Assembly: GCA_963765495.1 (NCBI GenBank)
Contig: CAVXWP010000008.1
Coordinates: 512,001-576,000 of the forward strand
Reading direction: 5' to 3'
DNA: 64,000 bases
DNA from: Blastocatellia bacterium
GTDB taxonomy: Bacteria > Acidobacteriota > Blastocatellia > UBA7656
Positions 1-64,000 of this stretch are shown here, one piece after another (position 1 is the stretch's first letter; every line of letters starts with the position of its first letter). A model generated the notes under the pieces. It saw only the letters and a program-made list of their open reading frames with translations, searched no databases and had not been told where the DNA came from. The position numbers and the translations under genes are program-made.

Positions 1-13
1 GGCCGATCCTGTG

Positions 14-1159
14 TCACGCATTACCCTGAACGTCCAGCAAATAACAGGAATGGGTTTTTATTAGCATCCAGACGCTTTTACCTATTACAAGGTCGAGATC
101 CTCGATTGCCTGAGGAGTGAGGCTTGCGGTCCAGATCACTCCGGTCGAAACAGAGACGAGAACTCGATTGGCGCGTTGCTCGATATCGCTTATGCGCCCG
201 CTTATGACATTTCGCGCAGAAGTCTTTATTGATCCTTGAGTGGTGATCAAAATATCGCCGGATGCTACAGCGATCTTTACGTGAGAGCCTTCGGGCTCGT
301 TTCCCAACGGGACATCCAATAAAGTTACCCCCTGAGAATCTCCGAGTTCCACGGTCATGAAACCTCCCGCCGGATTTCTCGCTATGACTCGACCATCAAA
401 AATGTTCTCTACACCAGTAAGCCTGGCGATGCTTGTGGTGATAGGCCGCCCGAGGACATCAAGAGGCTCGCCGGTCGCAACGATATGGCCTTGATCAAAG
501 AGGATGACTCGTTCTCCAAGCGTAACCGCCTCTTCCCTGCTATGCGTTACGTAGATGATTGGGATTCTGAGGTTACGGTTGATCTTTCTTAAATCGGCAA
601 TGATCCCAAGTTTGGTGCCCTCATCGATTGCGGAGAGCGGCTCATCAAGAAGCAGTATCTTCGGGTTACAAACAAGCACACGCGCAAGGGCAACGCGTTG
701 AGCCTCGCCACCGGAAATGTCTCGCGGTCTGCGGTAGGCAGTATGGTCGATGTGCAGAGCTTCCATCATCGCCATCGCACGCCGTGTTCTCTCTTTTTTA
801 TTAATCGAATTCATCCCAAATTCTACGTTTTCAAGCGAGGTGAGATGTGGGAAGAGAGCAAGGTTTTGAAAAACAAAGCCTACGGCCCGGCTCTTGATAG
901 GAAGATTTATACCGAGTTGGGAATCAAAGAGAGGATCGCCATTAATAGTTATCCGGCCCGAATCGGGTCTTATGATTCCCGCAATTGATTTCAGGGTTGA
1001 GGTTTTGCCTGACCCGGATTTTCCGAAGAGGATCAACACGTCTGATTTAGCCTCGAACTCAAGGTCCAGAATGAATTCCCGCGATAATGCGTCCCGTCGG
1101 GTTGCAGGATCATTCGGATTCGAAGCCGCAAATTTTTTCTTTATCTTTACAGAGAGCAT
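14..1159 (-). CDS. modC: Molybdate ABC transporter ATP-binding subunit with C-terminal TOBE domains
   Basis: Walker A GKSGSGKT, signature ISGGEAQRVALAR, LLLDEP Walker B, TSARN TOBE motif; directly downstream of modB. Confidence 0.92.
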   Translation of the reverse strand: MLSVKIKKKFAASNPNDPATRRDALSREFILDLEFEAKSDVLILFGKSGSGKTSTLKSIAGIIRPDSGRITINGDPLFDSQLGINLPIKSRAVGFVFQNLALFPHLTSLENVEFGMNSINKKERTRRAMAMMEALHIDHTAYRRPRDISGGEAQRVALARVLVCNPKILLLDEPLSAIDEGTKLGIIADLRKINRNLRIPIIYVTHSREEAVTLGERVILFDQGHIVATGEPLDVLGRPITTSIARLTGVENIFDGRVIARNPAGGFMTVELGDSQGVTLLDVPLGNEPEGSHVKIAVASGDILITTQGSIKTSARNVISGRISDIEQRANRVLVSVSTGVIWTASLTPQAIEDLDLVIGKSVWMLIKTHSCYLLDVQGNA

Positions 1160-1187
1160 TAAGACTCGATCTCGAACAAAAGTAGAT

Positions 1188-1856
1188 TTAAGATGATTCC
1201 CTCGAAGTAAGTATATTTGTCAAAAACATGAGAAAGAGTGCAACCGCAGAGAGAATAAGCACAAGCGTAAACGCATAATCTTCCCTCCCGGCCTGGGTTG
1301 CATCATAGATAGCGATAGCAGCGGTTTGCGTGCGACCCGGGATATTTCCCGCCAGCATTAGCGTAGCCCCAAAGTCTCCAAGAGCTCTCGCGAATGCGAG
1401 CATGGCAGCGGCGGCGATACCACGCGCAGAGAGCGGCATAGTCACCCGCCAGAATACCTGCCATTCAGATTGACCAAGCGTTCTCGCCGCGTCTTCAAGA
1501 ACCGGGTCAACCGATTGGATCGCGGCTCTTGCGGTCTTTACGACAAGAGGCAGCGACCCGATGATCGCAGCCACGACTGCCCCCTTCCAGGTAAAGGCTA
1601 TATGCTGCCCCGTCAGTCTTTCGATAACACGCCCCAACCAGCCCGAGCGACTCAGGAGCACAAGCAGGTAATAGCCAAGCACAGTGGGCGGGAGCACAAG
1701 AGGCAGGGTGACTATGGCATCAAGCAATTCGCGACCGGCAAACGACTTTCGAGCCAGAATCCAGCCAAGCCAGACTCCAACTGCCATGACTATGACCGTC
1801 GAGACCACCGCAACACGAAATGACAACAGCAAAGGAAACAAGTCTATTTGATTCAT
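1188..1856 (-). CDS. modB: Molybdate ABC transporter permease
   Basis: TLPLVLPPTVLGYYLL, EDAARTLG EAA loop, FARALGDFGATLMLAGNIPGRTQT; start set at MNQIDL (1856), ORF track extends to 1880. Confidence 0.92.
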   Translation of the reverse strand: MNQIDLFPLLLSFRVAVVSTVIVMAVGVWLGWILARKSFAGRELLDAIVTLPLVLPPTVLGYYLLVLLSRSGWLGRVIERLTGQHIAFTWKGAVVAAIIGSLPLVVKTARAAIQSVDPVLEDAARTLGQSEWQVFWRVTMPLSARGIAAAAMLAFARALGDFGATLMLAGNIPGRTQTAAIAIYDATQAGREDYAFTLVLILSAVALFLMFLTNILTSRESS

Positions 1857-1997
1857 CGGATGTTGAAGATACCACTCCAAAGAATTCTCATCAATTGATC
1901 AACCGAAAGCCCGACGACAAATTCCTGAAATATACTTCGACCTTGTGAAAACAACGTCGCCTCTTTAGGATAAATAGGCTGGACCGAAAGGCAGACT

Positions 1998-3218
1998 ATG
2001 AAGATAGCCATTTTGACAAACGAATATCCTCCAAACATTTACGGGGGCGCTGGAGTCCATGTTGAATACCTGACCAGAGAACTTGCTGCGCTCGAAGGTT
2101 CGCGGCAGGAGTTGGAGGTTTTGTGTTTTGGTGACCAGAACGAGCATATTGAAAACATCGTCGTGAAAGGCATAAACCCGGGATTCGGACTCCCGGCTCA
2201 GGATACCAGACATAAAAAACTCTTCGATACTCTTTTGAGAGACATAATGATGGCAGGTACTGTCGGAAGCGTCGATATCGTCCACTGCCATACGTGGTAC
2301 AGCCACTTTGCAGGTTGCCTCGTTAAGCAACTTTACGGCTGCCCGCTCGTTTTGACTACTCACTCGCTCGAACCTCATCGCCCGTGGAAGACCGAGCAAC
2401 TCGGGTCTGCGTATAGGGCTAGCACCTGGCTTGAAAGGACGGCATACGAAAATGCCGACGGTGTTATCGCCGTATCATCTTCGATGAAAAGGGATGTTCA
2501 GGAACTTTACGGCGTTCAGCCGGATAAGATAAGAGTCATTTACAACGGTATAGACCTGAACCAGTACAGGCCAACACCGAATAACTCGATACTTGAAGAA
2601 TATCAGATCAACCCGAGTACACCCTTCATCCTTTTTGTAGGACGTATCACGCGCCAGAAGGGTATCATTCATCTGGTCAACGCGATCAAGTATCTGGCTC
2701 CTGGCATACAGGTCGTCCTGTGCGCGGGCGCACCCGACACCGAAGAGATTGGCAGAGAGATGGCCGACAAAGTAGCGCAGGCGCGAGGCGAAACCAGTAA
2801 TGAAATAATCTGGATTTCTGATATCGTTCCTAAAGACAAAATCATCAGCCTTTACACTCACGCATCCGTCTTTGTTTGCCCTTCGGTTTATGAACCCTTT
2901 GGAATTATCAACCTGGAAGCGATGGCCTGCGAGACTCCTGTTGTAGCTTCGGCTGTCGGGGGCATACCCGAAGTAGTCGTTGATGGGGAAACCGGAATAC
3001 TGGTTCATTTCGAGCAGGTTGGTCCAACCGATTTTGAGCCGCAGAACCCCGACAGGTTTTCGCGCGACCTGGCCTCGGCTGTCAATGAATTGCTTGGTTC
3101 GCCTGAAAGGATATCGGCGATGGGTCTGGCTTCAAGAAAGAGAGTTGAAGAGTATTTTAGCTGGACCAGCATAGCCCGCCAAACACTCCAATTTTATAGG
3201 GATATAACAGGGGCATAA
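1998..3218 (+). CDS. GT4-family glycogen synthase, GlgM/actinobacterial GlgA type (possible maltose-1-phosphate synthase)
   Basis: LTNEYPPNIYGGAGVHVEYL, HCHTWY, THSLEPHRPWKTEQLG, FVGRITRQKG, PSVYEPFGIINLEAMAC. Confidence 0.88.
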   Translation: MKIAILTNEYPPNIYGGAGVHVEYLTRELAALEGSRQELEVLCFGDQNEHIENIVVKGINPGFGLPAQDTRHKKLFDTLLRDIMMAGTVGSVDIVHCHTWYSHFAGCLVKQLYGCPLVLTTHSLEPHRPWKTEQLGSAYRASTWLERTAYENADGVIAVSSSMKRDVQELYGVQPDKIRVIYNGIDLNQYRPTPNNSILEEYQINPSTPFILFVGRITRQKGIIHLVNAIKYLAPGIQVVLCAGAPDTEEIGREMADKVAQARGETSNEIIWISDIVPKDKIISLYTHASVFVCPSVYEPFGIINLEAMACETPVVASAVGGIPEVVVDGETGILVHFEQVGPTDFEPQNPDRFSRDLASAVNELLGSPERISAMGLASRKRVEEYFSWTSIARQTLQFYRDITGA

Positions 3219-3222
3219 CGGA

Positions 3223-3280
3223 ATTTCCAGTATCCGCCGATTTTGGGTCATCAAATCTCAAATCGGCGGATACTGGAAAT
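3223..3280. terminator. Perfect 21-bp inverted repeat between convergent genes (probable bidirectional terminator)
   Basis: ATTTCCAGTATCCGCCGATTT ... AAATCGGCGGATACTGGAAAT. Confidence 0.7.
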
Positions 3281-3284
3281 CAGA

Positions 3285-4382
3285 TCATTCGAAGACTCCC
3301 TTTATAGACACTTCGGCCTGAGGCATTTCGGGATCATTTGTTTCGATCACGAGCTTCCCATCGAAGTTACCGCGCGACTTGATCATCGCCTTATCTATCG
3401 AGAGATCTATTTTGTAGGACTCTCCGTCCTTCTCCGTGACAACATTCCATTTAATGAAAGGCAGGGTCGAGGTAACGCTCTTTATCTTCAATCCGGTTTC
3501 ACGAAGCCTGCGAACGTGGATGGATGGGAGGTTCCCTACGTTATTCTCGCCTTCCATCGGCATCTTCGGCAAAATTATCGCGCCGGGCGACACAAATACG
3601 AGAGGGAGAATCTTTACCTCAAGCGGTATGTCCATCTCAGGTTGCGCCTTGTCATCGGTTATGATCTTAAGCGTCTGAGTGTGCTCGCCAGGTTTGAGCG
3701 AAGGGTTTGTAGAGATGTTCAATTCATATCGTTTCCCATCTTCGATAGGCTGAAAATCTACGTAAAAATTTGTCCCGCCGGCCTGAACATCCTTTACATG
3801 GACAGATTTCCCCTCGGCCGCTCGCAAGTACATCGTTATTCGCGTGCTGGTTCCGAACAGGGCTGCCGAGACCCATCGGTCATTCGGCCAGATGCTTAAA
3901 GGGCCAGATGGTTTCGCAGGCGGCAGCGGCGGCGCAGGCGCAGCCTTTACCGCGTTAGGCGAATCAGGTGGCTTCTCAAATTTGAAGTAGGCCCGCAGAA
4001 CCAGATTAAACTGCAAGTGATCGGGATCATTGGTAGTTACGCTGGCAGACTTAGCAACCTCTCCGTTGTAGCCCGCCGTATGCGCGATTGCAAGTGTGAT
4101 TTTTCCCTCCTGACCAGGAGCGACGACTCCATCAAAGTCGGTTGCCGTGCATCCTCAGCCAGGTTTGACTGCTTTTATTATCAGGTCCGCCTTCCCTTTA
4201 TTCTTTACTTTGAAAGAATAAGAGAGCGATGAACCACTCTTCACTTCCCCGAAGTCATGAGTAAGGGAATCAATTGAGAGCTTTGGCAAATCCTCGCCCT
4301 GTGACTCCTTCCCCCTCTCTTGCGCGACAGCGACGAGGGCAAATGAAAGCAGGAGAACCAGCGAGATAAACGTTCTCTTCAT
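3285..4382 (-). CDS. Secreted DUF1573 / Ig-like repeat protein read through an in-frame TGA (probable selenoprotein, 365 aa)
   Basis: ORFs 4155..4412 and 3285..4016 share a frame. The 46 codons after TGA 4155-4157 are open: AVKPG-TGA-GCTATDFDGVVAPGQEGKITL...VTTNDP, matching the DUF1573 CGCT...PG.EG.I...TND pattern. Signal peptide MKRTFISLVLLLSFALVAVA. Confidence 0.75.
4112..4154 (-). promoter_or_regulatory. Candidate bacterial SECIS hairpin 3' of the in-frame UGA
   Basis: UGA GGAUGCACGGCAAC-CGACUU-UGAUG-GAGUCG-UCGC: 6-7 bp upper stem with an apical G about 21 nt after the UGA. Confidence 0.5.
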
Positions 4383-4542
4383 ATTTCGCACCCCATTAGA
4401 AATTGAATTCATAAGCGCCGAAAGTTTAACAGATCACCAAAAGGATGTCAGCAATCAATTGAATGAGAGTGACATTTTTTGAGGTGCCTCGACATACGGG
4501 CCTGATGCGGCGCGGCCAACTGATGTGGTATTGTTAGCTCCG

Positions 4543-5529
4543 ATGAGAGTTATTCCACTGGGAACAAGCTCAGGCAAGCCTACACTGAAGCGCAATGTCA
4601 GCGCGCTGGCGGTAGCTCGCGAAGGCGAGTGGCTTCTGTTTGACTGTGGAGAGGCCACACAGATGCAGATCGCAAGGGCCGGTCTGAGTCATTCTAAGCT
4701 TTCCGCTATCTTTATAACGCATCTGCACGGAGATCATTTCAACGGGCTGTCGGGTCTACTCTCTACAATGGGATTAGACAACAGGACACATCGCCTGACG
4801 CTTGTCGGGCCACGCGGCATCGGAGATTATCTGAATACCCTTTCGCGGCTGAAGATCCTCTATGTGAATTACCCGCTCGTCTTGAGGGAGTACGATCCCA
4901 GCGACTATACGAGAGATGAGAAGGTGCGACAACCAAGATCACGAAGAGATCCGAAACCAGTTGATAGTGAGCCCTCATCAGGGCCTATTTACGTTTATGA
5001 GGAATCTGATTACACAGTATCAGCGATGCCACTTGATCATCGCATTTTTGATCTCGGCTACAGGATCGAAGAGCGTCTGAAACCGGGCCGATTCAATCTT
5101 GAGCATGCTCGCGCTCTTGGTATACCCGAGGGGCCTTTGTTTGGACAACTGCAATCAGGTAAAGAGGTCCGGCTGGCAAACGGACGGCTCATCAAACCTG
5201 AACAGGTTCTGGGCGAACCCAGACCGGGAAAGTCAATCGCCTATTGCACCGACACACGCCCCTGTAAGGCATCCATCGAGCTTGCGCGGAATGCTGACCT
5301 GCTCATCCATGAAGCGACATTCGATCAGGCGATGACGGCAGAGGCCGATCAGTATGGTCACTCGACCGCAGCCCAGGCTGCGAGTATCGCCCGAGAGGCC
5401 GAGGCAAAGCGGCTTTTGATAACGCACTTCAGTACGCGATTCCCCGACCCCGCGCCTTTACTGGAAGAGGCCCGCGTCGTGTTCCCTGAAACAATTCTGG
5501 CGCAGGATTTAACAGAGGTAGTCGTGTAG
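4543..5529 (+). CDS. rnz: Ribonuclease Z
   Basis: LGTSSGKPT, FDCGEATQ, THLHGDH metallo-beta-lactamase motif, exosite GIPEGPLFGQLQ, HEATF, GHST, THFS. Confidence 0.93.
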   Translation: MRVIPLGTSSGKPTLKRNVSALAVAREGEWLLFDCGEATQMQIARAGLSHSKLSAIFITHLHGDHFNGLSGLLSTMGLDNRTHRLTLVGPRGIGDYLNTLSRLKILYVNYPLVLREYDPSDYTRDEKVRQPRSRRDPKPVDSEPSSGPIYVYEESDYTVSAMPLDHRIFDLGYRIEERLKPGRFNLEHARALGIPEGPLFGQLQSGKEVRLANGRLIKPEQVLGEPRPGKSIAYCTDTRPCKASIELARNADLLIHEATFDQAMTAEADQYGHSTAAQAASIAREAEAKRLLITHFSTRFPDPAPLLEEARVVFPETILAQDLTEVVV

Positions 5530-5574
5530 TCGCAAGGCAAGGAAAATCGTTTTTGCTCGATAATATCCATCAAA

Positions 5575-5952
5575 ATGATCATCGCTATTGGAATAGATAT
5601 AGTAGAAATTTCAAGGATCGAAGAGACCATGGCCCGTCAGGGGGAAAGGTTTCTGAAACGTGTTTTCACATTGTCTGAAAGGGGCTACTGTGACGGTCGC
5701 TCCTCGCGGATTGCCAGTTATGCAGCAAGGTTTGCGGCAAAAGAGGCTGTTATGAAAGCTCTGGGCACGGGTTGGGACAAGGGGATAAGCTGGCAGGATA
5801 TAGAAGTCATTCGCGGCGAAAGCGGTCCCCCCTCTATACATCTGGCTGGTCTTGCGCTTGAGCGTTTCCATTCAGTTGGGGGAAAAAGAATTCACCTCTC
5901 ACTCTCACATTCTCGGGACACGGCCATAGCGCAGGTCATCTTTGAAACCTGA
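5575..5952 (+). CDS. acpS: Holo-[acyl-carrier-protein] synthase
   Basis: GIDIVEISR, AARFAAKEAVMKALGTG, HLSLSH. Confidence 0.95.
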   Translation: MIIAIGIDIVEISRIEETMARQGERFLKRVFTLSERGYCDGRSSRIASYAARFAAKEAVMKALGTGWDKGISWQDIEVIRGESGPPSIHLAGLALERFHSVGGKRIHLSLSHSRDTAIAQVIFET

Positions 5953-6068
5953 TCCCTTTCTTAAATTCACAGGGCAGACAAAATACGGAAAACTTGACCA
6001 TATTATGCTCTGTCGTTATTCTTCCAATCGGTCTGCCAGCTCACATCAGTCATTATTTTTGGTATGTA

Positions 6069-6953
6069 ATGAAGAGATCATACTCGACAACCGAGCTTGC
6101 GAAGATGTGGGATGTAAGCGAGTCCACGATAAAGCGGTGGGCAGATGCAGGAATGTTGAAATGCCGGAAGACGGTCGGAGGACACAGGAAGTTTGATCTT
6201 GAAGGGGTAAATGAATTCCAAGCGAAAACCGGATTGTTTCCCTGCAAATTCTCGATTGAGAATTGTCAGGAACATGTGGCCAGAGAGATTGCCCGCATAG
6301 AGTCCCTGATCGCGGTTTCCGATTTTTCCACGCTCAAAGATACATACCGTCAAGCCGCGCTCGGCGGGAGATGCGATCTCACATCGACGATGCTCAGGCT
6401 TGCGACTCAGCAAGGAATCTCTTTCATAGACATCATAGAGAAGATCATTCGTCCGGCGATGATGGAAATAGGAGAGATGTGGCGCGCTGGAAAGGTGCAG
6501 GTCTACGAGGAGCATCTGGCTACATTTGCGACTATCCAGGCGCTCTCCGAGCCTTCTGCAACACTCAGCGAAAATTCCGATCCCGATCAGATTGCGATTG
6601 TGGGATGCTCAGAGAGCGAAATTCATCAAATGGCTTCGCTGATCGTTGGGCGCGTTCTGGAGGAAGCGGGCTGGTCGGTGATAGACATGGGCCCACACAC
6701 TCCGCTCTTTTCGTTTGCAGATGCCATCAACAGGCTAAAGCCTGGTCTCGTCTGTATCTCGATTACAATGATAGATAATCTGGAACGAGCCGCCCGAGAT
6801 TATGATGTCCTTCGACGTGCCGCCTCGGCCAACAACACAAAGATAATTCTGGGTGGAAAAGCCTTGAGCGATGAGGGAGCGCGAACCAGATTCCAGGGAG
6901 CCGCCTACGCTACCGATCTATACGAACTGATGGAGATTTTACAAAAGCTTTAG
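6069..6953 (+). CDS. MerR/excisionase-type HTH regulator with cobalamin-binding domains (CarH/LitR-like)
   Basis: STTELAKMWDVSESTIKRWAD...TVGGHRKF HTH; W-x9-EH (WRAGKVQVYEEH); SESEIHQM B12 His loop; Rossmann tail ILGG. Confidence 0.82.
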   Translation: MKRSYSTTELAKMWDVSESTIKRWADAGMLKCRKTVGGHRKFDLEGVNEFQAKTGLFPCKFSIENCQEHVAREIARIESLIAVSDFSTLKDTYRQAALGGRCDLTSTMLRLATQQGISFIDIIEKIIRPAMMEIGEMWRAGKVQVYEEHLATFATIQALSEPSATLSENSDPDQIAIVGCSESEIHQMASLIVGRVLEEAGWSVIDMGPHTPLFSFADAINRLKPGLVCISITMIDNLERAARDYDVLRRAASANNTKIILGGKALSDEGARTRFQGAAYATDLYELMEILQKL

Positions 6954-6959
6954 CGGTCG

Positions 6960-7072
6960 ATGATGCGGTGGGTGATGCGTGATGCGTGATTTAACAGTCT
7001 TGCAAGTATTCTTTAACTGGTGACATCTCTAATAGTCACGCATCACGCATCACGCATCATCCACCGCATCAC
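6960..7072. repeat. Inverted pair of heptamer tandem repeats (GTGATGC)n/(GCATCAC)n forming a long hairpin between convergent genes
   Basis: GATGCGGTGGGTGATGCGTGATGCGTGAT ... GTCACGCATCACGCATCACGCATCATCCACCGCATC. Confidence 0.7.
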
Positions 7073-7082
7073 GTATCTTGAT

Positions 7083-8612
7083 TCAAACAACGGCAATAAG
7101 TTCGCGCAGCGATAGGTCGGATTCGAGGTTGCGGAGCTTTGCGAATGCGGCAGCCTCGATCTGTCTTACGCGTTCTCTGGTTACAGACAAATCCTGGCCA
7201 ATCTCTTCCAGTGTCCGAGGCTCGGTCCCCGCATCCAATCCGAAATGCATTCGCAGGATTTTTGCTTCACGCGGTGTGAGCCGTGCAAGCGCTCGTTGTA
7301 TGGCATCTCTTCGGGATCGATCAACCGCGGAAAGGAAGGGGTTGGCGCTATTTCCGTCATCAATGAAGTTGACGGCTGTTTCCCCGTTATCGTTGGCCGC
7401 GACATCGAGCGGGATCGTATGGTGCGCATAGCCACGCGCTTCCTTAACTCTCTCAGCCTCAATATCGAGCCGTTCTGCGATCTCTACATTCGAAGGCTCC
7501 GATGCATTCTCGTCGCTCAGCGCGCGAGCAACCCGACCAACTCTGTTTATCAGGGTCAACTCGGAGGCGGGAAGCCTTACAACCCTGCTTTGTGTGTCGA
7601 GCGCACGAGCCATTGATTGTCTGATCCACCACATAGCGTAAGTGGAAAATCGAAATCCCCGTCGCCAGTCGAATTTCTCTACGGCGCGCATCAAGCCTAC
7701 GTTACCCTCCTGAATGAGGTCGAGGAAAGGCAAACCTCGGCCGGAAAACTGGCGAGCTACGGAGATCACAAGGCGCAGGTTAGAGACCGTCATGCGTTGT
7801 TTTGCCGCGTAGAGCGCCGCTGCTTCCCTCTTCACAAACCTGGCTAATTTATCAAGCCCTGCGGGCGTGGCCAATCGCTTATCAATGACTCTCTTGAGCG
7901 CGGCTTTGAGCTCGAAACCTTCAAGGTCGGCCTCAACCATGTCTACGGAATCGGTCGCCTCGCCTTCACGCGAAGCAAGTATCGCAGCCCGCTCAAGAAG
8001 CAAAGCCAGGCGGCGTTCGGTGGCTGGTGTAAAGGTGATCACTTTGAGGGCACGTGAAAGAAGTACCCTCGATCTCGATTGACTTTCGATGCTAGGTTTT
8101 TGATTCCGCGCTCTTCTAACAGATTTGCTTTGTCTTAAAGGACCAGTGGTTCGGGCAGAAAGAGAATTTTGGAATGCGGCAGCTACTAATTCAAGCGCCT
8201 TCAAAGCCTTTTCAGAAAGAGAGGCATCGAGGTCGGATGCAACATCTTCTGAAATACTTTCTACTATCTCAGCAATATTCTCTCCCTTTAAGAGAAGCGA
8301 ATCTTTGAGATGGAGCGAAAATTCAGCCACTATAGGCGAATGCGACAACAGCCGCATTAACCGCCCGCGTGCTCTTTCTATCTTCTTTGCTGCCTCGATC
8401 TCCCCGGACGCGTCAAGCATCGGGGCGCGGCTCGCCTCCCTCAAATAAAGTTTTAGCAGGTCCGTCTTATCAATCTCTTCTGCCTTTTGAGTCTCTTTCT
8501 CTTCGAGAAACTCATCTTCCTGCTCAAAAAAATCGGATCCTCCAAGGTGGGAATGAGCATCATCATACTGATTCTGGTCTCTTGCTGTCATAGCTCGTGG
8601 GTCCTCCGGCAC
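7083..8612 (-). CDS. RNA polymerase sigma-70 factor, RpoD/RpoS-like group 2
   Basis: Region 1.2 LKLYLRE; [45 protein letters not shown]; region 4 [20 protein letters not shown]; no region 1.1. Confidence 0.9.
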
Positions 8613-8817
8613 CCCTTCATAGTTCCAATCAACCTGAAAGAACTCTTTATTCCCAGTGCCCCAACAATAGCTCAGAATTTATTCTACCAAATCGCTCAAA
8701 ACGTGCAAAATTAAAAATATTAATGCTGGAGGGTCTGTCTCGCTAATATCTCGATACAATTATACAAGACAAAAACGAGCAAAACGCTCAACACTCCGTC
8801 TGTTTTTTATTGAGGAA

Positions 8818-10263
8818 ATGAAGCGGGACCGTATAGAATTAATATTGATGCTAAGAGACAGGCCATTTCCCCGCTTTGTTCATCGTGTTTACATTCTATG
8901 GACGCTGGTTGGCTTCGCCTTTTTGATTTACCTCGAATCGCGTGGGTGGATAGGAGAGGCCGGAGAGGAGAAGTCAAAGGTTCTGAGGAGACAGGCAGTC
9001 AGGTTGCGAAACAGGCTGATCAGGCTTGGGCCGACGTTTATAAAAATGGGCCAGATGCTTGCTACACGGGCTGATCTTTTGCCGCTTGAATACGTGCAGG
9101 AATTGAGCGCGCTACAGGATAATGTGCCGCCCTTTTCCGATTCACAGGCGATGGCAGTGATCGAGATGGAAACGGGGCGGCCTATAGGAGAGATGTTTTC
9201 AGATATTGGAAGCAAGCCGATTGCATCGGCGAGTCTGGGCCAGGTCTACGCTGCGAGTCTATTCTCGGGTGAGAGGGTAGCGGTCAAGGTTCAGCGCCCG
9301 AACCTTGAGAGCATAGTGGCACAGGATATCGAGGCGCTCACCTGGCTTGGGCGGCTGGCAGACCGCTTTCCAGGGCTCTTTCCGGGCGCGGAATGGCTTG
9401 GGGCGATAAACGAATTTGACCGAGTGATTCATGAGGAGATGGATTACCGGCGCGAAGCGGAGAACCTTGAGCGATTCAAGGATAATTTCAGGGAATGGAA
9501 ATCAATCTTTGTACCACGCACGTTTAAGGAGTTTTCCAGCAAGCGGGTTCTGGTAATGGAATTCGTGAGCGGGACTCGAATCAATGACTTGCCCCGACTT
9601 GGGGCGAGCGGGCATAGCGCCCGACATTTAAACGAGCTGCTATACCGGGCATATTTCAAGCAGTTGCTCGAAGACGGCTTTTTTCACGCCGATCCTCACC
9701 CCGGGAATCTGCTTGTGATGGAGGATGGGCGTTTAGCCTTCCTCGATTTTGGGATGGTTGGAACCCTTTCTGCCGAGTTGCAGAGACAGATGATCGATGT
9801 ATTTTTTCATCTTTACTCACGAAACATCAATGCGCTTGTAGACGACCTGGTCGGGCTCGGTTTTCTAAAACCGGAGGCAGACATGGTTTCCTTCCGCACC
9901 GTCGTGGCCAATGTCTTCGCTCGCAAACTGAACCTGCCTTTGAGGGAGGTGAGAATCCGAGACCTTACCTATGATCTGGCCCCGATCATGTATGAGTACC
10001 CGATCACGACCCCTGCACGTTTCACATTTTTAATTCGCGCGATAATGACGTTAGAAGGCGTCAGCATAGTGATGAACCCCGATTTCGTCTTCTTTGAGGT
10101 TGCAGGCCCTTATGTTCGGGATTTCCTCTTCAAACGCGAGTCGGCAAGGTTAAGGCAGATGGCATTTGACTCATTGAAGGATGCGCAAACCGGGCGGTTT
10201 GAGTGGGACCGCCTCTGGACGATGGCGAAGATGGTTTTCTCGCTCGCGGTCGGACGAATTTGA
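8818..10263 (+). CDS. ABC1/AarF/UbiB-family atypical kinase
   Basis: LGPTFIKMGQ, ASASLGQVY, VAVKVQRP, FFHADPHPGN, LDFGMVG. Confidence 0.92.
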   Translation: MKRDRIELILMLRDRPFPRFVHRVYILWTLVGFAFLIYLESRGWIGEAGEEKSKVLRRQAVRLRNRLIRLGPTFIKMGQMLATRADLLPLEYVQELSALQDNVPPFSDSQAMAVIEMETGRPIGEMFSDIGSKPIASASLGQVYAASLFSGERVAVKVQRPNLESIVAQDIEALTWLGRLADRFPGLFPGAEWLGAINEFDRVIHEEMDYRREAENLERFKDNFREWKSIFVPRTFKEFSSKRVLVMEFVSGTRINDLPRLGASGHSARHLNELLYRAYFKQLLEDGFFHADPHPGNLLVMEDGRLAFLDFGMVGTLSAELQRQMIDVFFHLYSRNINALVDDLVGLGFLKPEADMVSFRTVVANVFARKLNLPLREVRIRDLTYDLAPIMYEYPITTPARFTFLIRAIMTLEGVSIVMNPDFVFFEVAGPYVRDFLFKRESARLRQMAFDSLKDAQTGRFEWDRLWTMAKMVFSLAVGRI

Positions 10264-10331
10264 GCGGAGACCGCTAGCACGTAGTTACATATCTCTGGAA
10301 TCGACTGCGATTGGTTTTCGACCGCCGGAAA

Positions 10332-11309
10332 TTATGATGCGGTGGGTTGGGAGCCCCAGAGCGCAGCCTGTAGTTCGTCAGCCAGTTCCGTAGCGCTATG
10401 TTGACGTTGCTTTGGATCTTTCTTTATTGCGCGGAGCACAACATTTGAGATGGCTTCGGGTATGCTGCTATTCACCTGATTGGGAGGCTTTGGCTGCTCG
10501 ATTACGTGCTTTACCATAACCTGCTGGTAATTCGGCGCTATGAATGGCACCTTCCCGGTCAGCATTTCATAAAGCATGATGCCAAGAGAATAAATGTCTG
10601 AATGGTAATCAATCTGCATCTGACTGCATTGTTCGGGAGACATGTAACTTGGAGTTCCCAGTACCGTTCCTGCAACGGTCAACCCCTGGCGATCTTTTAG
10701 CTTGGCTATGCCGAAATCGAAGACTCGCGCGGTCTCCCTGCCGTCAATTATATCGATCATCACATTTTCAGGTTTGAGGTCGCGGTGGATGATTTCGGCC
10801 TTATGGGCAACCGCGACTCCTGCGCATATCTGCGATCCAAGGTCCACGGCTCGAATCGGTGTAAGAGGGCCTTCTTTATCGAGCAGACCGCGCAGGGGAA
10901 CTCCCTCAATGTATTCCATTACCATGAAGAGGAGCCCGTCGGCGGTCTGCCCAAAATCATTTACCGGCACGATGTTGGGATGCCTTATTCTACCCGATGC
11001 CTCCGCTTCCTGTTTGAATCGCTCAGGCAGCGAGGGGTCAGCATCCGATTCAAGCATCAGAATTTTGACAGCCACCGGCTTGTTGATAAACGTATGGCGA
11101 GCCGCATATACGCCACCCATCCCACCTCGACCGATCAAACGTTCAAGCCTGTACTTATTCTCAAGCAATACTCCAACAAGCGGATCACTCTCTTTTGGAG
11201 GAGCCTCCGGCTGAACGACCGACCCGATCACTTCAAGTTGTCCGCCATCCCTGCGGCAAAACCTGGCTGAATCCTCGTATTCCTGATTGCACTTTGGACA
11301 TCGTTTCAT
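10332..11309 (-). CDS. Hanks-type Ser/Thr protein kinase with N-terminal Zn ribbon, cytoplasmic
   Basis: CPKC...C N-terminus; GRGGMGGVY, HRDLKPEN, DFGIAK, GTPSYMSPE; no transmembrane or sensor domain. Confidence 0.93.
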   Translation of the reverse strand: MKRCPKCNQEYEDSARFCRRDGGQLEVIGSVVQPEAPPKESDPLVGVLLENKYRLERLIGRGGMGGVYAARHTFINKPVAVKILMLESDADPSLPERFKQEAEASGRIRHPNIVPVNDFGQTADGLLFMVMEYIEGVPLRGLLDKEGPLTPIRAVDLGSQICAGVAVAHKAEIIHRDLKPENVMIDIIDGRETARVFDFGIAKLKDRQGLTVAGTVLGTPSYMSPEQCSQMQIDYHSDIYSLGIMLYEMLTGKVPFIAPNYQQVMVKHVIEQPKPPNQVNSSIPEAISNVVLRAIKKDPKQRQHSATELADELQAALWGSQPTAS

Positions 11310-11703
11310 AAAAAACTCTTTCGATTCGCGCTTTTTAGCCTCTGGCGGAATCCATCCGTTAAGCGAGAGGCTCGATAATCAGGGCCTGTTCTTAGAGTAA
11401 CTCGAAGAGGAGCTGACGAGGGCAATTTAATGCAACTGAAAAAGACAAGTCAAGCCGAATGCCGGATGAGCCGGGAGACATTTCAACTCGCCATCCTATC
11501 AAGCTCAGGAAAGGTGATATACGATACAATTTAAATCTTCCGGTTCGCGGGGCGGGTAGCAAGTGGCAATATTGCAAATCCCTGCGCACAACCGACACAT
11601 CCGGCGTCTGATCTAAGATTCATTTGCAGGCGGATATTCTCCCTACCGCACGTGAGGCGGCCCCGAGGAGGCTTTAGCCCTATTCAAACGATTCAGAGCC
11701 TAT

Positions 11704-11719
11704 TGGCATAGTTATTGCA
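11704..11719 (+). promoter_or_regulatory. Sigma54 (-24/-12) promoter
   Basis: TGGCAT-AGTTA-TTGCA with GG and GC exactly 10 nt apart, about 70 nt upstream of the operon's first ATG. Confidence 0.7.
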
Positions 11720-11789
11720 CAAATATTGTAAACAGGGAGTTTTAGAGTGCCTTCGATCATATCCGACCTCAATGAAAGGAGAGATAACG

Positions 11790-13544
11790 ATGGCTAGAAC
11801 CGTAGCCGAAATCTTAATCGACAGGTTAATAGAATGGGGAGTGGATACAATCTTCGGGCTACCTGGAGATGGTATAAACGGGCTATTCGAAGCTCTGCGA
11901 ACCAATAGCGAGAAGCTGAGATTAATTCAGGTGCGCCACGAGGAAGCGGCTGCATTTGCTGCCTGTGGGTATGCCAAGTATTCGGGCAGGCTGGGTGTGT
12001 GCATGGCTACGTCAGGTCCCGGCGGGATACATTTATTGAATGGACTTTATGACGCGAAGTTGGATGGACAGCCTGTGCTTGCCATTACCGGCCACACGTT
12101 TCACGATCTGATTGGGACGCACTTTCAGCAGGACGTGGATCTTGACAAATTATTCATGGATGTGGCCGCATACAACGAGCGCGTAATGGGACCGGCCCAC
12201 GTCAATAATGTTGTGGACGAAGCGATAAAGACCGCGCTCTCGCAGAGGACTGTCGCCCACATCACTATCCCAAAAGATATACAGGATTGGAACGATTCAG
12301 ACGCCGAACGAACGAGCATGAATATCTCGAAGCACAGCGGGGATATATTTTCCGCGGCACATCCGCTGCCTCCTCCCGAACAGCTTGAGCAGGCAGCGGC
12401 CGTAATAAACAGAGGTTCAAAGGTAGCGATTCTTGCGGGAGCCGGGGCTCTGAGCGCGAGAGAGCAGGTGACGGAACTCGCCGAAAAAGTCGGAGGAGTT
12501 ATCATCAAGGCGCTCCTGGGCAAGGCCGTGGTCCCTGATGACAGCCCTTACACTACAGGAGGGCTTGGACTGCTTGGGACAGGTCCATCGACCGATGCGA
12601 TGTCCGGCTGTGATACGTTGATCATTGTCGGCAGCAGTTTTCCTTATATCGAATTCTATCCCAAACCTGGGAAGGCAAAGGCCGTGCAGATCGATATTGA
12701 TCCGGCGAGGCTCGGGTTGAGGTATCCAATCGAAGTTGGGCTTGTAGGCGACTGCATGGTTGTCTTGAGGGCGTTACTTCCTTTGATCGAGCGCAAGGAG
12801 GATCGAAGTTTTCTCAAAGAAGCGCAGAAGAATATGAACGACTGGAACGAGTTGATGGACGTGCGAGGAAGCCGTATGGACAGCCCCATGAAACCGCAGG
12901 TGGTCGTACATCGGCTAAATAGATTTCTGGATGATGACGCCATTATCGTGAGCGACACGGGAACAGTGACTACCTGGGCTGCGCGCCACATCAAGTTGCG
13001 AAAGAACATGCAGTTTTCGGCGTCCGGGACACTGGCGACCATGGCAAACGGGCTTCCGTATGCGATAGGTGCAGCCGTTGCCTTTCCTGATCGGCAGGTC
13101 GTCGCCCTAGTAGGGGACGGCGGGTTCACCATGCTGATGGGAGAAGTGGCCACTCTGGTCAAGTACGGGCTCGCTGTAAAGATCATAATCATCAAGAACA
13201 ACACATTGGGACAGATCAAGTGGGAGCAGATCGTGCTCGAAGGCAACCCGCAATTCGGGGTCGATTTGCAGCCTATAGACTTTGCCGCATTCGCGAGGTC
13301 CTGCGGGGTCCTTGGGCTCACTCTCGATGATCCGAGCAAGACAGAAATGGTCCTGGAGGAAGCGATGAATCACGATGGGCCTGCGATTGTTGAAGCCGTC
13401 GTAGACGCAAACGAACCTCCGATGCCCGGCAAGATCACAACGAAGCAGGCGCTGAAATTCGTCGAAGCGCTGGCGAGAGGCGAGAAAGACAGGTTCGATA
13501 TAATCGAGACTGTGATTGAAGATCGGGTGAGAGAGGTTATTTGA
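11790..13544 (+). CDS. Thiamine-diphosphate-dependent pyruvate oxidase/dehydrogenase-like enzyme (PoxB/YdaP family)
   Basis: FGLPGDGING, VRHEEAAAF, TSGPGGIHLLNGLYDAK, GDGGFTM...NN TPP motif; SD AAGGAG before ATG 11790. Confidence 0.88.
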   Translation: MARTVAEILIDRLIEWGVDTIFGLPGDGINGLFEALRTNSEKLRLIQVRHEEAAAFAACGYAKYSGRLGVCMATSGPGGIHLLNGLYDAKLDGQPVLAITGHTFHDLIGTHFQQDVDLDKLFMDVAAYNERVMGPAHVNNVVDEAIKTALSQRTVAHITIPKDIQDWNDSDAERTSMNISKHSGDIFSAAHPLPPPEQLEQAAAVINRGSKVAILAGAGALSAREQVTELAEKVGGVIIKALLGKAVVPDDSPYTTGGLGLLGTGPSTDAMSGCDTLIIVGSSFPYIEFYPKPGKAKAVQIDIDPARLGLRYPIEVGLVGDCMVVLRALLPLIERKEDRSFLKEAQKNMNDWNELMDVRGSRMDSPMKPQVVVHRLNRFLDDDAIIVSDTGTVTTWAARHIKLRKNMQFSASGTLATMANGLPYAIGAAVAFPDRQVVALVGDGGFTMLMGEVATLVKYGLAVKIIIIKNNTLGQIKWEQIVLEGNPQFGVDLQPIDFAAFARSCGVLGLTLDDPSKTEMVLEEAMNHDGPAIVEAVVDANEPPMPGKITTKQALKFVEALARGEKDRFDIIETVIEDRVREVI

Positions 13545-13559
13545 GAGTGAGCAGGAAAG

Positions 13560-14672
13560 ATGAACAGCAAGAATGAGGAAGCAATTTCGATAGAGAGGAT
13601 AGATGTTTCGGCTTATAGAGTGCCTACCGATTTACCTGAATCTGACGGCACATTAGAGTGGGATTCCACCACAATCGTCATCGTAGAGGCGAGCGCAGCC
13701 GGTGCTACAGGGATCGGTTACACCTATTCAAGCACATCTGCAGCAAAGTTGATAAAAGATAAGCTTGGCCGGGTTGTCGAGGGGCAGAATGCTATGAACG
13801 TGCCGGAAGCCTGGCAAGCTATGGTGCATTCCATTCGAAACCTTGGGCGGCCCGGGATCGCATCAACGGCAATCGCGGCGCTTGACATCGCGCTCTGGGA
13901 TTTGAAGGCTCACCTGCTCGGAGTGCCTCTCTCCACTCTCTTCGGGAGTGCGCGTAAAAATATCCCAGTATATGGGAGCGGCGGTTTTACATCGTACACG
14001 ATAGAGCAACTTCAGAAACAACTGAGTGGCTGGGTCGAGCAAGGGATTCCTCGCGTAAAGATGAAAGTAGGGCGCGAACCCGAAAAGGACCTCAGACGTG
14101 TGCGGGCTGCGCGAGAAGCAATCGGGCCGGATGCTCAGTTATTCGTAGATGCAAACGGTGCGTACAGTCGCAAGCAGGCGCTCGCATTTGCGGATGTCTT
14201 TTCAGATTTTGGCGTCACCTGGTTTGAAGAGCCCGTCTCATCGGATGACCTTGAAGGGTTAAGGCTTATACGTGACCGCGCGCCCTCGGGGATAGATATA
14301 ACAGCGGGCGAATATGGGTATGACCTGTTCTACTTTCAGAGGATGCTCGATGCCGGGGCGGTTGATGTATTACAGGCCGACGTTACCAGATGCGCGGGTA
14401 TGACGGAATTTCTTCGCGTAGGAGCCCTATGCCAGGCTCAACCAGTTCCGCTTTCCGCGCATACCGCGCCGACCTTGCATGTTCATGTTTGCTCATCGCT
14501 TCCAGTAGTCCGCCATCTTGAATACTTCCACGATCATGTTCGAATCGAAAGGATATTCTTCAACGGAGCACCTGAGCCGCGAAACGGCGTATTGCAACCG
14601 AACCTTACAAGGCCGGGAATGGGGCTTGAGTTAAGGAGAGCAGATGTCGAACAGTACAGAGCCAGTATTTAA
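13560..14672 (+). CDS. Mandelate racemase/muconate-lactonizing (enolase superfamily) protein
   Basis: DIALWDLKA, KMKVG, VDANG, WFEEP, AGEY metal ligands, SAH. Confidence 0.9.
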   Translation: MNSKNEEAISIERIDVSAYRVPTDLPESDGTLEWDSTTIVIVEASAAGATGIGYTYSSTSAAKLIKDKLGRVVEGQNAMNVPEAWQAMVHSIRNLGRPGIASTAIAALDIALWDLKAHLLGVPLSTLFGSARKNIPVYGSGGFTSYTIEQLQKQLSGWVEQGIPRVKMKVGREPEKDLRRVRAAREAIGPDAQLFVDANGAYSRKQALAFADVFSDFGVTWFEEPVSSDDLEGLRLIRDRAPSGIDITAGEYGYDLFYFQRMLDAGAVDVLQADVTRCAGMTEFLRVGALCQAQPVPLSAHTAPTLHVHVCSSLPVVRHLEYFHDHVRIERIFFNGAPEPRNGVLQPNLTRPGMGLELRRADVEQYRASI

Positions 14673-14690
14673 AAAGAAAGTAGAGCTATC

Positions 14691-15074
14691 ATGAAAAACA
14701 AGCCAATTGGGAAGACGCGATGGGCCATAGCCGAAGGTTATATTCCAGATTGGAGCAACGGCCCCGAACCGGAGATGATCAGTCACGAGGCGGTTTGTCT
14801 GCTAAACACATCCGACAACGAAGCGCACATAGAGATTACGATCTTTTACTCAGACCGAGACCCGGCAGGACCATACCGGGTGACGGTTCCGGGCAGACGG
14901 ACAAAACATATCCGCTTTAACGAAATGAAAAGCCCTGAGCCGATACCTCGCGGGACCGATTACGCCAGCCTGATCGAATCGGATGTCCCTATAGTTGTTC
15001 AGCATACACGACTCGATTCCAGGCAGGCCGAAAATGGCTTGATAAGCACAATCGCTTACCCCGATCAATCATAG
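14691..15074 (+). CDS. Anabaena sensory rhodopsin transducer (ASRT)-family protein
   Basis: IGKTRWAIAEGYIP, SHEAVCLLN, RRTKHIRFN, SDVPIVVQHTRLDSRQ. Confidence 0.85.
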   Translation: MKNKPIGKTRWAIAEGYIPDWSNGPEPEMISHEAVCLLNTSDNEAHIEITIFYSDRDPAGPYRVTVPGRRTKHIRFNEMKSPEPIPRGTDYASLIESDVPIVVQHTRLDSRQAENGLISTIAYPDQS

Positions 15075-15101
15075 CTTGAAAACGGAAACGGAAGGCAGGA
15101 T

Positions 15102-18100
15102 ATGACCGCAATCAATGTAATGGATTTTCCCACGACCAATATTGCCTACGGTTCAGGCAATTTAAAAAGGACCGATGTAGAGGTTGAGGGACTTGAAGCA
15201 GAGTTGCGCAAGAGGCTGCGCGGCGAAGTCCGATTTGATAATGGAAGCCGGGCGTTATACTCAACCGACGCATCAAACTACAGACAAATCCCCATTGGCG
15301 TTGTGATACCACGTGACAGCCAGGATGTGAGTGAGGCCATCGCGGTGGCGCGCCGGTTTGGCGCACCAGTTCTTGCGCGAGGCGGGGGTACAAGTCTGGC
15401 CGGGCAGTGTTGCAACGTGGCCGTTATCCTCGATATGTCGAAGTACATGAACAGGGTTATCGAAGTGGATACTGGCAGGCGGATCGCAAGAGTGCAACCG
15501 GGCACAATTCTTGATGATCTGCGCGATGCGGCGGAAAGATATAAACTGACGTTCGGACCCGACCCGGCTACGCACAATCACTGCACGCTTGGAGGCATGC
15601 TTGGCAATGATTCTTGCGGGATTCACTCTATCCTCGCGGCATATCACAGCGACGGAGCACGAACGGCGGATCAGGTCGAAGAGCTTGAGATATTGACCTA
15701 TGACGGGCTGAAAATGCGTGTAGGCAAGACGAGCGACGAAGAGTATGAGAGGATTGTTTACGAGGGCGGGCGACGCGGTGAAATTTATAAAAGGCTTAAG
15801 AATCTACAAGACAAATATGCTCGCGAAATCCGCGAAAGATTCCCCGACATCCCTCGCAGGGTATCGGGCTATAACCTCCCCTACCTATTGCCGGAAAACG
15901 GTTTCAATATTGCCCGCTCTCTGGTTGGCAGCGAAGGCACTTGCGTAACTATCCTCGAAGCAACAGTGGGGCTCATTCCGAACCCCGCTGCCAGATCGCT
16001 CCTTGTCCTGGGCTATCCTGATGTATACACGGCGGGCGACCACGTTCCAGAGATAATGCAATACAGACCAATCGGGCTTGAAGGGATAGACCACAGGCTC
16101 GTGACATACATGGAGCGAAAAGGGTTGCACACGCAAGACATTACCATCCTCCCGGAGGGGGGCGGATGGTTGCTTGTTGAGTTCGGCGGCAACAGCAAGG
16201 ATGATGCGGATGAGAAGGCGCGGCGTTTGATGGCGGAACTCAGAAAGAAGAGTGACGCTCCTTCTATGAAGCTCTTCGACGACGAGGAGGAAGAGAGTAA
16301 GGTTTGGGAGGTTAGAGAATCAGGGCTTGGAGCTACGGCGCATGTTCCGGGTATGAGCAGCACCTGGCCGGGATGGGAAGACTCATCGGTTTCGCCGGAA
16401 AAGCTTGGGGGGTATCTACGCGACCTTCGCAAGCTGTTCAACCGGTATGGGTACGAATGCGCGTTATACGGCCATTTTGGGCAGGGATGTGTTCATGTGC
16501 GTATCGATTTCGATTTGCTGACCCGCGAGGGCATTGATCAATACCTGGCCTTTATAAATGATGCGGCAGAACTTGTGGTCTCTTACGGCGGATCGCTTTC
16601 AGGGGAGCACGGCGACGGGCAGGCAAGGGCTGCGTTGCTCCCCATAATGTACGGCGAGAGGTTGATGGAGGCCTTTCGTGAATTCAAATCTATATGGGAC
16701 CCGGAATGGAAGATGAATCCGGGCAAGATAATCGAAGCCTACGCGCCGGATCAGAACCTGAGGGTCGGCAGCGATTACAAGCCCCGCCACCCTTCGACTC
16801 ATTTTCACTTTCCCGACGACAACGGAGATTTCGCAAACTCCACACTGCGGTGCGTTGGGGTAGGCAAATGCAGGAGGCTTGATGGCGGCACCATGTGTCC
16901 AAGCTTCATGGCTACACGCGAAGAGGAGCATTCGACAAGGGGTCGCGCGCGGATGCTTTTCGAAATGCTCGAAGGCGATGTAATAGGCAAAGACGGCTGG
17001 CACGATGAGCATGTTAAAGAGGCGCTCGATCTATGTCTTGCCTGTAAAGGGTGCAAGAGTGATTGTCCTGTAAACGTAGATATGGCCACATACAAGGCCG
17101 AATTCCTTTCACATTATTATGAAGGACGACTCAGGCCTCGGTCCGCCTATGCATTCGGCTTGATCTACTGGTGGTCACGGGTGGCATCGATGATGCCCGG
17201 TATAGTTAACTTCTTTACGCAGACACCCGGTTTGAGTCTCGCGACCAAACTGTTTGCAGGAGTCGCAAAGGAGCGTCGGATACCTCGCTATGCCGGGCAA
17301 ACATTTAAGGAATGGTTCCGAAACCGCAAGTATCCTTTGAGGAATGGACCCAGAGCCATTCTATGGCCCGATACATTTAACAACCATTTCCACCCTGAAA
17401 CTGCGAAGGCCGCGGTCGAAGTTTTGGAGTCGGCGGGTTATCAGCTAATTGTACCCGAACGATCTCTTTGCTGTGGCCGCCCGCTATACGATTATGGATT
17501 TCTCGATCTTGCCCGAAAGATGCTTGAAGAGATTCTCGAGAGATTGCGCGACGAGATTCGGGCCGGGACTCCAATCATAGGGCTTGAGCCCAGTTGCGTG
17601 GCAGTCTTCCGCGATGAGCTTCCGAATCTTTTCCCCTTCGACGAAGATGCCGTCAGGCTCAAGGGCCAGGTATATCTCTTCAGTGAGTTCCTCCAGACGA
17701 CCAACGGGTATGAGATTCCCCGCCTTCATAAAAAGGCCATCGTCCACGGGCATTGTCACCACAAGGCGATAATGGGACTGGACGATGAAAGGAGTATCCT
17801 GGACAGACTGGAACTGGATTATGAGATTCTCGATTCCGGTTGCTGTGGGATGGCCGGGAGCTTTGGGTTTGAGGGAGGAGACCATTATGACGTTTCAATA
17901 AAGGCAGGCGAGCGAGTGCTGTTGCCCACGGTCAGAAAAGCTGCAAAAGAGACCCTCATCATAGCAGACGGTTTCAGTTGCAGAGCCCAGATTTCGCAGG
18001 CTACAAACCGTCACGCACTACACCTCGCGCAGGTCATCCAGATGGCGATCAGGGAGGGGCCGGATGGCTCTGCATCTGCATACCCCGAAGACGGCTACAT

Positions 18101-18221
18101 AACAGATTCAGATAATTCCATGCCCTCGACGATTCTACGTATAGCAACGGCCGCATGTGCAGGGATAGTTGCGGGCGGGGCTATCGGATGGTTGTTTATG
18201 AAAGCGTGTGGGAAGAGATGA
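15102..18221 (+). CDS. FAD-binding and Fe-S-binding oxidoreductase (GlcD/YdiJ-like fusion)
   Basis: RGGGTSLAGQ FAD motif, GHFGQGCVH, SGEHGDG, CVGVGKC..MCPS, CLACKGCKSDCP, CCG domains. Confidence 0.9.
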   Translation: MTAINVMDFPTTNIAYGSGNLKRTDVEVEGLEAELRKRLRGEVRFDNGSRALYSTDASNYRQIPIGVVIPRDSQDVSEAIAVARRFGAPVLARGGGTSLAGQCCNVAVILDMSKYMNRVIEVDTGRRIARVQPGTILDDLRDAAERYKLTFGPDPATHNHCTLGGMLGNDSCGIHSILAAYHSDGARTADQVEELEILTYDGLKMRVGKTSDEEYERIVYEGGRRGEIYKRLKNLQDKYAREIRERFPDIPRRVSGYNLPYLLPENGFNIARSLVGSEGTCVTILEATVGLIPNPAARSLLVLGYPDVYTAGDHVPEIMQYRPIGLEGIDHRLVTYMERKGLHTQDITILPEGGGWLLVEFGGNSKDDADEKARRLMAELRKKSDAPSMKLFDDEEEESKVWEVRESGLGATAHVPGMSSTWPGWEDSSVSPEKLGGYLRDLRKLFNRYGYECALYGHFGQGCVHVRIDFDLLTREGIDQYLAFINDAAELVVSYGGSLSGEHGDGQARAALLPIMYGERLMEAFREFKSIWDPEWKMNPGKIIEAYAPDQNLRVGSDYKPRHPSTHFHFPDDNGDFANSTLRCVGVGKCRRLDGGTMCPSFMATREEEHSTRGRARMLFEMLEGDVIGKDGWHDEHVKEALDLCLACKGCKSDCPVNVDMATYKAEFLSHYYEGRLRPRSAYAFGLIYWWSRVASMMPGIVNFFTQTPGLSLATKLFAGVAKERRIPRYAGQTFKEWFRNRKYPLRNGPRAILWPDTFNNHFHPETAKAAVEVLESAGYQLIVPERSLCCGRPLYDYGFLDLARKMLEEILERLRDEIRAGTPIIGLEPSCVAVFRDELPNLFPFDEDAVRLKGQVYLFSEFLQTTNGYEIPRLHKKAIVHGHCHHKAIMGLDDERSILDRLELDYEILDSGCCGMAGSFGFEGGDHYDVSIKAGERVLLPTVRKAAKETLIIADGFSCRAQISQATNRHALHLAQVIQMAIREGPDGSASAYPEDGYITDSDNSMPSTILRIATAACAGIVAGGAIGWLFMKACGKR

Positions 18222-18310
18222 TTTTTTTGACTGGCTTAACAAGATTTACGGGATTTCCCCAATCATTTTTGAATCCTCTAATACTAAATCTTTTCAGATG
18301 AGGCCGATGA

Positions 18311-19612
18311 TTAAGACATCCATTCGGCGACAGAAGAGTCTCTGCGGATAATAGTCTCGTTGCGTTCAGGGCCGGTTGAGATCATACCAACCTGCGCGCC
18401 CGTCAGTTCTTCTATCCGCTTGACATAGCTTTTGGCGGCCGTAGGCAAATCGTCGTACTCAGTGATCCCGCTTGTATCGGTCACCCAACCGGGATGGGTT
18501 TCATAGACCGGGACGCATTCGGCGAGAATGCTTGCACCGTAGGGCATTTCATCCAGCCGCTCACCGCGAAAATCGTAAGCTATACATATTTTGATTTCAG
18601 CGAGCTCATCAAGCACGTCGAGTTTTGTCAGCGCGATGGAATCAAACCCGTTCAGCATAGTCGAATAGCGAACGACCACGGCATCAAACCACCCGGTACG
18701 ACGGGGCCTCCCCGTTGACGCCCCATACTCGTTTCCGCGTTTTTGCAGGTGCGCCCCTGTTGCATCCAGGAGTTCGGTAGGGAACGGCCCTCCGCCAACA
18801 CGGGTAGTATAGGCTTTCGCAATTCCGAGCGCCCCCGTTAGATAGCGGGGAGCAAGGCCGCTCCCCGTCGAGGCCCCTCCTGCCGTCGCATTTGATGAAG
18901 TGACGAATGGATATGTGCCATGGTCCACATCCAGCATGGTTCCCTGAGCCCCTTCGAGAAGAATGTTCTTCCCTTCTTCAATCGCCCTGTTTAGCAGCGC
19001 CGACGTATCCCGCACAAAAGGTTTTAGTCGGAGAGCCCCGGTCAAATAGTCGTCAATGACGCTGACAACATCAAGAGGCTCACAGTCGAGCGACACGAGT
19101 TCACGGTTTGCGTCTTCTACATACTGTCGCAATTTCTCGTTCAGCAGATCGGGATAGAGGAGGTCCCCGGCGCGTACGCCTGTCCGGGCCGCCTTGTCTT
19201 CGTAAGCAGGGCCGATGCCGCGCATGGTGGTCCCTACGGAGTTTGCTCCGAGTTTCTGTTCACGAGCGCAATCGAGCGAGATATGATAAGGCAGAATCAG
19301 ATGAGCTCGACTTGATATAAACAGACGATTCTCGCATTCGATTCCCATCTGGCGGAGTTCTTCAATCTCGGCGTTGAAGGCGGACGGCTCAACCACTACA
19401 CCGTTTCCGATAACGCACAAGCATTCCTCGTGAAGAATGCCGGAAGGGATAAGATGAAGGACAAATTTGCGGTCGCTTATTCGGACCGTGTGGCCCGCAT
19501 TATGGCCACCTTGATACCTTGCAACGACACTGAAATAAGGGGCTAAGATGTCAACGACTTTCCCCTTGCCTTCATCTCCCCATTGCGCTCCTACTACGAC
19601 TATATTCTTCAT
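18311..19612 (-). CDS. purA: Adenylosuccinate synthetase
   Basis: GAQWGDEGKGK, GGHNAGHT, EGAQG, TTRVGGGPFPTE, TKLDVL. Confidence 0.97.
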   Translation of the reverse strand: MKNIVVVGAQWGDEGKGKVVDILAPYFSVVARYQGGHNAGHTVRISDRKFVLHLIPSGILHEECLCVIGNGVVVEPSAFNAEIEELRQMGIECENRLFISSRAHLILPYHISLDCAREQKLGANSVGTTMRGIGPAYEDKAARTGVRAGDLLYPDLLNEKLRQYVEDANRELVSLDCEPLDVVSVIDDYLTGALRLKPFVRDTSALLNRAIEEGKNILLEGAQGTMLDVDHGTYPFVTSSNATAGGASTGSGLAPRYLTGALGIAKAYTTRVGGGPFPTELLDATGAHLQKRGNEYGASTGRPRRTGWFDAVVVRYSTMLNGFDSIALTKLDVLDELAEIKICIAYDFRGERLDEMPYGASILAECVPVYETHPGWVTDTSGITEYDDLPTAAKSYVKRIEELTGAQVGMISTGPERNETIIRRDSSVAEWMS

Positions 19613-19619
19613 AAGAGTA

Positions 19620-19782
19620 CGGCCTCGGTGCCTCATCGCAACCTCCACAGACTTGAAACCCTCTCCTCAAGGCGGTTGAGCACCCGAGGATCGACCAGAT
19701 CATTGGAAGCCGGGAATGGAGGAGAAACCCTCCTGAACAGACAGGCAGGCGCACACAGACAATGGCCGGATATGCGCCTGCG
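19620..19782 (-). ncRNA. Candidate structured RNA between trxA and purA (cis-regulatory leader or 6S-like RNA)
   Basis: Several stems: GCAGGCGCA/TGCGCCTGC, TCTCCTC/GAGGAGA, CCCG/CGGG, CTTGA/TCAAG; GAGGGTTTC occurs twice; no credible CDS. Confidence 0.3.
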
Positions 19783-19829
19783 ATCTTATTTGAGCAGGCA
19801 AGGATTGGCCTGCTTACATATGCTGAGAG

Positions 19830-20165
19830 CTACCCTCCAATGGCGCGGTCAATCATCCGGGCAATATTATCCTTGGATGTCACCCCGACGACACGGTCTG
19901 CTTCATTCCCGCTCTTAAAGAGAATAAGGGTAGGAATCCCCTTGATGCCGAGTTGTTGCGCGGTCTGGTTATTGTCATCTACATTGAGCTTATAGACCTT
20001 CGCCTTACCTTCGTACTGTTGAGCAACGGCCTCGACAGTGGGCGCGAGCATGCGGCAGGGCTGGCACCAGGCGGCCCAAAAATCTACGAGCACAGGCACA
20101 TCCGATTGCAAAACATCTTTTTCAAAATTCTCATCCGTGACTTCATTCACAAAATCGCTCATCAT
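19830..20165 (-). CDS. trxA: Thioredoxin
   Basis: [23 protein letters not shown]. Confidence 0.95.
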
Positions 20166-20260
20166 TTACCTCCAAATATTATTGCCGGTTAGAAGGGCCG
20201 GTTCCTGAAACCCGAAGCATTCCACACTCGGAAGGTTAAATTCAAACTCCGGCCGCAAAA

Positions 20261-21709
20261 TCAATCTGCCACAGCAGTATCTGACTGCGCGAGCCTTTCA
20301 TAAACTTCTTCGTAGAGCCGGGCCGATTTCTCCCAGGAATGATCGGCCCGCATTCCGTTAAGCATCAAAGCGCGCCAGAGGTCGCGGTCAGCATAAATCA
20401 GCAGCGCTTCATAAATTTTTTCAAGCAACCTGTAAGGATCGTAATCAAAAAACTTAAACCCTGTCCCCATCCGGGTCGTCCGGTCGAAGTTCTCTATGGT
20501 GTCGTCCAGACCGCCAACCGCGCGAACAATCGGCACCGTGCCGTACTTGAGCGAGTACATCTGGTTCAAACCGCAGGGCTCAAACAGAGACGGCATCAGA
20601 AACATATCCGCCCCCGCTTCGATAATGTGCGCCATCTCATTCGACAAACCAAAGTATACGCCTACATCGGAGGGTCGCGCATCCCTGAGAGCTTGAAACT
20701 CGTGTTCATAGACGCCTGAGCCCGACCCGAGCAGGATAAAAGCGACACCTCTATCCAGCATCGGGCGGGCGATTTTCAGCATCAGGTCTATTCCCTTCTG
20801 ATCGGTGAGCCTCGAGATTGCGGCGACTACAGGACGGTCAAGATTCTCCGGCAAACCGAACCGAGCGAGAAGATCGCGTTTACATTCCTGTTTGCCGCTC
20901 AGGTCGCGGGGGGAAAACCTGGCCGAAATGAGGGGGTCAATCTCTGGATTCCACACATCGTAATCGACACCATTGAGGATTCCAAAAAGATCACTGCTCC
21001 GGTAGCGGAGCACGCTATCCATTCCCTGCCCCGCAATCGGGGTTTGAATCTCACGGCTGTAACGGGGGCTGACGGTTGTGATAGCGTCGGAGAAGACCAG
21101 CCCCGCCTTCAGGGCCGACACCAGACCATAGTATTCAATTCCGCCGACTGGTGAATTCAACCACGAAGGCAACCCGCAATTGCCGAGGAAATCGGGGTTA
21201 AAAAGGCCGGAAAAGGCTATATTATGAATAGTAAATACTGTGCGCGTGCGAGCAAATGCAGGGTCCGAGGCATAGGTAGTCTTCAAATATGCAGAGACAA
21301 GGCCGGTCATCCAATCATTCAGGTGAATAATGTCCTGCCTTTCGCCAAGCGCCTTTGCCAGTTCAACAACCGCGCGGCTGAAGAAGGCAAATCTCTCAAC
21401 ATCGTCCCTTTCGCCATACAATGAGCCTCGGGAAAAATACCGGGGCGCATCAATAAAATAGACTGGAACAGGTCCTGAGCGATCTATGTAAACATCGGAT
21501 TCATAGAAGGTAAAATTAAAAGGAACAAGAAGTTTGGCGGGCAGGGCTTCTGAATGTGAAAGTATGGCATCAAGATTATAGCGTGGCATCACTATTCTGA
21601 CTGTGTGCCCAAGCCGGGCGAGGGCTTTTGGCAGAGAGGCTGAAACGTCAGCAAGGCCGCCGGTCTTTGCGTATGGCACAACTTCTGACGCCGCTAATAG
21701 GATGTTCAA
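20261..21709 (-). CDS. glgA: Glycogen/starch synthase, ADP-glucose type (GT5)
   Basis: KTGGLADV, HLNDW, FTIHN, GILNGVD, SRLTDQKG, FEPCGLNQMY. Confidence 0.93.
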   Translation of the reverse strand: MNILLAASEVVPYAKTGGLADVSASLPKALARLGHTVRIVMPRYNLDAILSHSEALPAKLLVPFNFTFYESDVYIDRSGPVPVYFIDAPRYFSRGSLYGERDDVERFAFFSRAVVELAKALGERQDIIHLNDWMTGLVSAYLKTTYASDPAFARTRTVFTIHNIAFSGLFNPDFLGNCGLPSWLNSPVGGIEYYGLVSALKAGLVFSDAITTVSPRYSREIQTPIAGQGMDSVLRYRSSDLFGILNGVDYDVWNPEIDPLISARFSPRDLSGKQECKRDLLARFGLPENLDRPVVAAISRLTDQKGIDLMLKIARPMLDRGVAFILLGSGSGVYEHEFQALRDARPSDVGVYFGLSNEMAHIIEAGADMFLMPSLFEPCGLNQMYSLKYGTVPIVRAVGGLDDTIENFDRTTRMGTGFKFFDYDPYRLLEKIYEALLIYADRDLWRALMLNGMRADHSWEKSARLYEEVYERLAQSDTAVAD

Positions 21710-21974
21710 ACATTAGCTCCCACAGTCTAAAATTTGTGTTACCTCAGAATCAAAAATAGTATTAGACCGCGCAAGACATTGTCAAGAAACCGATATCGAG
21801 CAATTTCGAGAAAAACAGGAGCCAGAAAATTCTCAGAAAATTCTTTGCGTACTTTTAGCCTTTGCGAGAACTCGTTTCCTTCCAAGGCAAAAAGTATAAA
21901 ATTTTTCTTAAAGAATCGGAGGGGGCCTGCTGTAGCTTGATCGGGGCAGGAAAATGCGACCTCGGGCCATCGCT

Positions 21975-22826
21975 CTATTCAAGGATGCTGTATCTGTGCT
22001 CTCTATCTTCTGATTTTCTTAGCGGCTCAACCGCTCCAAACCTTCGATTACGGGATTGATATTCGAGTAATGCCCGTAAGAATTCGGCCTTTCTGAAATC
22101 AGGCCATAGTGTTTGCGTCACATAGATTTCGCTGTAGGCGATCTGCCAGAGCAGGAAATTGCTGATACGCATCTCGCCGCTTGTGCGAATTAGGAGGTCC
22201 GGGTCAGGCAGCTGTGAGGTGTAAAGTGATCCTGCAATCATCCGTTCATCAATATCGCCGGGGCGGATATGACCTTCGACCGCCTGTCGGGCCAAGTCCC
22301 GACAGGCTTCGGCTATCTCTGCCCGTCCGCCATAATTGAGGGCGATACTAAGCGTCAGACCCGTATTCTTGCAGGTTACTTTCTCGGCGTGTCGAATAGC
22401 CTTGAGGACGGAAGAGTCGAACTGATCGCTTCGACCTATCATCTGGAACCTTATGTTGTTCCTCTGCAAATTATCCAATTCTTTTCTTAAGAACTCCTTC
22501 AGCAATCGCATCAAGGCTTCTACCTCGAAACGCGGGCGGCTCCAATTTTCGGTAGAGAAGGCAAACAATGTGAGACAGGAGAGCCCAAGCTGTGCAGAGG
22601 TTTCTACCGCTTCGCGAACCGAAGCCGCCCCCTGCCGGTGACCCGAAACACGAGGCAGACCTCTTTTTTTAGCCCATCGACCGTTTCCGTCCATGATGAT
22701 TGCGACGTGGGAAGGAAGCCTGGAAGAATCCAGTCGCTCGATCAGGAAATGCTCTATCGATTCGCTGTCATGAGTGATATTAAATTGCTTCACAAGAATC
22801 CCTGCTCCTTTTTTGGAGAATTTCAA
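21975..22826 (-). CDS. uppS: Undecaprenyl-diphosphate synthase (isoprenyl transferase)
   Basis: HVAIIMDGNGRWA, FSTENWSRP, NYGGR, DLLIRTSGEMRISNFLLWQ; exact start uncertain. Confidence 0.95.
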   Translation of the reverse strand: MKFSKKGAGILVKQFNITHDSESIEHFLIERLDSSRLPSHVAIIMDGNGRWAKKRGLPRVSGHRQGAASVREAVETSAQLGLSCLTLFAFSTENWSRPRFEVEALMRLLKEFLRKELDNLQRNNIRFQMIGRSDQFDSSVLKAIRHAEKVTCKNTGLTLSIALNYGGRAEIAEACRDLARQAVEGHIRPGDIDERMIAGSLYTSQLPDPDLLIRTSGEMRISNFLLWQIAYSEIYVTQTLWPDFRKAEFLRALLEYQSRNRRFGAVEPLRKSEDREHRYSILE

Positions 22827-23431
22827 TCTAGGGGATAAAGGTCGATCCTCTTCCTGCCATAAACAATTGTGTCCAGGAGATCACCTATTAGCCCGGCCTC
22901 GGAAATCCTAAGAGCCGGACGTTTTAGGCCGTCGGGTGCGTCAAAAACGATTTCAGTAACGCAATCAGTTCCGGCAGGAAGCGGTGTGGAACAGGACTGG
23001 AAAGACGATTGCTCCGAGTCGAGCGCAGCCTGCCCGGATGGCGCGAGGGCGTGTTCATTCCCGAAATCATCTATAAAGAGGGCATATGACCTGTTGAATT
23101 TGTAATCCACTCGTTTCGCGTGATTCGCTATGCGAAGAGTCACAATGTAAAATGAGCCCGAGGGCCAGACACTTGCGGCTCCCTCGCCAAGCGATTTTGC
23201 TTTTCTCACTCCCAAAACCGAGAAGGCGAAATCATCATATTGGATCTCCTGATTTAGTCCAACTATCTGGGTCCTGCGATTGAAGACGGCAAGGAGCACC
23301 AGCAGGATCAGCAATAATCCAATTCCAATCCCGAGGATGATCAAGACCTTCTTTAAAAACGGGGTCAACCCTTCCTCCTGTTGAGGCGTGCTTTTCGCCC
23401 CCCTCTTCTCTTTCCCCTTCCTAACTTTCAA
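22823..23431 (-). CDS. Single-pass membrane protein with DUF4352-like Ig fold
   Basis: N-terminal TM helix; FYIVTLRIANHA...LPAG...IVFDAP pattern. Confidence 0.6.
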   Translation of the reverse strand: MKVRKGKEKRGAKSTPQQEEGLTPFLKKVLIILGIGIGLLLILLVLLAVFNRRTQIVGLNQEIQYDDFAFSVLGVRKAKSLGEGAASVWPSGSFYIVTLRIANHAKRVDYKFNRSYALFIDDFGNEHALAPSGQAALDSEQSSFQSCSTPLPAGTDCVTEIVFDAPDGLKRPALRISEAGLIGDLLDTIVYGRKRIDLYPLD

Positions 23432-23727
23432 ACCCCTGATCCCTGCTTATATGGATCGTTATCAGACTGAGCGACCGTTTCGGGGGCGATGGTAATGAAA
23501 CCAGCCCGAGGACGGGTATCGGCATCAAAGGTCTTGCCACATGCTTCCCCGGGTGATTACTCTCTTGCTTACACCTTTCGGAATGCGGATTGCGGGTCGT
23601 AGAATTGAGCACCGGTCTATTCAGTCAATAATTTCGACCCGCATCACCGCCCTACGCAGGTATGATAGCGATTTGACGTGTGAGATGAATGAGCCAGGCA
23701 TGAGAAAAGTGTGAGAAGATTTTATTT

Positions 23728-26492
23728 ATGAGCCACTCTGGGACAATGGCGGGGGGATACCGCTTCGACAACTTCTTTATTGACCCGGCCAACAGACAGC
23801 TATGGCGTGACGGGGAGCCCGTTGCCTTGAATTCCAAGTACCTGGATGTGCTTTTGCTTCTGATCAGGCACAGGGGGCAGCTTGTAGAAAAGCAGCATAT
23901 ATTCGATCAGATTTGGGAGGGCGTGTTTGTAACGGATTCGGCCCTGACACAGTGTGTTAAGGATATTCGCCGTCAGCTTGGCGATGACGCCTCAAATCCG
24001 CGTTACATAAAGACGATCCCAAAATATGGGTACATGTTTATAGCTGAGGCGATTGAGGCCACGGACCAGGCGGCTGAATTGTGGCCTTCGGCCCAATCGA
24101 TTGCTCATGAAAAGATGGCTCAGGTTCCGTCTCCTCGTTCCCGCCCTTATAAATTTTTGGATTATTATGCGGAGGAGGACGCCCAGCTTTTTTTGGCCGG
24201 GAGCACGAAATAGAGACTATCTGTTCGCAGATAAGGTCCCGGCGTTCTTTCATCCTCCACGGCAGGTCGGGGGTCGGCAAAAGCTCGATAATCAGGGCGG
24301 GGGTTATACCCAGACTCAAGACCGAAGAGCATCTCGTTTTTGTCATTCGTAGCTTTACCGACCCGGCGCACCAGATTCTTACATCCCTCTCTCATCTTTT
24401 CGAGACTGAAAGCGGGACCGAACTCGAAATCGAATCTCTGATCAAACGGATCGGAGACGAGGGACAAGGGCGGCTATTGATATTTTTCATGGATCAGTTT
24501 GAAGAGTTTTTCCTGTCTCAGTCAGAGGAAACAAGAAATAGATTTATCAAAGTAATTGCCGCTCTTTCGGCAGGCGGGGCTTTGCCGGTACGCCTTGTTT
24601 TTGCCTTGCGCGAAGACCTGCTCGCCGAAATGACTCAATTAAAGAGAGCCATTCCTGAGATATTTCATCACGAATACAGATTAAAGAGGCTGGATCGTAC
24701 CCAGGCGGCGTGTGCAATAACCGAACCGGCGCTTGCTTCCGGGTGCAGCTACGAGCCTCAGCTTGTCGAACGATTGTTGGATGACCTCGCAGATCATGAG
24801 GGGGTAGACCCGCCGCAGATGCAGATTGTCTGCGACAGCCTCTATGACGCTAGAGATGAAAGAGGTCTGCTCACCGAAGCATCATATGAAGAGTTGGGAA
24901 CCGCCTCCGGCATACTTGCAGGGTATCTTGAACGAGTCTTACGCCGATTTAACGCTCCCGATCTGATCACGGTAAGGGGGATTTTAACTACCCTGATTTC
25001 ACCCGGGGGGCAGAGACTCGTATTACGCCCGTCAGAGCTTGAAGCGCGAGTAAGAATCCTGACCGGCAACAAATCGGGGGCGATTGGGAAGTTGGTTGAC
25101 GAGTTGGTTACGGCCCGCGTTGTCAGGCGGCGCAGTCTTGAGGGGGAGTCGTGGCTGGAACTGGCGCACGATTTTCTCACCCCTGAAATCAGCCGATGGA
25201 TAACGGAAGAAGAGAGGTCGCTAAAGAAGGCGCGCGCCGTCATCGAGCGCGCCCTTGAAAACTACAGGTCTCACAGGCTTGTGGTTGACGGAGACACCCT
25301 TGATTTGCTGCTCCCGTTCGGAGAACAGCTTGCTCTGACGGGCGAGGAAGCGGACCTTCTGGTACTGAGTCTTGTCTCACGCGCTTATGAAGTGCCGAGC
25401 TGGCTGGTCAGGTTTTCTCCCTCTTCTGAAGAGATCATCTCGCAGGCGGCAACGCACGCCGATGCCGAGGTTCGGCTTAGCGCCATCGCGGCTTCTCAGA
25501 TAAGCCCGGGGGATAAGACAAAGGTGATGCTTAGAAAGGTGGCGCTCTGGGATGCGGACCTCGGCGCAAGAAAGGCCGCCAGCATTGCCGTCGCTACCAT
25601 TTACGGCGATCAGTGCCTTGACCTGTTTTCAGTGGATGAGCAGGGGCAGGATATAGGGATCATTCGCCGGGCTGTCAGTCTGGCTATGATTCGTGATCAG
25701 GATAAGAGCCTGATTCGGCTATCTGACCTGACATTGCCGGTCAGTCTGCTTGTAATACTGGGGCTCGCCTGGGTCAGGCTTCGCAGGGATGGGAGGGAGA
25801 TAGTTCACCAGGCGTTAGGGGGGATGTTTGGAGGGGTCGCCTCCGGTTTTTTTGGAGGGCTGTTGCTTGGCGTATTGCTTTCGATGGCCCGTCACGCGTC
25901 AGCAGTTGAAACGCTCTCATTCGTTCTGGTGCTTGTCAGCATGGGGACATTTATTGGCGCGATAGGCGGTATGGGTGTGAGCATTGGGATGATCGCTGCG
26001 TTACATATCACCTACCGTCACAGCAGGTGGTGGTCGGTGGCCGGAGGCACAGCAGGCGGGGCGCTGATTGGGGGAAGTTCAAAGCTGCTGGGGGTCGACA
26101 CATTGAAGGCCCTGTTTGGGCAGAACCCGACGGGGCTGACAGGGGCATTCGAAGGGGCTGTAATTGGGGCGGGCGTTTCGCTCGGGGCGATTCTTGCGGC
26201 GCAGATTTTTGGCGAGTCAAGGGCATGGCAGAGAGTCGTTGGGGCAAGTCTCGGGGCTATGTGCGCAGGAATCCTGCTGACCGTCATCGGAGGCAATCTC
26301 TTCAGCGGAAGCCTTGAAATTGTGGCCCGCTCATTTGCCGATTCTCAAATCAGAATGGACCCTCTCGCCCCATTTTTTGGTGAAGGTCACTTTGGACAGA
26401 CAACACAGATAGTTATGGGCGCGCTTGAGGGCCTGCTTTTCGGAGCAGGTCTCTCTCTTGGTATCGAAACGAGAAAGAAGAAAGAAGGTTGA
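23728..26492 (+). CDS. OmpR/ToxR-type winged helix + STAND (nSTAND1-like) NTPase + HEAT-like + multi-TM protein, interrupted by a -1 frameshift at T7 24188-24194
   Basis: wHTH YIKTIPKYGYMF, then PYKFLDYY. From 24195 the -1 frame is open into ORF 24477: GREHEI, Walker A HGRSGVGKSS, Walker B FMDQFEEF, ELAHD, Gly-rich TM helices. Confidence 0.8.
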
Positions 26493-26499
26493 ATTTCAG

Positions 26500-26643
26500 C
26501 AGCAATTCTCGGTTTAGAAATTCTGTCTTAACAAAAAGTGAACCACGAAATACACGAAGCACACGAAATAGAAGAATTATTCGTGTATTTAGTCTGTTTC
26601 GTGGTATATCCCGGTGCGATTTCCTCTAAACCGAGAATTGCTG
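26500..26643. mobile_element. 144-bp MITE with 19-bp terminal inverted repeats and 9-bp target-site duplication
   Basis: TIR CAGCAATTCTCGGTTTAGA / TCTAAACCGAGAATTGCTG; GAATTTCAG on both flanks (26491-26499, 26644-26652); internal palindrome CCACGAAATACACGAA...TTCGTG..TTTCGTGG. Confidence 0.85.
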
Positions 26644-26684
26644 GAATTTCAGACAGGATTCTTGTCAAATCCAATCTAATCCTC

Positions 26685-27647
26685 TTAATCCTGTCTGAAA
26701 TTCAAATCCCGGAACTTGTCTGTAGCCCGGATCAAACCATCCACGATGCCGGGCTCGAAAGCCGAATGCCCCGCGTCAGGGACTATTTTCAACTCCGCTT
26801 CGGGCCAGGCTCTGTGAAGGTCCCAGGCGCTCATCATCGGACAGACGACATCATAACGCCCCTGCACGATCACTCCGGGTATATGGCGAATTTCCCCCAC
26901 ATTGTCGAGCAATTGATCTTCCGATTCCATGAAGATGTTGTTGATGAAATAGTGGCATTCGATGCGCGCAAGCGAGACCGCCTTATGAGGATCGGCAAAG
27001 CTGTCGATTAGATTTTGATCGGGAATGAGTTTTGACGTACTCCCTTCCCAGATGCTCCATGCGCGCGCGGCTTCGATCCTCACGGATTCATCTTCGCTCG
27101 TCAATCGCCTGTAGTATGCTCCCATCAAATCGTCGCGCTCATCTTCGGGGATGACTTTTAGAAACTCTTCCCAGACATCTGCGAAGATGGAATTTGCGCC
27201 ATCCTGATAAAACCAGCCCAGTTCCCTTTTGCGACAAAGGAATATGCCTCGAAGCACGAGCGCCACTACGCGATCCGGGTGTGTTTCCGCGTATGCGAGC
27301 GAAAGCGTGCTGCCCCAGGAGCCGCCGAATACGAGCCACTTATCAATACCGAGATGTGTTCGGAGACGCTCGATGTCGGCCACAAGATCCCAGGTCGTGT
27401 TCTCTTCGAGAGAGGCGAAGGGTTTGCTCTGCCCACAACCCCTTTGATCAAACAGGACGACTCGATATGTTGAAGGATCGAAGTAACGGCGGTAATCACT
27501 GGAGAGACCGCCACCCGGCCCTCCGTGAAGAAAGGCGGCGGGTCGCCCGGTCGGGTTACCACACTGCTCATAGTAAAGCGTGTGTACCGGAGAAACCCGA
27601 AGAAATCCTTTATCAAAAGGTTCTATTGGGTCATACATTGTTCTCAT
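26685..27647 (-). CDS. pip: Proline iminopeptidase
   Basis: LHGGPGGG, FDQRGCGQS, FGGSWGSTL, QGRYDVVCP, DAGHS. Confidence 0.95.
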   Translation of the reverse strand: MRTMYDPIEPFDKGFLRVSPVHTLYYEQCGNPTGRPAAFLHGGPGGGLSSDYRRYFDPSTYRVVLFDQRGCGQSKPFASLEENTTWDLVADIERLRTHLGIDKWLVFGGSWGSTLSLAYAETHPDRVVALVLRGIFLCRKRELGWFYQDGANSIFADVWEEFLKVIPEDERDDLMGAYYRRLTSEDESVRIEAARAWSIWEGSTSKLIPDQNLIDSFADPHKAVSLARIECHYFINNIFMESEDQLLDNVGEIRHIPGVIVQGRYDVVCPMMSAWDLHRAWPEAELKIVPDAGHSAFEPGIVDGLIRATDKFRDLNFRQD

Positions 27648-27684
27648 AGTCTGGTTCCTCAACTTGACCTTGCAGGTTCGACCT

Positions 27685-28191
27685 TCATTCCGGGGCGATC
27701 CTGGCAAGCGATGTCTTGATCCGCAGTATAGTTTTCTCTCCGAGCCCCGGAACAGAATATAACCCCTGGCCTTCGACAAAAGCCCTGAGGTCATCAAGGC
27801 TCTGAATACCGAATTCTCTATGCAACAGTTGAGCGGTCTTCAGTCCGATCCCCGAGACGCGTTTCAAATCAAGCACTGTGACCGGGGTTTCCTTCTTTAA
27901 TTCTTCCAGGGCCGGAGCAGTCCCGGTCCTGATAATATCGACAATCTGGAGGGAGAGAGTTTTCCCGATTCCGGGCAATTTTTGCAAATTTGCTATGCCG
28001 CCACGGCGGGCTATTTCCGGCAGCGAATCATGCATATCCTCTATGGTTTCGGCTGCCAGTCGATAGGACCTCACTTTGAATGGGTTTTGGTCTTTGAATT
28101 CGAGCAGGTCGGCTATCGTATGGAAGACTCTGGCAATGGCGAGGTTATCAACCGAAAAAACAGTGCCATTTTCAGGGTCGAGGTCCGTCAT
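27685..28191 (-). CDS. Stand-alone DNA polymerase X N-terminal (8-kDa/helix-hairpin-helix) domain protein
   Basis: IADLLEFKDQNPFKVRSYRLAA, three HhH motifs (LPGIGKT, VSGIGLK, VPGLGEK); ends before the palm and PHP domains. Confidence 0.75.
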   Translation of the reverse strand: MTDLDPENGTVFSVDNLAIARVFHTIADLLEFKDQNPFKVRSYRLAAETIEDMHDSLPEIARRGGIANLQKLPGIGKTLSLQIVDIIRTGTAPALEELKKETPVTVLDLKRVSGIGLKTAQLLHREFGIQSLDDLRAFVEGQGLYSVPGLGEKTILRIKTSLARIAPE

Positions 28192-28214
28192 GAAAGGAGA
28201 AGGTGATTTGCGGT

Positions 28215-28252
28215 CTGTGATCCGTGGCAAGCTCTTGCCACGGATCACAGAG
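28215..28252. repeat. Perfect palindrome of the CCACGGAT repeat type
   Basis: TCTGTGATCCGTGGCAAG-CT-CTTGCCACGGATCACAGA. Confidence 0.7.
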
Positions 28253-28303
28253 GGCCAAAGATTCAACTCGAAACTAAGCTCTAAATTCAGTCTGAAGTTG
28301 AGC

Positions 28304-29461
28304 CTATCTGGGTGTCGACCGAAGGACATGGATAACCATGTCGGTTCCGGGATCGAGAATTAAATCCTTTTCGCCGTCTATATAAACCGTTCCGACACCG
28401 CCCGCGCCGCCGATGACGGCCCCGAGGAGAGCGCCTTTACCGCCGCCCAGAATTCCGCCGATGACCGCTCCGGCCGCAGCCCCTACGCCGCCGCGCACTT
28501 GCGAATCTCTGGACCGGCTGCCGGTCTCTACGTTCCCTTCCTCATCAACTTTTTTTACGGTCTCGGAGTCAATGATCTTATCAAGCTGAGCTTCGATTGA
28601 TGAACTGCGTCCGTCCTTGAGAGTCAACGAATCGAATGCGATTCCAAGCTCGGTCTTGCCCGTCACCTTCCCTGATTTTTTGAGTGTGGCAATATGCCCT
28701 TCGATCGTAGCGCCGTCATAGGGAGACGGAGAGACAACCACGGCAGTGAATTTATCGCCCACGCGGTTGTTCTTTGTATCAATTGGCGTAGTAAGCCGAA
28801 TCTGCATTTCAGTATCGCGTGGTATATCGAGCGAGATTTCCGGCTCTCGTGTAGTGCGTGGGCGGCGGGAATCATTATCCCTTCGCGAGTCATTATCTCT
28901 TCGCGAGTCATTATCCCTTCGCCTCGACGGATCATCGCTTCGTGCCGAGTCATCCCTGCGGCGATTTGGATTATCTTGCCATTGCTGCTGTTCTCTGGCG
29001 CGCTGTGCATCGGCAAGGGCCGCGGCCTTTGCCAGCACTTCACCATTTGCGGGAACTCCCTCATTGCGGGTGCGCCCGTAATACCCGTCTACGTACCCGA
29101 GTTCGAAACCGAGATCATATCCCTGACGATACTCTTCGGATGTAGCATACTTCTGGTCATAGCGCTCCTCGCGCCGCTGATAGGCTTCCGAGCGTTTGAA
29201 ATCCTGTGGGACAGCCTTTCGCCAGTCGGCTCCGCCCGATGTAAAACCATCCCCATAACCAAGCGTATATGCTTGATCGTAAATGCTCATGGGTTTGGGG
29301 GGCGGCGGTAATTTTGATTTTGCGGGCGCGCGTTTGGGTGCTCTTTTCTGTAAAAGCGGGGTTGCTGATCCGGCAGGTGCCAGGCTCGACAAGCCCAGCA
29401 CCACTACGAGCACTGCCGGGATTATCGGATTGAACCATCGAAGCTTACTCTTGCGTTCCAT
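28304..29461 (-). CDS. Secreted protein with Tyr/Gly-rich repeats, RRDNDS tandem repeats and a TrbI/VirB10-like beta domain with glycine zipper
   Basis: N-terminal signal/TM; GYGDGF/GYDLGF/GYVDGY; 18-bp tandem repeats at about 28869-28922; IRLTTPIDT..GDKFTA; GAAAGAVIGGILGGGKGA. Confidence 0.65.
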   Translation of the reverse strand: MERKSKLRWFNPIIPAVLVVVLGLSSLAPAGSATPLLQKRAPKRAPAKSKLPPPPKPMSIYDQAYTLGYGDGFTSGGADWRKAVPQDFKRSEAYQRREERYDQKYATSEEYRQGYDLGFELGYVDGYYGRTRNEGVPANGEVLAKAAALADAQRAREQQQWQDNPNRRRDDSARSDDPSRRRDNDSRRDNDSRRDNDSRRPRTTREPEISLDIPRDTEMQIRLTTPIDTKNNRVGDKFTAVVVSPSPYDGATIEGHIATLKKSGKVTGKTELGIAFDSLTLKDGRSSSIEAQLDKIIDSETVKKVDEEGNVETGSRSRDSQVRGGVGAAAGAVIGGILGGGKGALLGAVIGGAGGVGTVYIDGEKDLILDPGTDMVIHVLRSTPR

Positions 29462-29746
29462 CGGTTTTTCTTCCTCCTGTAAATTGAGCCATGAAAGCCT
29501 GAAGAAATCTCTCCCGCGCATCGAAATATATGACAGGCAGCATCCCTACGCTCAGGCAACGTGATTAGATGCTATCACTTTTATAAAAAGCATGCGACCC
29601 GGTCAGTGGCCACCGACCACTGACCACCGACCACAGTTTTTTCCCGCCTGGATTTGAGGTATCATAATACCGCATCAGAATGTAGCTTCGAACTGGAAAG
29701 AATTAAGCTGCAAATTTCAAATCAATCGGCACTTGGAGGTCAGATT

Positions 29747-31912
29747 ATGCGACGACGCTTGAGCTTTCTTCTCATCATTTTTTTGATTTCGCTCGTCTCT
29801 GCCCAGGCCCAGAAGCGAGCCTTCACTCTTGAGGACCTTTACCGCATTAAATCCGTCTCAGACATTCAGGTGTCACCGGATGGAAAGTCGATACTCTATA
29901 CTATTTCAACATCCGATTTACCTCGCGCAAAGCGGAACTCTCAGGTCTGGATAATGGCGAGCGACGGAGGCAATGCGCGCCAGATGACTCGCGGCAGCAG
30001 TTCTTATTCCGCCCGGTTTTCACCGGACGGGAAATGGATTTCTTTTATAAGCTCGCGAGACGGGAACGCAAATCTATATGTGTTGCCGCTTGACGGGGGA
30101 GAGGCCAGACAGGTCACTCATGTCTCTACAGGGGTTGCCGACCCTCTCTGGTCGCCTGATGGAAAATCAATCGCCTTTACGACGGATGTCTATCCAGAAT
30201 GCGGCGCAGATGACCAGTGCAATAAGAAAACAGGGGACCGCTGGAGCGAGGGACCGTTGAAGGCGCACATGGCTGACGACCTTCTATACAGGCACTGGAC
30301 AGGATGGAAAGACGCCACCCGCACTCATATCTTTCTGGCTGATGCTCAAACCGGCAAAGTGAGGGATATGACCCCGGGCGACTTTGATGCGCCTCCGTTC
30401 TCGCTTGGCGGGCCGTTAAGCTATGATTTTTCACCCGACGGTATGGAATTCATTTACGCTTCGAATCACGACAAGAATCAGGCCAGTTCGACAAACAGTG
30501 ATCTATGGTTGACCTCGATCAAGGATCCGAGCGCAAGTCCAAGAAACATAACCGCTGCAAACCCGGCCTACGATGGCAGCCCTAAATATTCGCCGGACGG
30601 AAAATTCATCGCCTATCGAACGCAAAAGATACCCGCATACGAGTCGGACCTGTTTCGCATCGCGCTTTATGAGCGAGCTACGGGAAAGACATCGGTCCTG
30701 ACTGAATCATTCCAGAACTGGATTGATGATTTCGAATGGTCTGAGGATTCGAAGACGATTTACTTTATTGCGCAGGGCGCAGGGGCGACACCGCTTTACA
30801 GGTTGGATTTGAGTTCGGGCGCGGTCTCGGAGATGCTCAATGATAAGAGCATAGACGCCTTCAAATTTGGGCCAAACGACAATCGGCTGATTTACATCAA
30901 GCGAACCGTAGGCCAGCCGTCGGAAATTTACAGCGCGGGGGTGACGGGCGGAAAGGTTTCTACAGGGGCTCAAATCACGCATATAAATGACGCGCTCGTA
31001 AGCGAAGTAGACATTCGCCCGGCAGAGACGATGTGGGTAGAGGGTGCCGAAGGGGCCAAGGTGCAGGTGTTCGTGGTGAAACCTCACAACTTTGACCCTA
31101 ACAAGAAATACCCGTTTATACTCAATGTGCATGGCGGGCCGCAGGGCCAGTGGACGGACGGATTCCGAGGCGACTGGCAGGTATATCCGGGCGCGGGTTA
31201 TGTGGTGGCATTTGCAAATCCGCACGGTTCAACCGGGTATGGTCAGGCATACACCGCGCAGATTTCGGGCGACTGGGGCGGCGATGTTTTTGAAGACCTG
31301 ATGAAAGTTTCGGATGCGATGGCAAAGCTCCCCTATGTGGACAACTCACGCATGGGCGCGATGGGCTGGTCCTATGGCGGATATATGATGATGTGGTTCG
31401 AAGGCCACACCGACAGGTTTAAGGCGATAGCTTCGATGATGGGCATCTATGATTTGAGGTCGTTTTACGGGGCTACGGAAGAACTCTGGTTCCCCGAATG
31501 GGATTTGAAGGGGCAGCCGTGGACATCCGATCTCTATGAAAAGCTTTCGCCTTCCAATTCGGTGAAAAATTTTAAGACACCGGCGCTTGTGATATCGGGA
31601 GAGCGGGATTACAGGGTTCCATACACGCAATCCTTGCAATTTTATACGGCGCTACAGAAGATGGGGGTCCCTTCACGCCTGCTCATTTATCGGAATGCCG
31701 GGCACTGGCCAAGCTGGTACGAGATGGCGCTTTATTACACTGCCCACCTCGAATGGTTCAACAAATATCTTGGTGGTGAAGCGCCTCCATGGACTACGGA
31801 AGCATTCCTCAGAAACGCCGTTTTCGATACCGACACAGGGCAGCGCATCCCGCCCGAATCACCCGAGGCAAACGGCGGGACATCGAAGGCTATGAAACCG
31901 GCTCAAAAATAG
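29747..31912 (+). CDS. Secreted S9-family peptidase with PD40 beta-propeller
   Basis: SPDGK repeats, VHGGPQG, GWSYGG nucleophile, DYRVP, AGHW. Confidence 0.93.
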   Translation: MRRRLSFLLIIFLISLVSAQAQKRAFTLEDLYRIKSVSDIQVSPDGKSILYTISTSDLPRAKRNSQVWIMASDGGNARQMTRGSSSYSARFSPDGKWISFISSRDGNANLYVLPLDGGEARQVTHVSTGVADPLWSPDGKSIAFTTDVYPECGADDQCNKKTGDRWSEGPLKAHMADDLLYRHWTGWKDATRTHIFLADAQTGKVRDMTPGDFDAPPFSLGGPLSYDFSPDGMEFIYASNHDKNQASSTNSDLWLTSIKDPSASPRNITAANPAYDGSPKYSPDGKFIAYRTQKIPAYESDLFRIALYERATGKTSVLTESFQNWIDDFEWSEDSKTIYFIAQGAGATPLYRLDLSSGAVSEMLNDKSIDAFKFGPNDNRLIYIKRTVGQPSEIYSAGVTGGKVSTGAQITHINDALVSEVDIRPAETMWVEGAEGAKVQVFVVKPHNFDPNKKYPFILNVHGGPQGQWTDGFRGDWQVYPGAGYVVAFANPHGSTGYGQAYTAQISGDWGGDVFEDLMKVSDAMAKLPYVDNSRMGAMGWSYGGYMMMWFEGHTDRFKAIASMMGIYDLRSFYGATEELWFPEWDLKGQPWTSDLYEKLSPSNSVKNFKTPALVISGERDYRVPYTQSLQFYTALQKMGVPSRLLIYRNAGHWPSWYEMALYYTAHLEWFNKYLGGEAPPWTTEAFLRNAVFDTDTGQRIPPESPEANGGTSKAMKPAQK

Positions 31913-32019
31913 AGATGACAAGTTTGCCCCGCCTCTCCGGTCGCGCAAAATATGAGGAAAAAACCTGCAAGACATTTTGCGTGGCTGGCGGGCCGGGCGC
32001 TTTCGATTGGGATAAAACT

Positions 32020-32994
32020 ATGACGGAAGAATATTCTATAACCAGCGAGGAACGCGGCGGCACCGAGATTTACACCCTGCGGAACGGCGAGGTAGCTCAC
32101 GCAATGATCGCCCCGGCATGGGGGAATAATTGCTTTGAATTCATGGCGGGGGAATCGGTCCTTGAGCCGGTCCCCTTCGATGAATTCAGCAGAAAGCCCG
32201 GCAGTTATGGCGTCCCGATATTATTCCCTTTCCCAAACAGGGTCAGAGACGGTGCGTTCGAGTTCCGAGGCGAGACATACACAGCAGACCCGCCACGACA
32301 TGGATTTGTGCGCGACAAAGCGTGGAATATCGTTGACTCCGGTGCTGCCTTAGAAGATGGCGCGTGGATCAGGTGCGGTCTTGATGCGAATGATTACCTG
32401 GAAGAGATTCTGCAACGATTTCCCTTCCCGTTTTACATAGAGGTCACATACAGATTGAAGGGCACGACCCTGAGCATGGAAACCGTCATAGAAAACATTG
32501 GTGAAACCGATCTGCCTTTCGGGTTTGGCATTCATCCGTATTTTCGACGTCCCGAGCGCGCGTCCCTCCAGGTTCCTGCTAAAAAGATTTGGGAGTTAAA
32601 AGATTTTTTACCGACCGGAAACATCATCGAAGCCAAAGGCCGTTTGGACCTCAGGCAACCTTCGGATCTGGAAGGGCTGGAACTGGATGACATCTACACC
32701 GATCTCATTTCGGAGGAAGATGGTCAGGTCGAGTGCAAATTGAGCGATATTGATTCCGGCAAGAGTACGATTGTTTCCTTTGATGGAAAGGGATTCCCTC
32801 ACGTAGTCGCATACACGGCTCCGCCTCCAAGACATGCAGTTGCAATCGAGCCTTACACATGTCCTACGGACGCTTTCAATCTTTCCGCCCGAGGCGTCGA
32901 GAGCGATCTGATAATTCTCTCACCCGGCGGGAAGCGAAATTTTCTGATTCGGATTTCGTCCTCAGAAACCTCGCCCCGGAAAGAGGCAGGTTAA
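32020..32994 (+). CDS. Aldose 1-epimerase family protein
   Basis: LFPFPNRVRDG, HGF, GFGIHPYF, AIEPYT. Confidence 0.88.
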   Translation: MTEEYSITSEERGGTEIYTLRNGEVAHAMIAPAWGNNCFEFMAGESVLEPVPFDEFSRKPGSYGVPILFPFPNRVRDGAFEFRGETYTADPPRHGFVRDKAWNIVDSGAALEDGAWIRCGLDANDYLEEILQRFPFPFYIEVTYRLKGTTLSMETVIENIGETDLPFGFGIHPYFRRPERASLQVPAKKIWELKDFLPTGNIIEAKGRLDLRQPSDLEGLELDDIYTDLISEEDGQVECKLSDIDSGKSTIVSFDGKGFPHVVAYTAPPPRHAVAIEPYTCPTDAFNLSARGVESDLIILSPGGKRNFLIRISSSETSPRKEAG

Positions 32995-32996
32995 GC

Positions 32997-33566
32997 ATGC
33001 CTTTTCTGAAACCGGATTTTTTCGCGCAGGATACACTGATTGTTGCTCGCGGGTTGATCGGGGCGACGCTCGTCTTTGGAAAGTGCGAAGGCAGGATTGT
33101 CGAGACCGAGGCATATACAACCGACGCCGCCTCGCACGCGCTGATGCGCAGGAACACGGGGGCGCTGATGAGAGAGACATTCGGGTATGTCTATATTCAT
33201 ATCAATTATGGCGTTCATTACTGCCTCAACCTCACAACGGATAGGACCGGCCCCGGAGCCGTCCTGATTCGCGCGGTCGAACCGCTTGCGGGTATCGAAA
33301 TTATGTCAGAAAGAAGAGGGACTTCGGACCCGAAAAAACTTGCGAGCGGGCCGGGTCGTCTGGGACAGGCTTTCGGAATTGATATGCGGCTGAACGGCTC
33401 AATGATAAACAGGGAGATCAGGATTAGGGCTCGCGTGAGCGAGTCGGAAATTTCCAAAAGCCCGAGGGTAGGTATTAGGCGGGCTACCGATCTTGAGTGG
33501 CGTTTTTTTGAACGTGACAATCCATTTGTGAGCGCCGCAAGATTTGCCGCGCAGAACGCGGGTTGA
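32997..33566 (+). CDS. mpg: 3-methyladenine DNA glycosylase (MPG/AAG family)
   Basis: GRIVETEAY, YGVHYCLN, AVLIRAVEP, SGPGRL, PRVGI. Confidence 0.92.
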   Translation: MPFLKPDFFAQDTLIVARGLIGATLVFGKCEGRIVETEAYTTDAASHALMRRNTGALMRETFGYVYIHINYGVHYCLNLTTDRTGPGAVLIRAVEPLAGIEIMSERRGTSDPKKLASGPGRLGQAFGIDMRLNGSMINREIRIRARVSESEISKSPRVGIRRATDLEWRFFERDNPFVSAARFAAQNAG

Positions 33567-33618
33567 GGCTCGATGAGGCGGTTGATACAATCAGCCCGGT
33601 TTTTTAGATGCGGGTACA

Positions 33619-34665
33619 ATGACCGAGAACATGCTTATGAAAAATGATCTGATATTGCGCGCGGCCAGAGGCGAGCCGGTCGAGAGGACACCCGTCTGGA
33701 TGATGCGCCAGGCAGGCAGGTATCTGCCCGAATACCGCGCCGTGCGGGCCGAAACCGATTTTTTGACTCTGTGTAAGACGCCTGAACTGGCCGTAGAGGT
33801 ATCGCTTCAGCCGCTGGATATTCTCGGCGTGGATGCCGTGATAATGTTCAGCGATATTTTGATTCCAGCCGAAGCCATGGGGCAGGAAGTCAGATTGACG
33901 GAGAAGAAAGGCCCGGAATTACCCGATCCCGTTCGAACTCAAAGACAGGTTGATGCTTTAGGGATCCCGGACCCGATTGAGAGGACCGGGTTTGTGATGG
34001 AGATAATCAAAACACTTCGAAAGGAACTCGATGGCCGCGTCCCCTTGATAGGTTTTGCCGGAGCGCCCTGGACGCTGGCGGCCTACATGGTTGAAGGCGG
34101 CGGATCGAAGAACTACTCGACCGTCAAACGCATGATGTATCAGGAACCGGCGCTGTTGCATTCGCTTCTAGCGAAGATCGCCGACACGACGATTCTTTAT
34201 CTAAACGCGCAGATCGAAGCAGGCGCGCAAATCATTCAGCTTTTCGACTCGTGGGCCGGAGAGCTTTCGCCTGATGACTACGAGCGATTTGCTTTGCCTT
34301 ACGAGACAAAGATTTTCGAATCGCTGAATCGAAAGGCGGCCCCCGCGATTCTATATATAAATGGATGCGGGACGCTGTTGGAATTGATGGCGCGATGTGG
34401 GGCCGATGTGTTGAGTATCGACTGGCGCGTCGGATTGAAAGAGGCGAGAGCGCGTACCGGCAACAAGGTGACATTGCAGGGCAATCTGGACCCGTGCGTT
34501 CTGCTTTCGAATCCTGAAACAGTAAGGGCTGGAGCGCAAAAGTTAATCGCGGAGGGCGGAGGTCACAGGCATATTTTGAATCTGGGTCATGGGATTCTGC
34601 CCATGACTCCCGTAGAAAACGCCCGCGCATTTATCGAAGCGGCCAAATCACCGACTACAAATTGA
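33619..34665 (+). CDS. hemE: Uroporphyrinogen decarboxylase
   Basis: PVWMMRQAGRYLPEY, FSDIL, GFAGAPWTL, LQGNLDP, NLGHG. Confidence 0.97.
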   Translation: MTENMLMKNDLILRAARGEPVERTPVWMMRQAGRYLPEYRAVRAETDFLTLCKTPELAVEVSLQPLDILGVDAVIMFSDILIPAEAMGQEVRLTEKKGPELPDPVRTQRQVDALGIPDPIERTGFVMEIIKTLRKELDGRVPLIGFAGAPWTLAAYMVEGGGSKNYSTVKRMMYQEPALLHSLLAKIADTTILYLNAQIEAGAQIIQLFDSWAGELSPDDYERFALPYETKIFESLNRKAAPAILYINGCGTLLELMARCGADVLSIDWRVGLKEARARTGNKVTLQGNLDPCVLLSNPETVRAGAQKLIAEGGGHRHILNLGHGILPMTPVENARAFIEAAKSPTTN

Positions 34666-34672
34666 TTCAGGC

Positions 34673-35677
34673 ATGGACGATTCAGAAATCGAAAAAGATC
34701 GTATTGGGATATTGCTTTTCAACCTCGGCGGGCCTGAAAAGCTCGACGATGTGCGGCCTTTCTTGTACAACCTCTTCTCTGATCCCGACATTATAAGGCT
34801 GCCGGTAAAGGCTATGCAGAAGCCGCTCGCTTGGCTCATCTCGACTCAACGGTTCAAAAAATCAAGCGGTTATTACAGGCAGATTGGCGGCGGCTCGCCC
34901 CTTCGGAGGATAACCGACGAACAGGCCCGGGCGCTTGAGGCTGAGCTTGCCAGCCGTGGGATCGAAGCCCGCGCCTATGTCGGTATGCGGTACTGGAACC
35001 CTTTTACTGAAGAAGCAATCGAACAGATACGGCGAGACCGTGTTAACCGGCTGATCGTTCTGCCACTTTATCCGCAGTTTTCGCTTTCAACGACGGGATC
35101 GAGTCTCAATAGAATGAAGTCTATCCTCGAAGAGACAGAGCACGACATCCCAAGAATTTCCATCATAAGAAACTGGCACGAAAACCCGGAATATTTAGAG
35201 GCGCTCGCATTGACGGTCCGTGAGGAACTGGCCAATTTCCCTGATGACCGAGAGGCTGCCGTAAACATCGTTTTTAGCGCGCACAGCGTCCCGGTCAGCT
35301 ACATCAAAGAGGGCGACCCTTATCTGGATCAGACCAGAGAGACGGTCGAGCTTGTGATGGATCGGATAGGCAGAGAGCATCCCTACACGCTCTCTTTTCA
35401 AAGCAAGGTCGGACCCGTCAAATGGCTTGAGCCTTCGACCGATCAGACGCTGAGGAGGCTCGCCAGTGAGGGCGTATCGCGTGTATTGCTGGTCCCTGTG
35501 AGTTTTGTGTCCGAGCACATAGAGACTCTTTACGAACTGGACATACTTTACCGGGGCGTAGCCGAAGAGGTCGGGCTGACACATTACAGGCGCGCTCCCG
35601 CCTTGAATTGCCGCCCGGACTTTATCAGTGCTCTTGCCGATCTGGTGGAGGGCGAGATGGGGGTGCGCGATTCGTGA
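34673..35677 (+). CDS. hemH: Ferrochelatase
   Basis: NLGGP, IGGGSPL, MRYWNP, LYPQFS, FSAHS, FVSEHIETLYELD. Confidence 0.96.
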   Translation: MDDSEIEKDRIGILLFNLGGPEKLDDVRPFLYNLFSDPDIIRLPVKAMQKPLAWLISTQRFKKSSGYYRQIGGGSPLRRITDEQARALEAELASRGIEARAYVGMRYWNPFTEEAIEQIRRDRVNRLIVLPLYPQFSLSTTGSSLNRMKSILEETEHDIPRISIIRNWHENPEYLEALALTVREELANFPDDREAAVNIVFSAHSVPVSYIKEGDPYLDQTRETVELVMDRIGREHPYTLSFQSKVGPVKWLEPSTDQTLRRLASEGVSRVLLVPVSFVSEHIETLYELDILYRGVAEEVGLTHYRRAPALNCRPDFISALADLVEGEMGVRDS

Positions 35678-35779
35678 TTCGTGATTCGTGAAAAGAGGTA
35701 GAACAGGGTTTACAGAAAGATTGAGAATGAAATCCCTTCTAGGCTGTTAATAGCATTCAGGCACTCAACTCAAAAGTGT

Positions 35780-37204
35780 ATGACTGAAAATAATAGAGAC
35801 ATCATTGTTATTGGGGCGGGCATTTCGGGGCTTGCCTGCGCTTTCCGGCTGAAGAGTCTCGGAGTCGATGTCCTGTTATTGGAAATATCCGAGAAGGTCG
35901 GCGGGGTGATTCAAAGTGAGAGGATTGGCGATTTTTTGATCGAGCGTGGTCCCAACAGTTCTCAGGGGGCCGAAGAATTACTCTCGCTTGTTGAGGAGTT
36001 GGGAATCAATGATGAGATGGTCGAAGGTGATCCGAAAGCTCCTGCATACGTCTATTTCAGAAGGCGATTGCACCCGGTTCCTTCAAGCCCGGCGGCTTTT
36101 TTAGGGAGCCGGTTGTTAAGTCTGAGAGGGAAGCTGCGAATTTTGCTCGAACCATTTATCCCGGTGCGACGGTCGGAGACCGAAGAGAGTGTGTTTGCTT
36201 TTGCTCGCAGGCGAATCGGGCGGGAGGCGGCCGAACGGATGGTCGCGCCCTTTGTTTCGGGCATATATGCCGGGGATGCAGATCAGTTGAGCGTGAAGGC
36301 CGCATTCCCAAAACTATCAAACCTTGAAGCCGAGTACGGTGGCCTGATCCGTGGCACGATTGCCAAAGCACGCGAGGCGCGCAGCAAGAAGAAGTCCGTA
36401 AACGCGGTGCTTGATAAAGCCGCTCCTGCCAGGCGGAGGCTTATCTCGTTCAAGAATGGAATGCTTACTCTTCCACAAACGCTGGCATCACGGCTGGGTG
36501 AAGATTTGATCACGGGATGCACCCGGATATCGCTCTCAGCGATCAGCAGTCAGACGGCGAAGGGGATTAACTTTTCAGTCGCATTTGAACGCGGCGGTGT
36601 CTTTGAGAAGCTATCATGCAAGGAGGTAGTGATAGCTACGCCCTCGGGCGCGGCGGCAACCCTGATTCATCCGATATCGGAAGAGTTGTCCGAATTGCTA
36701 AAGGAGATAAAATACCCTCCCCTCTCGATTCTTTCCATCGCCTATGACTCTTCAAAGATAAAGACTCCGCTTAATGGGTTTGGATTTCTTGTTGCGCCCT
36801 CCGAAGGTTTGAATATATTGGGTTGCGTCTGGAACTCAAGCCTTTTTCCGGGGCGGGCTCCGAGCGGAAAGACGCTTTTGACGGTCTTTATAGGAGGGGC
36901 GCGTAATCCCGAATCTGCCCGTCGCGGTGATGATGAGCTTCTTTCAATGGCTCACAAAGAGTTACGGGATGTTCTTGGAATTTCCGGCGAGCCACAACTC
37001 GTTGCCGTTACGCGGTGGGAAAGGGCGATCCCACAGTACGGGCTGGGGCATCACTCACGCGTTCAACGTATTGAAGAGATTTTAAAAGATCTGAAAGGCT
37101 TACACCTCGCAGGGAACTATCTGCACGGAGTTTCAACGGGGGATTGTGTCAAAGAAGCTCTTGAGACCGCAGAAAAGCTGGCCAAATCCGTCAAATCAAA
37201 TTGA
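35780..37204 (+). CDS. hemY: Proto/coproporphyrinogen oxidase (HemY type)
   Basis: IGAGISGL, ERGPNS, SGIYAGD, GFGFLV, AIPQY, AGNY. Confidence 0.92.
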   Translation: MTENNRDIIVIGAGISGLACAFRLKSLGVDVLLLEISEKVGGVIQSERIGDFLIERGPNSSQGAEELLSLVEELGINDEMVEGDPKAPAYVYFRRRLHPVPSSPAAFLGSRLLSLRGKLRILLEPFIPVRRSETEESVFAFARRRIGREAAERMVAPFVSGIYAGDADQLSVKAAFPKLSNLEAEYGGLIRGTIAKAREARSKKKSVNAVLDKAAPARRRLISFKNGMLTLPQTLASRLGEDLITGCTRISLSAISSQTAKGINFSVAFERGGVFEKLSCKEVVIATPSGAAATLIHPISEELSELLKEIKYPPLSILSIAYDSSKIKTPLNGFGFLVAPSEGLNILGCVWNSSLFPGRAPSGKTLLTVFIGGARNPESARRGDDELLSMAHKELRDVLGISGEPQLVAVTRWERAIPQYGLGHHSRVQRIEEILKDLKGLHLAGNYLHGVSTGDCVKEALETAEKLAKSVKSN

Positions 37205-37234
37205 TAAAACAGGACTTTTTCCTTCCTGGGACCC

Positions 37235-37507
37235 AGAGCCATTGGGTTTTCCAAAATGTAGGATTGGAAAATAGAATAGGCCACGGATTATACGGATCAG
37301 ACGGATCAACACGGACTAGCTCAATAGGGTCTGATCCGCGCAAATCCGCCGCATCCGCGTCCGTCCCGGCCTATTTCAAGTATTCTAACCAGCATGTTGA
37401 AAATCATTATGAATATACGAATTCGAGTGTCAAACCTCATCATCTGAAGAGATTTGGTATAATACAATTGTCGCCTGATGCCCGTAGAATAAAAGCCAAA
37501 TGGCTCT
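37235..37507. repeat. MITE-like element with imperfect TIRs and an ACGGAT-repeat palindromic core; related copy at about 55537-55726
   Basis: AGAGCCATTGGGTTTT / AAAAGCCAAATGGCTCT; core ATAGGCCACGGATT..ACGGATC..GATCCGCG..CGTCCCGGCCTAT. Confidence 0.55.
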
Positions 37508-37774
37508 CTAATTCGGGCCGCTCTTACAGGTCATGCCCTGGCCTGAAACCGCTAAATATACAGATGACGATCTGCGAAACATCTATGAATACCTGAGCGC
37601 GATTCCCCACGCCGAACCGGCTCAGTAGACAAAAGGTATACCTGCTGAGATTTCAAACCTAAAATCCCAAATCTCAGATTGAGAAGCACCGATGGGGGCA
37701 AAGGAAAAATCAACGTGTATGGGAATCCGTCAGCCTTGCTCTCATCGGTGTAATTTTTCCGGTGAGTCCGAACC

Positions 37775-39067
37775 TCAGAAATCTGCCGCAGGTGTGTTTG
37801 CGTTATAGACTTCCACCCCGCCGACAAAAGTAGCGACGACTGCTCCCTGAAGGCTACGCCCGCCGAAGGGCGTGTTTCGGCTCCTGGATTTAAAGGTGGA
37901 TGGGTCTACCATATATTCACGAGTCGGGTCAAAGATGACAATATCAGCCTGTGATCCTCTGGCCAGTGAGCCGCATTGCAGGCCAAAGGCTCTCGCAGGA
38001 CCGCTTGTCAGCGTCTCTATTATCCGGGCCACGCCGATACCGCCATCCCGATGCAGGACCGTTAACGCTACGCCAAGGGCCGTTTCGAGTCCTATCACGC
38101 CAAACGGGGCGTGATCATATTCGAGCATCTTTTCATCCTGGTGATGCGGGGCATGATCGGTAGCGATTGCATCTATCGTTTTGTCGCGTATGCCTTCAAT
38201 GAGCGCCTGTCTATCCCGCTCTGATCGAAGCGGCGGGTTCATCTTCGTATTCGTGTCAAAGCCGGTGACCTCTTCATCGGTCAGCGCAAGATGATGGGGG
38301 GTGACCTCACAGGTAATGTGAACACCCCGCCTTTTGGCCTGCCGGACGATTTCGACCCCGCCTTCCGTAGAGATATGTGCGATATGAATGCGTGCTCCAG
38401 TCAACTCCGCAAGCAAAATATCACGAGCGACATGGCTCTCTTCGGCAGCGGCGGCCATCCCTTTGAGCCCAAGAATAGTTGAATACAGCCCCTCATTCAT
38501 TACGCCCCCGGCCGAGAGGGCAAGGTCCTGGCAATGATCTACGATCACAAGATCGTGATCTCGCGCGTATTCCATTGCGTGGCGCATCACCTGAGAATTC
38601 ATGACCGGGCGTCCATCATCAGAGACGGCTACGGCACCCGCCTCTTTCATCTCAGCCATTTCGGCCAGCTCTTCCCCCTTTGAACCGCGTGTAATTGCAC
38701 CAATCGGATAAACGCGGGCAAGACCGACTTCTCGCGCCTTATCAATAATGTAGCGGGTGATTGAGGAGTTATCGTTTACGGGGAGTGTATTCGGCATCGC
38801 GCAGATCGATGTGAATCCCCCGGCAACTGCGGCGGCGGCCCCGGTTGCGATTGTCTCTTTGTATTCCTGACCCGGCTCTCTCAAATGCACGTGAAGGTCA
38901 ATAAAGCCGGGCGAAACAATGAGGCCCGTCGCGTCAAAGACCTGTGCGTCTTTATATGAGAGGCTGGTTCCCAGTGAAGAGATGCGACCATTTTCAATCA
39001 GGAGGTCAGCCTGTTCATCCATTTCCTGAGAAGGGTCGATGACCCTCCCGCCCTTGATTAAAAGCAT
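37775..39067 (-). CDS. pyrC: Dihydroorotase
   Basis: DLHVHLREPG, MPNT, EVTPHHL, KMNPPLR, ATDHAPH. Confidence 0.96.
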   Translation of the reverse strand: MLLIKGGRVIDPSQEMDEQADLLIENGRISSLGTSLSYKDAQVFDATGLIVSPGFIDLHVHLREPGQEYKETIATGAAAAVAGGFTSICAMPNTLPVNDNSSITRYIIDKAREVGLARVYPIGAITRGSKGEELAEMAEMKEAGAVAVSDDGRPVMNSQVMRHAMEYARDHDLVIVDHCQDLALSAGGVMNEGLYSTILGLKGMAAAAEESHVARDILLAELTGARIHIAHISTEGGVEIVRQAKRRGVHITCEVTPHHLALTDEEVTGFDTNTKMNPPLRSERDRQALIEGIRDKTIDAIATDHAPHHQDEKMLEYDHAPFGVIGLETALGVALTVLHRDGGIGVARIIETLTSGPARAFGLQCGSLARGSQADIVIFDPTREYMVDPSTFKSRSRNTPFGGRSLQGAVVATFVGGVEVYNANTPAADF

Positions 39068-40065
39068 CACTGCGACTCCCTGCCAATTAGGAGAAATAGT
39101 ATGGCCATTCGCACGGCCACCCCATTCGTTACCTGATCGAGAATGAGCGAATTAGCGCCGTCAACTACTTCAGAGCTTATCTCCACGCCGCGATTGACCG
39201 GGCCCGGATGCATCACAATGCAATCGGCGGCAGCCAGCCGCAGCCGGTTCATCGTCAAACCATAATGGATCGAATATTCCTTTAGCGACGGGAAGTATGC
39301 GTCAGACATGCGTTCGCGCTGGATTCTGAGCATCATAACGACATCCGCGCCTTCGATGGCCTCTTCGACCCTGTCACATACAATAAGCGAGCCCTCTCGA
39401 TTCTCTACGATCTTCTCGAATTGAACCGGCAGCATAGTGCGGGGACCGGCTACGCGGAGGTGCGCCCCAAGAGTAGTCAGAAGATGGACGTTTGATCGTG
39501 CGACCCGGCTGTGCATTATATCGCCTACGATGGCGACTTGAAGACCGGCGATCTTTCCTTTTCGCTCACGTATTGTCGAAGCATCGAGCAGCGCCTGCGT
39601 AGGGTGCTCGTGCGCGCCATCACCCGCGTTGATAATTGAGGCCGTCACCATCCGGGCCAGTTGATGAGGGACTCCGGGCGATGAATGGCGGATCACAATC
39701 ACATCGGGGGCCATCGCTTGCAGATTACAAGCCGTGTCTTTTAGCGTTTCTCCCTTTGATAATGAAGAGCCCGACGCGGAGATATTTATCGCATCGGCGG
39801 ACAGCCGTTTCGCGGCTATCTCGAAGGATGTGCGTGTGCGCGTAGAGGACTCAAAGAAAAAATTGATAACGGTTTTGCCGCGCAGGGTTGGGACCTTTTT
39901 GATCGAACGCGTGGAGACTTCTTTGAAAGTCTCGGCTGCATCGAGGATGGTATTTATCTCCTCGACGTTCAACCCCCTGATGCCTAACAGGTCTTTCCTA
40001 TTGAATGCCAACTTTGTCCGTTGTCTGATGTCCGTCGGGGGCGGTTGGCCGCGCGCAATAGACAA
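39067..40065 (-). CDS. pyrB: Aspartate carbamoyltransferase catalytic subunit
   Basis: [33 protein letters not shown]. Confidence 0.97.
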
Positions 40066-40096
40066 GAGGCGGCTCCTACCGGCTGACGGAGCAATT

Positions 40097-40642
40097 CTAT
40101 TCTGGTTCGACGACGATTACCTGTTCCGTTTCGTCATACTCTTCGAGCATGACTTTTACGATTTCCCGGTCAGTCGTTTGCAAAATCTTTCCAACGTAAT
40201 CGGCCTGGATTGGCAGTTCCCTGTGGCCGCGATCAATAAGGACGGCGAGTTCGACCCTGCGGGGCCGCCCGAAATCTATCAATTCATCCAGGGCCGCCCG
40301 TATCGTGCGACCGGTGTAGAGCACATCGTCAACCAGCACGATGGTGCAATCGCTTACATCCACGGGGATTTCGGTCCGGTTCACAACCGGGTTTGGGCCT
40401 ACGGTTGACAGGTCGTCACGATAGAGAGTGATATCGAGTTGCCCGGTCGGGGGGCGCTGCCCCTCAAGTTGTTCGATGCGGTCAGCAATTCTCTCGGCCA
40501 GAGGCACGCCCCGCCTTCGAATTCCAAGCAAGAGCAAATCTGCTGTTCCTACGTTTCGTTCTACGATTTGAGACGCCAGCCGCGAAAGTGCGCGCTTTAT
40601 CCCTACGGCATCCATGATCTGCTCTTTTAGCTTGAATTCCAT
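40097..40642 (-). CDS. pyrR: Bifunctional pyrimidine regulator / uracil phosphoribosyltransferase
   Basis: [43 protein letters not shown]. Confidence 0.96.
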
Positions 40643-40678
40643 CCTTGAAGGCTCCTCTACCGACTTCAGGTCGCGCTG

Positions 40679-40707
40679 AATATAGCATGGCGTGGGGGCA
40701 CACTCAA
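40679..40707 (-). promoter_or_regulatory. Sigma70-type promoter of pyrR-pyrB-pyrC
   Basis: TTGAGT-17 nt-TATATT with extended -10 TG. Confidence 0.55.
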
Positions 40708-40774
40708 GCCGGGGCTTTGCCGAATCGGGGTTAAATTGTAGGTTGCTGGCTGATGTCTTTCTCTAGCCTCGAAA

Positions 40775-42793
40775 TCATTTATTCTGTTTGATGTGAAACA
40801 CCTTATCGCCGATAGTGATGTCAGCCACACGGGCTGAGTCAAGGTTGTTTTTGCTTACGGTGAAGGAGACGGTCCCGTTGCCGATGCCGCAGCAGGCCGA
40901 GGTTAAAGTGATCCAGTCGGCCTTGAAACTGGTCTTCCATGCGCACTGCGCCCCGGTCGTAATCGTAATCGTCCCCGTTCCGCCAAGCGACGAGAAAGTC
41001 GCGCCGGTTGGAGAGATTGTATAAGCGCAGCTTGCGGGAGCCCGCCCTTCCTGCGTCACGGTAAATGTTCGGCTTGCGACCGTAATTGTCCCCTGTCGGG
41101 GGCTGGATGAAGTGTTGTCTCGGACAACATAATCGACCTTGCCGTTTCCGGTACCACCTCCCGAAATCAGGTTTATCCAGGGAGAATTGCTTACTGCCGT
41201 CCAGGTGAACCCGCTCGGGGCCGTAACATCTATCCTGCCCTGCCCGCCACGTGACGAAAATCCTTGCCCCGCAGGCGAGACCGTAGTCAGGACCGATTGG
41301 ACCGCAGCCAGGATGTTTATCCGACCATATCCGAAAACATTGTTTGGAAATCCGCTGCTGCTGCACGATGTAGAGTTGAGGTGAACGGCTGCGTTATTAA
41401 GAACCATCTCGATGGCATCTACATTGCCGCGCAGTGAAGGTTGAGCCGAAAGCAGGAGAGCCACAGCCCCGGCAACGTGCGGAGTAGCCATAGAAGTGCC
41501 GCTCAAAGAGACATAACCCGCTATGTTACTGCCGGAGCAAGACCTTGTGCTGGTCCCGGGCGCAGAGATGTCGGGTTTGGTTCGATTGCTGCCGTCGGCA
41601 AGCACAGGCCCGCGACTGCTGAAAGAAGCAATATTATCGGTCCCGGTGTTGAGCGCGCCGACCGAGTAAGAGGCGTCATAAATTGCGGGCGGGTCACTTA
41701 TGGTTGAGCACGACGGCCCCGAATTGGTCGCCGCCACGACCGTCATTATTCCTGCCGCCCGCTGAGCTTCGATGGCGGCCTGGATTGAATTTGCAGAACA
41801 ACCCTCGGAAGGCGGGCAGGACCACGAATTAGTAGTAACATCCGGGGCTTTTGTGGGATCGCCCTGCGCGGGTGTTCCCCCAACAGGATACGGCGCAAGG
41901 AAGAACTCGAAACATTCGATATATCTGGCCGGGGTGCCATCCCCCTGATCCATATTTCGGCAGCCGATCCATTTGGCTCCGGGAGCCATGCCTATTTGAT
42001 TTGTTCCGCCGTCGTCACCCGTGGCCGTTCCCATCGTGTGGGTCCCGTGTCCGCTGTCATCACACGGCTGTGTAGAGTTTGCCCCGCACGCCCCCCCTCC
42101 CGTATGAATGCTGTCGTGCCAGTTATAATTATGATCCGCCGTAGACCCGTTCCAGCCGCGATACTTGTTCTTTACCGCATTGTGAGTCCACAAATACCCC
42201 GTGTCAGCCCCGCCTATCACAATCCCCTGCCCCGTATAACCCAGAGCCCAGACCGAAGGCGCATTTGTGTAGCTGATACCCGGCTCAATCGACTCGGGAG
42301 CATTTCCATTCTCCGGCAACTGAATGGGGTCAGGTTGTTCCAGATTATTATGTATTGTAGGGTTGCCTTCGATGGCGACGACATCGGGCCGCGATGCCAG
42401 TTCTATTGCAACGTCCAGGGTTGCCTTAACCCAGATAAGATTGACGATATAGTAGGAGCGATGTTCGATGTTCCGCTTCGTGAGCCATTCAATGATAGGA
42501 CCCTGTGTGGCTTGCGCCATATTCCATAAGGAATCACGTACGAATCTCGCCTTCTCTGCCTTTGTAGACAGGTCCTCGGCTCGGCTCAAGTTAGCCTGTT
42601 CGGTGAGAACAACAAGAAATTCAATCTCTTTGCCGGATGCCCCTGAATCTCTTACCCATTGAGCTACTTTGCTCATCGTGGCCGCGTCTCGCTGAGGCAC
42701 CCAGTACCCTTCGGTCTTCATCGACGCAAACATCGAAAATACAAAGAGCAAGGCCGCAAAATACTGTATTCTGAAAATGGACCTTATACGCAT
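40775..42793 (-). CDS. Secreted S8 subtilase (bacillopeptidase F-like) with two BACON domains
   Basis: ADTG, HGTHTMG, SGTSMATPHVAG triad; WTAVSNSPWI and WKTSFKADWI BACON repeats. Confidence 0.92.
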   Translation of the reverse strand: MRIRSIFRIQYFAALLFVFSMFASMKTEGYWVPQRDAATMSKVAQWVRDSGASGKEIEFLVVLTEQANLSRAEDLSTKAEKARFVRDSLWNMAQATQGPIIEWLTKRNIEHRSYYIVNLIWVKATLDVAIELASRPDVVAIEGNPTIHNNLEQPDPIQLPENGNAPESIEPGISYTNAPSVWALGYTGQGIVIGGADTGYLWTHNAVKNKYRGWNGSTADHNYNWHDSIHTGGGACGANSTQPCDDSGHGTHTMGTATGDDGGTNQIGMAPGAKWIGCRNMDQGDGTPARYIECFEFFLAPYPVGGTPAQGDPTKAPDVTTNSWSCPPSEGCSANSIQAAIEAQRAAGIMTVVAATNSGPSCSTISDPPAIYDASYSVGALNTGTDNIASFSSRGPVLADGSNRTKPDISAPGTSTRSCSGSNIAGYVSLSGTSMATPHVAGAVALLLSAQPSLRGNVDAIEMVLNNAAVHLNSTSCSSSGFPNNVFGYGRINILAAVQSVLTTVSPAGQGFSSRGGQGRIDVTAPSGFTWTAVSNSPWINLISGGGTGNGKVDYVVRDNTSSSPRQGTITVASRTFTVTQEGRAPASCAYTISPTGATFSSLGGTGTITITTGAQCAWKTSFKADWITLTSACCGIGNGTVSFTVSKNNLDSARVADITIGDKVFHIKQNK

Positions 42794-42932
42794 GAATTCT
42801 CCTAATAATGAGTCGTTAGTAAGCATCCAGATATCGGCTCACCTGCACGAAGTAAATAACATAGGCAATCTCAGAGAGTCAATCAAATCGAACGTTCTGG
42901 AACCGTCATCACTCAACTCAGCACGGCCATTC

Positions 42933-42970
42933 AATCCTCAGATTGCTGAGGTCTCGGCAATCTGAGGATT
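42933..42970. terminator. Long hairpin downstream of the UbiD-family gene
   Basis: AATCCTCAGATTGC-TGAG-GT-CTCG-GCAATCTGAGGATT. Confidence 0.55.
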
Positions 42971-43083
42971 GCTCTATTAGAGGCTTTGCGGATTTTCCCA
43001 GTTTCGAGCATATATTTCTCGCCCCTACAATTGTCAGGCTATGTACGCAAAGAGTCCCAAAAGAATATGACCGCCCTGCAACA

Positions 43084-44532
<1,449 letters not shown>

Positions 44533-44914
44533 TTTTCCAACCCCTTTTTTATTAAGAATTCAGAGCGTAACACGTGGGTCATTGTAAGACAAATATTTGC
44601 TCTTGCACCCAAAGAGACAGGCGGACGTTGACTGAGAGGCGTTACATCCTGCTGGTTTCAAATGCTTTGATTGACGGGCGCATGGGGTTCCCTTCGGGGC
44701 AAATGTATTCAGAGGTGAGTTCTCTTTACGGATAAAATACCTGGGAGTTTAGGAAGTGTAACTATACTAGAAATTATATATTTAGATCTTGGAATATTTA
44801 TACTAAAGATTAAAGAAACAAGATATTTTAGGGTTTGGAAACAGAATGAAGAATCCTATTATGAAGCTTATAAGCATAAACTAATCATGGAGAATTAGTG
44901 GATCAGTTGACATG

Positions 44915-44975
44915 AACGTTGCCATCTCATCATGTTACACAAGTTACCAGCGCGCCGCTGAATTCGTAGTTAGGC
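44915..44975 (+). repeat. attC site, 3' half only
   Basis: GCGCGCCGCTGAATTCGTA-GTTAGGC (L' box plus R' GTTRRRY). Confidence 0.7.
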
Positions 44976-45029
44976 TTTTATCGTTTCCCCAGTCGTCATT
45001 TCTTAGATTTACATATATAATCCTCCATT

Positions 45030-45233
45030 ATGAAACTTAAGGTTATCGTCCATCAGGCTGACGAAGGCGGTTTCTGGGCCGAGGTTCCTTCAATTCCTGG
45101 CTGTGCTACTCAAGCCGATTCATTTGAGGAACTTTTACAAAACATTTATGAAGCAGTTGAAGGCTGTCTCTCAGTTGATCTTTCTCCCTCACAACTTTCT
45201 GAGCAGGACCGTATTCTGGAAATCGCAGTATGA
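45030..45233 (+). CDS. hicB: HicB-family antitoxin (short, no DNA-binding domain)
   Basis: [32 protein letters not shown]. Confidence 0.9.
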
Positions 45234-45436
45234 AGGCCATATCAGGCAAGGAGTTCATAAAGATTATTGAGCGAAGGGGCTGGACTTTGCTTAGAGTGCA
45301 AGGAAGCCACTACATTTACGGGAAGACAGGAAGTAACATCCGGCTTTCTATTCCAGTGCATGGGAATCAGGCTCTCAAGACGGGTTTGCTCAGACATTTC
45401 ATGAAAATGGCAGACATTTCAGAGGATGAATTGTAA
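45230..45436 (+). CDS. hicA: HicA-family toxin
   Basis: [28 protein letters not shown]; ATGA overlap with hicB. Confidence 0.92.
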
Positions 45437-45504
45437 GCTGCCGGCCTTACAAGATATATCAAAGGAGTTCGATGATAAGAGGGGAAATATGGCCCACGGA
45501 AGCA

Positions 45505-45589
45505 GCCTAACGGCTCATTCCAGCGGACGCGCATTCCAACGTTTCATTATCCCTTCGGCCACAGCGCGCCGCTGAATCCGTCGTTAGGC
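45505..45589 (+). repeat. Complete 85-bp attC site
   Basis: GCCTAAC...ATTC(C)AGCGG(A)CGCGC...GCGCGCCGCTGAAT...GTTAGGC: complementary R boxes and two unpaired bases in the left arm. Confidence 0.88.
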
Positions 45590-45671
45590 GATCTTCGCAA
45601 TAGTATTCTTATCCTTAAAATTGTAAAATTCGGACGTTTCGTAAAATGCAAGGAAATCTGAGACAAATTAT

Positions 45672-46838
45672 ATGCCGTTTATTCAAGAGCCGCTTTATAT
45701 CGTCACCATTTTGCTTCTCCTGATCGCCGTTTCGGAATGGCTGGCGGAAAAGAGTTTTTTCAAACATATCGGCTCGGTTTTGATAATCATCATCGCCGCC
45801 GCCGTTTTGGCGAATATAGGCGTGATTCCTTCCAGCTATAACGCGCCGCCGCTTTACGACGGCATTTTTCAATACGCCGCGCCAATCGGAATTTTCTTTC
45901 TTCTGCTCGAAGTAAAATTGAAAGATTTGAAATTTGCTGGTTTTCCAATGCTCTTGATGTTTTTTATCGGCGCGGTTGCGACGATGATTGCAGTGATTGT
46001 CGGGTACAAAATCGTTTCGCCGCAGAATCATTTCAGCTCCGCTTATGCCGTGGCCGGAATGTACACGGGAACCTATACTGGCGGAAGCGCAAATTTGAAC
46101 GCCGTCGCGCTCAATTACGGCGTGAACAAGGACGGCGTTTTGTACGCGGCGGTCAACGCGGTTGACAATATTTTGACAACCGTCTGGATGATCTTGACAC
46201 TTCTTTTGCCCTCGCTCTTCCAGAAATTTTTCCCGCGAGAAAGAAACATCCCTCCCCAAATCGCAAATCTTTCCGATGAAGAAATTAGAGAGCGGATTAC
46301 GCAAAACACGAATGCAATCGGTTTGGCCGATATTGTGATTCTGCTCGCGCTCGGTTTCGGAACTCTTTTTGTTGCAACAAAAATCAATGCAAGCCTGCCG
46401 GGGCTTCCCTCGATAATAGTTTTAACGACGCTCGCGCTGATTCTTGCGCAAATTCCGTTTGTGCAAAGGCTTCAGGGGGGTAGAATTCTGGGCTATCTTT
46501 TGATAATGCTTTTTCTGGCGGTCATCGGCGCGCTTTGCGACATCAAGGCTCTTCGGAGCAGCGGCGATGTTGCCGGAACTCTGTTGATTTGGGTGACGAT
46601 TATCGTTTTTTTGCACGGAATGATTATTTTCACGGTTGGTGGTTTGCTGAAACAGGATTGGGATATGGTTTCGATTGCTTCAAACGCGAATATCGGCGGC
46701 GCGACGAGCGCGCCCGTCTGCGCGGTGAGTCTCGGTCGTCCCGATCTACAATTGCCCGGACTGCTCGTCGGAACGGTAGGCAACGCCGTCGGAACCTACA
46801 TGGGGATTCTGGTCGCCGAGTTATTGAAAAATAACTGA
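45672..46838 (+). CDS. DUF819-family integral membrane protein
   Basis: About 11 TM segments; GTYTGGSAN, ASNANIGG, GNAVGTY motifs. Confidence 0.8.
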   Translation: MPFIQEPLYIVTILLLLIAVSEWLAEKSFFKHIGSVLIIIIAAAVLANIGVIPSSYNAPPLYDGIFQYAAPIGIFFLLLEVKLKDLKFAGFPMLLMFFIGAVATMIAVIVGYKIVSPQNHFSSAYAVAGMYTGTYTGGSANLNAVALNYGVNKDGVLYAAVNAVDNILTTVWMILTLLLPSLFQKFFPRERNIPPQIANLSDEEIRERITQNTNAIGLADIVILLALGFGTLFVATKINASLPGLPSIIVLTTLALILAQIPFVQRLQGGRILGYLLIMLFLAVIGALCDIKALRSSGDVAGTLLIWVTIIVFLHGMIIFTVGGLLKQDWDMVSIASNANIGGATSAPVCAVSLGRPDLQLPGLLVGTVGNAVGTYMGILVAELLKNN

Positions 46839-46963
46839 GCTTATTAGCAGCGATAGAGTTTCCGGCGCGCTCGTGGCATCCTTTGCAAATAGAACTTCGC
46901 GAAGTTTGATAGTTCAAAATACTGAATTGAAATTGATAAGGGTGAAACGCGGCTAGGGCAACC

Positions 46964-46985
46964 AGCTAACCGCTCATTCCGGCCG
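46964..46985 (+). repeat. attC 5' stub
   Basis: AGCTAACCGCTCATTCC matches the start of attC 45505, then diverges. Confidence 0.5.
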
Positions 46986-47392
46986 TCATCTATTTGTATC
47001 GCATAAAAAAGCCGCGGGCATTGTTAAAAAGATCGGTCGCGCAAGCAATCTGCCGCCTCAACGACAGCCATTCTCAAACTAGATCGCTGTCCGATATCCC
47101 CAATCGCCTCGGCCGATTCAACGCCTCGCACCGCAACCGCACCTCGCTCGCATGGTTCGTGATCATTCAACTCTTCACACACTCCAAATCGACTCGCGGC
47201 AATCGCGGACATGCTGTCTCCACAAATCATTATCATAGCAAACGCTCTATCGGATTTTGTTCGGCAAATGCGGCTGAAGGATGTCGTTGGCAATTGCGAA
47301 TGCGGCGATATGACGATACTCTTATGCAGTGATATCACTGCCTCAAATAAAGATAGCCAGGTGGGCAGTGAAACACGATGATTAGTATGTAG

Positions 47393-49693
<2,301 letters not shown>

Positions 49694-49744
49694 TTTCAGG
49701 AGAAACGTCTTCGAGGCTTCTGACAGGGAGACGAAACACGATGG

Positions 49745-50072
49745 GGCTTTGTTGAATAAATCCGTCGCGCGAGCAAATTGCCTCCCCTGGGTTTGTCGCA
49801 GCGGCAGATGAAAGACTTCTCTCAGCAGCAGGCATCATTGGATGGCGGCGTCGTTGAATTTCAGAGGTCTGCCGCGTCGGTTTGGCGGCACCCAACAGAG
49901 CCATTGGTCGATGGCGGGTTGCGACCCAGAGTGTGAGGCTACCGCGATTGCAGAGAGCTGAGTTATCGTCTTGCCAGTTACGGATGCGGTATTGAGGTTT
50001 GGTGTTCTTTTTGGTCACTATCGAAAGATATCAAACACACTGCATCCGTAACCTGATTTATTCAACAACGCC
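49745..50072 (-). mobile_element. Internally deleted IS5-family (IS903 group) element, 328 bp
   Basis: 18-bp TIRs GGCTTTGTTGAATAAATC / GATTTATTCAACAACGCC (1 mismatch); transposase N-terminal relic YRIRNWQDDNSALCNRGSLTLW. Confidence 0.82.
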
Positions 50073-50078
50073 TAACAC

Positions 50079-50106
50079 AGCTAACTGCCCATTCCAGCGG
50101 ACGCCT
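50079..50106 (+). repeat. attC 5' half
   Basis: AGCTAACTGCCCATTCCAGCGGACGCC. Confidence 0.6.
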
Positions 50107-50195
50107 ATACGACCTGGGCATAGAGAAGACGAGTAAATCGAAGTGAAACCGCTAACGCGGCCACGCAAGAACCTGCCAACAGCCTCTAAGCGCCG

Positions 50196-52418
50196 CTAGG
50201 GGGCGACCTCGAAGGGCGTCTCTTTGGTCAGCACGATTTTTGACTGTGGCTCTTTGACGAGAATACGAAGCGTGTAGAGGCCGGGCTTGAAATCAGGCGC
50301 TTTGAGGCGGCTGCCGAACTCAACCGCGTTGGGTTCCTTGTTCAAGATGAACGATGATAAGGGATGCCATGCGTCTTCCAGAACGATCTCCTCGTCTTGC
50401 AGAATCTGCCCCTGAATCATTACCCCGGCGGCATCCTCGTTGCCAAGCGCGGCTTTGTACGCTTTGCCGTAAAAGGTGATCATATCGCCACGTTGAAAAA
50501 CATTGATGCCGTTGTGAATGTCGGGTTGAATCAGGGTGATGTTGTGCGCGGCCCTGTTGCTGTTGCTTTCGCTCTGAGCCCTCGCGGTTGAGAGGCTGCC
50601 TAAGATCAGCTTTTTCGATTTCAGGTTGGGCACTTCCACCCACGCGGATGCTGTGCCCATCAAATCTGTCCGCGAGTCGCGCACGCCAACGCGAATCTGA
50701 TGCAGGCCCGGCTTCAAGGTGAGCCGCTTGACGTAACGAATAAGCTTGTCTTTGACCTGCTCCGGATGCTCGCCGGATAGACGAACCTGGATCACGTCCT
50801 GCACCATATCGGTGGTCGTGCCATCCGCATCCAGTATGCCGGTCAACATCAGCAAGTTGATCTCAGCGCCATTTTCCTGCTCTTTGTAGCCAAGTTTCTT
50901 GCCATTGATGAAGACAGTGAGCGACACCTGCATCTGATCAGTCGGCGTGTAGTAGAATTCGGCGTCTGCATCGACGTTGATGTCGGTGGTGACCAGCGGC
51001 TCGCCCATTGCTTTGATCAATGCTTCCGCCGGATCGACTACGGCCAATGGTTTTTCTTTGAACAGATCGCTAGCCAGATAACCGCTCTGAGTGCGGACGG
51101 TGTAATCCGGGTGGCCTTTGACGCGGACCTTGATGCTACGAAAGGTTTTCTTGTTATCGGCGTTTGCGGGGTAATAAGACAACTCATAATAAGAGCTGTT
51201 TTCATCCAGCGCCTTTCCCATCGCGCCGAGCAAATCATTGGTGGTCAGGAAAGCTTTGCCGCCGGTGCCTTTGGCGAGGGTTTCCATGCCGCTTTCCATC
51301 TCTCTTTCGCCCGCCGCGGAGTAAAGATGAAATTGCGAGATCACCTGCGGATCAGGCGGCAACTGAGTCCCGATGTCATACATGGCATTGCCCTTCAACC
51401 CTTTGGCGTTCACTGCGTAAATCACCACGCCGGAACGTGAGGCCCGGCTGATGGCCGCGCGCAAATCGTCCAAATCCACTGTGCCGCTGTTGTCGAGCGA
51501 AGTGAATCCATCCGTTGCAAACAGCACCAGCCGCTGGCCGGGCAGTTCGGCCAATCGCGCGGCGACGGCTTTGAGCGTGTCCAGCATCGCGCGCCGTCGA
51601 TAAGTCGCTTCAGCCATGATTTCCCCAGCCCTGGAAATCGTGATGTCTCTAACGAGACTCTCGAAATGCTTGTCATCCGGCAGATGTTCTTCCTGCCGGA
51701 CAACGCTCATCGCCACAGCGGTGGCATCAGAGTCCCGGGCTTGCACCCTGGAGGCCAGAAAGGCGGTATACATACTCGAATACGAGCCCGGTGAAGTGCC
51801 GAGCCGATTCACTGCCGCGCGCAGCACCCGTTTGTCCTGCGTGAACTGGCTGAACAATCCCAGTCCGCCGCCGGTCGAGACGACCGCCGCGAGGTCTTCG
51901 TCGCCTAATTGCTCATCGATGAACTTCAACAAATCGCGTTTCAACCACAGCAAGCTCGAAGTGGACATATGCAATGTATCGACAAACATTACGACGGTAC
52001 GCTTCGGCCGCGTTGTCGGGGTGGCCTGGCGTCGGGCTGCCGGCGAGGAGCCGGGCAGATCAGGGGCACGGCGTTCAACGCTCAAGCGCTCGGCGGAAAA
52101 GAAGCTGATCAACTGCCCGCGCCCGTTTTCGAGAATCTCGAAATCTTCTTTGTTGAGATCAGTGACGACCTTGCCCTGTTTGTCTGTGACCACGGCGCGG
52201 ATCTCCATGAGATCAGCTTTCAGGTGGATAGACTGGTCTTGCGGATCAGGCTTGCCTTGCGCCTTTTTCTGCCGCGCTGAGGCGTCGGGCACAGAAACCG
52301 CCAGTATAAGCAGAACCAGCAGACCGATGATGCGCAAACGGTTTCGGCGCGCGTGCGGGTCAATGAAAATGGGATCCTTGCGCTTTGATTGCTTCGATTC
52401 AGTGAAGATGCTCATCAA
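50196..52418 (-). CDS. Secreted acidobacterial-type VWA-domain protein
   Basis: VVTDKQGKVVTDLNKEDFEILENG, FVDTLHMS, ATDGF, LAKGTGGKAF, YELSYYP..FRSIKVRV; start uncertain. Confidence 0.85.
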   Translation of the reverse strand: MMSIFTESKQSKRKDPIFIDPHARRNRLRIIGLLVLLILAVSVPDASARQKKAQGKPDPQDQSIHLKADLMEIRAVVTDKQGKVVTDLNKEDFEILENGRGQLISFFSAERLSVERRAPDLPGSSPAARRQATPTTRPKRTVVMFVDTLHMSTSSLLWLKRDLLKFIDEQLGDEDLAAVVSTGGGLGLFSQFTQDKRVLRAAVNRLGTSPGSYSSMYTAFLASRVQARDSDATAVAMSVVRQEEHLPDDKHFESLVRDITISRAGEIMAEATYRRRAMLDTLKAVAARLAELPGQRLVLFATDGFTSLDNSGTVDLDDLRAAISRASRSGVVIYAVNAKGLKGNAMYDIGTQLPPDPQVISQFHLYSAAGEREMESGMETLAKGTGGKAFLTTNDLLGAMGKALDENSSYYELSYYPANADNKKTFRSIKVRVKGHPDYTVRTQSGYLASDLFKEKPLAVVDPAEALIKAMGEPLVTTDINVDADAEFYYTPTDQMQVSLTVFINGKKLGYKEQENGAEINLLMLTGILDADGTTTDMVQDVIQVRLSGEHPEQVKDKLIRYVKRLTLKPGLHQIRVGVRDSRTDLMGTASAWVEVPNLKSKKLILGSLSTARAQSESNSNRAAHNITLIQPDIHNGINVFQRGDMITFYGKAYKAALGNEDAAGVMIQGQILQDEEIVLEDAWHPLSSFILNKEPNAVEFGSRLKAPDFKPGLYTLRILVKEPQSKIVLTKETPFEVAP

Positions 52419-52908
52419 TGCTAACCTTTCGGAGCCGCCATAAGATGCCCCGGTTTAGAGAATCAAATCCACGCCCGTCCGCACGATTACCTCAACAAAC
52501 ACCAGTGATCAAGCGTCTTCTTCCCATATCAGGTTGGGCACGAGCAATGGATTGACATAGGAAGCAGAAGGCGGAGACCGCTCACGCAGCTAGTTGTTCC
52601 CCATCCGTTGAGCTTGATCTAGCCTAATGAAAAACATCGCAGCAGGCAAGTATATTCCTAAGCGCGTAAGGATTACAGTTCACAATAGAAATCAATGATT
52701 TACAGGAAGCGGAAGTAACGGTCGTTTCTGTAACACGACACGCCGAGCCTACAACTTTCCGGTTACTCCGTTCGCCGGATTCAGGCCTCCAGGGGAATGA
52801 GACGCCTCCTTCAGCAGTGGAGGCCCCATTCCAAAAGTGGATGCTGCTTGGGAATCTATTTGAAAAATTCGAGAACACGAATTTCAGATTGGAGATCCGC
52901 TGAATCTG

Positions 52909-52993
52909 ATCTAACTGCTTCTTCCAGCGGATGCGCTTTCCAATTTCCCGTGTTACATCAACTGCCGGATTGGTGCTAAACTCGTCTTTAGCA
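52909..52993 (+). repeat. Degenerate attC site
   Basis: ATCTAACTGCTTCTTCCAGCGGATGCGCTTTCCAA...GCTAAACTCGTCTTTAGCA; same length as the intact sites, 3' arm decayed. Confidence 0.6.
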
Positions 52994-53056
52994 CGCTTCC
53001 CGGCATGACTTTCGTATGAAGCCACCCTACTAGAAGGATTGAAGGAGTGATGGCAA

Positions 53057-53953
53057 ATGAAAAACCTACTGTTCTTGCTCGTCTTATTCTTTTTCGCCAA
53101 TACGGTTTTCGCTCAGGAAGGCGGCAATCGAATTTACGGAAATAGTGGAAACCCCAACCAGCAGCGCCGCCAACCGTCAACTAATACAGGCAATTTATTG
53201 GCTAACCGCCCTAACGCATATTCAATCGAAGCGAGCGTATTACTGAATATGAAACCAGATGCCTTTGTGGCGGTTTTTGGTATCAATGAAGAGGCAAACG
53301 CTTCGGCTGAAAGCAACGAGCGAATCAATACGAAAATCAACGAATTCACAAGAGCCATAAGTTCCCTCGGCATCTCTCAAAACGATACTTTCGTTGATTT
53401 CATCACACAGAATCGTGTCTATGATTATACGGTGGAAGGCACAAAAGCGACGGAAACATTTTCAGGGTTTGAAACTAAGAAAACGATAGCCGTGCGCTAC
53501 AAAAGGCGAGACCTGTTTGAGAAAATTCTAACGGCGGCAGCAAATGTGCAAATATTCGACCTGATTAAAGTTGATTATATCGTTAGTAATTTCGACGCGG
53601 TTCACGACCGTTTGTTTGAAGAAGGTGTAAAAATCATCAAGGCCAAAGAAGCAAAATACACTAAATCTTTTGGCGTAAAACTCGAACCCTTCGGTTTAGC
53701 AAACGAAAAGTATGATGCATTTTATCCGTCGGAGAGTTACGAACGTTATCAAGCCTACGAAACGGGTGAGGCTTACACTGGTTACAACAATTCAAGTAAA
53801 GTTATCCAGCGCAAGAGCTTTACCTTCTTCTATCAGCCGCTTGACGGGAACCGTTTCGACCTTGTGATAAATGAGCTTGGCATTGAGCCGGTCGTGCAAT
53901 TTACTCTTTATTTGCGAATGGACTACAATACGGAAGGACCCAAAGAAAAATAA
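53057..53953 (+). CDS. Secreted SIMPL (DUF541)-like protein
   Basis: Signal peptide; NMKPDAFVAVFGI..E, GFETKKTIAV pattern; SD AAGGAG. Confidence 0.65.
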   Translation: MKNLLFLLVLFFFANTVFAQEGGNRIYGNSGNPNQQRRQPSTNTGNLLANRPNAYSIEASVLLNMKPDAFVAVFGINEEANASAESNERINTKINEFTRAISSLGISQNDTFVDFITQNRVYDYTVEGTKATETFSGFETKKTIAVRYKRRDLFEKILTAAANVQIFDLIKVDYIVSNFDAVHDRLFEEGVKIIKAKEAKYTKSFGVKLEPFGLANEKYDAFYPSESYERYQAYETGEAYTGYNNSSKVIQRKSFTFFYQPLDGNRFDLVINELGIEPVVQFTLYLRMDYNTEGPKEK

Positions 53954-53990
53954 TTTCACAGGAAGCTCTACCTGTCTCCCTGGCGGCAAA

Positions 53991-54058
53991 TGCGGACGCA
54001 CATTCCAACGCATTCTTTTCCACCAGCTACCTGCGCGCCGCTGAATTCGTAGTTCGAT
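53991..54058 (+). repeat. attC site with decayed 5' end
   Basis: GCGGACGCACATTCCAACG...GCGCGCCGCTGAATTCGTAGTTCGAT. Confidence 0.65.
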
Positions 54059-54084
54059 GGCCACGAGTGACTTTAGGAGTTGAG

Positions 54085-54621
54085 ATGCAATTGGCAAAGG
54101 CTTACTTCCATCTTGTAACGTTGGTCATGCTACTCACACTTGCCAGCACCTCCATCGTGGCGCAATGCCCTTTTGCACCGGATGGTTACTTCGTATTCGC
54201 AGGACCTGCCCCCAAAGGGTTCAATGATGTCGCATTGATAGCCCTCTGGGACTACCGGCGAAAGCGTGGCACCGAGTTGTCACCCGGTGTCTACCTCACG
54301 GACGCAAATGCGTTTGCGCTCGAGGAGTCGACCATTACGACAGGACCGAACGGACTGGGTTTCACGTGGGTGTTCAGTACATTTGAAAGCAACGGGGTTC
54401 GCTACGTCTTCGATGGACGGTTTCAGGATGTGTGCAATTTCGCCGATCCAAGCATCGGCAAGGCTGGGCGAGTTCTTCTCGAGGGGCGCTTAGAGAGGCG
54501 TGAGCACAATGTGACGATAGCGGCGGCTGATGCCAAGTTCGTCTTCTACGCGCGACTTCCTCCGAAGCTCAGGCGGTTGGCGCGATTTGCTGGCAGCCAC
54601 AAAGGCAAGCCGCTGAACTAG
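54085..54621 (+). CDS. Hypothetical secreted protein (gene-cassette ORF)
   Basis: SD AGGAG, signal peptide; starts about 27 nt after an attC core and stops inside the next attC. Confidence 0.65.
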   Translation: MQLAKAYFHLVTLVMLLTLASTSIVAQCPFAPDGYFVFAGPAPKGFNDVALIALWDYRRKRGTELSPGVYLTDANAFALEESTITTGPNGLGFTWVFSTFESNGVRYVFDGRFQDVCNFADPSIGKAGRVLLEGRLERREHNVTIAAADAKFVFYARLPPKLRRLARFAGSHKGKPLN

Positions 54622-54703
54622 CGGTTGCAGCGGAGACGGCGCAATCGATGCTGTTCGTTCATCCAGGGGGTTCGCGCCAGCCCGCTGAACCTCATCGTTA
54701 TGC
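54612..54703 (+). repeat. attC site of a second sequence type
   Basis: GCTGAAC..GGTTGCAGCGG..GGCGC...GCGCC..CCGCTGAACC..GTTATGC. Confidence 0.72.
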
Positions 54704-54878
54704 TGCTCGATTTTCCAGCAATTCTTTGTCTGGATGGCACACGAATTATTTCGCTTTTCCCTATGGATTCATGTTCCCAATTGATTATCATTGCGATTCT
54801 ATATAGAATCAGAACCCGTTAGAAATCCTTATTTTCTGGTTAGTGACTGATCCAATTTATGCAATGGTTGAAGGAGTG

Positions 54879-55376
54879 ATGACTTTGAAAAAGCCAAGCC
54901 TGATATTCATTTCTACATTGCTTGTTATCTTTTGCTGGGGCGCGAGCCTGGGGAGACAGCCCGCTGCAACTCCAGACCCCAAGACGGTGACTTCTGTGCT
55001 TGGCACTTGGAAAGGGGAGTCAACCTGTGTCGGCAATCGACCAGCTTGTAAAAATGAGGTCGTCGTTTATCGCTTTGAGGCTATTCCCGGCAAGGTTGGC
55101 GTTATTTTGCAACTGGCCGACAAGATCATCGAGGGTAAGCGTGACCCGATGGGCAAATTGGAGTTTCAATACGACGAGGCGAGAGGTGAGTTGTCGTGCG
55201 AGTTCATGATTCGACAGACGCAAGGCCTTTGGCAGTTCAAGGTGAGTGGAGACACGATGGAAGGGTCATTGATCCTGCTGCCGGACAGGGAGTTGATGCG
55301 ACATGTGATGGTGAAGCGGGTCAAGGATGATGAGGTACCTGCGGCACCGCCGAGAAAGGCGTACGAGAGTGTGTAG
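54879..55376 (+). CDS. Hypothetical secreted beta-rich protein (gene-cassette ORF)
   Basis: Signal peptide, GTWKGESTC..PACKNEVVVY; start may be TTG 54885. Confidence 0.7.
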   Translation: MTLKKPSLIFISTLLVIFCWGASLGRQPAATPDPKTVTSVLGTWKGESTCVGNRPACKNEVVVYRFEAIPGKVGVILQLADKIIEGKRDPMGKLEFQYDEARGELSCEFMIRQTQGLWQFKVSGDTMEGSLILLPDRELMRHVMVKRVKDDEVPAAPPRKAYESV

Positions 55377-55400
55377 GGTTCCACATATATGCAGAGCCGC

Positions 55401-55485
55401 GCCTAACTGCTCATTCCAGTGGACGCGCTTCCCACCTTCTCATGTTCCATCCGACCACAGCGCGCCTCTGAACTCGTCGCCAGGC
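55401..55485 (+). repeat. 85-bp attC site with mutated core (GTT>GCC)
   Basis: GCCTAACTGCTCATTCCAGTGGACGCGC...CCACAGCGCGCCTCTGAACTCGTC-GCCAGGC. Confidence 0.75.
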
Positions 55486-55762
55486 TCTCGCAGATGTCCT
55501 GATATTCTTGGAATGGATGAAACAATGAGCCCCGGTGCCATTCAGTTTTCAGGATGTAGAACTGGAAAATAGAAATAGGCCGGGACGGACGCGGATTGGC
55601 TCATACAGGGTTTGATCCGCATAGATCCGTCCGATCCGCGCCCGCCCCGGCCTACTCGCCTTTTCATTCGAATCAACCTTCAAGTTTTTTTGTCGCATAC
55701 GGCGCGCAAGTTAAAACTGTACGGCCATGATGAGCTCTCCAATTGATTTATAAAAGGTTTAT

Positions 55763-55863
55763 TAATGAAGCTCCTCGCAGCAAGCTGCGAGGTATCGCGC
55801 AAGAGGGGAGGAAATGGAGCCGCAGCAAGCTGCGGGGAATTGCCTGACCCTCCTCAGATTAAA
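55763..55863. mobile_element. About 100-bp non-autonomous IS200/IS605-type element (PATE-like) with two subterminal hairpins
   Basis: CCTCGCAGC-AA-GCTGCGAGG and CCGCAGC-AA-GCTGCGG, no ORF between them. Confidence 0.6.
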
Positions 55864-55920
55864 ATCAGAATTTTTAGAACGCTCGTAGCCAATAGCGCTC
55901 TATTGTGAAACTACCAATAT

Positions 55921-56045
55921 GGAAATCGCACCGGGATATACCACGAAACACACTAAATACACGAATAATTCTTCTATTTCGTGTGCTTCGTGTATTTCGT
56001 GGTTCACTTCTTGTTAAGACAGAATTTCTAAACCGAGAATTGCTG
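55921..56045. mobile_element. Inverted partial copy of the 26500-26643 MITE (one TIR only)
   Basis: Near-identical reverse complement over about 125 bp, ending TCTAAACCGAGAATTGCTG. Confidence 0.8.
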
Positions 56046-57067
56046 ATATTCCAATTCCTCCGGTATCAGAGGCTTGCATGAGTAATACCATCTATACCGG
56101 CAGTAACGCCGCCACTCGGCCTCCCGGCTTCGGTGGTCGTAAGACAGGATTCTCACATGACGGAGAATTAAGCGGCAACCTGGAAAGTAATCCGCATAAT
56201 CAGGTGCACGTCGATGTAGGTGGCATCAATACGGATCAAACGGTCTGGGGACTGATGAGTGATCCAGGACTAGCTGCACTTGACCCGATCTTCTATTTAC
56301 ACCATTCAAACATTGACCGGATGTGGGCAGCCTGGAATGCGAATGGAAACAGCAACCCGACTAATCCAAACTGGCTTAACGGACCCGCATCCATCGGGGA
56401 GCGGGAATTCGTAATGCCACTTCCGGACGGCAGTTCCTGGGTGTATACTCCAGGCGATGTAAATAGTCTCGATCAGTTGGATTATACTTATGATGATCTG
56501 ACTGTGACTGTTTCGCTCCAACCCTCCAACAGGCTTGGCCAAAGGTTGAGGAGATTGGGAGCGGCGCCAGCAGCGGGGAGCATAACGCCGGGAGTTAATA
56601 TGGACAGCGAAGTTAATGCGGAACTCTTCGGAGCCCACGATGGAGATCTTCGGATAAAGAGCTCGGGAGCTCGCGCAACTGTCAAGCTTGATTCCAGCGT
56701 CCGGAAGAACGTGTCTGCGAGTCTCGCGGCAGCTTCTGATGCGAGACCGCCTGATCGGGTATACCTCCAGCTTGAAAATGTCCGAGGAAACATAGACGCA
56801 TTTAAACTCAACGTCTCTGTCAACCAACAGCGTGCAGGAACTGTTGCACTTTTCGGACTTCGGAGGGCTAGCTTAAAGGACGGCGGGCACGGCGGCCAGG
56901 GGCTCACCTTCGTATTGGACATCACGGATATCATCGACAATCTGTTCCTTAACAATGCTCTCGATGCGGATTCGCTCGATGTGAGGATTGAGCCCAATCA
57001 TGCTGTTCCGGATAGTGCGGCGCTCACGGTCGGGCGAGTCAGCATCTACCGCCAAGGGGAGCAATGA
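56045..57067 (+). pseudogene. 5'-truncated tyrosinase/polyphenol oxidase (CuB site and C-terminal domain only)
   Basis: PHNQVHVDVGG...DPIFYLHHSNIDRMW CuB motif; no CuA histidines; the frame runs into the MITE end and stops at TAA 56015. Confidence 0.8.
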
Positions 57068-57207
57068 TAATAAGTACCCGAGAGCGTGCACGGGTTACTA
57101 TCCCGATACTGCTCATAAGCCTGGTAACGTGGATGATGCTTCTGGTAAATCCCGGAAGCATCATGACCATTGCCCACTGTCCGGTAACAGACTCGGGAGC
57201 ATCACTA
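57064..57207 (+). pseudogene. N-terminus of a membrane protein coupled to the tyrosinase (possibly DUF2182-like), cut by IS630
   Basis: ATGA overlap; MIISTRERARVTIPILLISLVTWMMLLVNPGSIMTIAHC...ASL, then the IS end. Confidence 0.5.
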
Positions 57208-58593
57208 GTGGAGCCTTTCAAAAGTATTCCACCTTGCTAAACCGTCAGCGGTCGCCCCTTGTAAGTCCACTTGAACGGTTTCGCCAGTGTCTGATTGAAG
57301 TAGTCGATGAACTCCAGAATTCTCTGGCGCAGTTCGTCGGTTGATTTGAACGAGGCGCGTTTGAGTAGACGACGTACCAGAATGCTGAACCACATCTCAA
57401 TCTGATTGAGCCACGAGCAATGCTTCGGCGTGTAAACAAACCGAATGCGGTGTTGGCTGCGACTCAGAAACTCGGCGCGACTGCTCATTGACTTCAGGAT
57501 TCCGGATTTGCCTTTCTCGCCCAGATCATCTGGGTAACCGATCTGGGCGGCGACCCAGGCGACCAGTGATTCCGATTGATGGGTGTTGAGTTGATCAGAG
57601 ATAAATATCCATTGATCATTGGGAGCCGTGGCAACGGTCTGGGCGATATGGGCGACGAAGTCGGCTTCCGTCCGCGTCGCACCCAGACTGGGCGCAAGTG
57701 GTTTTCCGGTCGCCACCTCGAAGTTGGCGATCAAGCATTGTGTGCCATGCCGAATGTATTCGTACTCCTGGCGCTCGATCTGGCCAGCCTGATCGGCCAA
57801 GCCGGGCTGCATCAGCTTTGTCGGTGCGGCGCGTTCCAGCGCCTGAATGCCAGTCTTTTCGTCCGTGCTCATCAGATGAATGCCTTGTTCGTGCAGTCGC
57901 GGCGCTTGCTCGTAAAGATCGCACACGGTTTTGACTTGTTCGCCGAACGCTTCCGAGTCACGCTCTGGGGCGTTAAGCCAGTATTCACTCCGATGCGGTT
58001 TTAAATCGGTCTGATTTTAAAAAACGCCCGACACTCGACGCCGAGATGCTTGCAACGATCTGGCGTTTGACGACTTCATCGGCTAACTCCGACGGCGTCC
58101 AATGACTGATCGGGCGGGCACTTTTAGCTGTCGCTTCACAGGCGACGGCGACGATCTGCACGATCTGTTCGGCGGTGAAGGTCGGCGGCGTTCCACGACG
58201 CGGCAGATCGCTTAGGCTGGCGACGATCAGTTCGCGCATCTGCTTGTCGCTTTGGTTGGCGACTTCGGCCTGCTGTAGTTTGGGCAGCAGAGCAAGCCAG
58301 CGATTGCGCCACTTACGTACCACGGCGCGATCCATTTGGTGCTGACGGGCGAGTTCGTTATTACCGACGCCAGTGGCCATCGCCAACATCATCAAGGCAC
58401 GAACGACCAGCCGGTATTCTGTGCTGCGTTGCCTGGCGATTTCTTCAACTATCTTTCGCGATCTCTCTGAGAGATCAATCTTCGGGGAAGTTTGGTTTGG
58501 CATCTGTCGCTCCCAGCCCTTGATGTAGATTGCTTCAGATGCTGATTCTACCATTCAAAGAACAAGGTGGAGAATTTCAGAAAGGCTCCACTA
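57206..58593 (-). mobile_element. IS630-family insertion sequence, complete (about 1.39 kb)
   Basis: Ends CTAGTGGAGCCTTTC..CCACCTTG on both sides at CTAG/TA; orfA HTH (DLPRRGTPPTF) and orfB DDE (STDEKTG, SDQLNTH, WLNQIE). Confidence 0.93.
57237..58503 (-). CDS. IS630 transposase in two frames joined at a T6A4 slippage motif
   Basis: orfA ends GRFLKSDRF; the +1 frame continues NQTDLKPHRSEYWLN; motif at 58015-58024. Confidence 0.85.
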
Positions 58594-58894
58594 GTGGTCT
58601 GACCCTGCCATTCGATTTCGGGATGTACACTCGGCGCACAGGTTGAGGTTTAAACGTCTCTGAGTGCAACTGTTGTCTGAGTCGTTGAAGATTTTCTTCA
58701 AGCTTCTCATCGAAGTGGCGCATGTTTATGCCGTCACAGCCTGCGGTGATACTGCCCACATTTTGCTTAACATAATCGTGAGCCAGTTGCAGCCAGTCCT
58801 TGTCATAGAGAAGGTGGTATAAGTCAAAGAAGCGGTGCTCTTTGTCTTGCTCCGCCCATAAGCTAAGTTTCCTTTGCATTTCACCGACATTCAT
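58592..58894 (-). pseudogene. ltrA: Group II intron reverse transcriptase/maturase N-terminal fragment
   Basis: MQRKLSLW..RFFDLY, TAGCDG, PVRRVYIPKSNGRVRPL, then IS630 sequence. Confidence 0.88.
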
Positions 58895-59545
58895 AGAGAT
58901 TCCTCAGTGTTGACATTCGGTTAATCTTGCGCCGGAATCCCGACAAACTGCGGCCCTTCGCCCTGTGGCTGGCTTTCCCAATCTCTGACTACTATGACCG
59001 CTCCGACTCTCGCCACCGGCATTGGTGGACTGCTCACCTTCACATCCGGTGGTGAGGCTCCCACGTTCACCAGATTGGACTCGGCAAAACTTAGGCGGGG
59101 ATTATCAACACAACCCATCCCGCGCTCTGCGGTATCCCGACCAGATGCAGGGTAAGTCAGGTGACCTGCATCAACCATTGGGCTGGCCTATATGCGTGAC
59201 CAGTTTGGGTAACCCCTCTGAGCCATGACTACATTGGGATTTGGCCGCTGCCCCGTAAATCCATTGGCCCTTGATGTGATCTCCATCCAACGGCTATGTA
59301 AGATATTACGTAACAGGGAAGGCATTTTCCGTAGGTTGAAACTCCCTTGGTTTGAACTCGCCGTATTGCCTCTGAGTCAAGCCTGTCATCTTGGCGGCTT
59401 GCATCGCGCCGCAACAGTACCTTTTAGGAGCAGCTATCTCACCGCTGCTTTGCATCGGGCAGAGGCTTCGCTCCAAAGACTCACCGCCTACCTGTATAGA
59501 CGGTGGGATTTTCCATCCATTCCAATCTGGCGCTTCGTGGCGCAC
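58594..59545 (-). mobile_element. 5' half of a group II intron (DI-DIII and start of RT ORF), truncated by IS630
   Basis: 5' boundary GTGCG at 59545; DIII-like GGAGCGGTCATAGTAGTC..GGGAAAGCC..GGCGAAGGG; RT N-terminus downstream. Confidence 0.88.
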
Positions 59546-60065
59546 CATGGCTTTTCCTTTCTAAAAATTCTGTTTTATGAAGGCAGGCTGGAGGGGTCAT
59601 ACTTGCCTAATTGGATGAGTACCATCGAGGCATGACATTGCAGGTCATTCAACTGGAAGCAACCCACAATCCTACATATACAGGTCAGCTTCATTCTGTT
59701 ATGCAAATCTATGACGCGGATCACAGTTGAGCGTGATATAGGGCACTAAGAAGGTAACCTTATTTTGATAGCTGCAATTTAACAACTACCCGAAGTCTTT
59801 TGCTACAGAAGATGGTTGAGCAATCACGCCGCCGAGCCACCTCTATTGATTATCAATTGCATCCAGCGGGGCGCGCGAAGCTCGATCATAGATTCTTATG
59901 CTGTCATTGTTTAGGGGCGGCAATAAAGATGCTTTCCTGATTTGTTCCTGCGGCTATTGAATCGAAGGTTGAAAAGTGGTAATTATTGCGCCGTCGCCTC
60001 CAATGTCAGACAATCTTGGCGAGGGTTTGATTTGTTCCCCTCCGATCAACTAGAGGCGCTAACTT

Positions 60066-60373
60066 ATGCAACAAGTAGATCAAATTACAGTTATCAACAA
60101 AGGCGCTTTGTCATGAAGTTCAGAGTTGAGTGGAGCAACGGCGGTGTTTCCGGCTGGACTGATGAGTACCCGGTTGACAAATCAGCTTCGCTAAACCTGA
60201 ATAACTTCGCAATCCCCGACGGAGATGAGGTCAAAGTAGAAGTTAAAGCGGAAGCAGGAGAACATAAGCATACACACGAGTCGGTAACATTCAAGCGGGA
60301 TAGCGGCAGTAACGCTACCTACGTTGCTAAAGGGACTACCTTTGATATTCATGTTGATCTAAAAGAAGACTAA
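60066..60373 (+). CDS. Small beta-sandwich protein resembling a stand-alone cholesterol-dependent-cytolysin domain 4, with an apparent 1-nt deletion near 60107
   Basis: SD GAGG + MQQVDQITVINKG, -1 frame FVMKFRVEW...YPVDKSASLNL..IPDG..YVAKGTTF. Confidence 0.5.
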
Positions 60374-60623
60374 AGTACATCGTTTACAGGCGCTTGCTGC
60401 AATTGTCAATGTTTCCCGCTGGGCTCCTGCGCTGATACTACCTGATCGCGTCGAGCACTTATTACGGACTGCGCTCGCCTCGAGATGCGGGGCAAGGAAC
60501 TCCCGAGGCCCGCGCTGGGCTCGTCGGGCGGCAGGGCGGCTATCGAAGAAGCTCAAATAACGGGTTGAGAGATGGTGCTAATATCCACGATTAAACGCAT
60601 GGCTACCTTCTGAGGAACGAGAT

Positions 60624-62708
60624 ATGACTGCTGAATTGGAAGATCTGCGAAAGACTGCTGAGAAATTATCTGTTTTGTTGAGGGTGATGAGAATTTTCTC
60701 ACAAGAACTCGATCGCGATTACTTGCTCCCGTTGATACTAAAAGAGATTACTCTGGCGATGGATGCCGATAGAAGCACTCTCTTCTTGCTAGATGAAGAA
60801 TCAGGGGAACTCTGGTCCAAAGTGGCTCAAGGAACAGGTGTTACAGAGATTCGCTTCTCGAAGAATCTGGGTATCGCTGGTTACGTAGCTACTATGGGCG
60901 AGACGGTTAATATCCCAGATGCTTACCAAGACCCGCGCTTCAACCCGGATGTAGACCGCAAGACTGGTTACCGCACCAAGACTCTACTATGTACTCCAAT
61001 TAGGGACGAGCGAGGAAAGATCATAGGTGTCGTCCAGGTCATTAACAAAAGCGGCGGACTCTTCACAGAGAATGATGAAGATTTGCTTCAGGCACTAGGC
61101 GCTCAGGCAGCCATCGCTTTGGAGAACGCTAGGCTGACTGCTCAACTTACAGACAGGATCGAGCGCACCGAATCTCTTTTAGATTTAATGCACTCTTTTA
61201 CATCCGAGCTTGAGCGTGACAGATTGCTGCCGGTCATTATGGAGAAAACCACCAAAGCCATGAAGGCGGACAGGAGCACGCTGTTCCTTATCGACCGGAA
61301 GACTGACGAACTCTTTTCCCGCGTGGCACAGGGTGAAAGCACCAACGAGATTCGCTTCCCCCTCAATCGCGGTATCGCGGGCTATGTAGCTACTACCGGT
61401 GAGACACTCAATATTAAGGATGCCTATAGCGATCCACGGTTCAACCCCGATGTAGATCGCAAGAGTGGCTATCATACCTCAACAATCCTTTGCATGCCGA
61501 TTAAGAACTCAGAGGGAGAAATTCTAGGAGCGGTACAGGTGCTGAACAAAAAAGGAGGATTCTTCACTACTGGAGACGAAGAATTTCTTGGCGCACTGGC
61601 CTCTCAGGCGGCAATCGCACTCGACAACTCGAACCTCTTTGAAGAGGTGGTCAACATCAAGAATTACAACGAACGCATCCTGAGAGACATGGCTACGGGC
61701 GTTCTAACCCTAGACGAATGCGGTCGTCTCAGCATGGTGAACCCGGCAGCCGAAAGAATGTTTTCTATCGAAAGGAAATCTGCCTTGGGCCTTCGTTACG
61801 ACCAGGCTTTGTACGAAGCGGGAAACCGCGATTTTATCAATGCCATAGCGGAAGTGCAGGCTAAAGGGGAAAAGTACTCCGGCTATGACGTGAAATACCT
61901 GTTGCCTGACGATCAAGGCAGTGTCAACTTCAATATCAATATCGTTCCTCTCAAAAATCGCAAAGGACAATCCATGGGCCAAGTCTTAGTCTTAGAAGAC
62001 ATCACTCAAGAACAGCGCATGATGTCCACACTCTCGCGGTACGTTGGCAGGGGGGTAGCCGAACAACTCGTCAAGAACAAAGACAGTCTCAGGCTGGGCG
62101 GCGTAAGGACTAAGGTGACGATCCTGTTTTCCGATATCCGAGGATTTACGACTCTCACCGAAGGCTTTGCCGCCGAAGAAATCGTAGAACTTCTAAACAA
62201 CTATTTCTCCCGGATGGTGCGCGTCATTTTTGATCAAGGAGGAACGCTCGACAAGTTCATCGGAGACGCGGTCATGGCGGTCTTTGGCGCGCCGGTCCGG
62301 CACGAAGACGGCCCAATTCGAGCGGTCAAGGCAGCGCTGGATATGAGGAAGGAACTGGCTGTTTTCAATGCGAGCCGACGTGCAAAAGGTTTGATCGAAA
62401 TCGAGAACGGTATCGGCATCGGTTATGGCGATACCATATCAGGCAATATAGGTTCGGAGCAACGAATGGATTATACTGTCATCGGAGATTCCGTAAATCT
62501 ATCATCGCGGCTGGAGTCTCTAAGTAAGGACTACCCGCAGAAGATTGTTATAAGCGAATCGGTATATGAAGATATCAAAGACCAAGTTGAATGTGTCCCC
62601 TTAGCAGTAGTCAAAGTTAAAGGCAAAACTCAAGAGACGAGGATTTATGGCATAAACGACGAGGCTGTTGTGGGATCTTCTCCGGATTTGCCCCCGAAGG
62701 CTGGATAA
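60624..62708 (+). CDS. Class III adenylate cyclase, GAF-GAF-PAS-cyclase (CyaB-like)
   Basis: Two GAF domains with NK..F...DE, PAS (VNPAAERMF), FSDIRGFT, DKFIGDAVM, YTVIGDSVNLSSRLE. Confidence 0.93.
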   Translation: MTAELEDLRKTAEKLSVLLRVMRIFSQELDRDYLLPLILKEITLAMDADRSTLFLLDEESGELWSKVAQGTGVTEIRFSKNLGIAGYVATMGETVNIPDAYQDPRFNPDVDRKTGYRTKTLLCTPIRDERGKIIGVVQVINKSGGLFTENDEDLLQALGAQAAIALENARLTAQLTDRIERTESLLDLMHSFTSELERDRLLPVIMEKTTKAMKADRSTLFLIDRKTDELFSRVAQGESTNEIRFPLNRGIAGYVATTGETLNIKDAYSDPRFNPDVDRKSGYHTSTILCMPIKNSEGEILGAVQVLNKKGGFFTTGDEEFLGALASQAAIALDNSNLFEEVVNIKNYNERILRDMATGVLTLDECGRLSMVNPAAERMFSIERKSALGLRYDQALYEAGNRDFINAIAEVQAKGEKYSGYDVKYLLPDDQGSVNFNINIVPLKNRKGQSMGQVLVLEDITQEQRMMSTLSRYVGRGVAEQLVKNKDSLRLGGVRTKVTILFSDIRGFTTLTEGFAAEEIVELLNNYFSRMVRVIFDQGGTLDKFIGDAVMAVFGAPVRHEDGPIRAVKAALDMRKELAVFNASRRAKGLIEIENGIGIGYGDTISGNIGSEQRMDYTVIGDSVNLSSRLESLSKDYPQKIVISESVYEDIKDQVECVPLAVVKVKGKTQETRIYGINDEAVVGSSPDLPPKAG

Positions 62709-62809
62709 AGGCTTTTTTAACCAACTCTCTACTCTTCAGGGGAAGGTTCCGCTTGTGACTAAAGTGTAAGAAGTCACTCCTTTATTGCCGTAAAGGAACT
62801 GACTGTGCG

Positions 62810-62849
62810 AACAGAAGCCTGGTAACATAAGGGTTACCGGGCTTTCTGT
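62810..62849. terminator. Hairpin downstream of the cyclase gene
   Basis: ACAGAAGCCTGGTAAC-ATAAGG-GTTACCGGGCTTTCTGT. Confidence 0.5.
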
Positions 62850-62920
62850 ATGTCAATGGATGGATTCTCTTCCAAGCAGGTCGAACAATTGCTGCTTAGC
62901 TCATCTCTGCATAAGCGTCA

Positions 62921-63181
62921 TCAAACGTCATACAATAATCTCAGCAGCACATCCACAGGGCAGGGGTTCAGCAGAGAGCAAAAGCAAGCCAGGTTATAGC
63001 CTCGTAGCGGCTCAAGCCATCGCGGATCTATGGCGAGCTGCTGGTCAACATCGGCCTCGTGAAGCGTCAGGCAATTCTCAGCAGTCACACCGTTTTTACC
63101 TATGCGATGACGGTTGCCCCATTTACAGCGGTTTGCAAACGAGTGAGTAGAGTTTTTCATTTTTTCAATGTTCATCAGCAA
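62921..63181 (-). pseudogene. Degenerate DUF4326-like gene
   Basis: KWGN and LRGYNLACFC..PCPVDVLL resemble DUF4326 WGNPF / LRGKNLACWC..CHADVL but are altered. Confidence 0.5.
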
Positions 63182-63495
63182 CCCTCAGACGACTTTGTCT
63201 ATTCGTTCGATTGCAAACCGCTGTAGTTGGGGCGATGCGAGCGCCCCAACTAAATCTATGCTGCGCGCTGGCCAAGTTCTTGACGCTCGTAATCAGAGCA
63301 ATTCGATACTCGCGGTGCATTCGTTCGATCTCGTCTGTAAGCCTCGACTGCGTAATCGGTTCAGATTCCCTCTTGATCGTCTGTTGCCATTATCTTGATA
63401 TAGGGGGTTCAAATGCATCCGAGCGATCTGCGGCTTGCCCAATTGCCGCACTGATAGAGAGACTAACCACTTTCCGTTTAAGCCCTGTTTCGCCC

Positions 63496-64000
63496 TAGTG
63501 GAGCCTTTCAAAAGTATTCCACCTTGCTAAACCGTCAGCGGTCGCCCCTTGTAAGTCCACTTGAACGGTTTCGCCAGTGTCTGATTGAAGTAGTCGATGA
63601 ACTCCAGAATTCTCTGGCGCAGTTCGTCGGTTGATTTGAACGAGGCGCGTTTGAGTAGACGACGTACCAGAATGCTGAACCACATCTCAATCTGATTGAG
63701 CCACGAGCAATGCTTCGGCGTGTAAACAAACCGAATGCGGTGTTGGCTGCGACTCAGAAACTCGGCGCGACTGCTCATTGACTTCAGGATTCCGGATTTG
63801 CCTTTCTCGCCCAGATCATCTGGGTAACCGATCTGGGCGGCGACCCAGGCGACCAGTGATTCCGATTGATGGGTGTTGAGTTGATCAGAGATAAATATCC
63901 ATTGATCATTGGGAGCCGTGGCAACGGTCTGGGCGATATGGGCGACGAAGTCGGCTTCCGTCCGCGTCGCACCCAGACTGGGCGCAAGTGGTTTTCCGGT
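63496..64000 (-). mobile_element. Second IS630 copy, same orientation, runs off the window
   Basis: Reads identical to 57206 onward over the visible ~500 bp; inserted at CTAG. Confidence 0.93.

Follow-up and report, generated by a model that had tools for sequence, protein, structure and literature searches.

Locus and reading frame

The window is the whole 64,000-nucleotide stretch of DNA analysed, from a soil Blastocatellia genome (Acidobacteriota). On its minus strand, from 4382 to 3285, a single TGA (4157..4155) breaks an otherwise open reading frame. The coding features are as follows.

3288..4382, minus strand: coding sequence of a 365-aa selenoprotein through read-through of one UGA; ATG at 4382, where orthologues begin at an aligned Met; last sense codon ending at 3288
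4155..4157, minus strand: UGA, Sec codon 76, the U of U-G-C; of 27 orthologues, 26 have TGA here and one has TGC
3285..3287, minus strand: true stop TGA; orthologues terminate at the same place

In the list of open reading frames the gene appears as an 85-aa ORF (4412..4155) and a 243-aa ORF (4016..3285) in a common frame. An earlier reading of the sequence only had proposed two same-frame ORFs parted by one TGA, without stating the strand; this is borne out on the minus strand, and read-through of that frame reproduces the predicted VKPG-U-GC-TATDFD within a product of 365 aa. The downstream ORF had also been said to lack a plausible start of its own, and the earliest ATG, GTG or TTG 3' of the TGA is the TTG at 4016, 46 codons on and inside a domain.

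Family membership and orthologues

The product matches PF07610 (DUF1573) with 83.5 bits (cut-off 26.1) over residues 36-121, a domain that spans the UGA. The NCBIfam model NF041425, “OS_HP2 family (seleno)protein”, gives 101.7 bits where its cut-off demands 100, a marginal score obtained only with U read as C, and 80.6 bits against the raw DNA. OS_HP2 is defined by Sec in a U-x-C motif aligned to Cys of homologues; the motif is U-G-C in 26 and C-G-C in one of the 27 orthologues. Judged by these matches, the gene belongs to an established selenoprotein family, OS_HP2/DUF1573, tabulated since 2007 as pfam07610 with a UxC/UGC motif (PMC1976440, PMC2398784, PMC9312934, PMC13188914). The first examples given are those of symbiotic Deltaproteobacteria in a marine worm (Zhang & Gladyshev 2007, PMC1976440). 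The legend of Figure 5 of that paper covers five families, OS_HP2 not among them, and in its accessible part no OS_HP2 SECIS drawing was found. The locus had been presented as a “hidden” selenoprotein split by standard annotation; ORF calling does split the frame, but the family is catalogued, in print since that year and included in NCBI annotation models, so that the biological news is modest.

With the rest of the family the gene shares the DUF1573 domain, the U-G-C aligned to C-G-C of Cys homologues and the in-frame UGA followed by hairpins. It differs in coming from soil Blastocatellia and in having two extra Ig-like domains outside the family models, and its lineage has a further two Sec paralogues, in one of which U and C are adjacent. 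New here are the combination of a signal peptide with three Ig-like domains, the two further Sec paralogues per Blastocatellia genome, and a second hairpin, H2, whose loop (GGUC/GGUA) starts 39-42 nt past the UGA.

The orthologue set comprises 27 sequences, its own included, at 35-53% protein identity; full-length orthologues are present in all 24 genomes of the same family and in two of three genomes of family f5. The internal column is TGA in all but one of them, which has TGC (Cys). This single Cys orthologue reads S-C-G-C-T and a Cys paralogue in the same genome S-C-G-C-T-T, confirming that the TGA falls on the first Cys of C-G-C-T. The proposed pairing of Cys and TGA recurs in a named set that partly overlaps the orthologue set, where 80 motif instances at 79 of 80 loci hold 76 TGA and 4 Cys codons; the motif expression skipped one of 21 class B loci (L064), one of 21 class C loci (L082) and one of the 80 named loci (L174). 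While the terminal stops of 26 orthologues use all three codons (8 TGA, 12 TAA, 6 TAG), the internal site is TGA or a Cys codon and never TAA or TAG. The 289 codons downstream are under clear purifying selection and all three domains are conserved among the orthologues; varied stop codons with a decayed downstream part, named beforehand as evidence against recoding, are absent.

Selenocysteine machinery of the genome

The sequence-only reading had called for a search of the genome for selA, selB, selC and selD, and all four were found over their cut-offs: selA with 566 bits, selB with 374 and selD with 386, each without an internal TGA, and a tRNA-Sec with anticodon tca (71.1 bits). In the same genome FdhA and two CxxU AhpD-like genes have one in-frame TGA apiece, each followed by a canonical hairpin at a UGA-to-loop distance of 17-18 nt; the FdhA hairpin loop is GGUCU. 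A second hairpin is also present after the UGA of FdhA. A search of the genome with PF10262 (Rdx/SelW-like) gave no match.

In all likelihood the TGA truly encodes selenocysteine, within a secreted protein of three domains. The whole reading, an intact Blastocatellia selenoprotein gene of the OS_HP2/DUF1573 family whose UGA is read as Sec via an adjacent RNA element and whose product is an exported Se-S redox protein, is given a probability of about 0.92. Under this reading a single intact, monocistronic gene would encode an exported 365-aa protein, with UGA codon 76 decoded as Sec through the genome's own SelA, SelB, SelD and tRNA-Sec. Decoding would be steered by an RNA element within the CDS just 3' of the UGA, formed by the adjacent hairpins H1 and H2, of which H2 would bind SelB and H1 would serve as a folded spacer.

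RNA element downstream of the UGA

4124..4140, minus strand: hairpin H1 (CGACUU/GAGUCG), 7-bp stem, loop GAU, 21 nt past the UGA; covariation at pair 18-40
4105..4122, minus strand: hairpin H2, 5-bp core stem, loop GGUC, 39 nt past the UGA; pairs 44-57 and 45-56 covary

H1 is the hairpin of the earlier reading, which had placed its apical G about 21 nt after the UGA. It is present with that spacing, but alone it is not significant against shuffles: it folds at -6.0 kcal/mol, and 10 of 200 shuffles are equally good. The 63-nt single-sequence fold is likewise not significant (z = -0.60; 47 of 200 shuffles fold as well). H2 alone folds at -7.9 kcal/mol, and H1 and H2 together in a 58-nt fold at -17.2 kcal/mol. 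Since these single-sequence statistics are weak, the case for the hairpins is a comparative one, made by codon conservation and covariation.

Over the 17 codons past the UGA (13 columns) the normalised codon entropy is only 0.34, compared with 0.77 over the 123 columns elsewhere (p = 6e-5, Mann-Whitney). The H1 codons GAC, AAA and GTC are fixed among orthologues, as are the H2 codons CCT, CCT and GGT, the latter contrary to the gene's usual preference for CCG and GGC. Among 64 Sec forms drawn from three paralogue classes, pairing is seen in 88.5% of cells, compared with 27-54% when the partners are slid, and the covariation score is 0.246 vs 0.085 in shuffles, a value reached in none of 500 shuffles; much of the covariation tracks paralogue class, and the cell counts therefore overstate the number of events. 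At H1 pair 18-40, alignment A1 has CG in 26 sequences, GC in 19 and UA in 8. The H2 stem, of 5 bp in the gene itself, reaches 6-7 bp in most orthologues, and its loop GGU[AC] is kept in nearly all 64 sequences. Six Sec forms without pairs in a rigid H2 count refold into register-shifted hairpins with 6-nt loops, so that the rigid count understates H2. Of the four Cys forms, three encode the same peptide with codons that disrupt H2; an H2-like hairpin is retained in Cys form L139. Because the H2 codons are fixed against codon preference and these three Cys forms break the hairpin, a purely protein-level cause of H2 is ruled out.

The bacterial SECIS model in the legend of Figure 2 of PMC13188914 has an apical loop of 3-9 nt, an upper stem of 4-16 bp, 16-37 nt from UGA to apical loop and a minimum free energy of at most -7.5 kcal/mol. 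Loop and stem sizes agree for H1 (3-nt loop, 6-7 bp) and H2 (4-nt loop, 5 bp). The distance range includes H1 (19-21 nt over the sequences) and is exceeded by H2 (39-42 nt) by 2-5 nt, whereas the folding energy lies below the limit for H2 and above it for H1. An early G in the loop is found in H2 nearly everywhere (GGUC/GGUA) and in H1 of the gene itself (GAU), not in classes B and C; neither hairpin conforms to every rule.

Predicted from these patterns, H2 is probably the SelB-binding hairpin. The opposite assignment, in which H1 is the SelB-binding bSECIS and H2 either has an accessory role in pausing or stability or simply follows from conservation of the peptide P-P-G-K/Q-E-G, is credible but somewhat doubtful. 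It agrees with the position of the H1 loop, within the 16-37 nt rule and near the 17-18 nt of FdhA and the AhpD-like genes, with the G (GAU/GAC) that opens this loop in the gene itself and most class A orthologues, and with the H1 covariation. Against it, the H1 loop varies across classes (GAY, CACGA, CCCGA in class B, ACUUUCC in class C), with the early G lost in B and C, the fold of H1 alone is weak, and the near-constant GGU[AC] of H2 resembles the GGUCU of FdhA.

A bacterial SECIS just 3' of the UGA had been expected, and a conserved, covarying RNA is indeed there, but the SECIS is probably not merely H1, and H2, of the two hairpins the more strongly conserved, had been missed. An Rfam scan of 3000..4700 gave no bacterial SECIS match; its three matches were all far below gathering scores and all lay on the terminator hairpin described below.

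The canonical bacterial SECIS is exemplified by the E. coli fdhF type. Like it, the present element lies within the CDS directly 3' of the UGA and has a stem-loop, whose apical loop opens with G in nearly all cases for H2 and in the gene itself for H1; unlike it, the element has a pair of conserved hairpins where the canonical form has one, the SelB-type loop is 39-42 nt from the UGA and the hairpin at canonical distance has a non-conserved loop. Recoding thus seems to be signalled by tandem hairpins, an arrangement outside the standard search model. It is tentatively suggested that Acidobacteriota OS_HP2 genes might possess a distinct bipartite bacterial SECIS, in which a SelB-binding GGU[AC] hairpin is shifted by about 21 nt by a conserved folded spacer hairpin. 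If so, with H2 outside the 16-37 nt range, SECIS-search programs would systematically under-call the family, and the tandem hairpin, should it hold, would be relevant to automated selenoproteome surveys.

Protein architecture and the U-G-C site

4323..4382, minus strand: putative signal peptide (residues 1-20), with KR, a hydrophobic core and A-V-A followed by Q
4020..4277, minus strand: domain 1, DUF1573/OS_HP2 Ig-like, residues 36-121, bearing U76-G-C78; PF07610, NF041425
3606..3905, minus strand: domain 2, beta-sandwich, about residues 160-259; AF2 strands 162-259, pLDDT about 90 or more, Ig/ASH-like by Foldseek
3291..3599, minus strand: domain 3, beta-sandwich, about residues 262-364; from conservation and AF2, ending, as does domain 1, in an ETNDP motif

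Sequence and model both favour the signal peptide and Ig-like fold that had been proposed. Among orthologues, A20 is invariant and Q21 at least 90% conserved, and the AF2 model (overall pLDDT 87) has three beta-sandwiches and a lone helix of low pLDDT at residues 2-23, in the signal-peptide region; both support export as a predicted property of the protein. The U-G-C triplet lies in a turn joining two strands of domain 1 in the model. Domain 2 had no family match, and a sequence search of the PDB with the orthologue profile gave no match to any solved chain. Foldseek returned only generic Ig/cadherin/ASH matches, including HYDIN/ASH-type, with no functional or enzyme-like lead; among them is PDB 2qsv from P. 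gingivalis, of unknown function (E = 1e-9). PF22544 is matched with 66.5 bits. Ig-like domains of the HYDIN/ASH/VesB type (PF22544, PF15780) share the beta-sandwich, the best Foldseek matches being ciliary central-apparatus Ig domains, but they are structural or binding domains without Sec or known catalysis.

By analogy with selenoproteins in general and with C-x-C chemistry, the U-G-C in the domain 1 turn would most likely serve as an extracytoplasmic selenenylsulfide (Se-S) redox centre. An alternative in which the site binds soft metals or metalloids (such as Cu, Hg, Zn or As) in a protein secreted for binding or adhesion, and is not a catalytic redox centre, is rather unlikely. The binding/structural Ig/ASH fold, the lack of an enzyme-like match and of a nearby thioredoxin-like partner, and the metal-related selenoproteins with Ux(x)C-type motifs in review tables suit a metal site; metal-resistance and transport genes are, however, not conserved beside the gene, and most characterised selenoproteins are oxidoreductases (PMC9312934). 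The function of DUF1573 with its U-G-C site is an experimentally approachable question.

Other readings of the TGA

That the TGA is a real stop without selenocysteine, in a pseudogene, between two genes or through a sequencing error, is very improbable: ordinary ORF calling divides the frame and single-sequence hairpin statistics are weak, but the TGA keeps its column in 26 of the 27 orthologues, which are of different genera, selection acts on the 289 downstream codons, 46 codons without a start follow the TGA, the Pfam domain spans it, and a DNA contig of one public sequencing run (3470-4192) is identical across it, though it probably derives from the source sample itself and is thus no independent evidence. 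In a second sequencing run a contig extends to the TGA, which sits only 3-5 nt from the contig end, and it was therefore given no weight; no RNA run was listed as containing the sequence. Reading of UGA by non-Sec means (Trp or Gly assigned throughout the genome, or near-cognate read-through) is scarcely credible, as nothing specific speaks for it, although an open frame under a chosen code does not prove that code; the gene and seven orthologues end at TGA, selA, selB and selD have none internally, the substitute residue at the column is always Cys and a dedicated RNA element follows the UGA.

Gene surroundings and distribution

3222..3281, minus strand: 22-bp perfect stem-loop directly past the stop, between convergent genes; -38.3 kcal/mol, z = -8.6, none of 200 shuffles as good
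4423..4451, minus strand: promoter-like site CTGACA, 17 nt, TAAACT, with TG; consensus match alone, 2 sites found against 1.5 expected

The stem-loop is a probable transcription end or RNA-stability element, and the promoter a weak candidate. Six of 10 loci share a divergent housekeeping cluster (MBL/RNase Z-like, ACPS, B12-MerR, sigma-70) and the downstream neighbour varies; no redox or thioredoxin-like partner and no conserved metal-resistance or metal-transport gene was found nearby in the 10 loci. Gene context was dropped as a functional clue, the neighbours being housekeeping or variable.

A reading of raw sequence without tools can thus find a true selenocysteine codon, and the locus is a well-controlled annotation example for Acidobacteriota, where ORF callers split such genes. 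In a sample of this abundant soil phylum an in-frame TGA is present in 39 of the 134 domain matches, pointing to many DUF1573 selenoproteins that are predicted to be exported. Blastocatellia genomes hold three Sec paralogues in all, classes B and C being additional; one Sec paralogue, with an adjacent U-C motif, scores under the family cut-offs and is beyond the reach of current family models.

Reading frame and family assignment

An ordinary ORF listing yields two ORFs in one minus-strand frame, of 85 aa (4412..4155) and 243 aa (4016..3285, TTG start), the split by a single TGA that the sequence-only reading had described. Translation of 4382..3285 with TGA as U gives an uninterrupted frame of 365 residues, and the proposed VKPG-U-GC read-through is seen in the peptide ...AVKPG-U-GC-TATDFDGVVAPGQEGK... 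around the internal codon. The downstream ORF was said to lack a plausible start of its own; the first candidate 3' of the internal TGA is a TTG 46 codons on. A Pfam DUF1573 hit of 83.5 bits covers residues 36-121 and spans the TGA without a break. The open frame, the lack of a nearby start and the domain match therefore confirm the original observation at these coordinates.

4157..4155, minus strand: internal UGA, codon 76 (translation)
3287..3285, minus strand: terminal UGA (translation)

The protein scores 101.7 bits against NCBIfam NF041425, 'OS_HP2 family (seleno)protein' (cut-off 100). Table 2 of Zhang & Gladyshev 2007 (PMC1976440) lists OS_HP2 with two Sec sequences from Olavius symbionts, and a table of the 2008 GOS paper (PMC2398784) lists 'OS_HP2, pfam07610, UxC', giving 2 homologues with Sec and 354 with Cys. 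The interpretation as a selenoprotein is right and the finding real, with a probability of about 0.92 that the UGA encodes Sec and the gene belongs to OS_HP2. The idea of a hidden, new class has to be given up: the kind was already catalogued, in the literature since 2007, and the gene, which shows the testable features of OS_HP2 membership, adds a member to an established selenoprotein family. A full-text literature search found no paper dedicated to DUF1573 function. In the passages found, an OS_HP2 SECIS is neither drawn nor described, though supplements may do so; the Fig. 5 legend of PMC1976440 covers five other families.

Conservation of the recoded codon

The read-through protein was searched against 41 genomes (its own and 40 relatives) and matched in 28, with full-length orthologues in 24/24 genomes of the same family and 2/3 genomes of a second family, f5. 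When the best frame was taken from 27 loci (L026-L052), TGA fell exactly at the U76 column in 26. The sole exception, L041, has TGC and reads S-C-G-C-T, which bears out both the expected Cys/TGA pairing and the placement of the TGA on the first Cys of the DUF1573 C-G-C-T motif. Orthologues are 35-53% identical to the window protein. The terminal stops of the 27 aligned genes are mixed (8 TGA, 12 TAA and 6 TAG; one gene is cut by a contig end), thus the specificity for TGA, rather than TAA or TAG, lies at the internal site and not at the terminal one. A decayed, pseudogene-like tail is ruled out, since conservation extends over the 289 codons 3' of the UGA.

A second sample comprised 80 loci from public species-representative genomes, mostly titled Blastocatellia or Acidobacteriota MAGs; four are Terriglobia, and a few bear titles such as 'uncultured Clostridia' or 'Heliomicrobium'. 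All but one of these loci, 79, gave the motif (80 instances: 76 TGA, 3 TGC, 1 TGT), a count that is not independent, as the sample partly overlaps the orthologue set and several named contigs are from the genomes already searched. One named MAG contig (L139) carries a Cys form and a Sec form about 1.2 kb apart (motifs at 3216 and 4408), perhaps the result of a recent duplication in which Sec gave way to Cys.

Across the phylum, an OS_HP2-like domain was detected at E ≤ 1e-10 in 75 of 151 sampled Acidobacteriota genomes, and 39 of the 134 listed matches hold one in-frame TGA, counted regardless of position; the tallies include an unpublished genome (G063) with one match and no stop. Sec forms are therefore common in Acidobacteriota, which suggests that OS_HP2 proteins make up a large share of acidobacterial selenoproteomes.

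Selenocysteine machinery and paralogues

As the sequence-only reading had proposed, selA, selB, selC and selD were looked for in the genome of the window, an assembly of 7.3 Mb in 17 contigs that is 97.9% complete, and all four were found. The tRNA-Sec matches Rfam RF01852 at 71.1 bits and is called tRNA-SeC, anticodon tca, by ARAGORN; selA (566 bits), selB (374 bits) and selD (386 bits) lie above curated cut-offs and have no internal stops. The Sec-decoding trait is in use elsewhere in this genome, with one in-frame TGA each in FdhA (formate dehydrogenase alpha subunit) and two CMD/AhpD-like genes.

C10:124691-127717 (L177): FdhA, recoded
C7:195422-195661 (L184): CMD/AhpD-like, C-x-x-U context, recoded
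C1:824468-824641 (L185): CMD/AhpD-like, C-x-x-U context, recoded

Besides class A (the window gene and its orthologues), two further Sec paralogue classes, B and C, occur in the lineage and also in this genome. Class B proteins (~185 aa) have a lipobox-like LAAAC and a U-G-C motif; those of class C (about 407-430 aa) have an adjacent U-C motif.

C9, ~496.2-496.8 kb (L024:1474-2028), minus strand: class B gene, 185 aa, carrying U-G-C, a long linker of low complexity and a LAAAC signal like that of lipoproteins
C2, ~534.5-535.7 kb (L025:817-2037), minus strand: class C gene, 407 aa, with a three-domain layout like that of the window protein

With 20 further loci of each class fetched from relatives (21 each in all), class B comprises 18 TGA and 2 TGC, class C 20 TGA, and the motif was not found in one locus of either. 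Class B retains the tandem hairpins of the window gene, with compensatory changes. In the class C gene Sec and Cys are adjacent (…SPV-U-C-SAVDF…) instead of forming U-G-C. This U-C paralogue scores below the family cut-offs (NCBIfam 41 bits against 100; Pfam also under its cut-off), so annotation pipelines would probably miss it, and its absence from current models makes it of specialist interest.

Recoding signal

The hairpin claimed after the UGA is present (H1), and a second one (H2) follows it.

4140..4124, minus strand: H1, stem of 7 bp, two of them G-U, closing a GAU loop that begins 21 nt 3' of the UGA
4122..4105, minus strand: H2, stem CUCCU/AGGAG, loop GGUC, -7.9 kcal/mol, loop starting 39 nt after the UGA

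Taken by itself, H1 is unremarkable against shuffles (-6.0 kcal/mol; 10/200 fold as well), and the 63-nt fold has a z of -0.60. Comparative data show that both hairpins are selected at the RNA level. Over the 13 conserved degenerate columns within the 17 codons 3' of the UGA, normalised codon entropy among the 26 Sec orthologues is 0.34, compared with 0.77 over 123 such columns elsewhere in the gene (Mann-Whitney p = 6e-5). Codons fixed there (GAC 26/26, AAA 22/22, GTC 26/26, CCT 25/25 and 25/26, GGT 25/26) run contrary to the gene's preferences elsewhere (AAG, CCG, GGC).

The two-hairpin structure, drawn from the fold of one member, the window gene, was counted in 64 regions of Sec form: 26 from class A, 18 from class B and 20 from class C. 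Paired cells amount to 88.5%; sliding the 3' partners by 1-3 columns lowers this to 27-54%. Covariation scores 0.246 versus 0.085 ± 0.008 in shuffles (reached by 0/500), but much of the covariation tracks paralogue class, therefore independent events are fewer than cells; MAFFT also puts the class C H1 5' arm in the wrong place. Pair 18-40 of H1 is CG in 26, GC in 19 and UA in 8 regions; in H2, pair 44-57 is CG 30, AU 18, GC 5, and pair 45-56 is GC 32, UA 25, AU 2. Within class B alone, H2 stems read CCGCCU/AGGCGG, CGGCCU/AGGCCG, CAGCCU/AGGCUG and CGACCU/AGGUCG. Three of four Cys forms (L114, L144, L171) have H2 broken by their codons while the peptide V-V-P-P-G-K/Q-E-G stays the same or nearly so; the fourth, the L139 copy beside a Sec form, keeps an H2-like hairpin.

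In the published bSECIS model (Fig. 2 legend of PMC13188914), a loop of 3-9 nt with a G in its first two positions tops a stem of 4-16 bp and lies 16-37 nt from the UGA, and the MFE is at most -7.5 kcal/mol. H2 is stable enough, and its GGU[AC] loop hardly varies, but this loop lies 39-42 nt from the UGA, beyond the model's range. FdhA and the two CMD/AhpD-like genes were folded as an internal control; each forms one strong hairpin with its loop starting 17-18 nt after the UGA (GGUCU in FdhA, GGG, GUU), therefore the organism's SelB sees G-first loops. The FdhA loop is close to the GGUC of H2. In structures of SelB-SECIS complexes, SelB contacts a looped-out G and U of the apical loop. H2 is favoured as the probable SelB site, with H1 acting as a compact folded spacer that would hold the effective distance short; such a tandem signal, outside the standard SECIS search window, is of specialist interest. 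That H1 is itself the SECIS, as originally claimed, and H2 an accessory element is a less likely arrangement: H1 is real and its spacing of 19-21 nt fits the model, but it is too weak alone and its loop varies (GAU/GAC, CACGA, CCCGA, ACUUUCC), with no G near its start in either class B or class C. In FdhA a second hairpin also folds, 42 nt out, with loop GGC (single-sequence fold).

Protein architecture and function

Domains were delimited from an AlphaFold2 model (mean pLDDT 87) and an alignment of 25 orthologues, the 27 minus two truncated at contig ends. The claimed signal peptide probably corresponds to an N-terminal helix (2-23) of the model, at whose end A20 is invariant and Q21 nearly so; this would be a signal-peptidase I site of typical form.

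Strands 35-134: domain 1, DUF1573 (model and alignment)
Residues ~140-160: proline-rich linker, low confidence in the model
Residues 162-259: domain 2, beta-sandwich (model)
Residues 262-364: domain 3, beta-sandwich (model)

Neither beta-sandwich is matched by a Pfam or NCBIfam model; a T-N-D-P-like motif closes both domain 1 and domain 3. U76-G-C78 is modelled in a turn between strands 67-74 and 79-83. Foldseek matches in the PDB were HYDIN/ASH-type Ig domains from proteins of the ciliary central pair, together with cadherins, adhesins and the uncharacterised P. gingivalis protein 2qsv, with no enzyme among them, and a profile search of PDB sequences gave no match. The neighbourhoods of 10 related loci hold no redox or metal partner gene. 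Function is therefore argued only from the chemistry of the exposed U-G-C. C-x-C motifs are redox-active mimics of disulfide isomerases, and U-G-C most likely forms a selenenylsulfide redox centre that acts at the cell surface or in the periplasm. Alternatively, it may bind a soft metal.

Gene surroundings

The selenoprotein gene is monocistronic, convergent with a GT4 glycosyltransferase gene and divergent from an MBL/RNase Z-like gene.

3222..3281: perfect 22-bp inverted repeat/hairpin directly after the stop, in the gap where the selenoprotein and GT4 genes converge (-38.3 kcal/mol, z -8.6)
4525..6953 (plus strand) and 7083..8612 (minus strand): MBL/RNase Z-like, holo-ACP synthase, B12-binding MerR-type (CarH-like) regulator and sigma-70 genes

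No clear U-tract accompanies the 22-bp hairpin, and weak Rfam miRNA-family matches proved to be this hairpin. Among the 10 related loci the opposite flank is variable, and the divergent MBL, ACPS, B12-MerR and sigma-70 cluster, kept in syntenic order in 6, appears unrelated to the selenoprotein.
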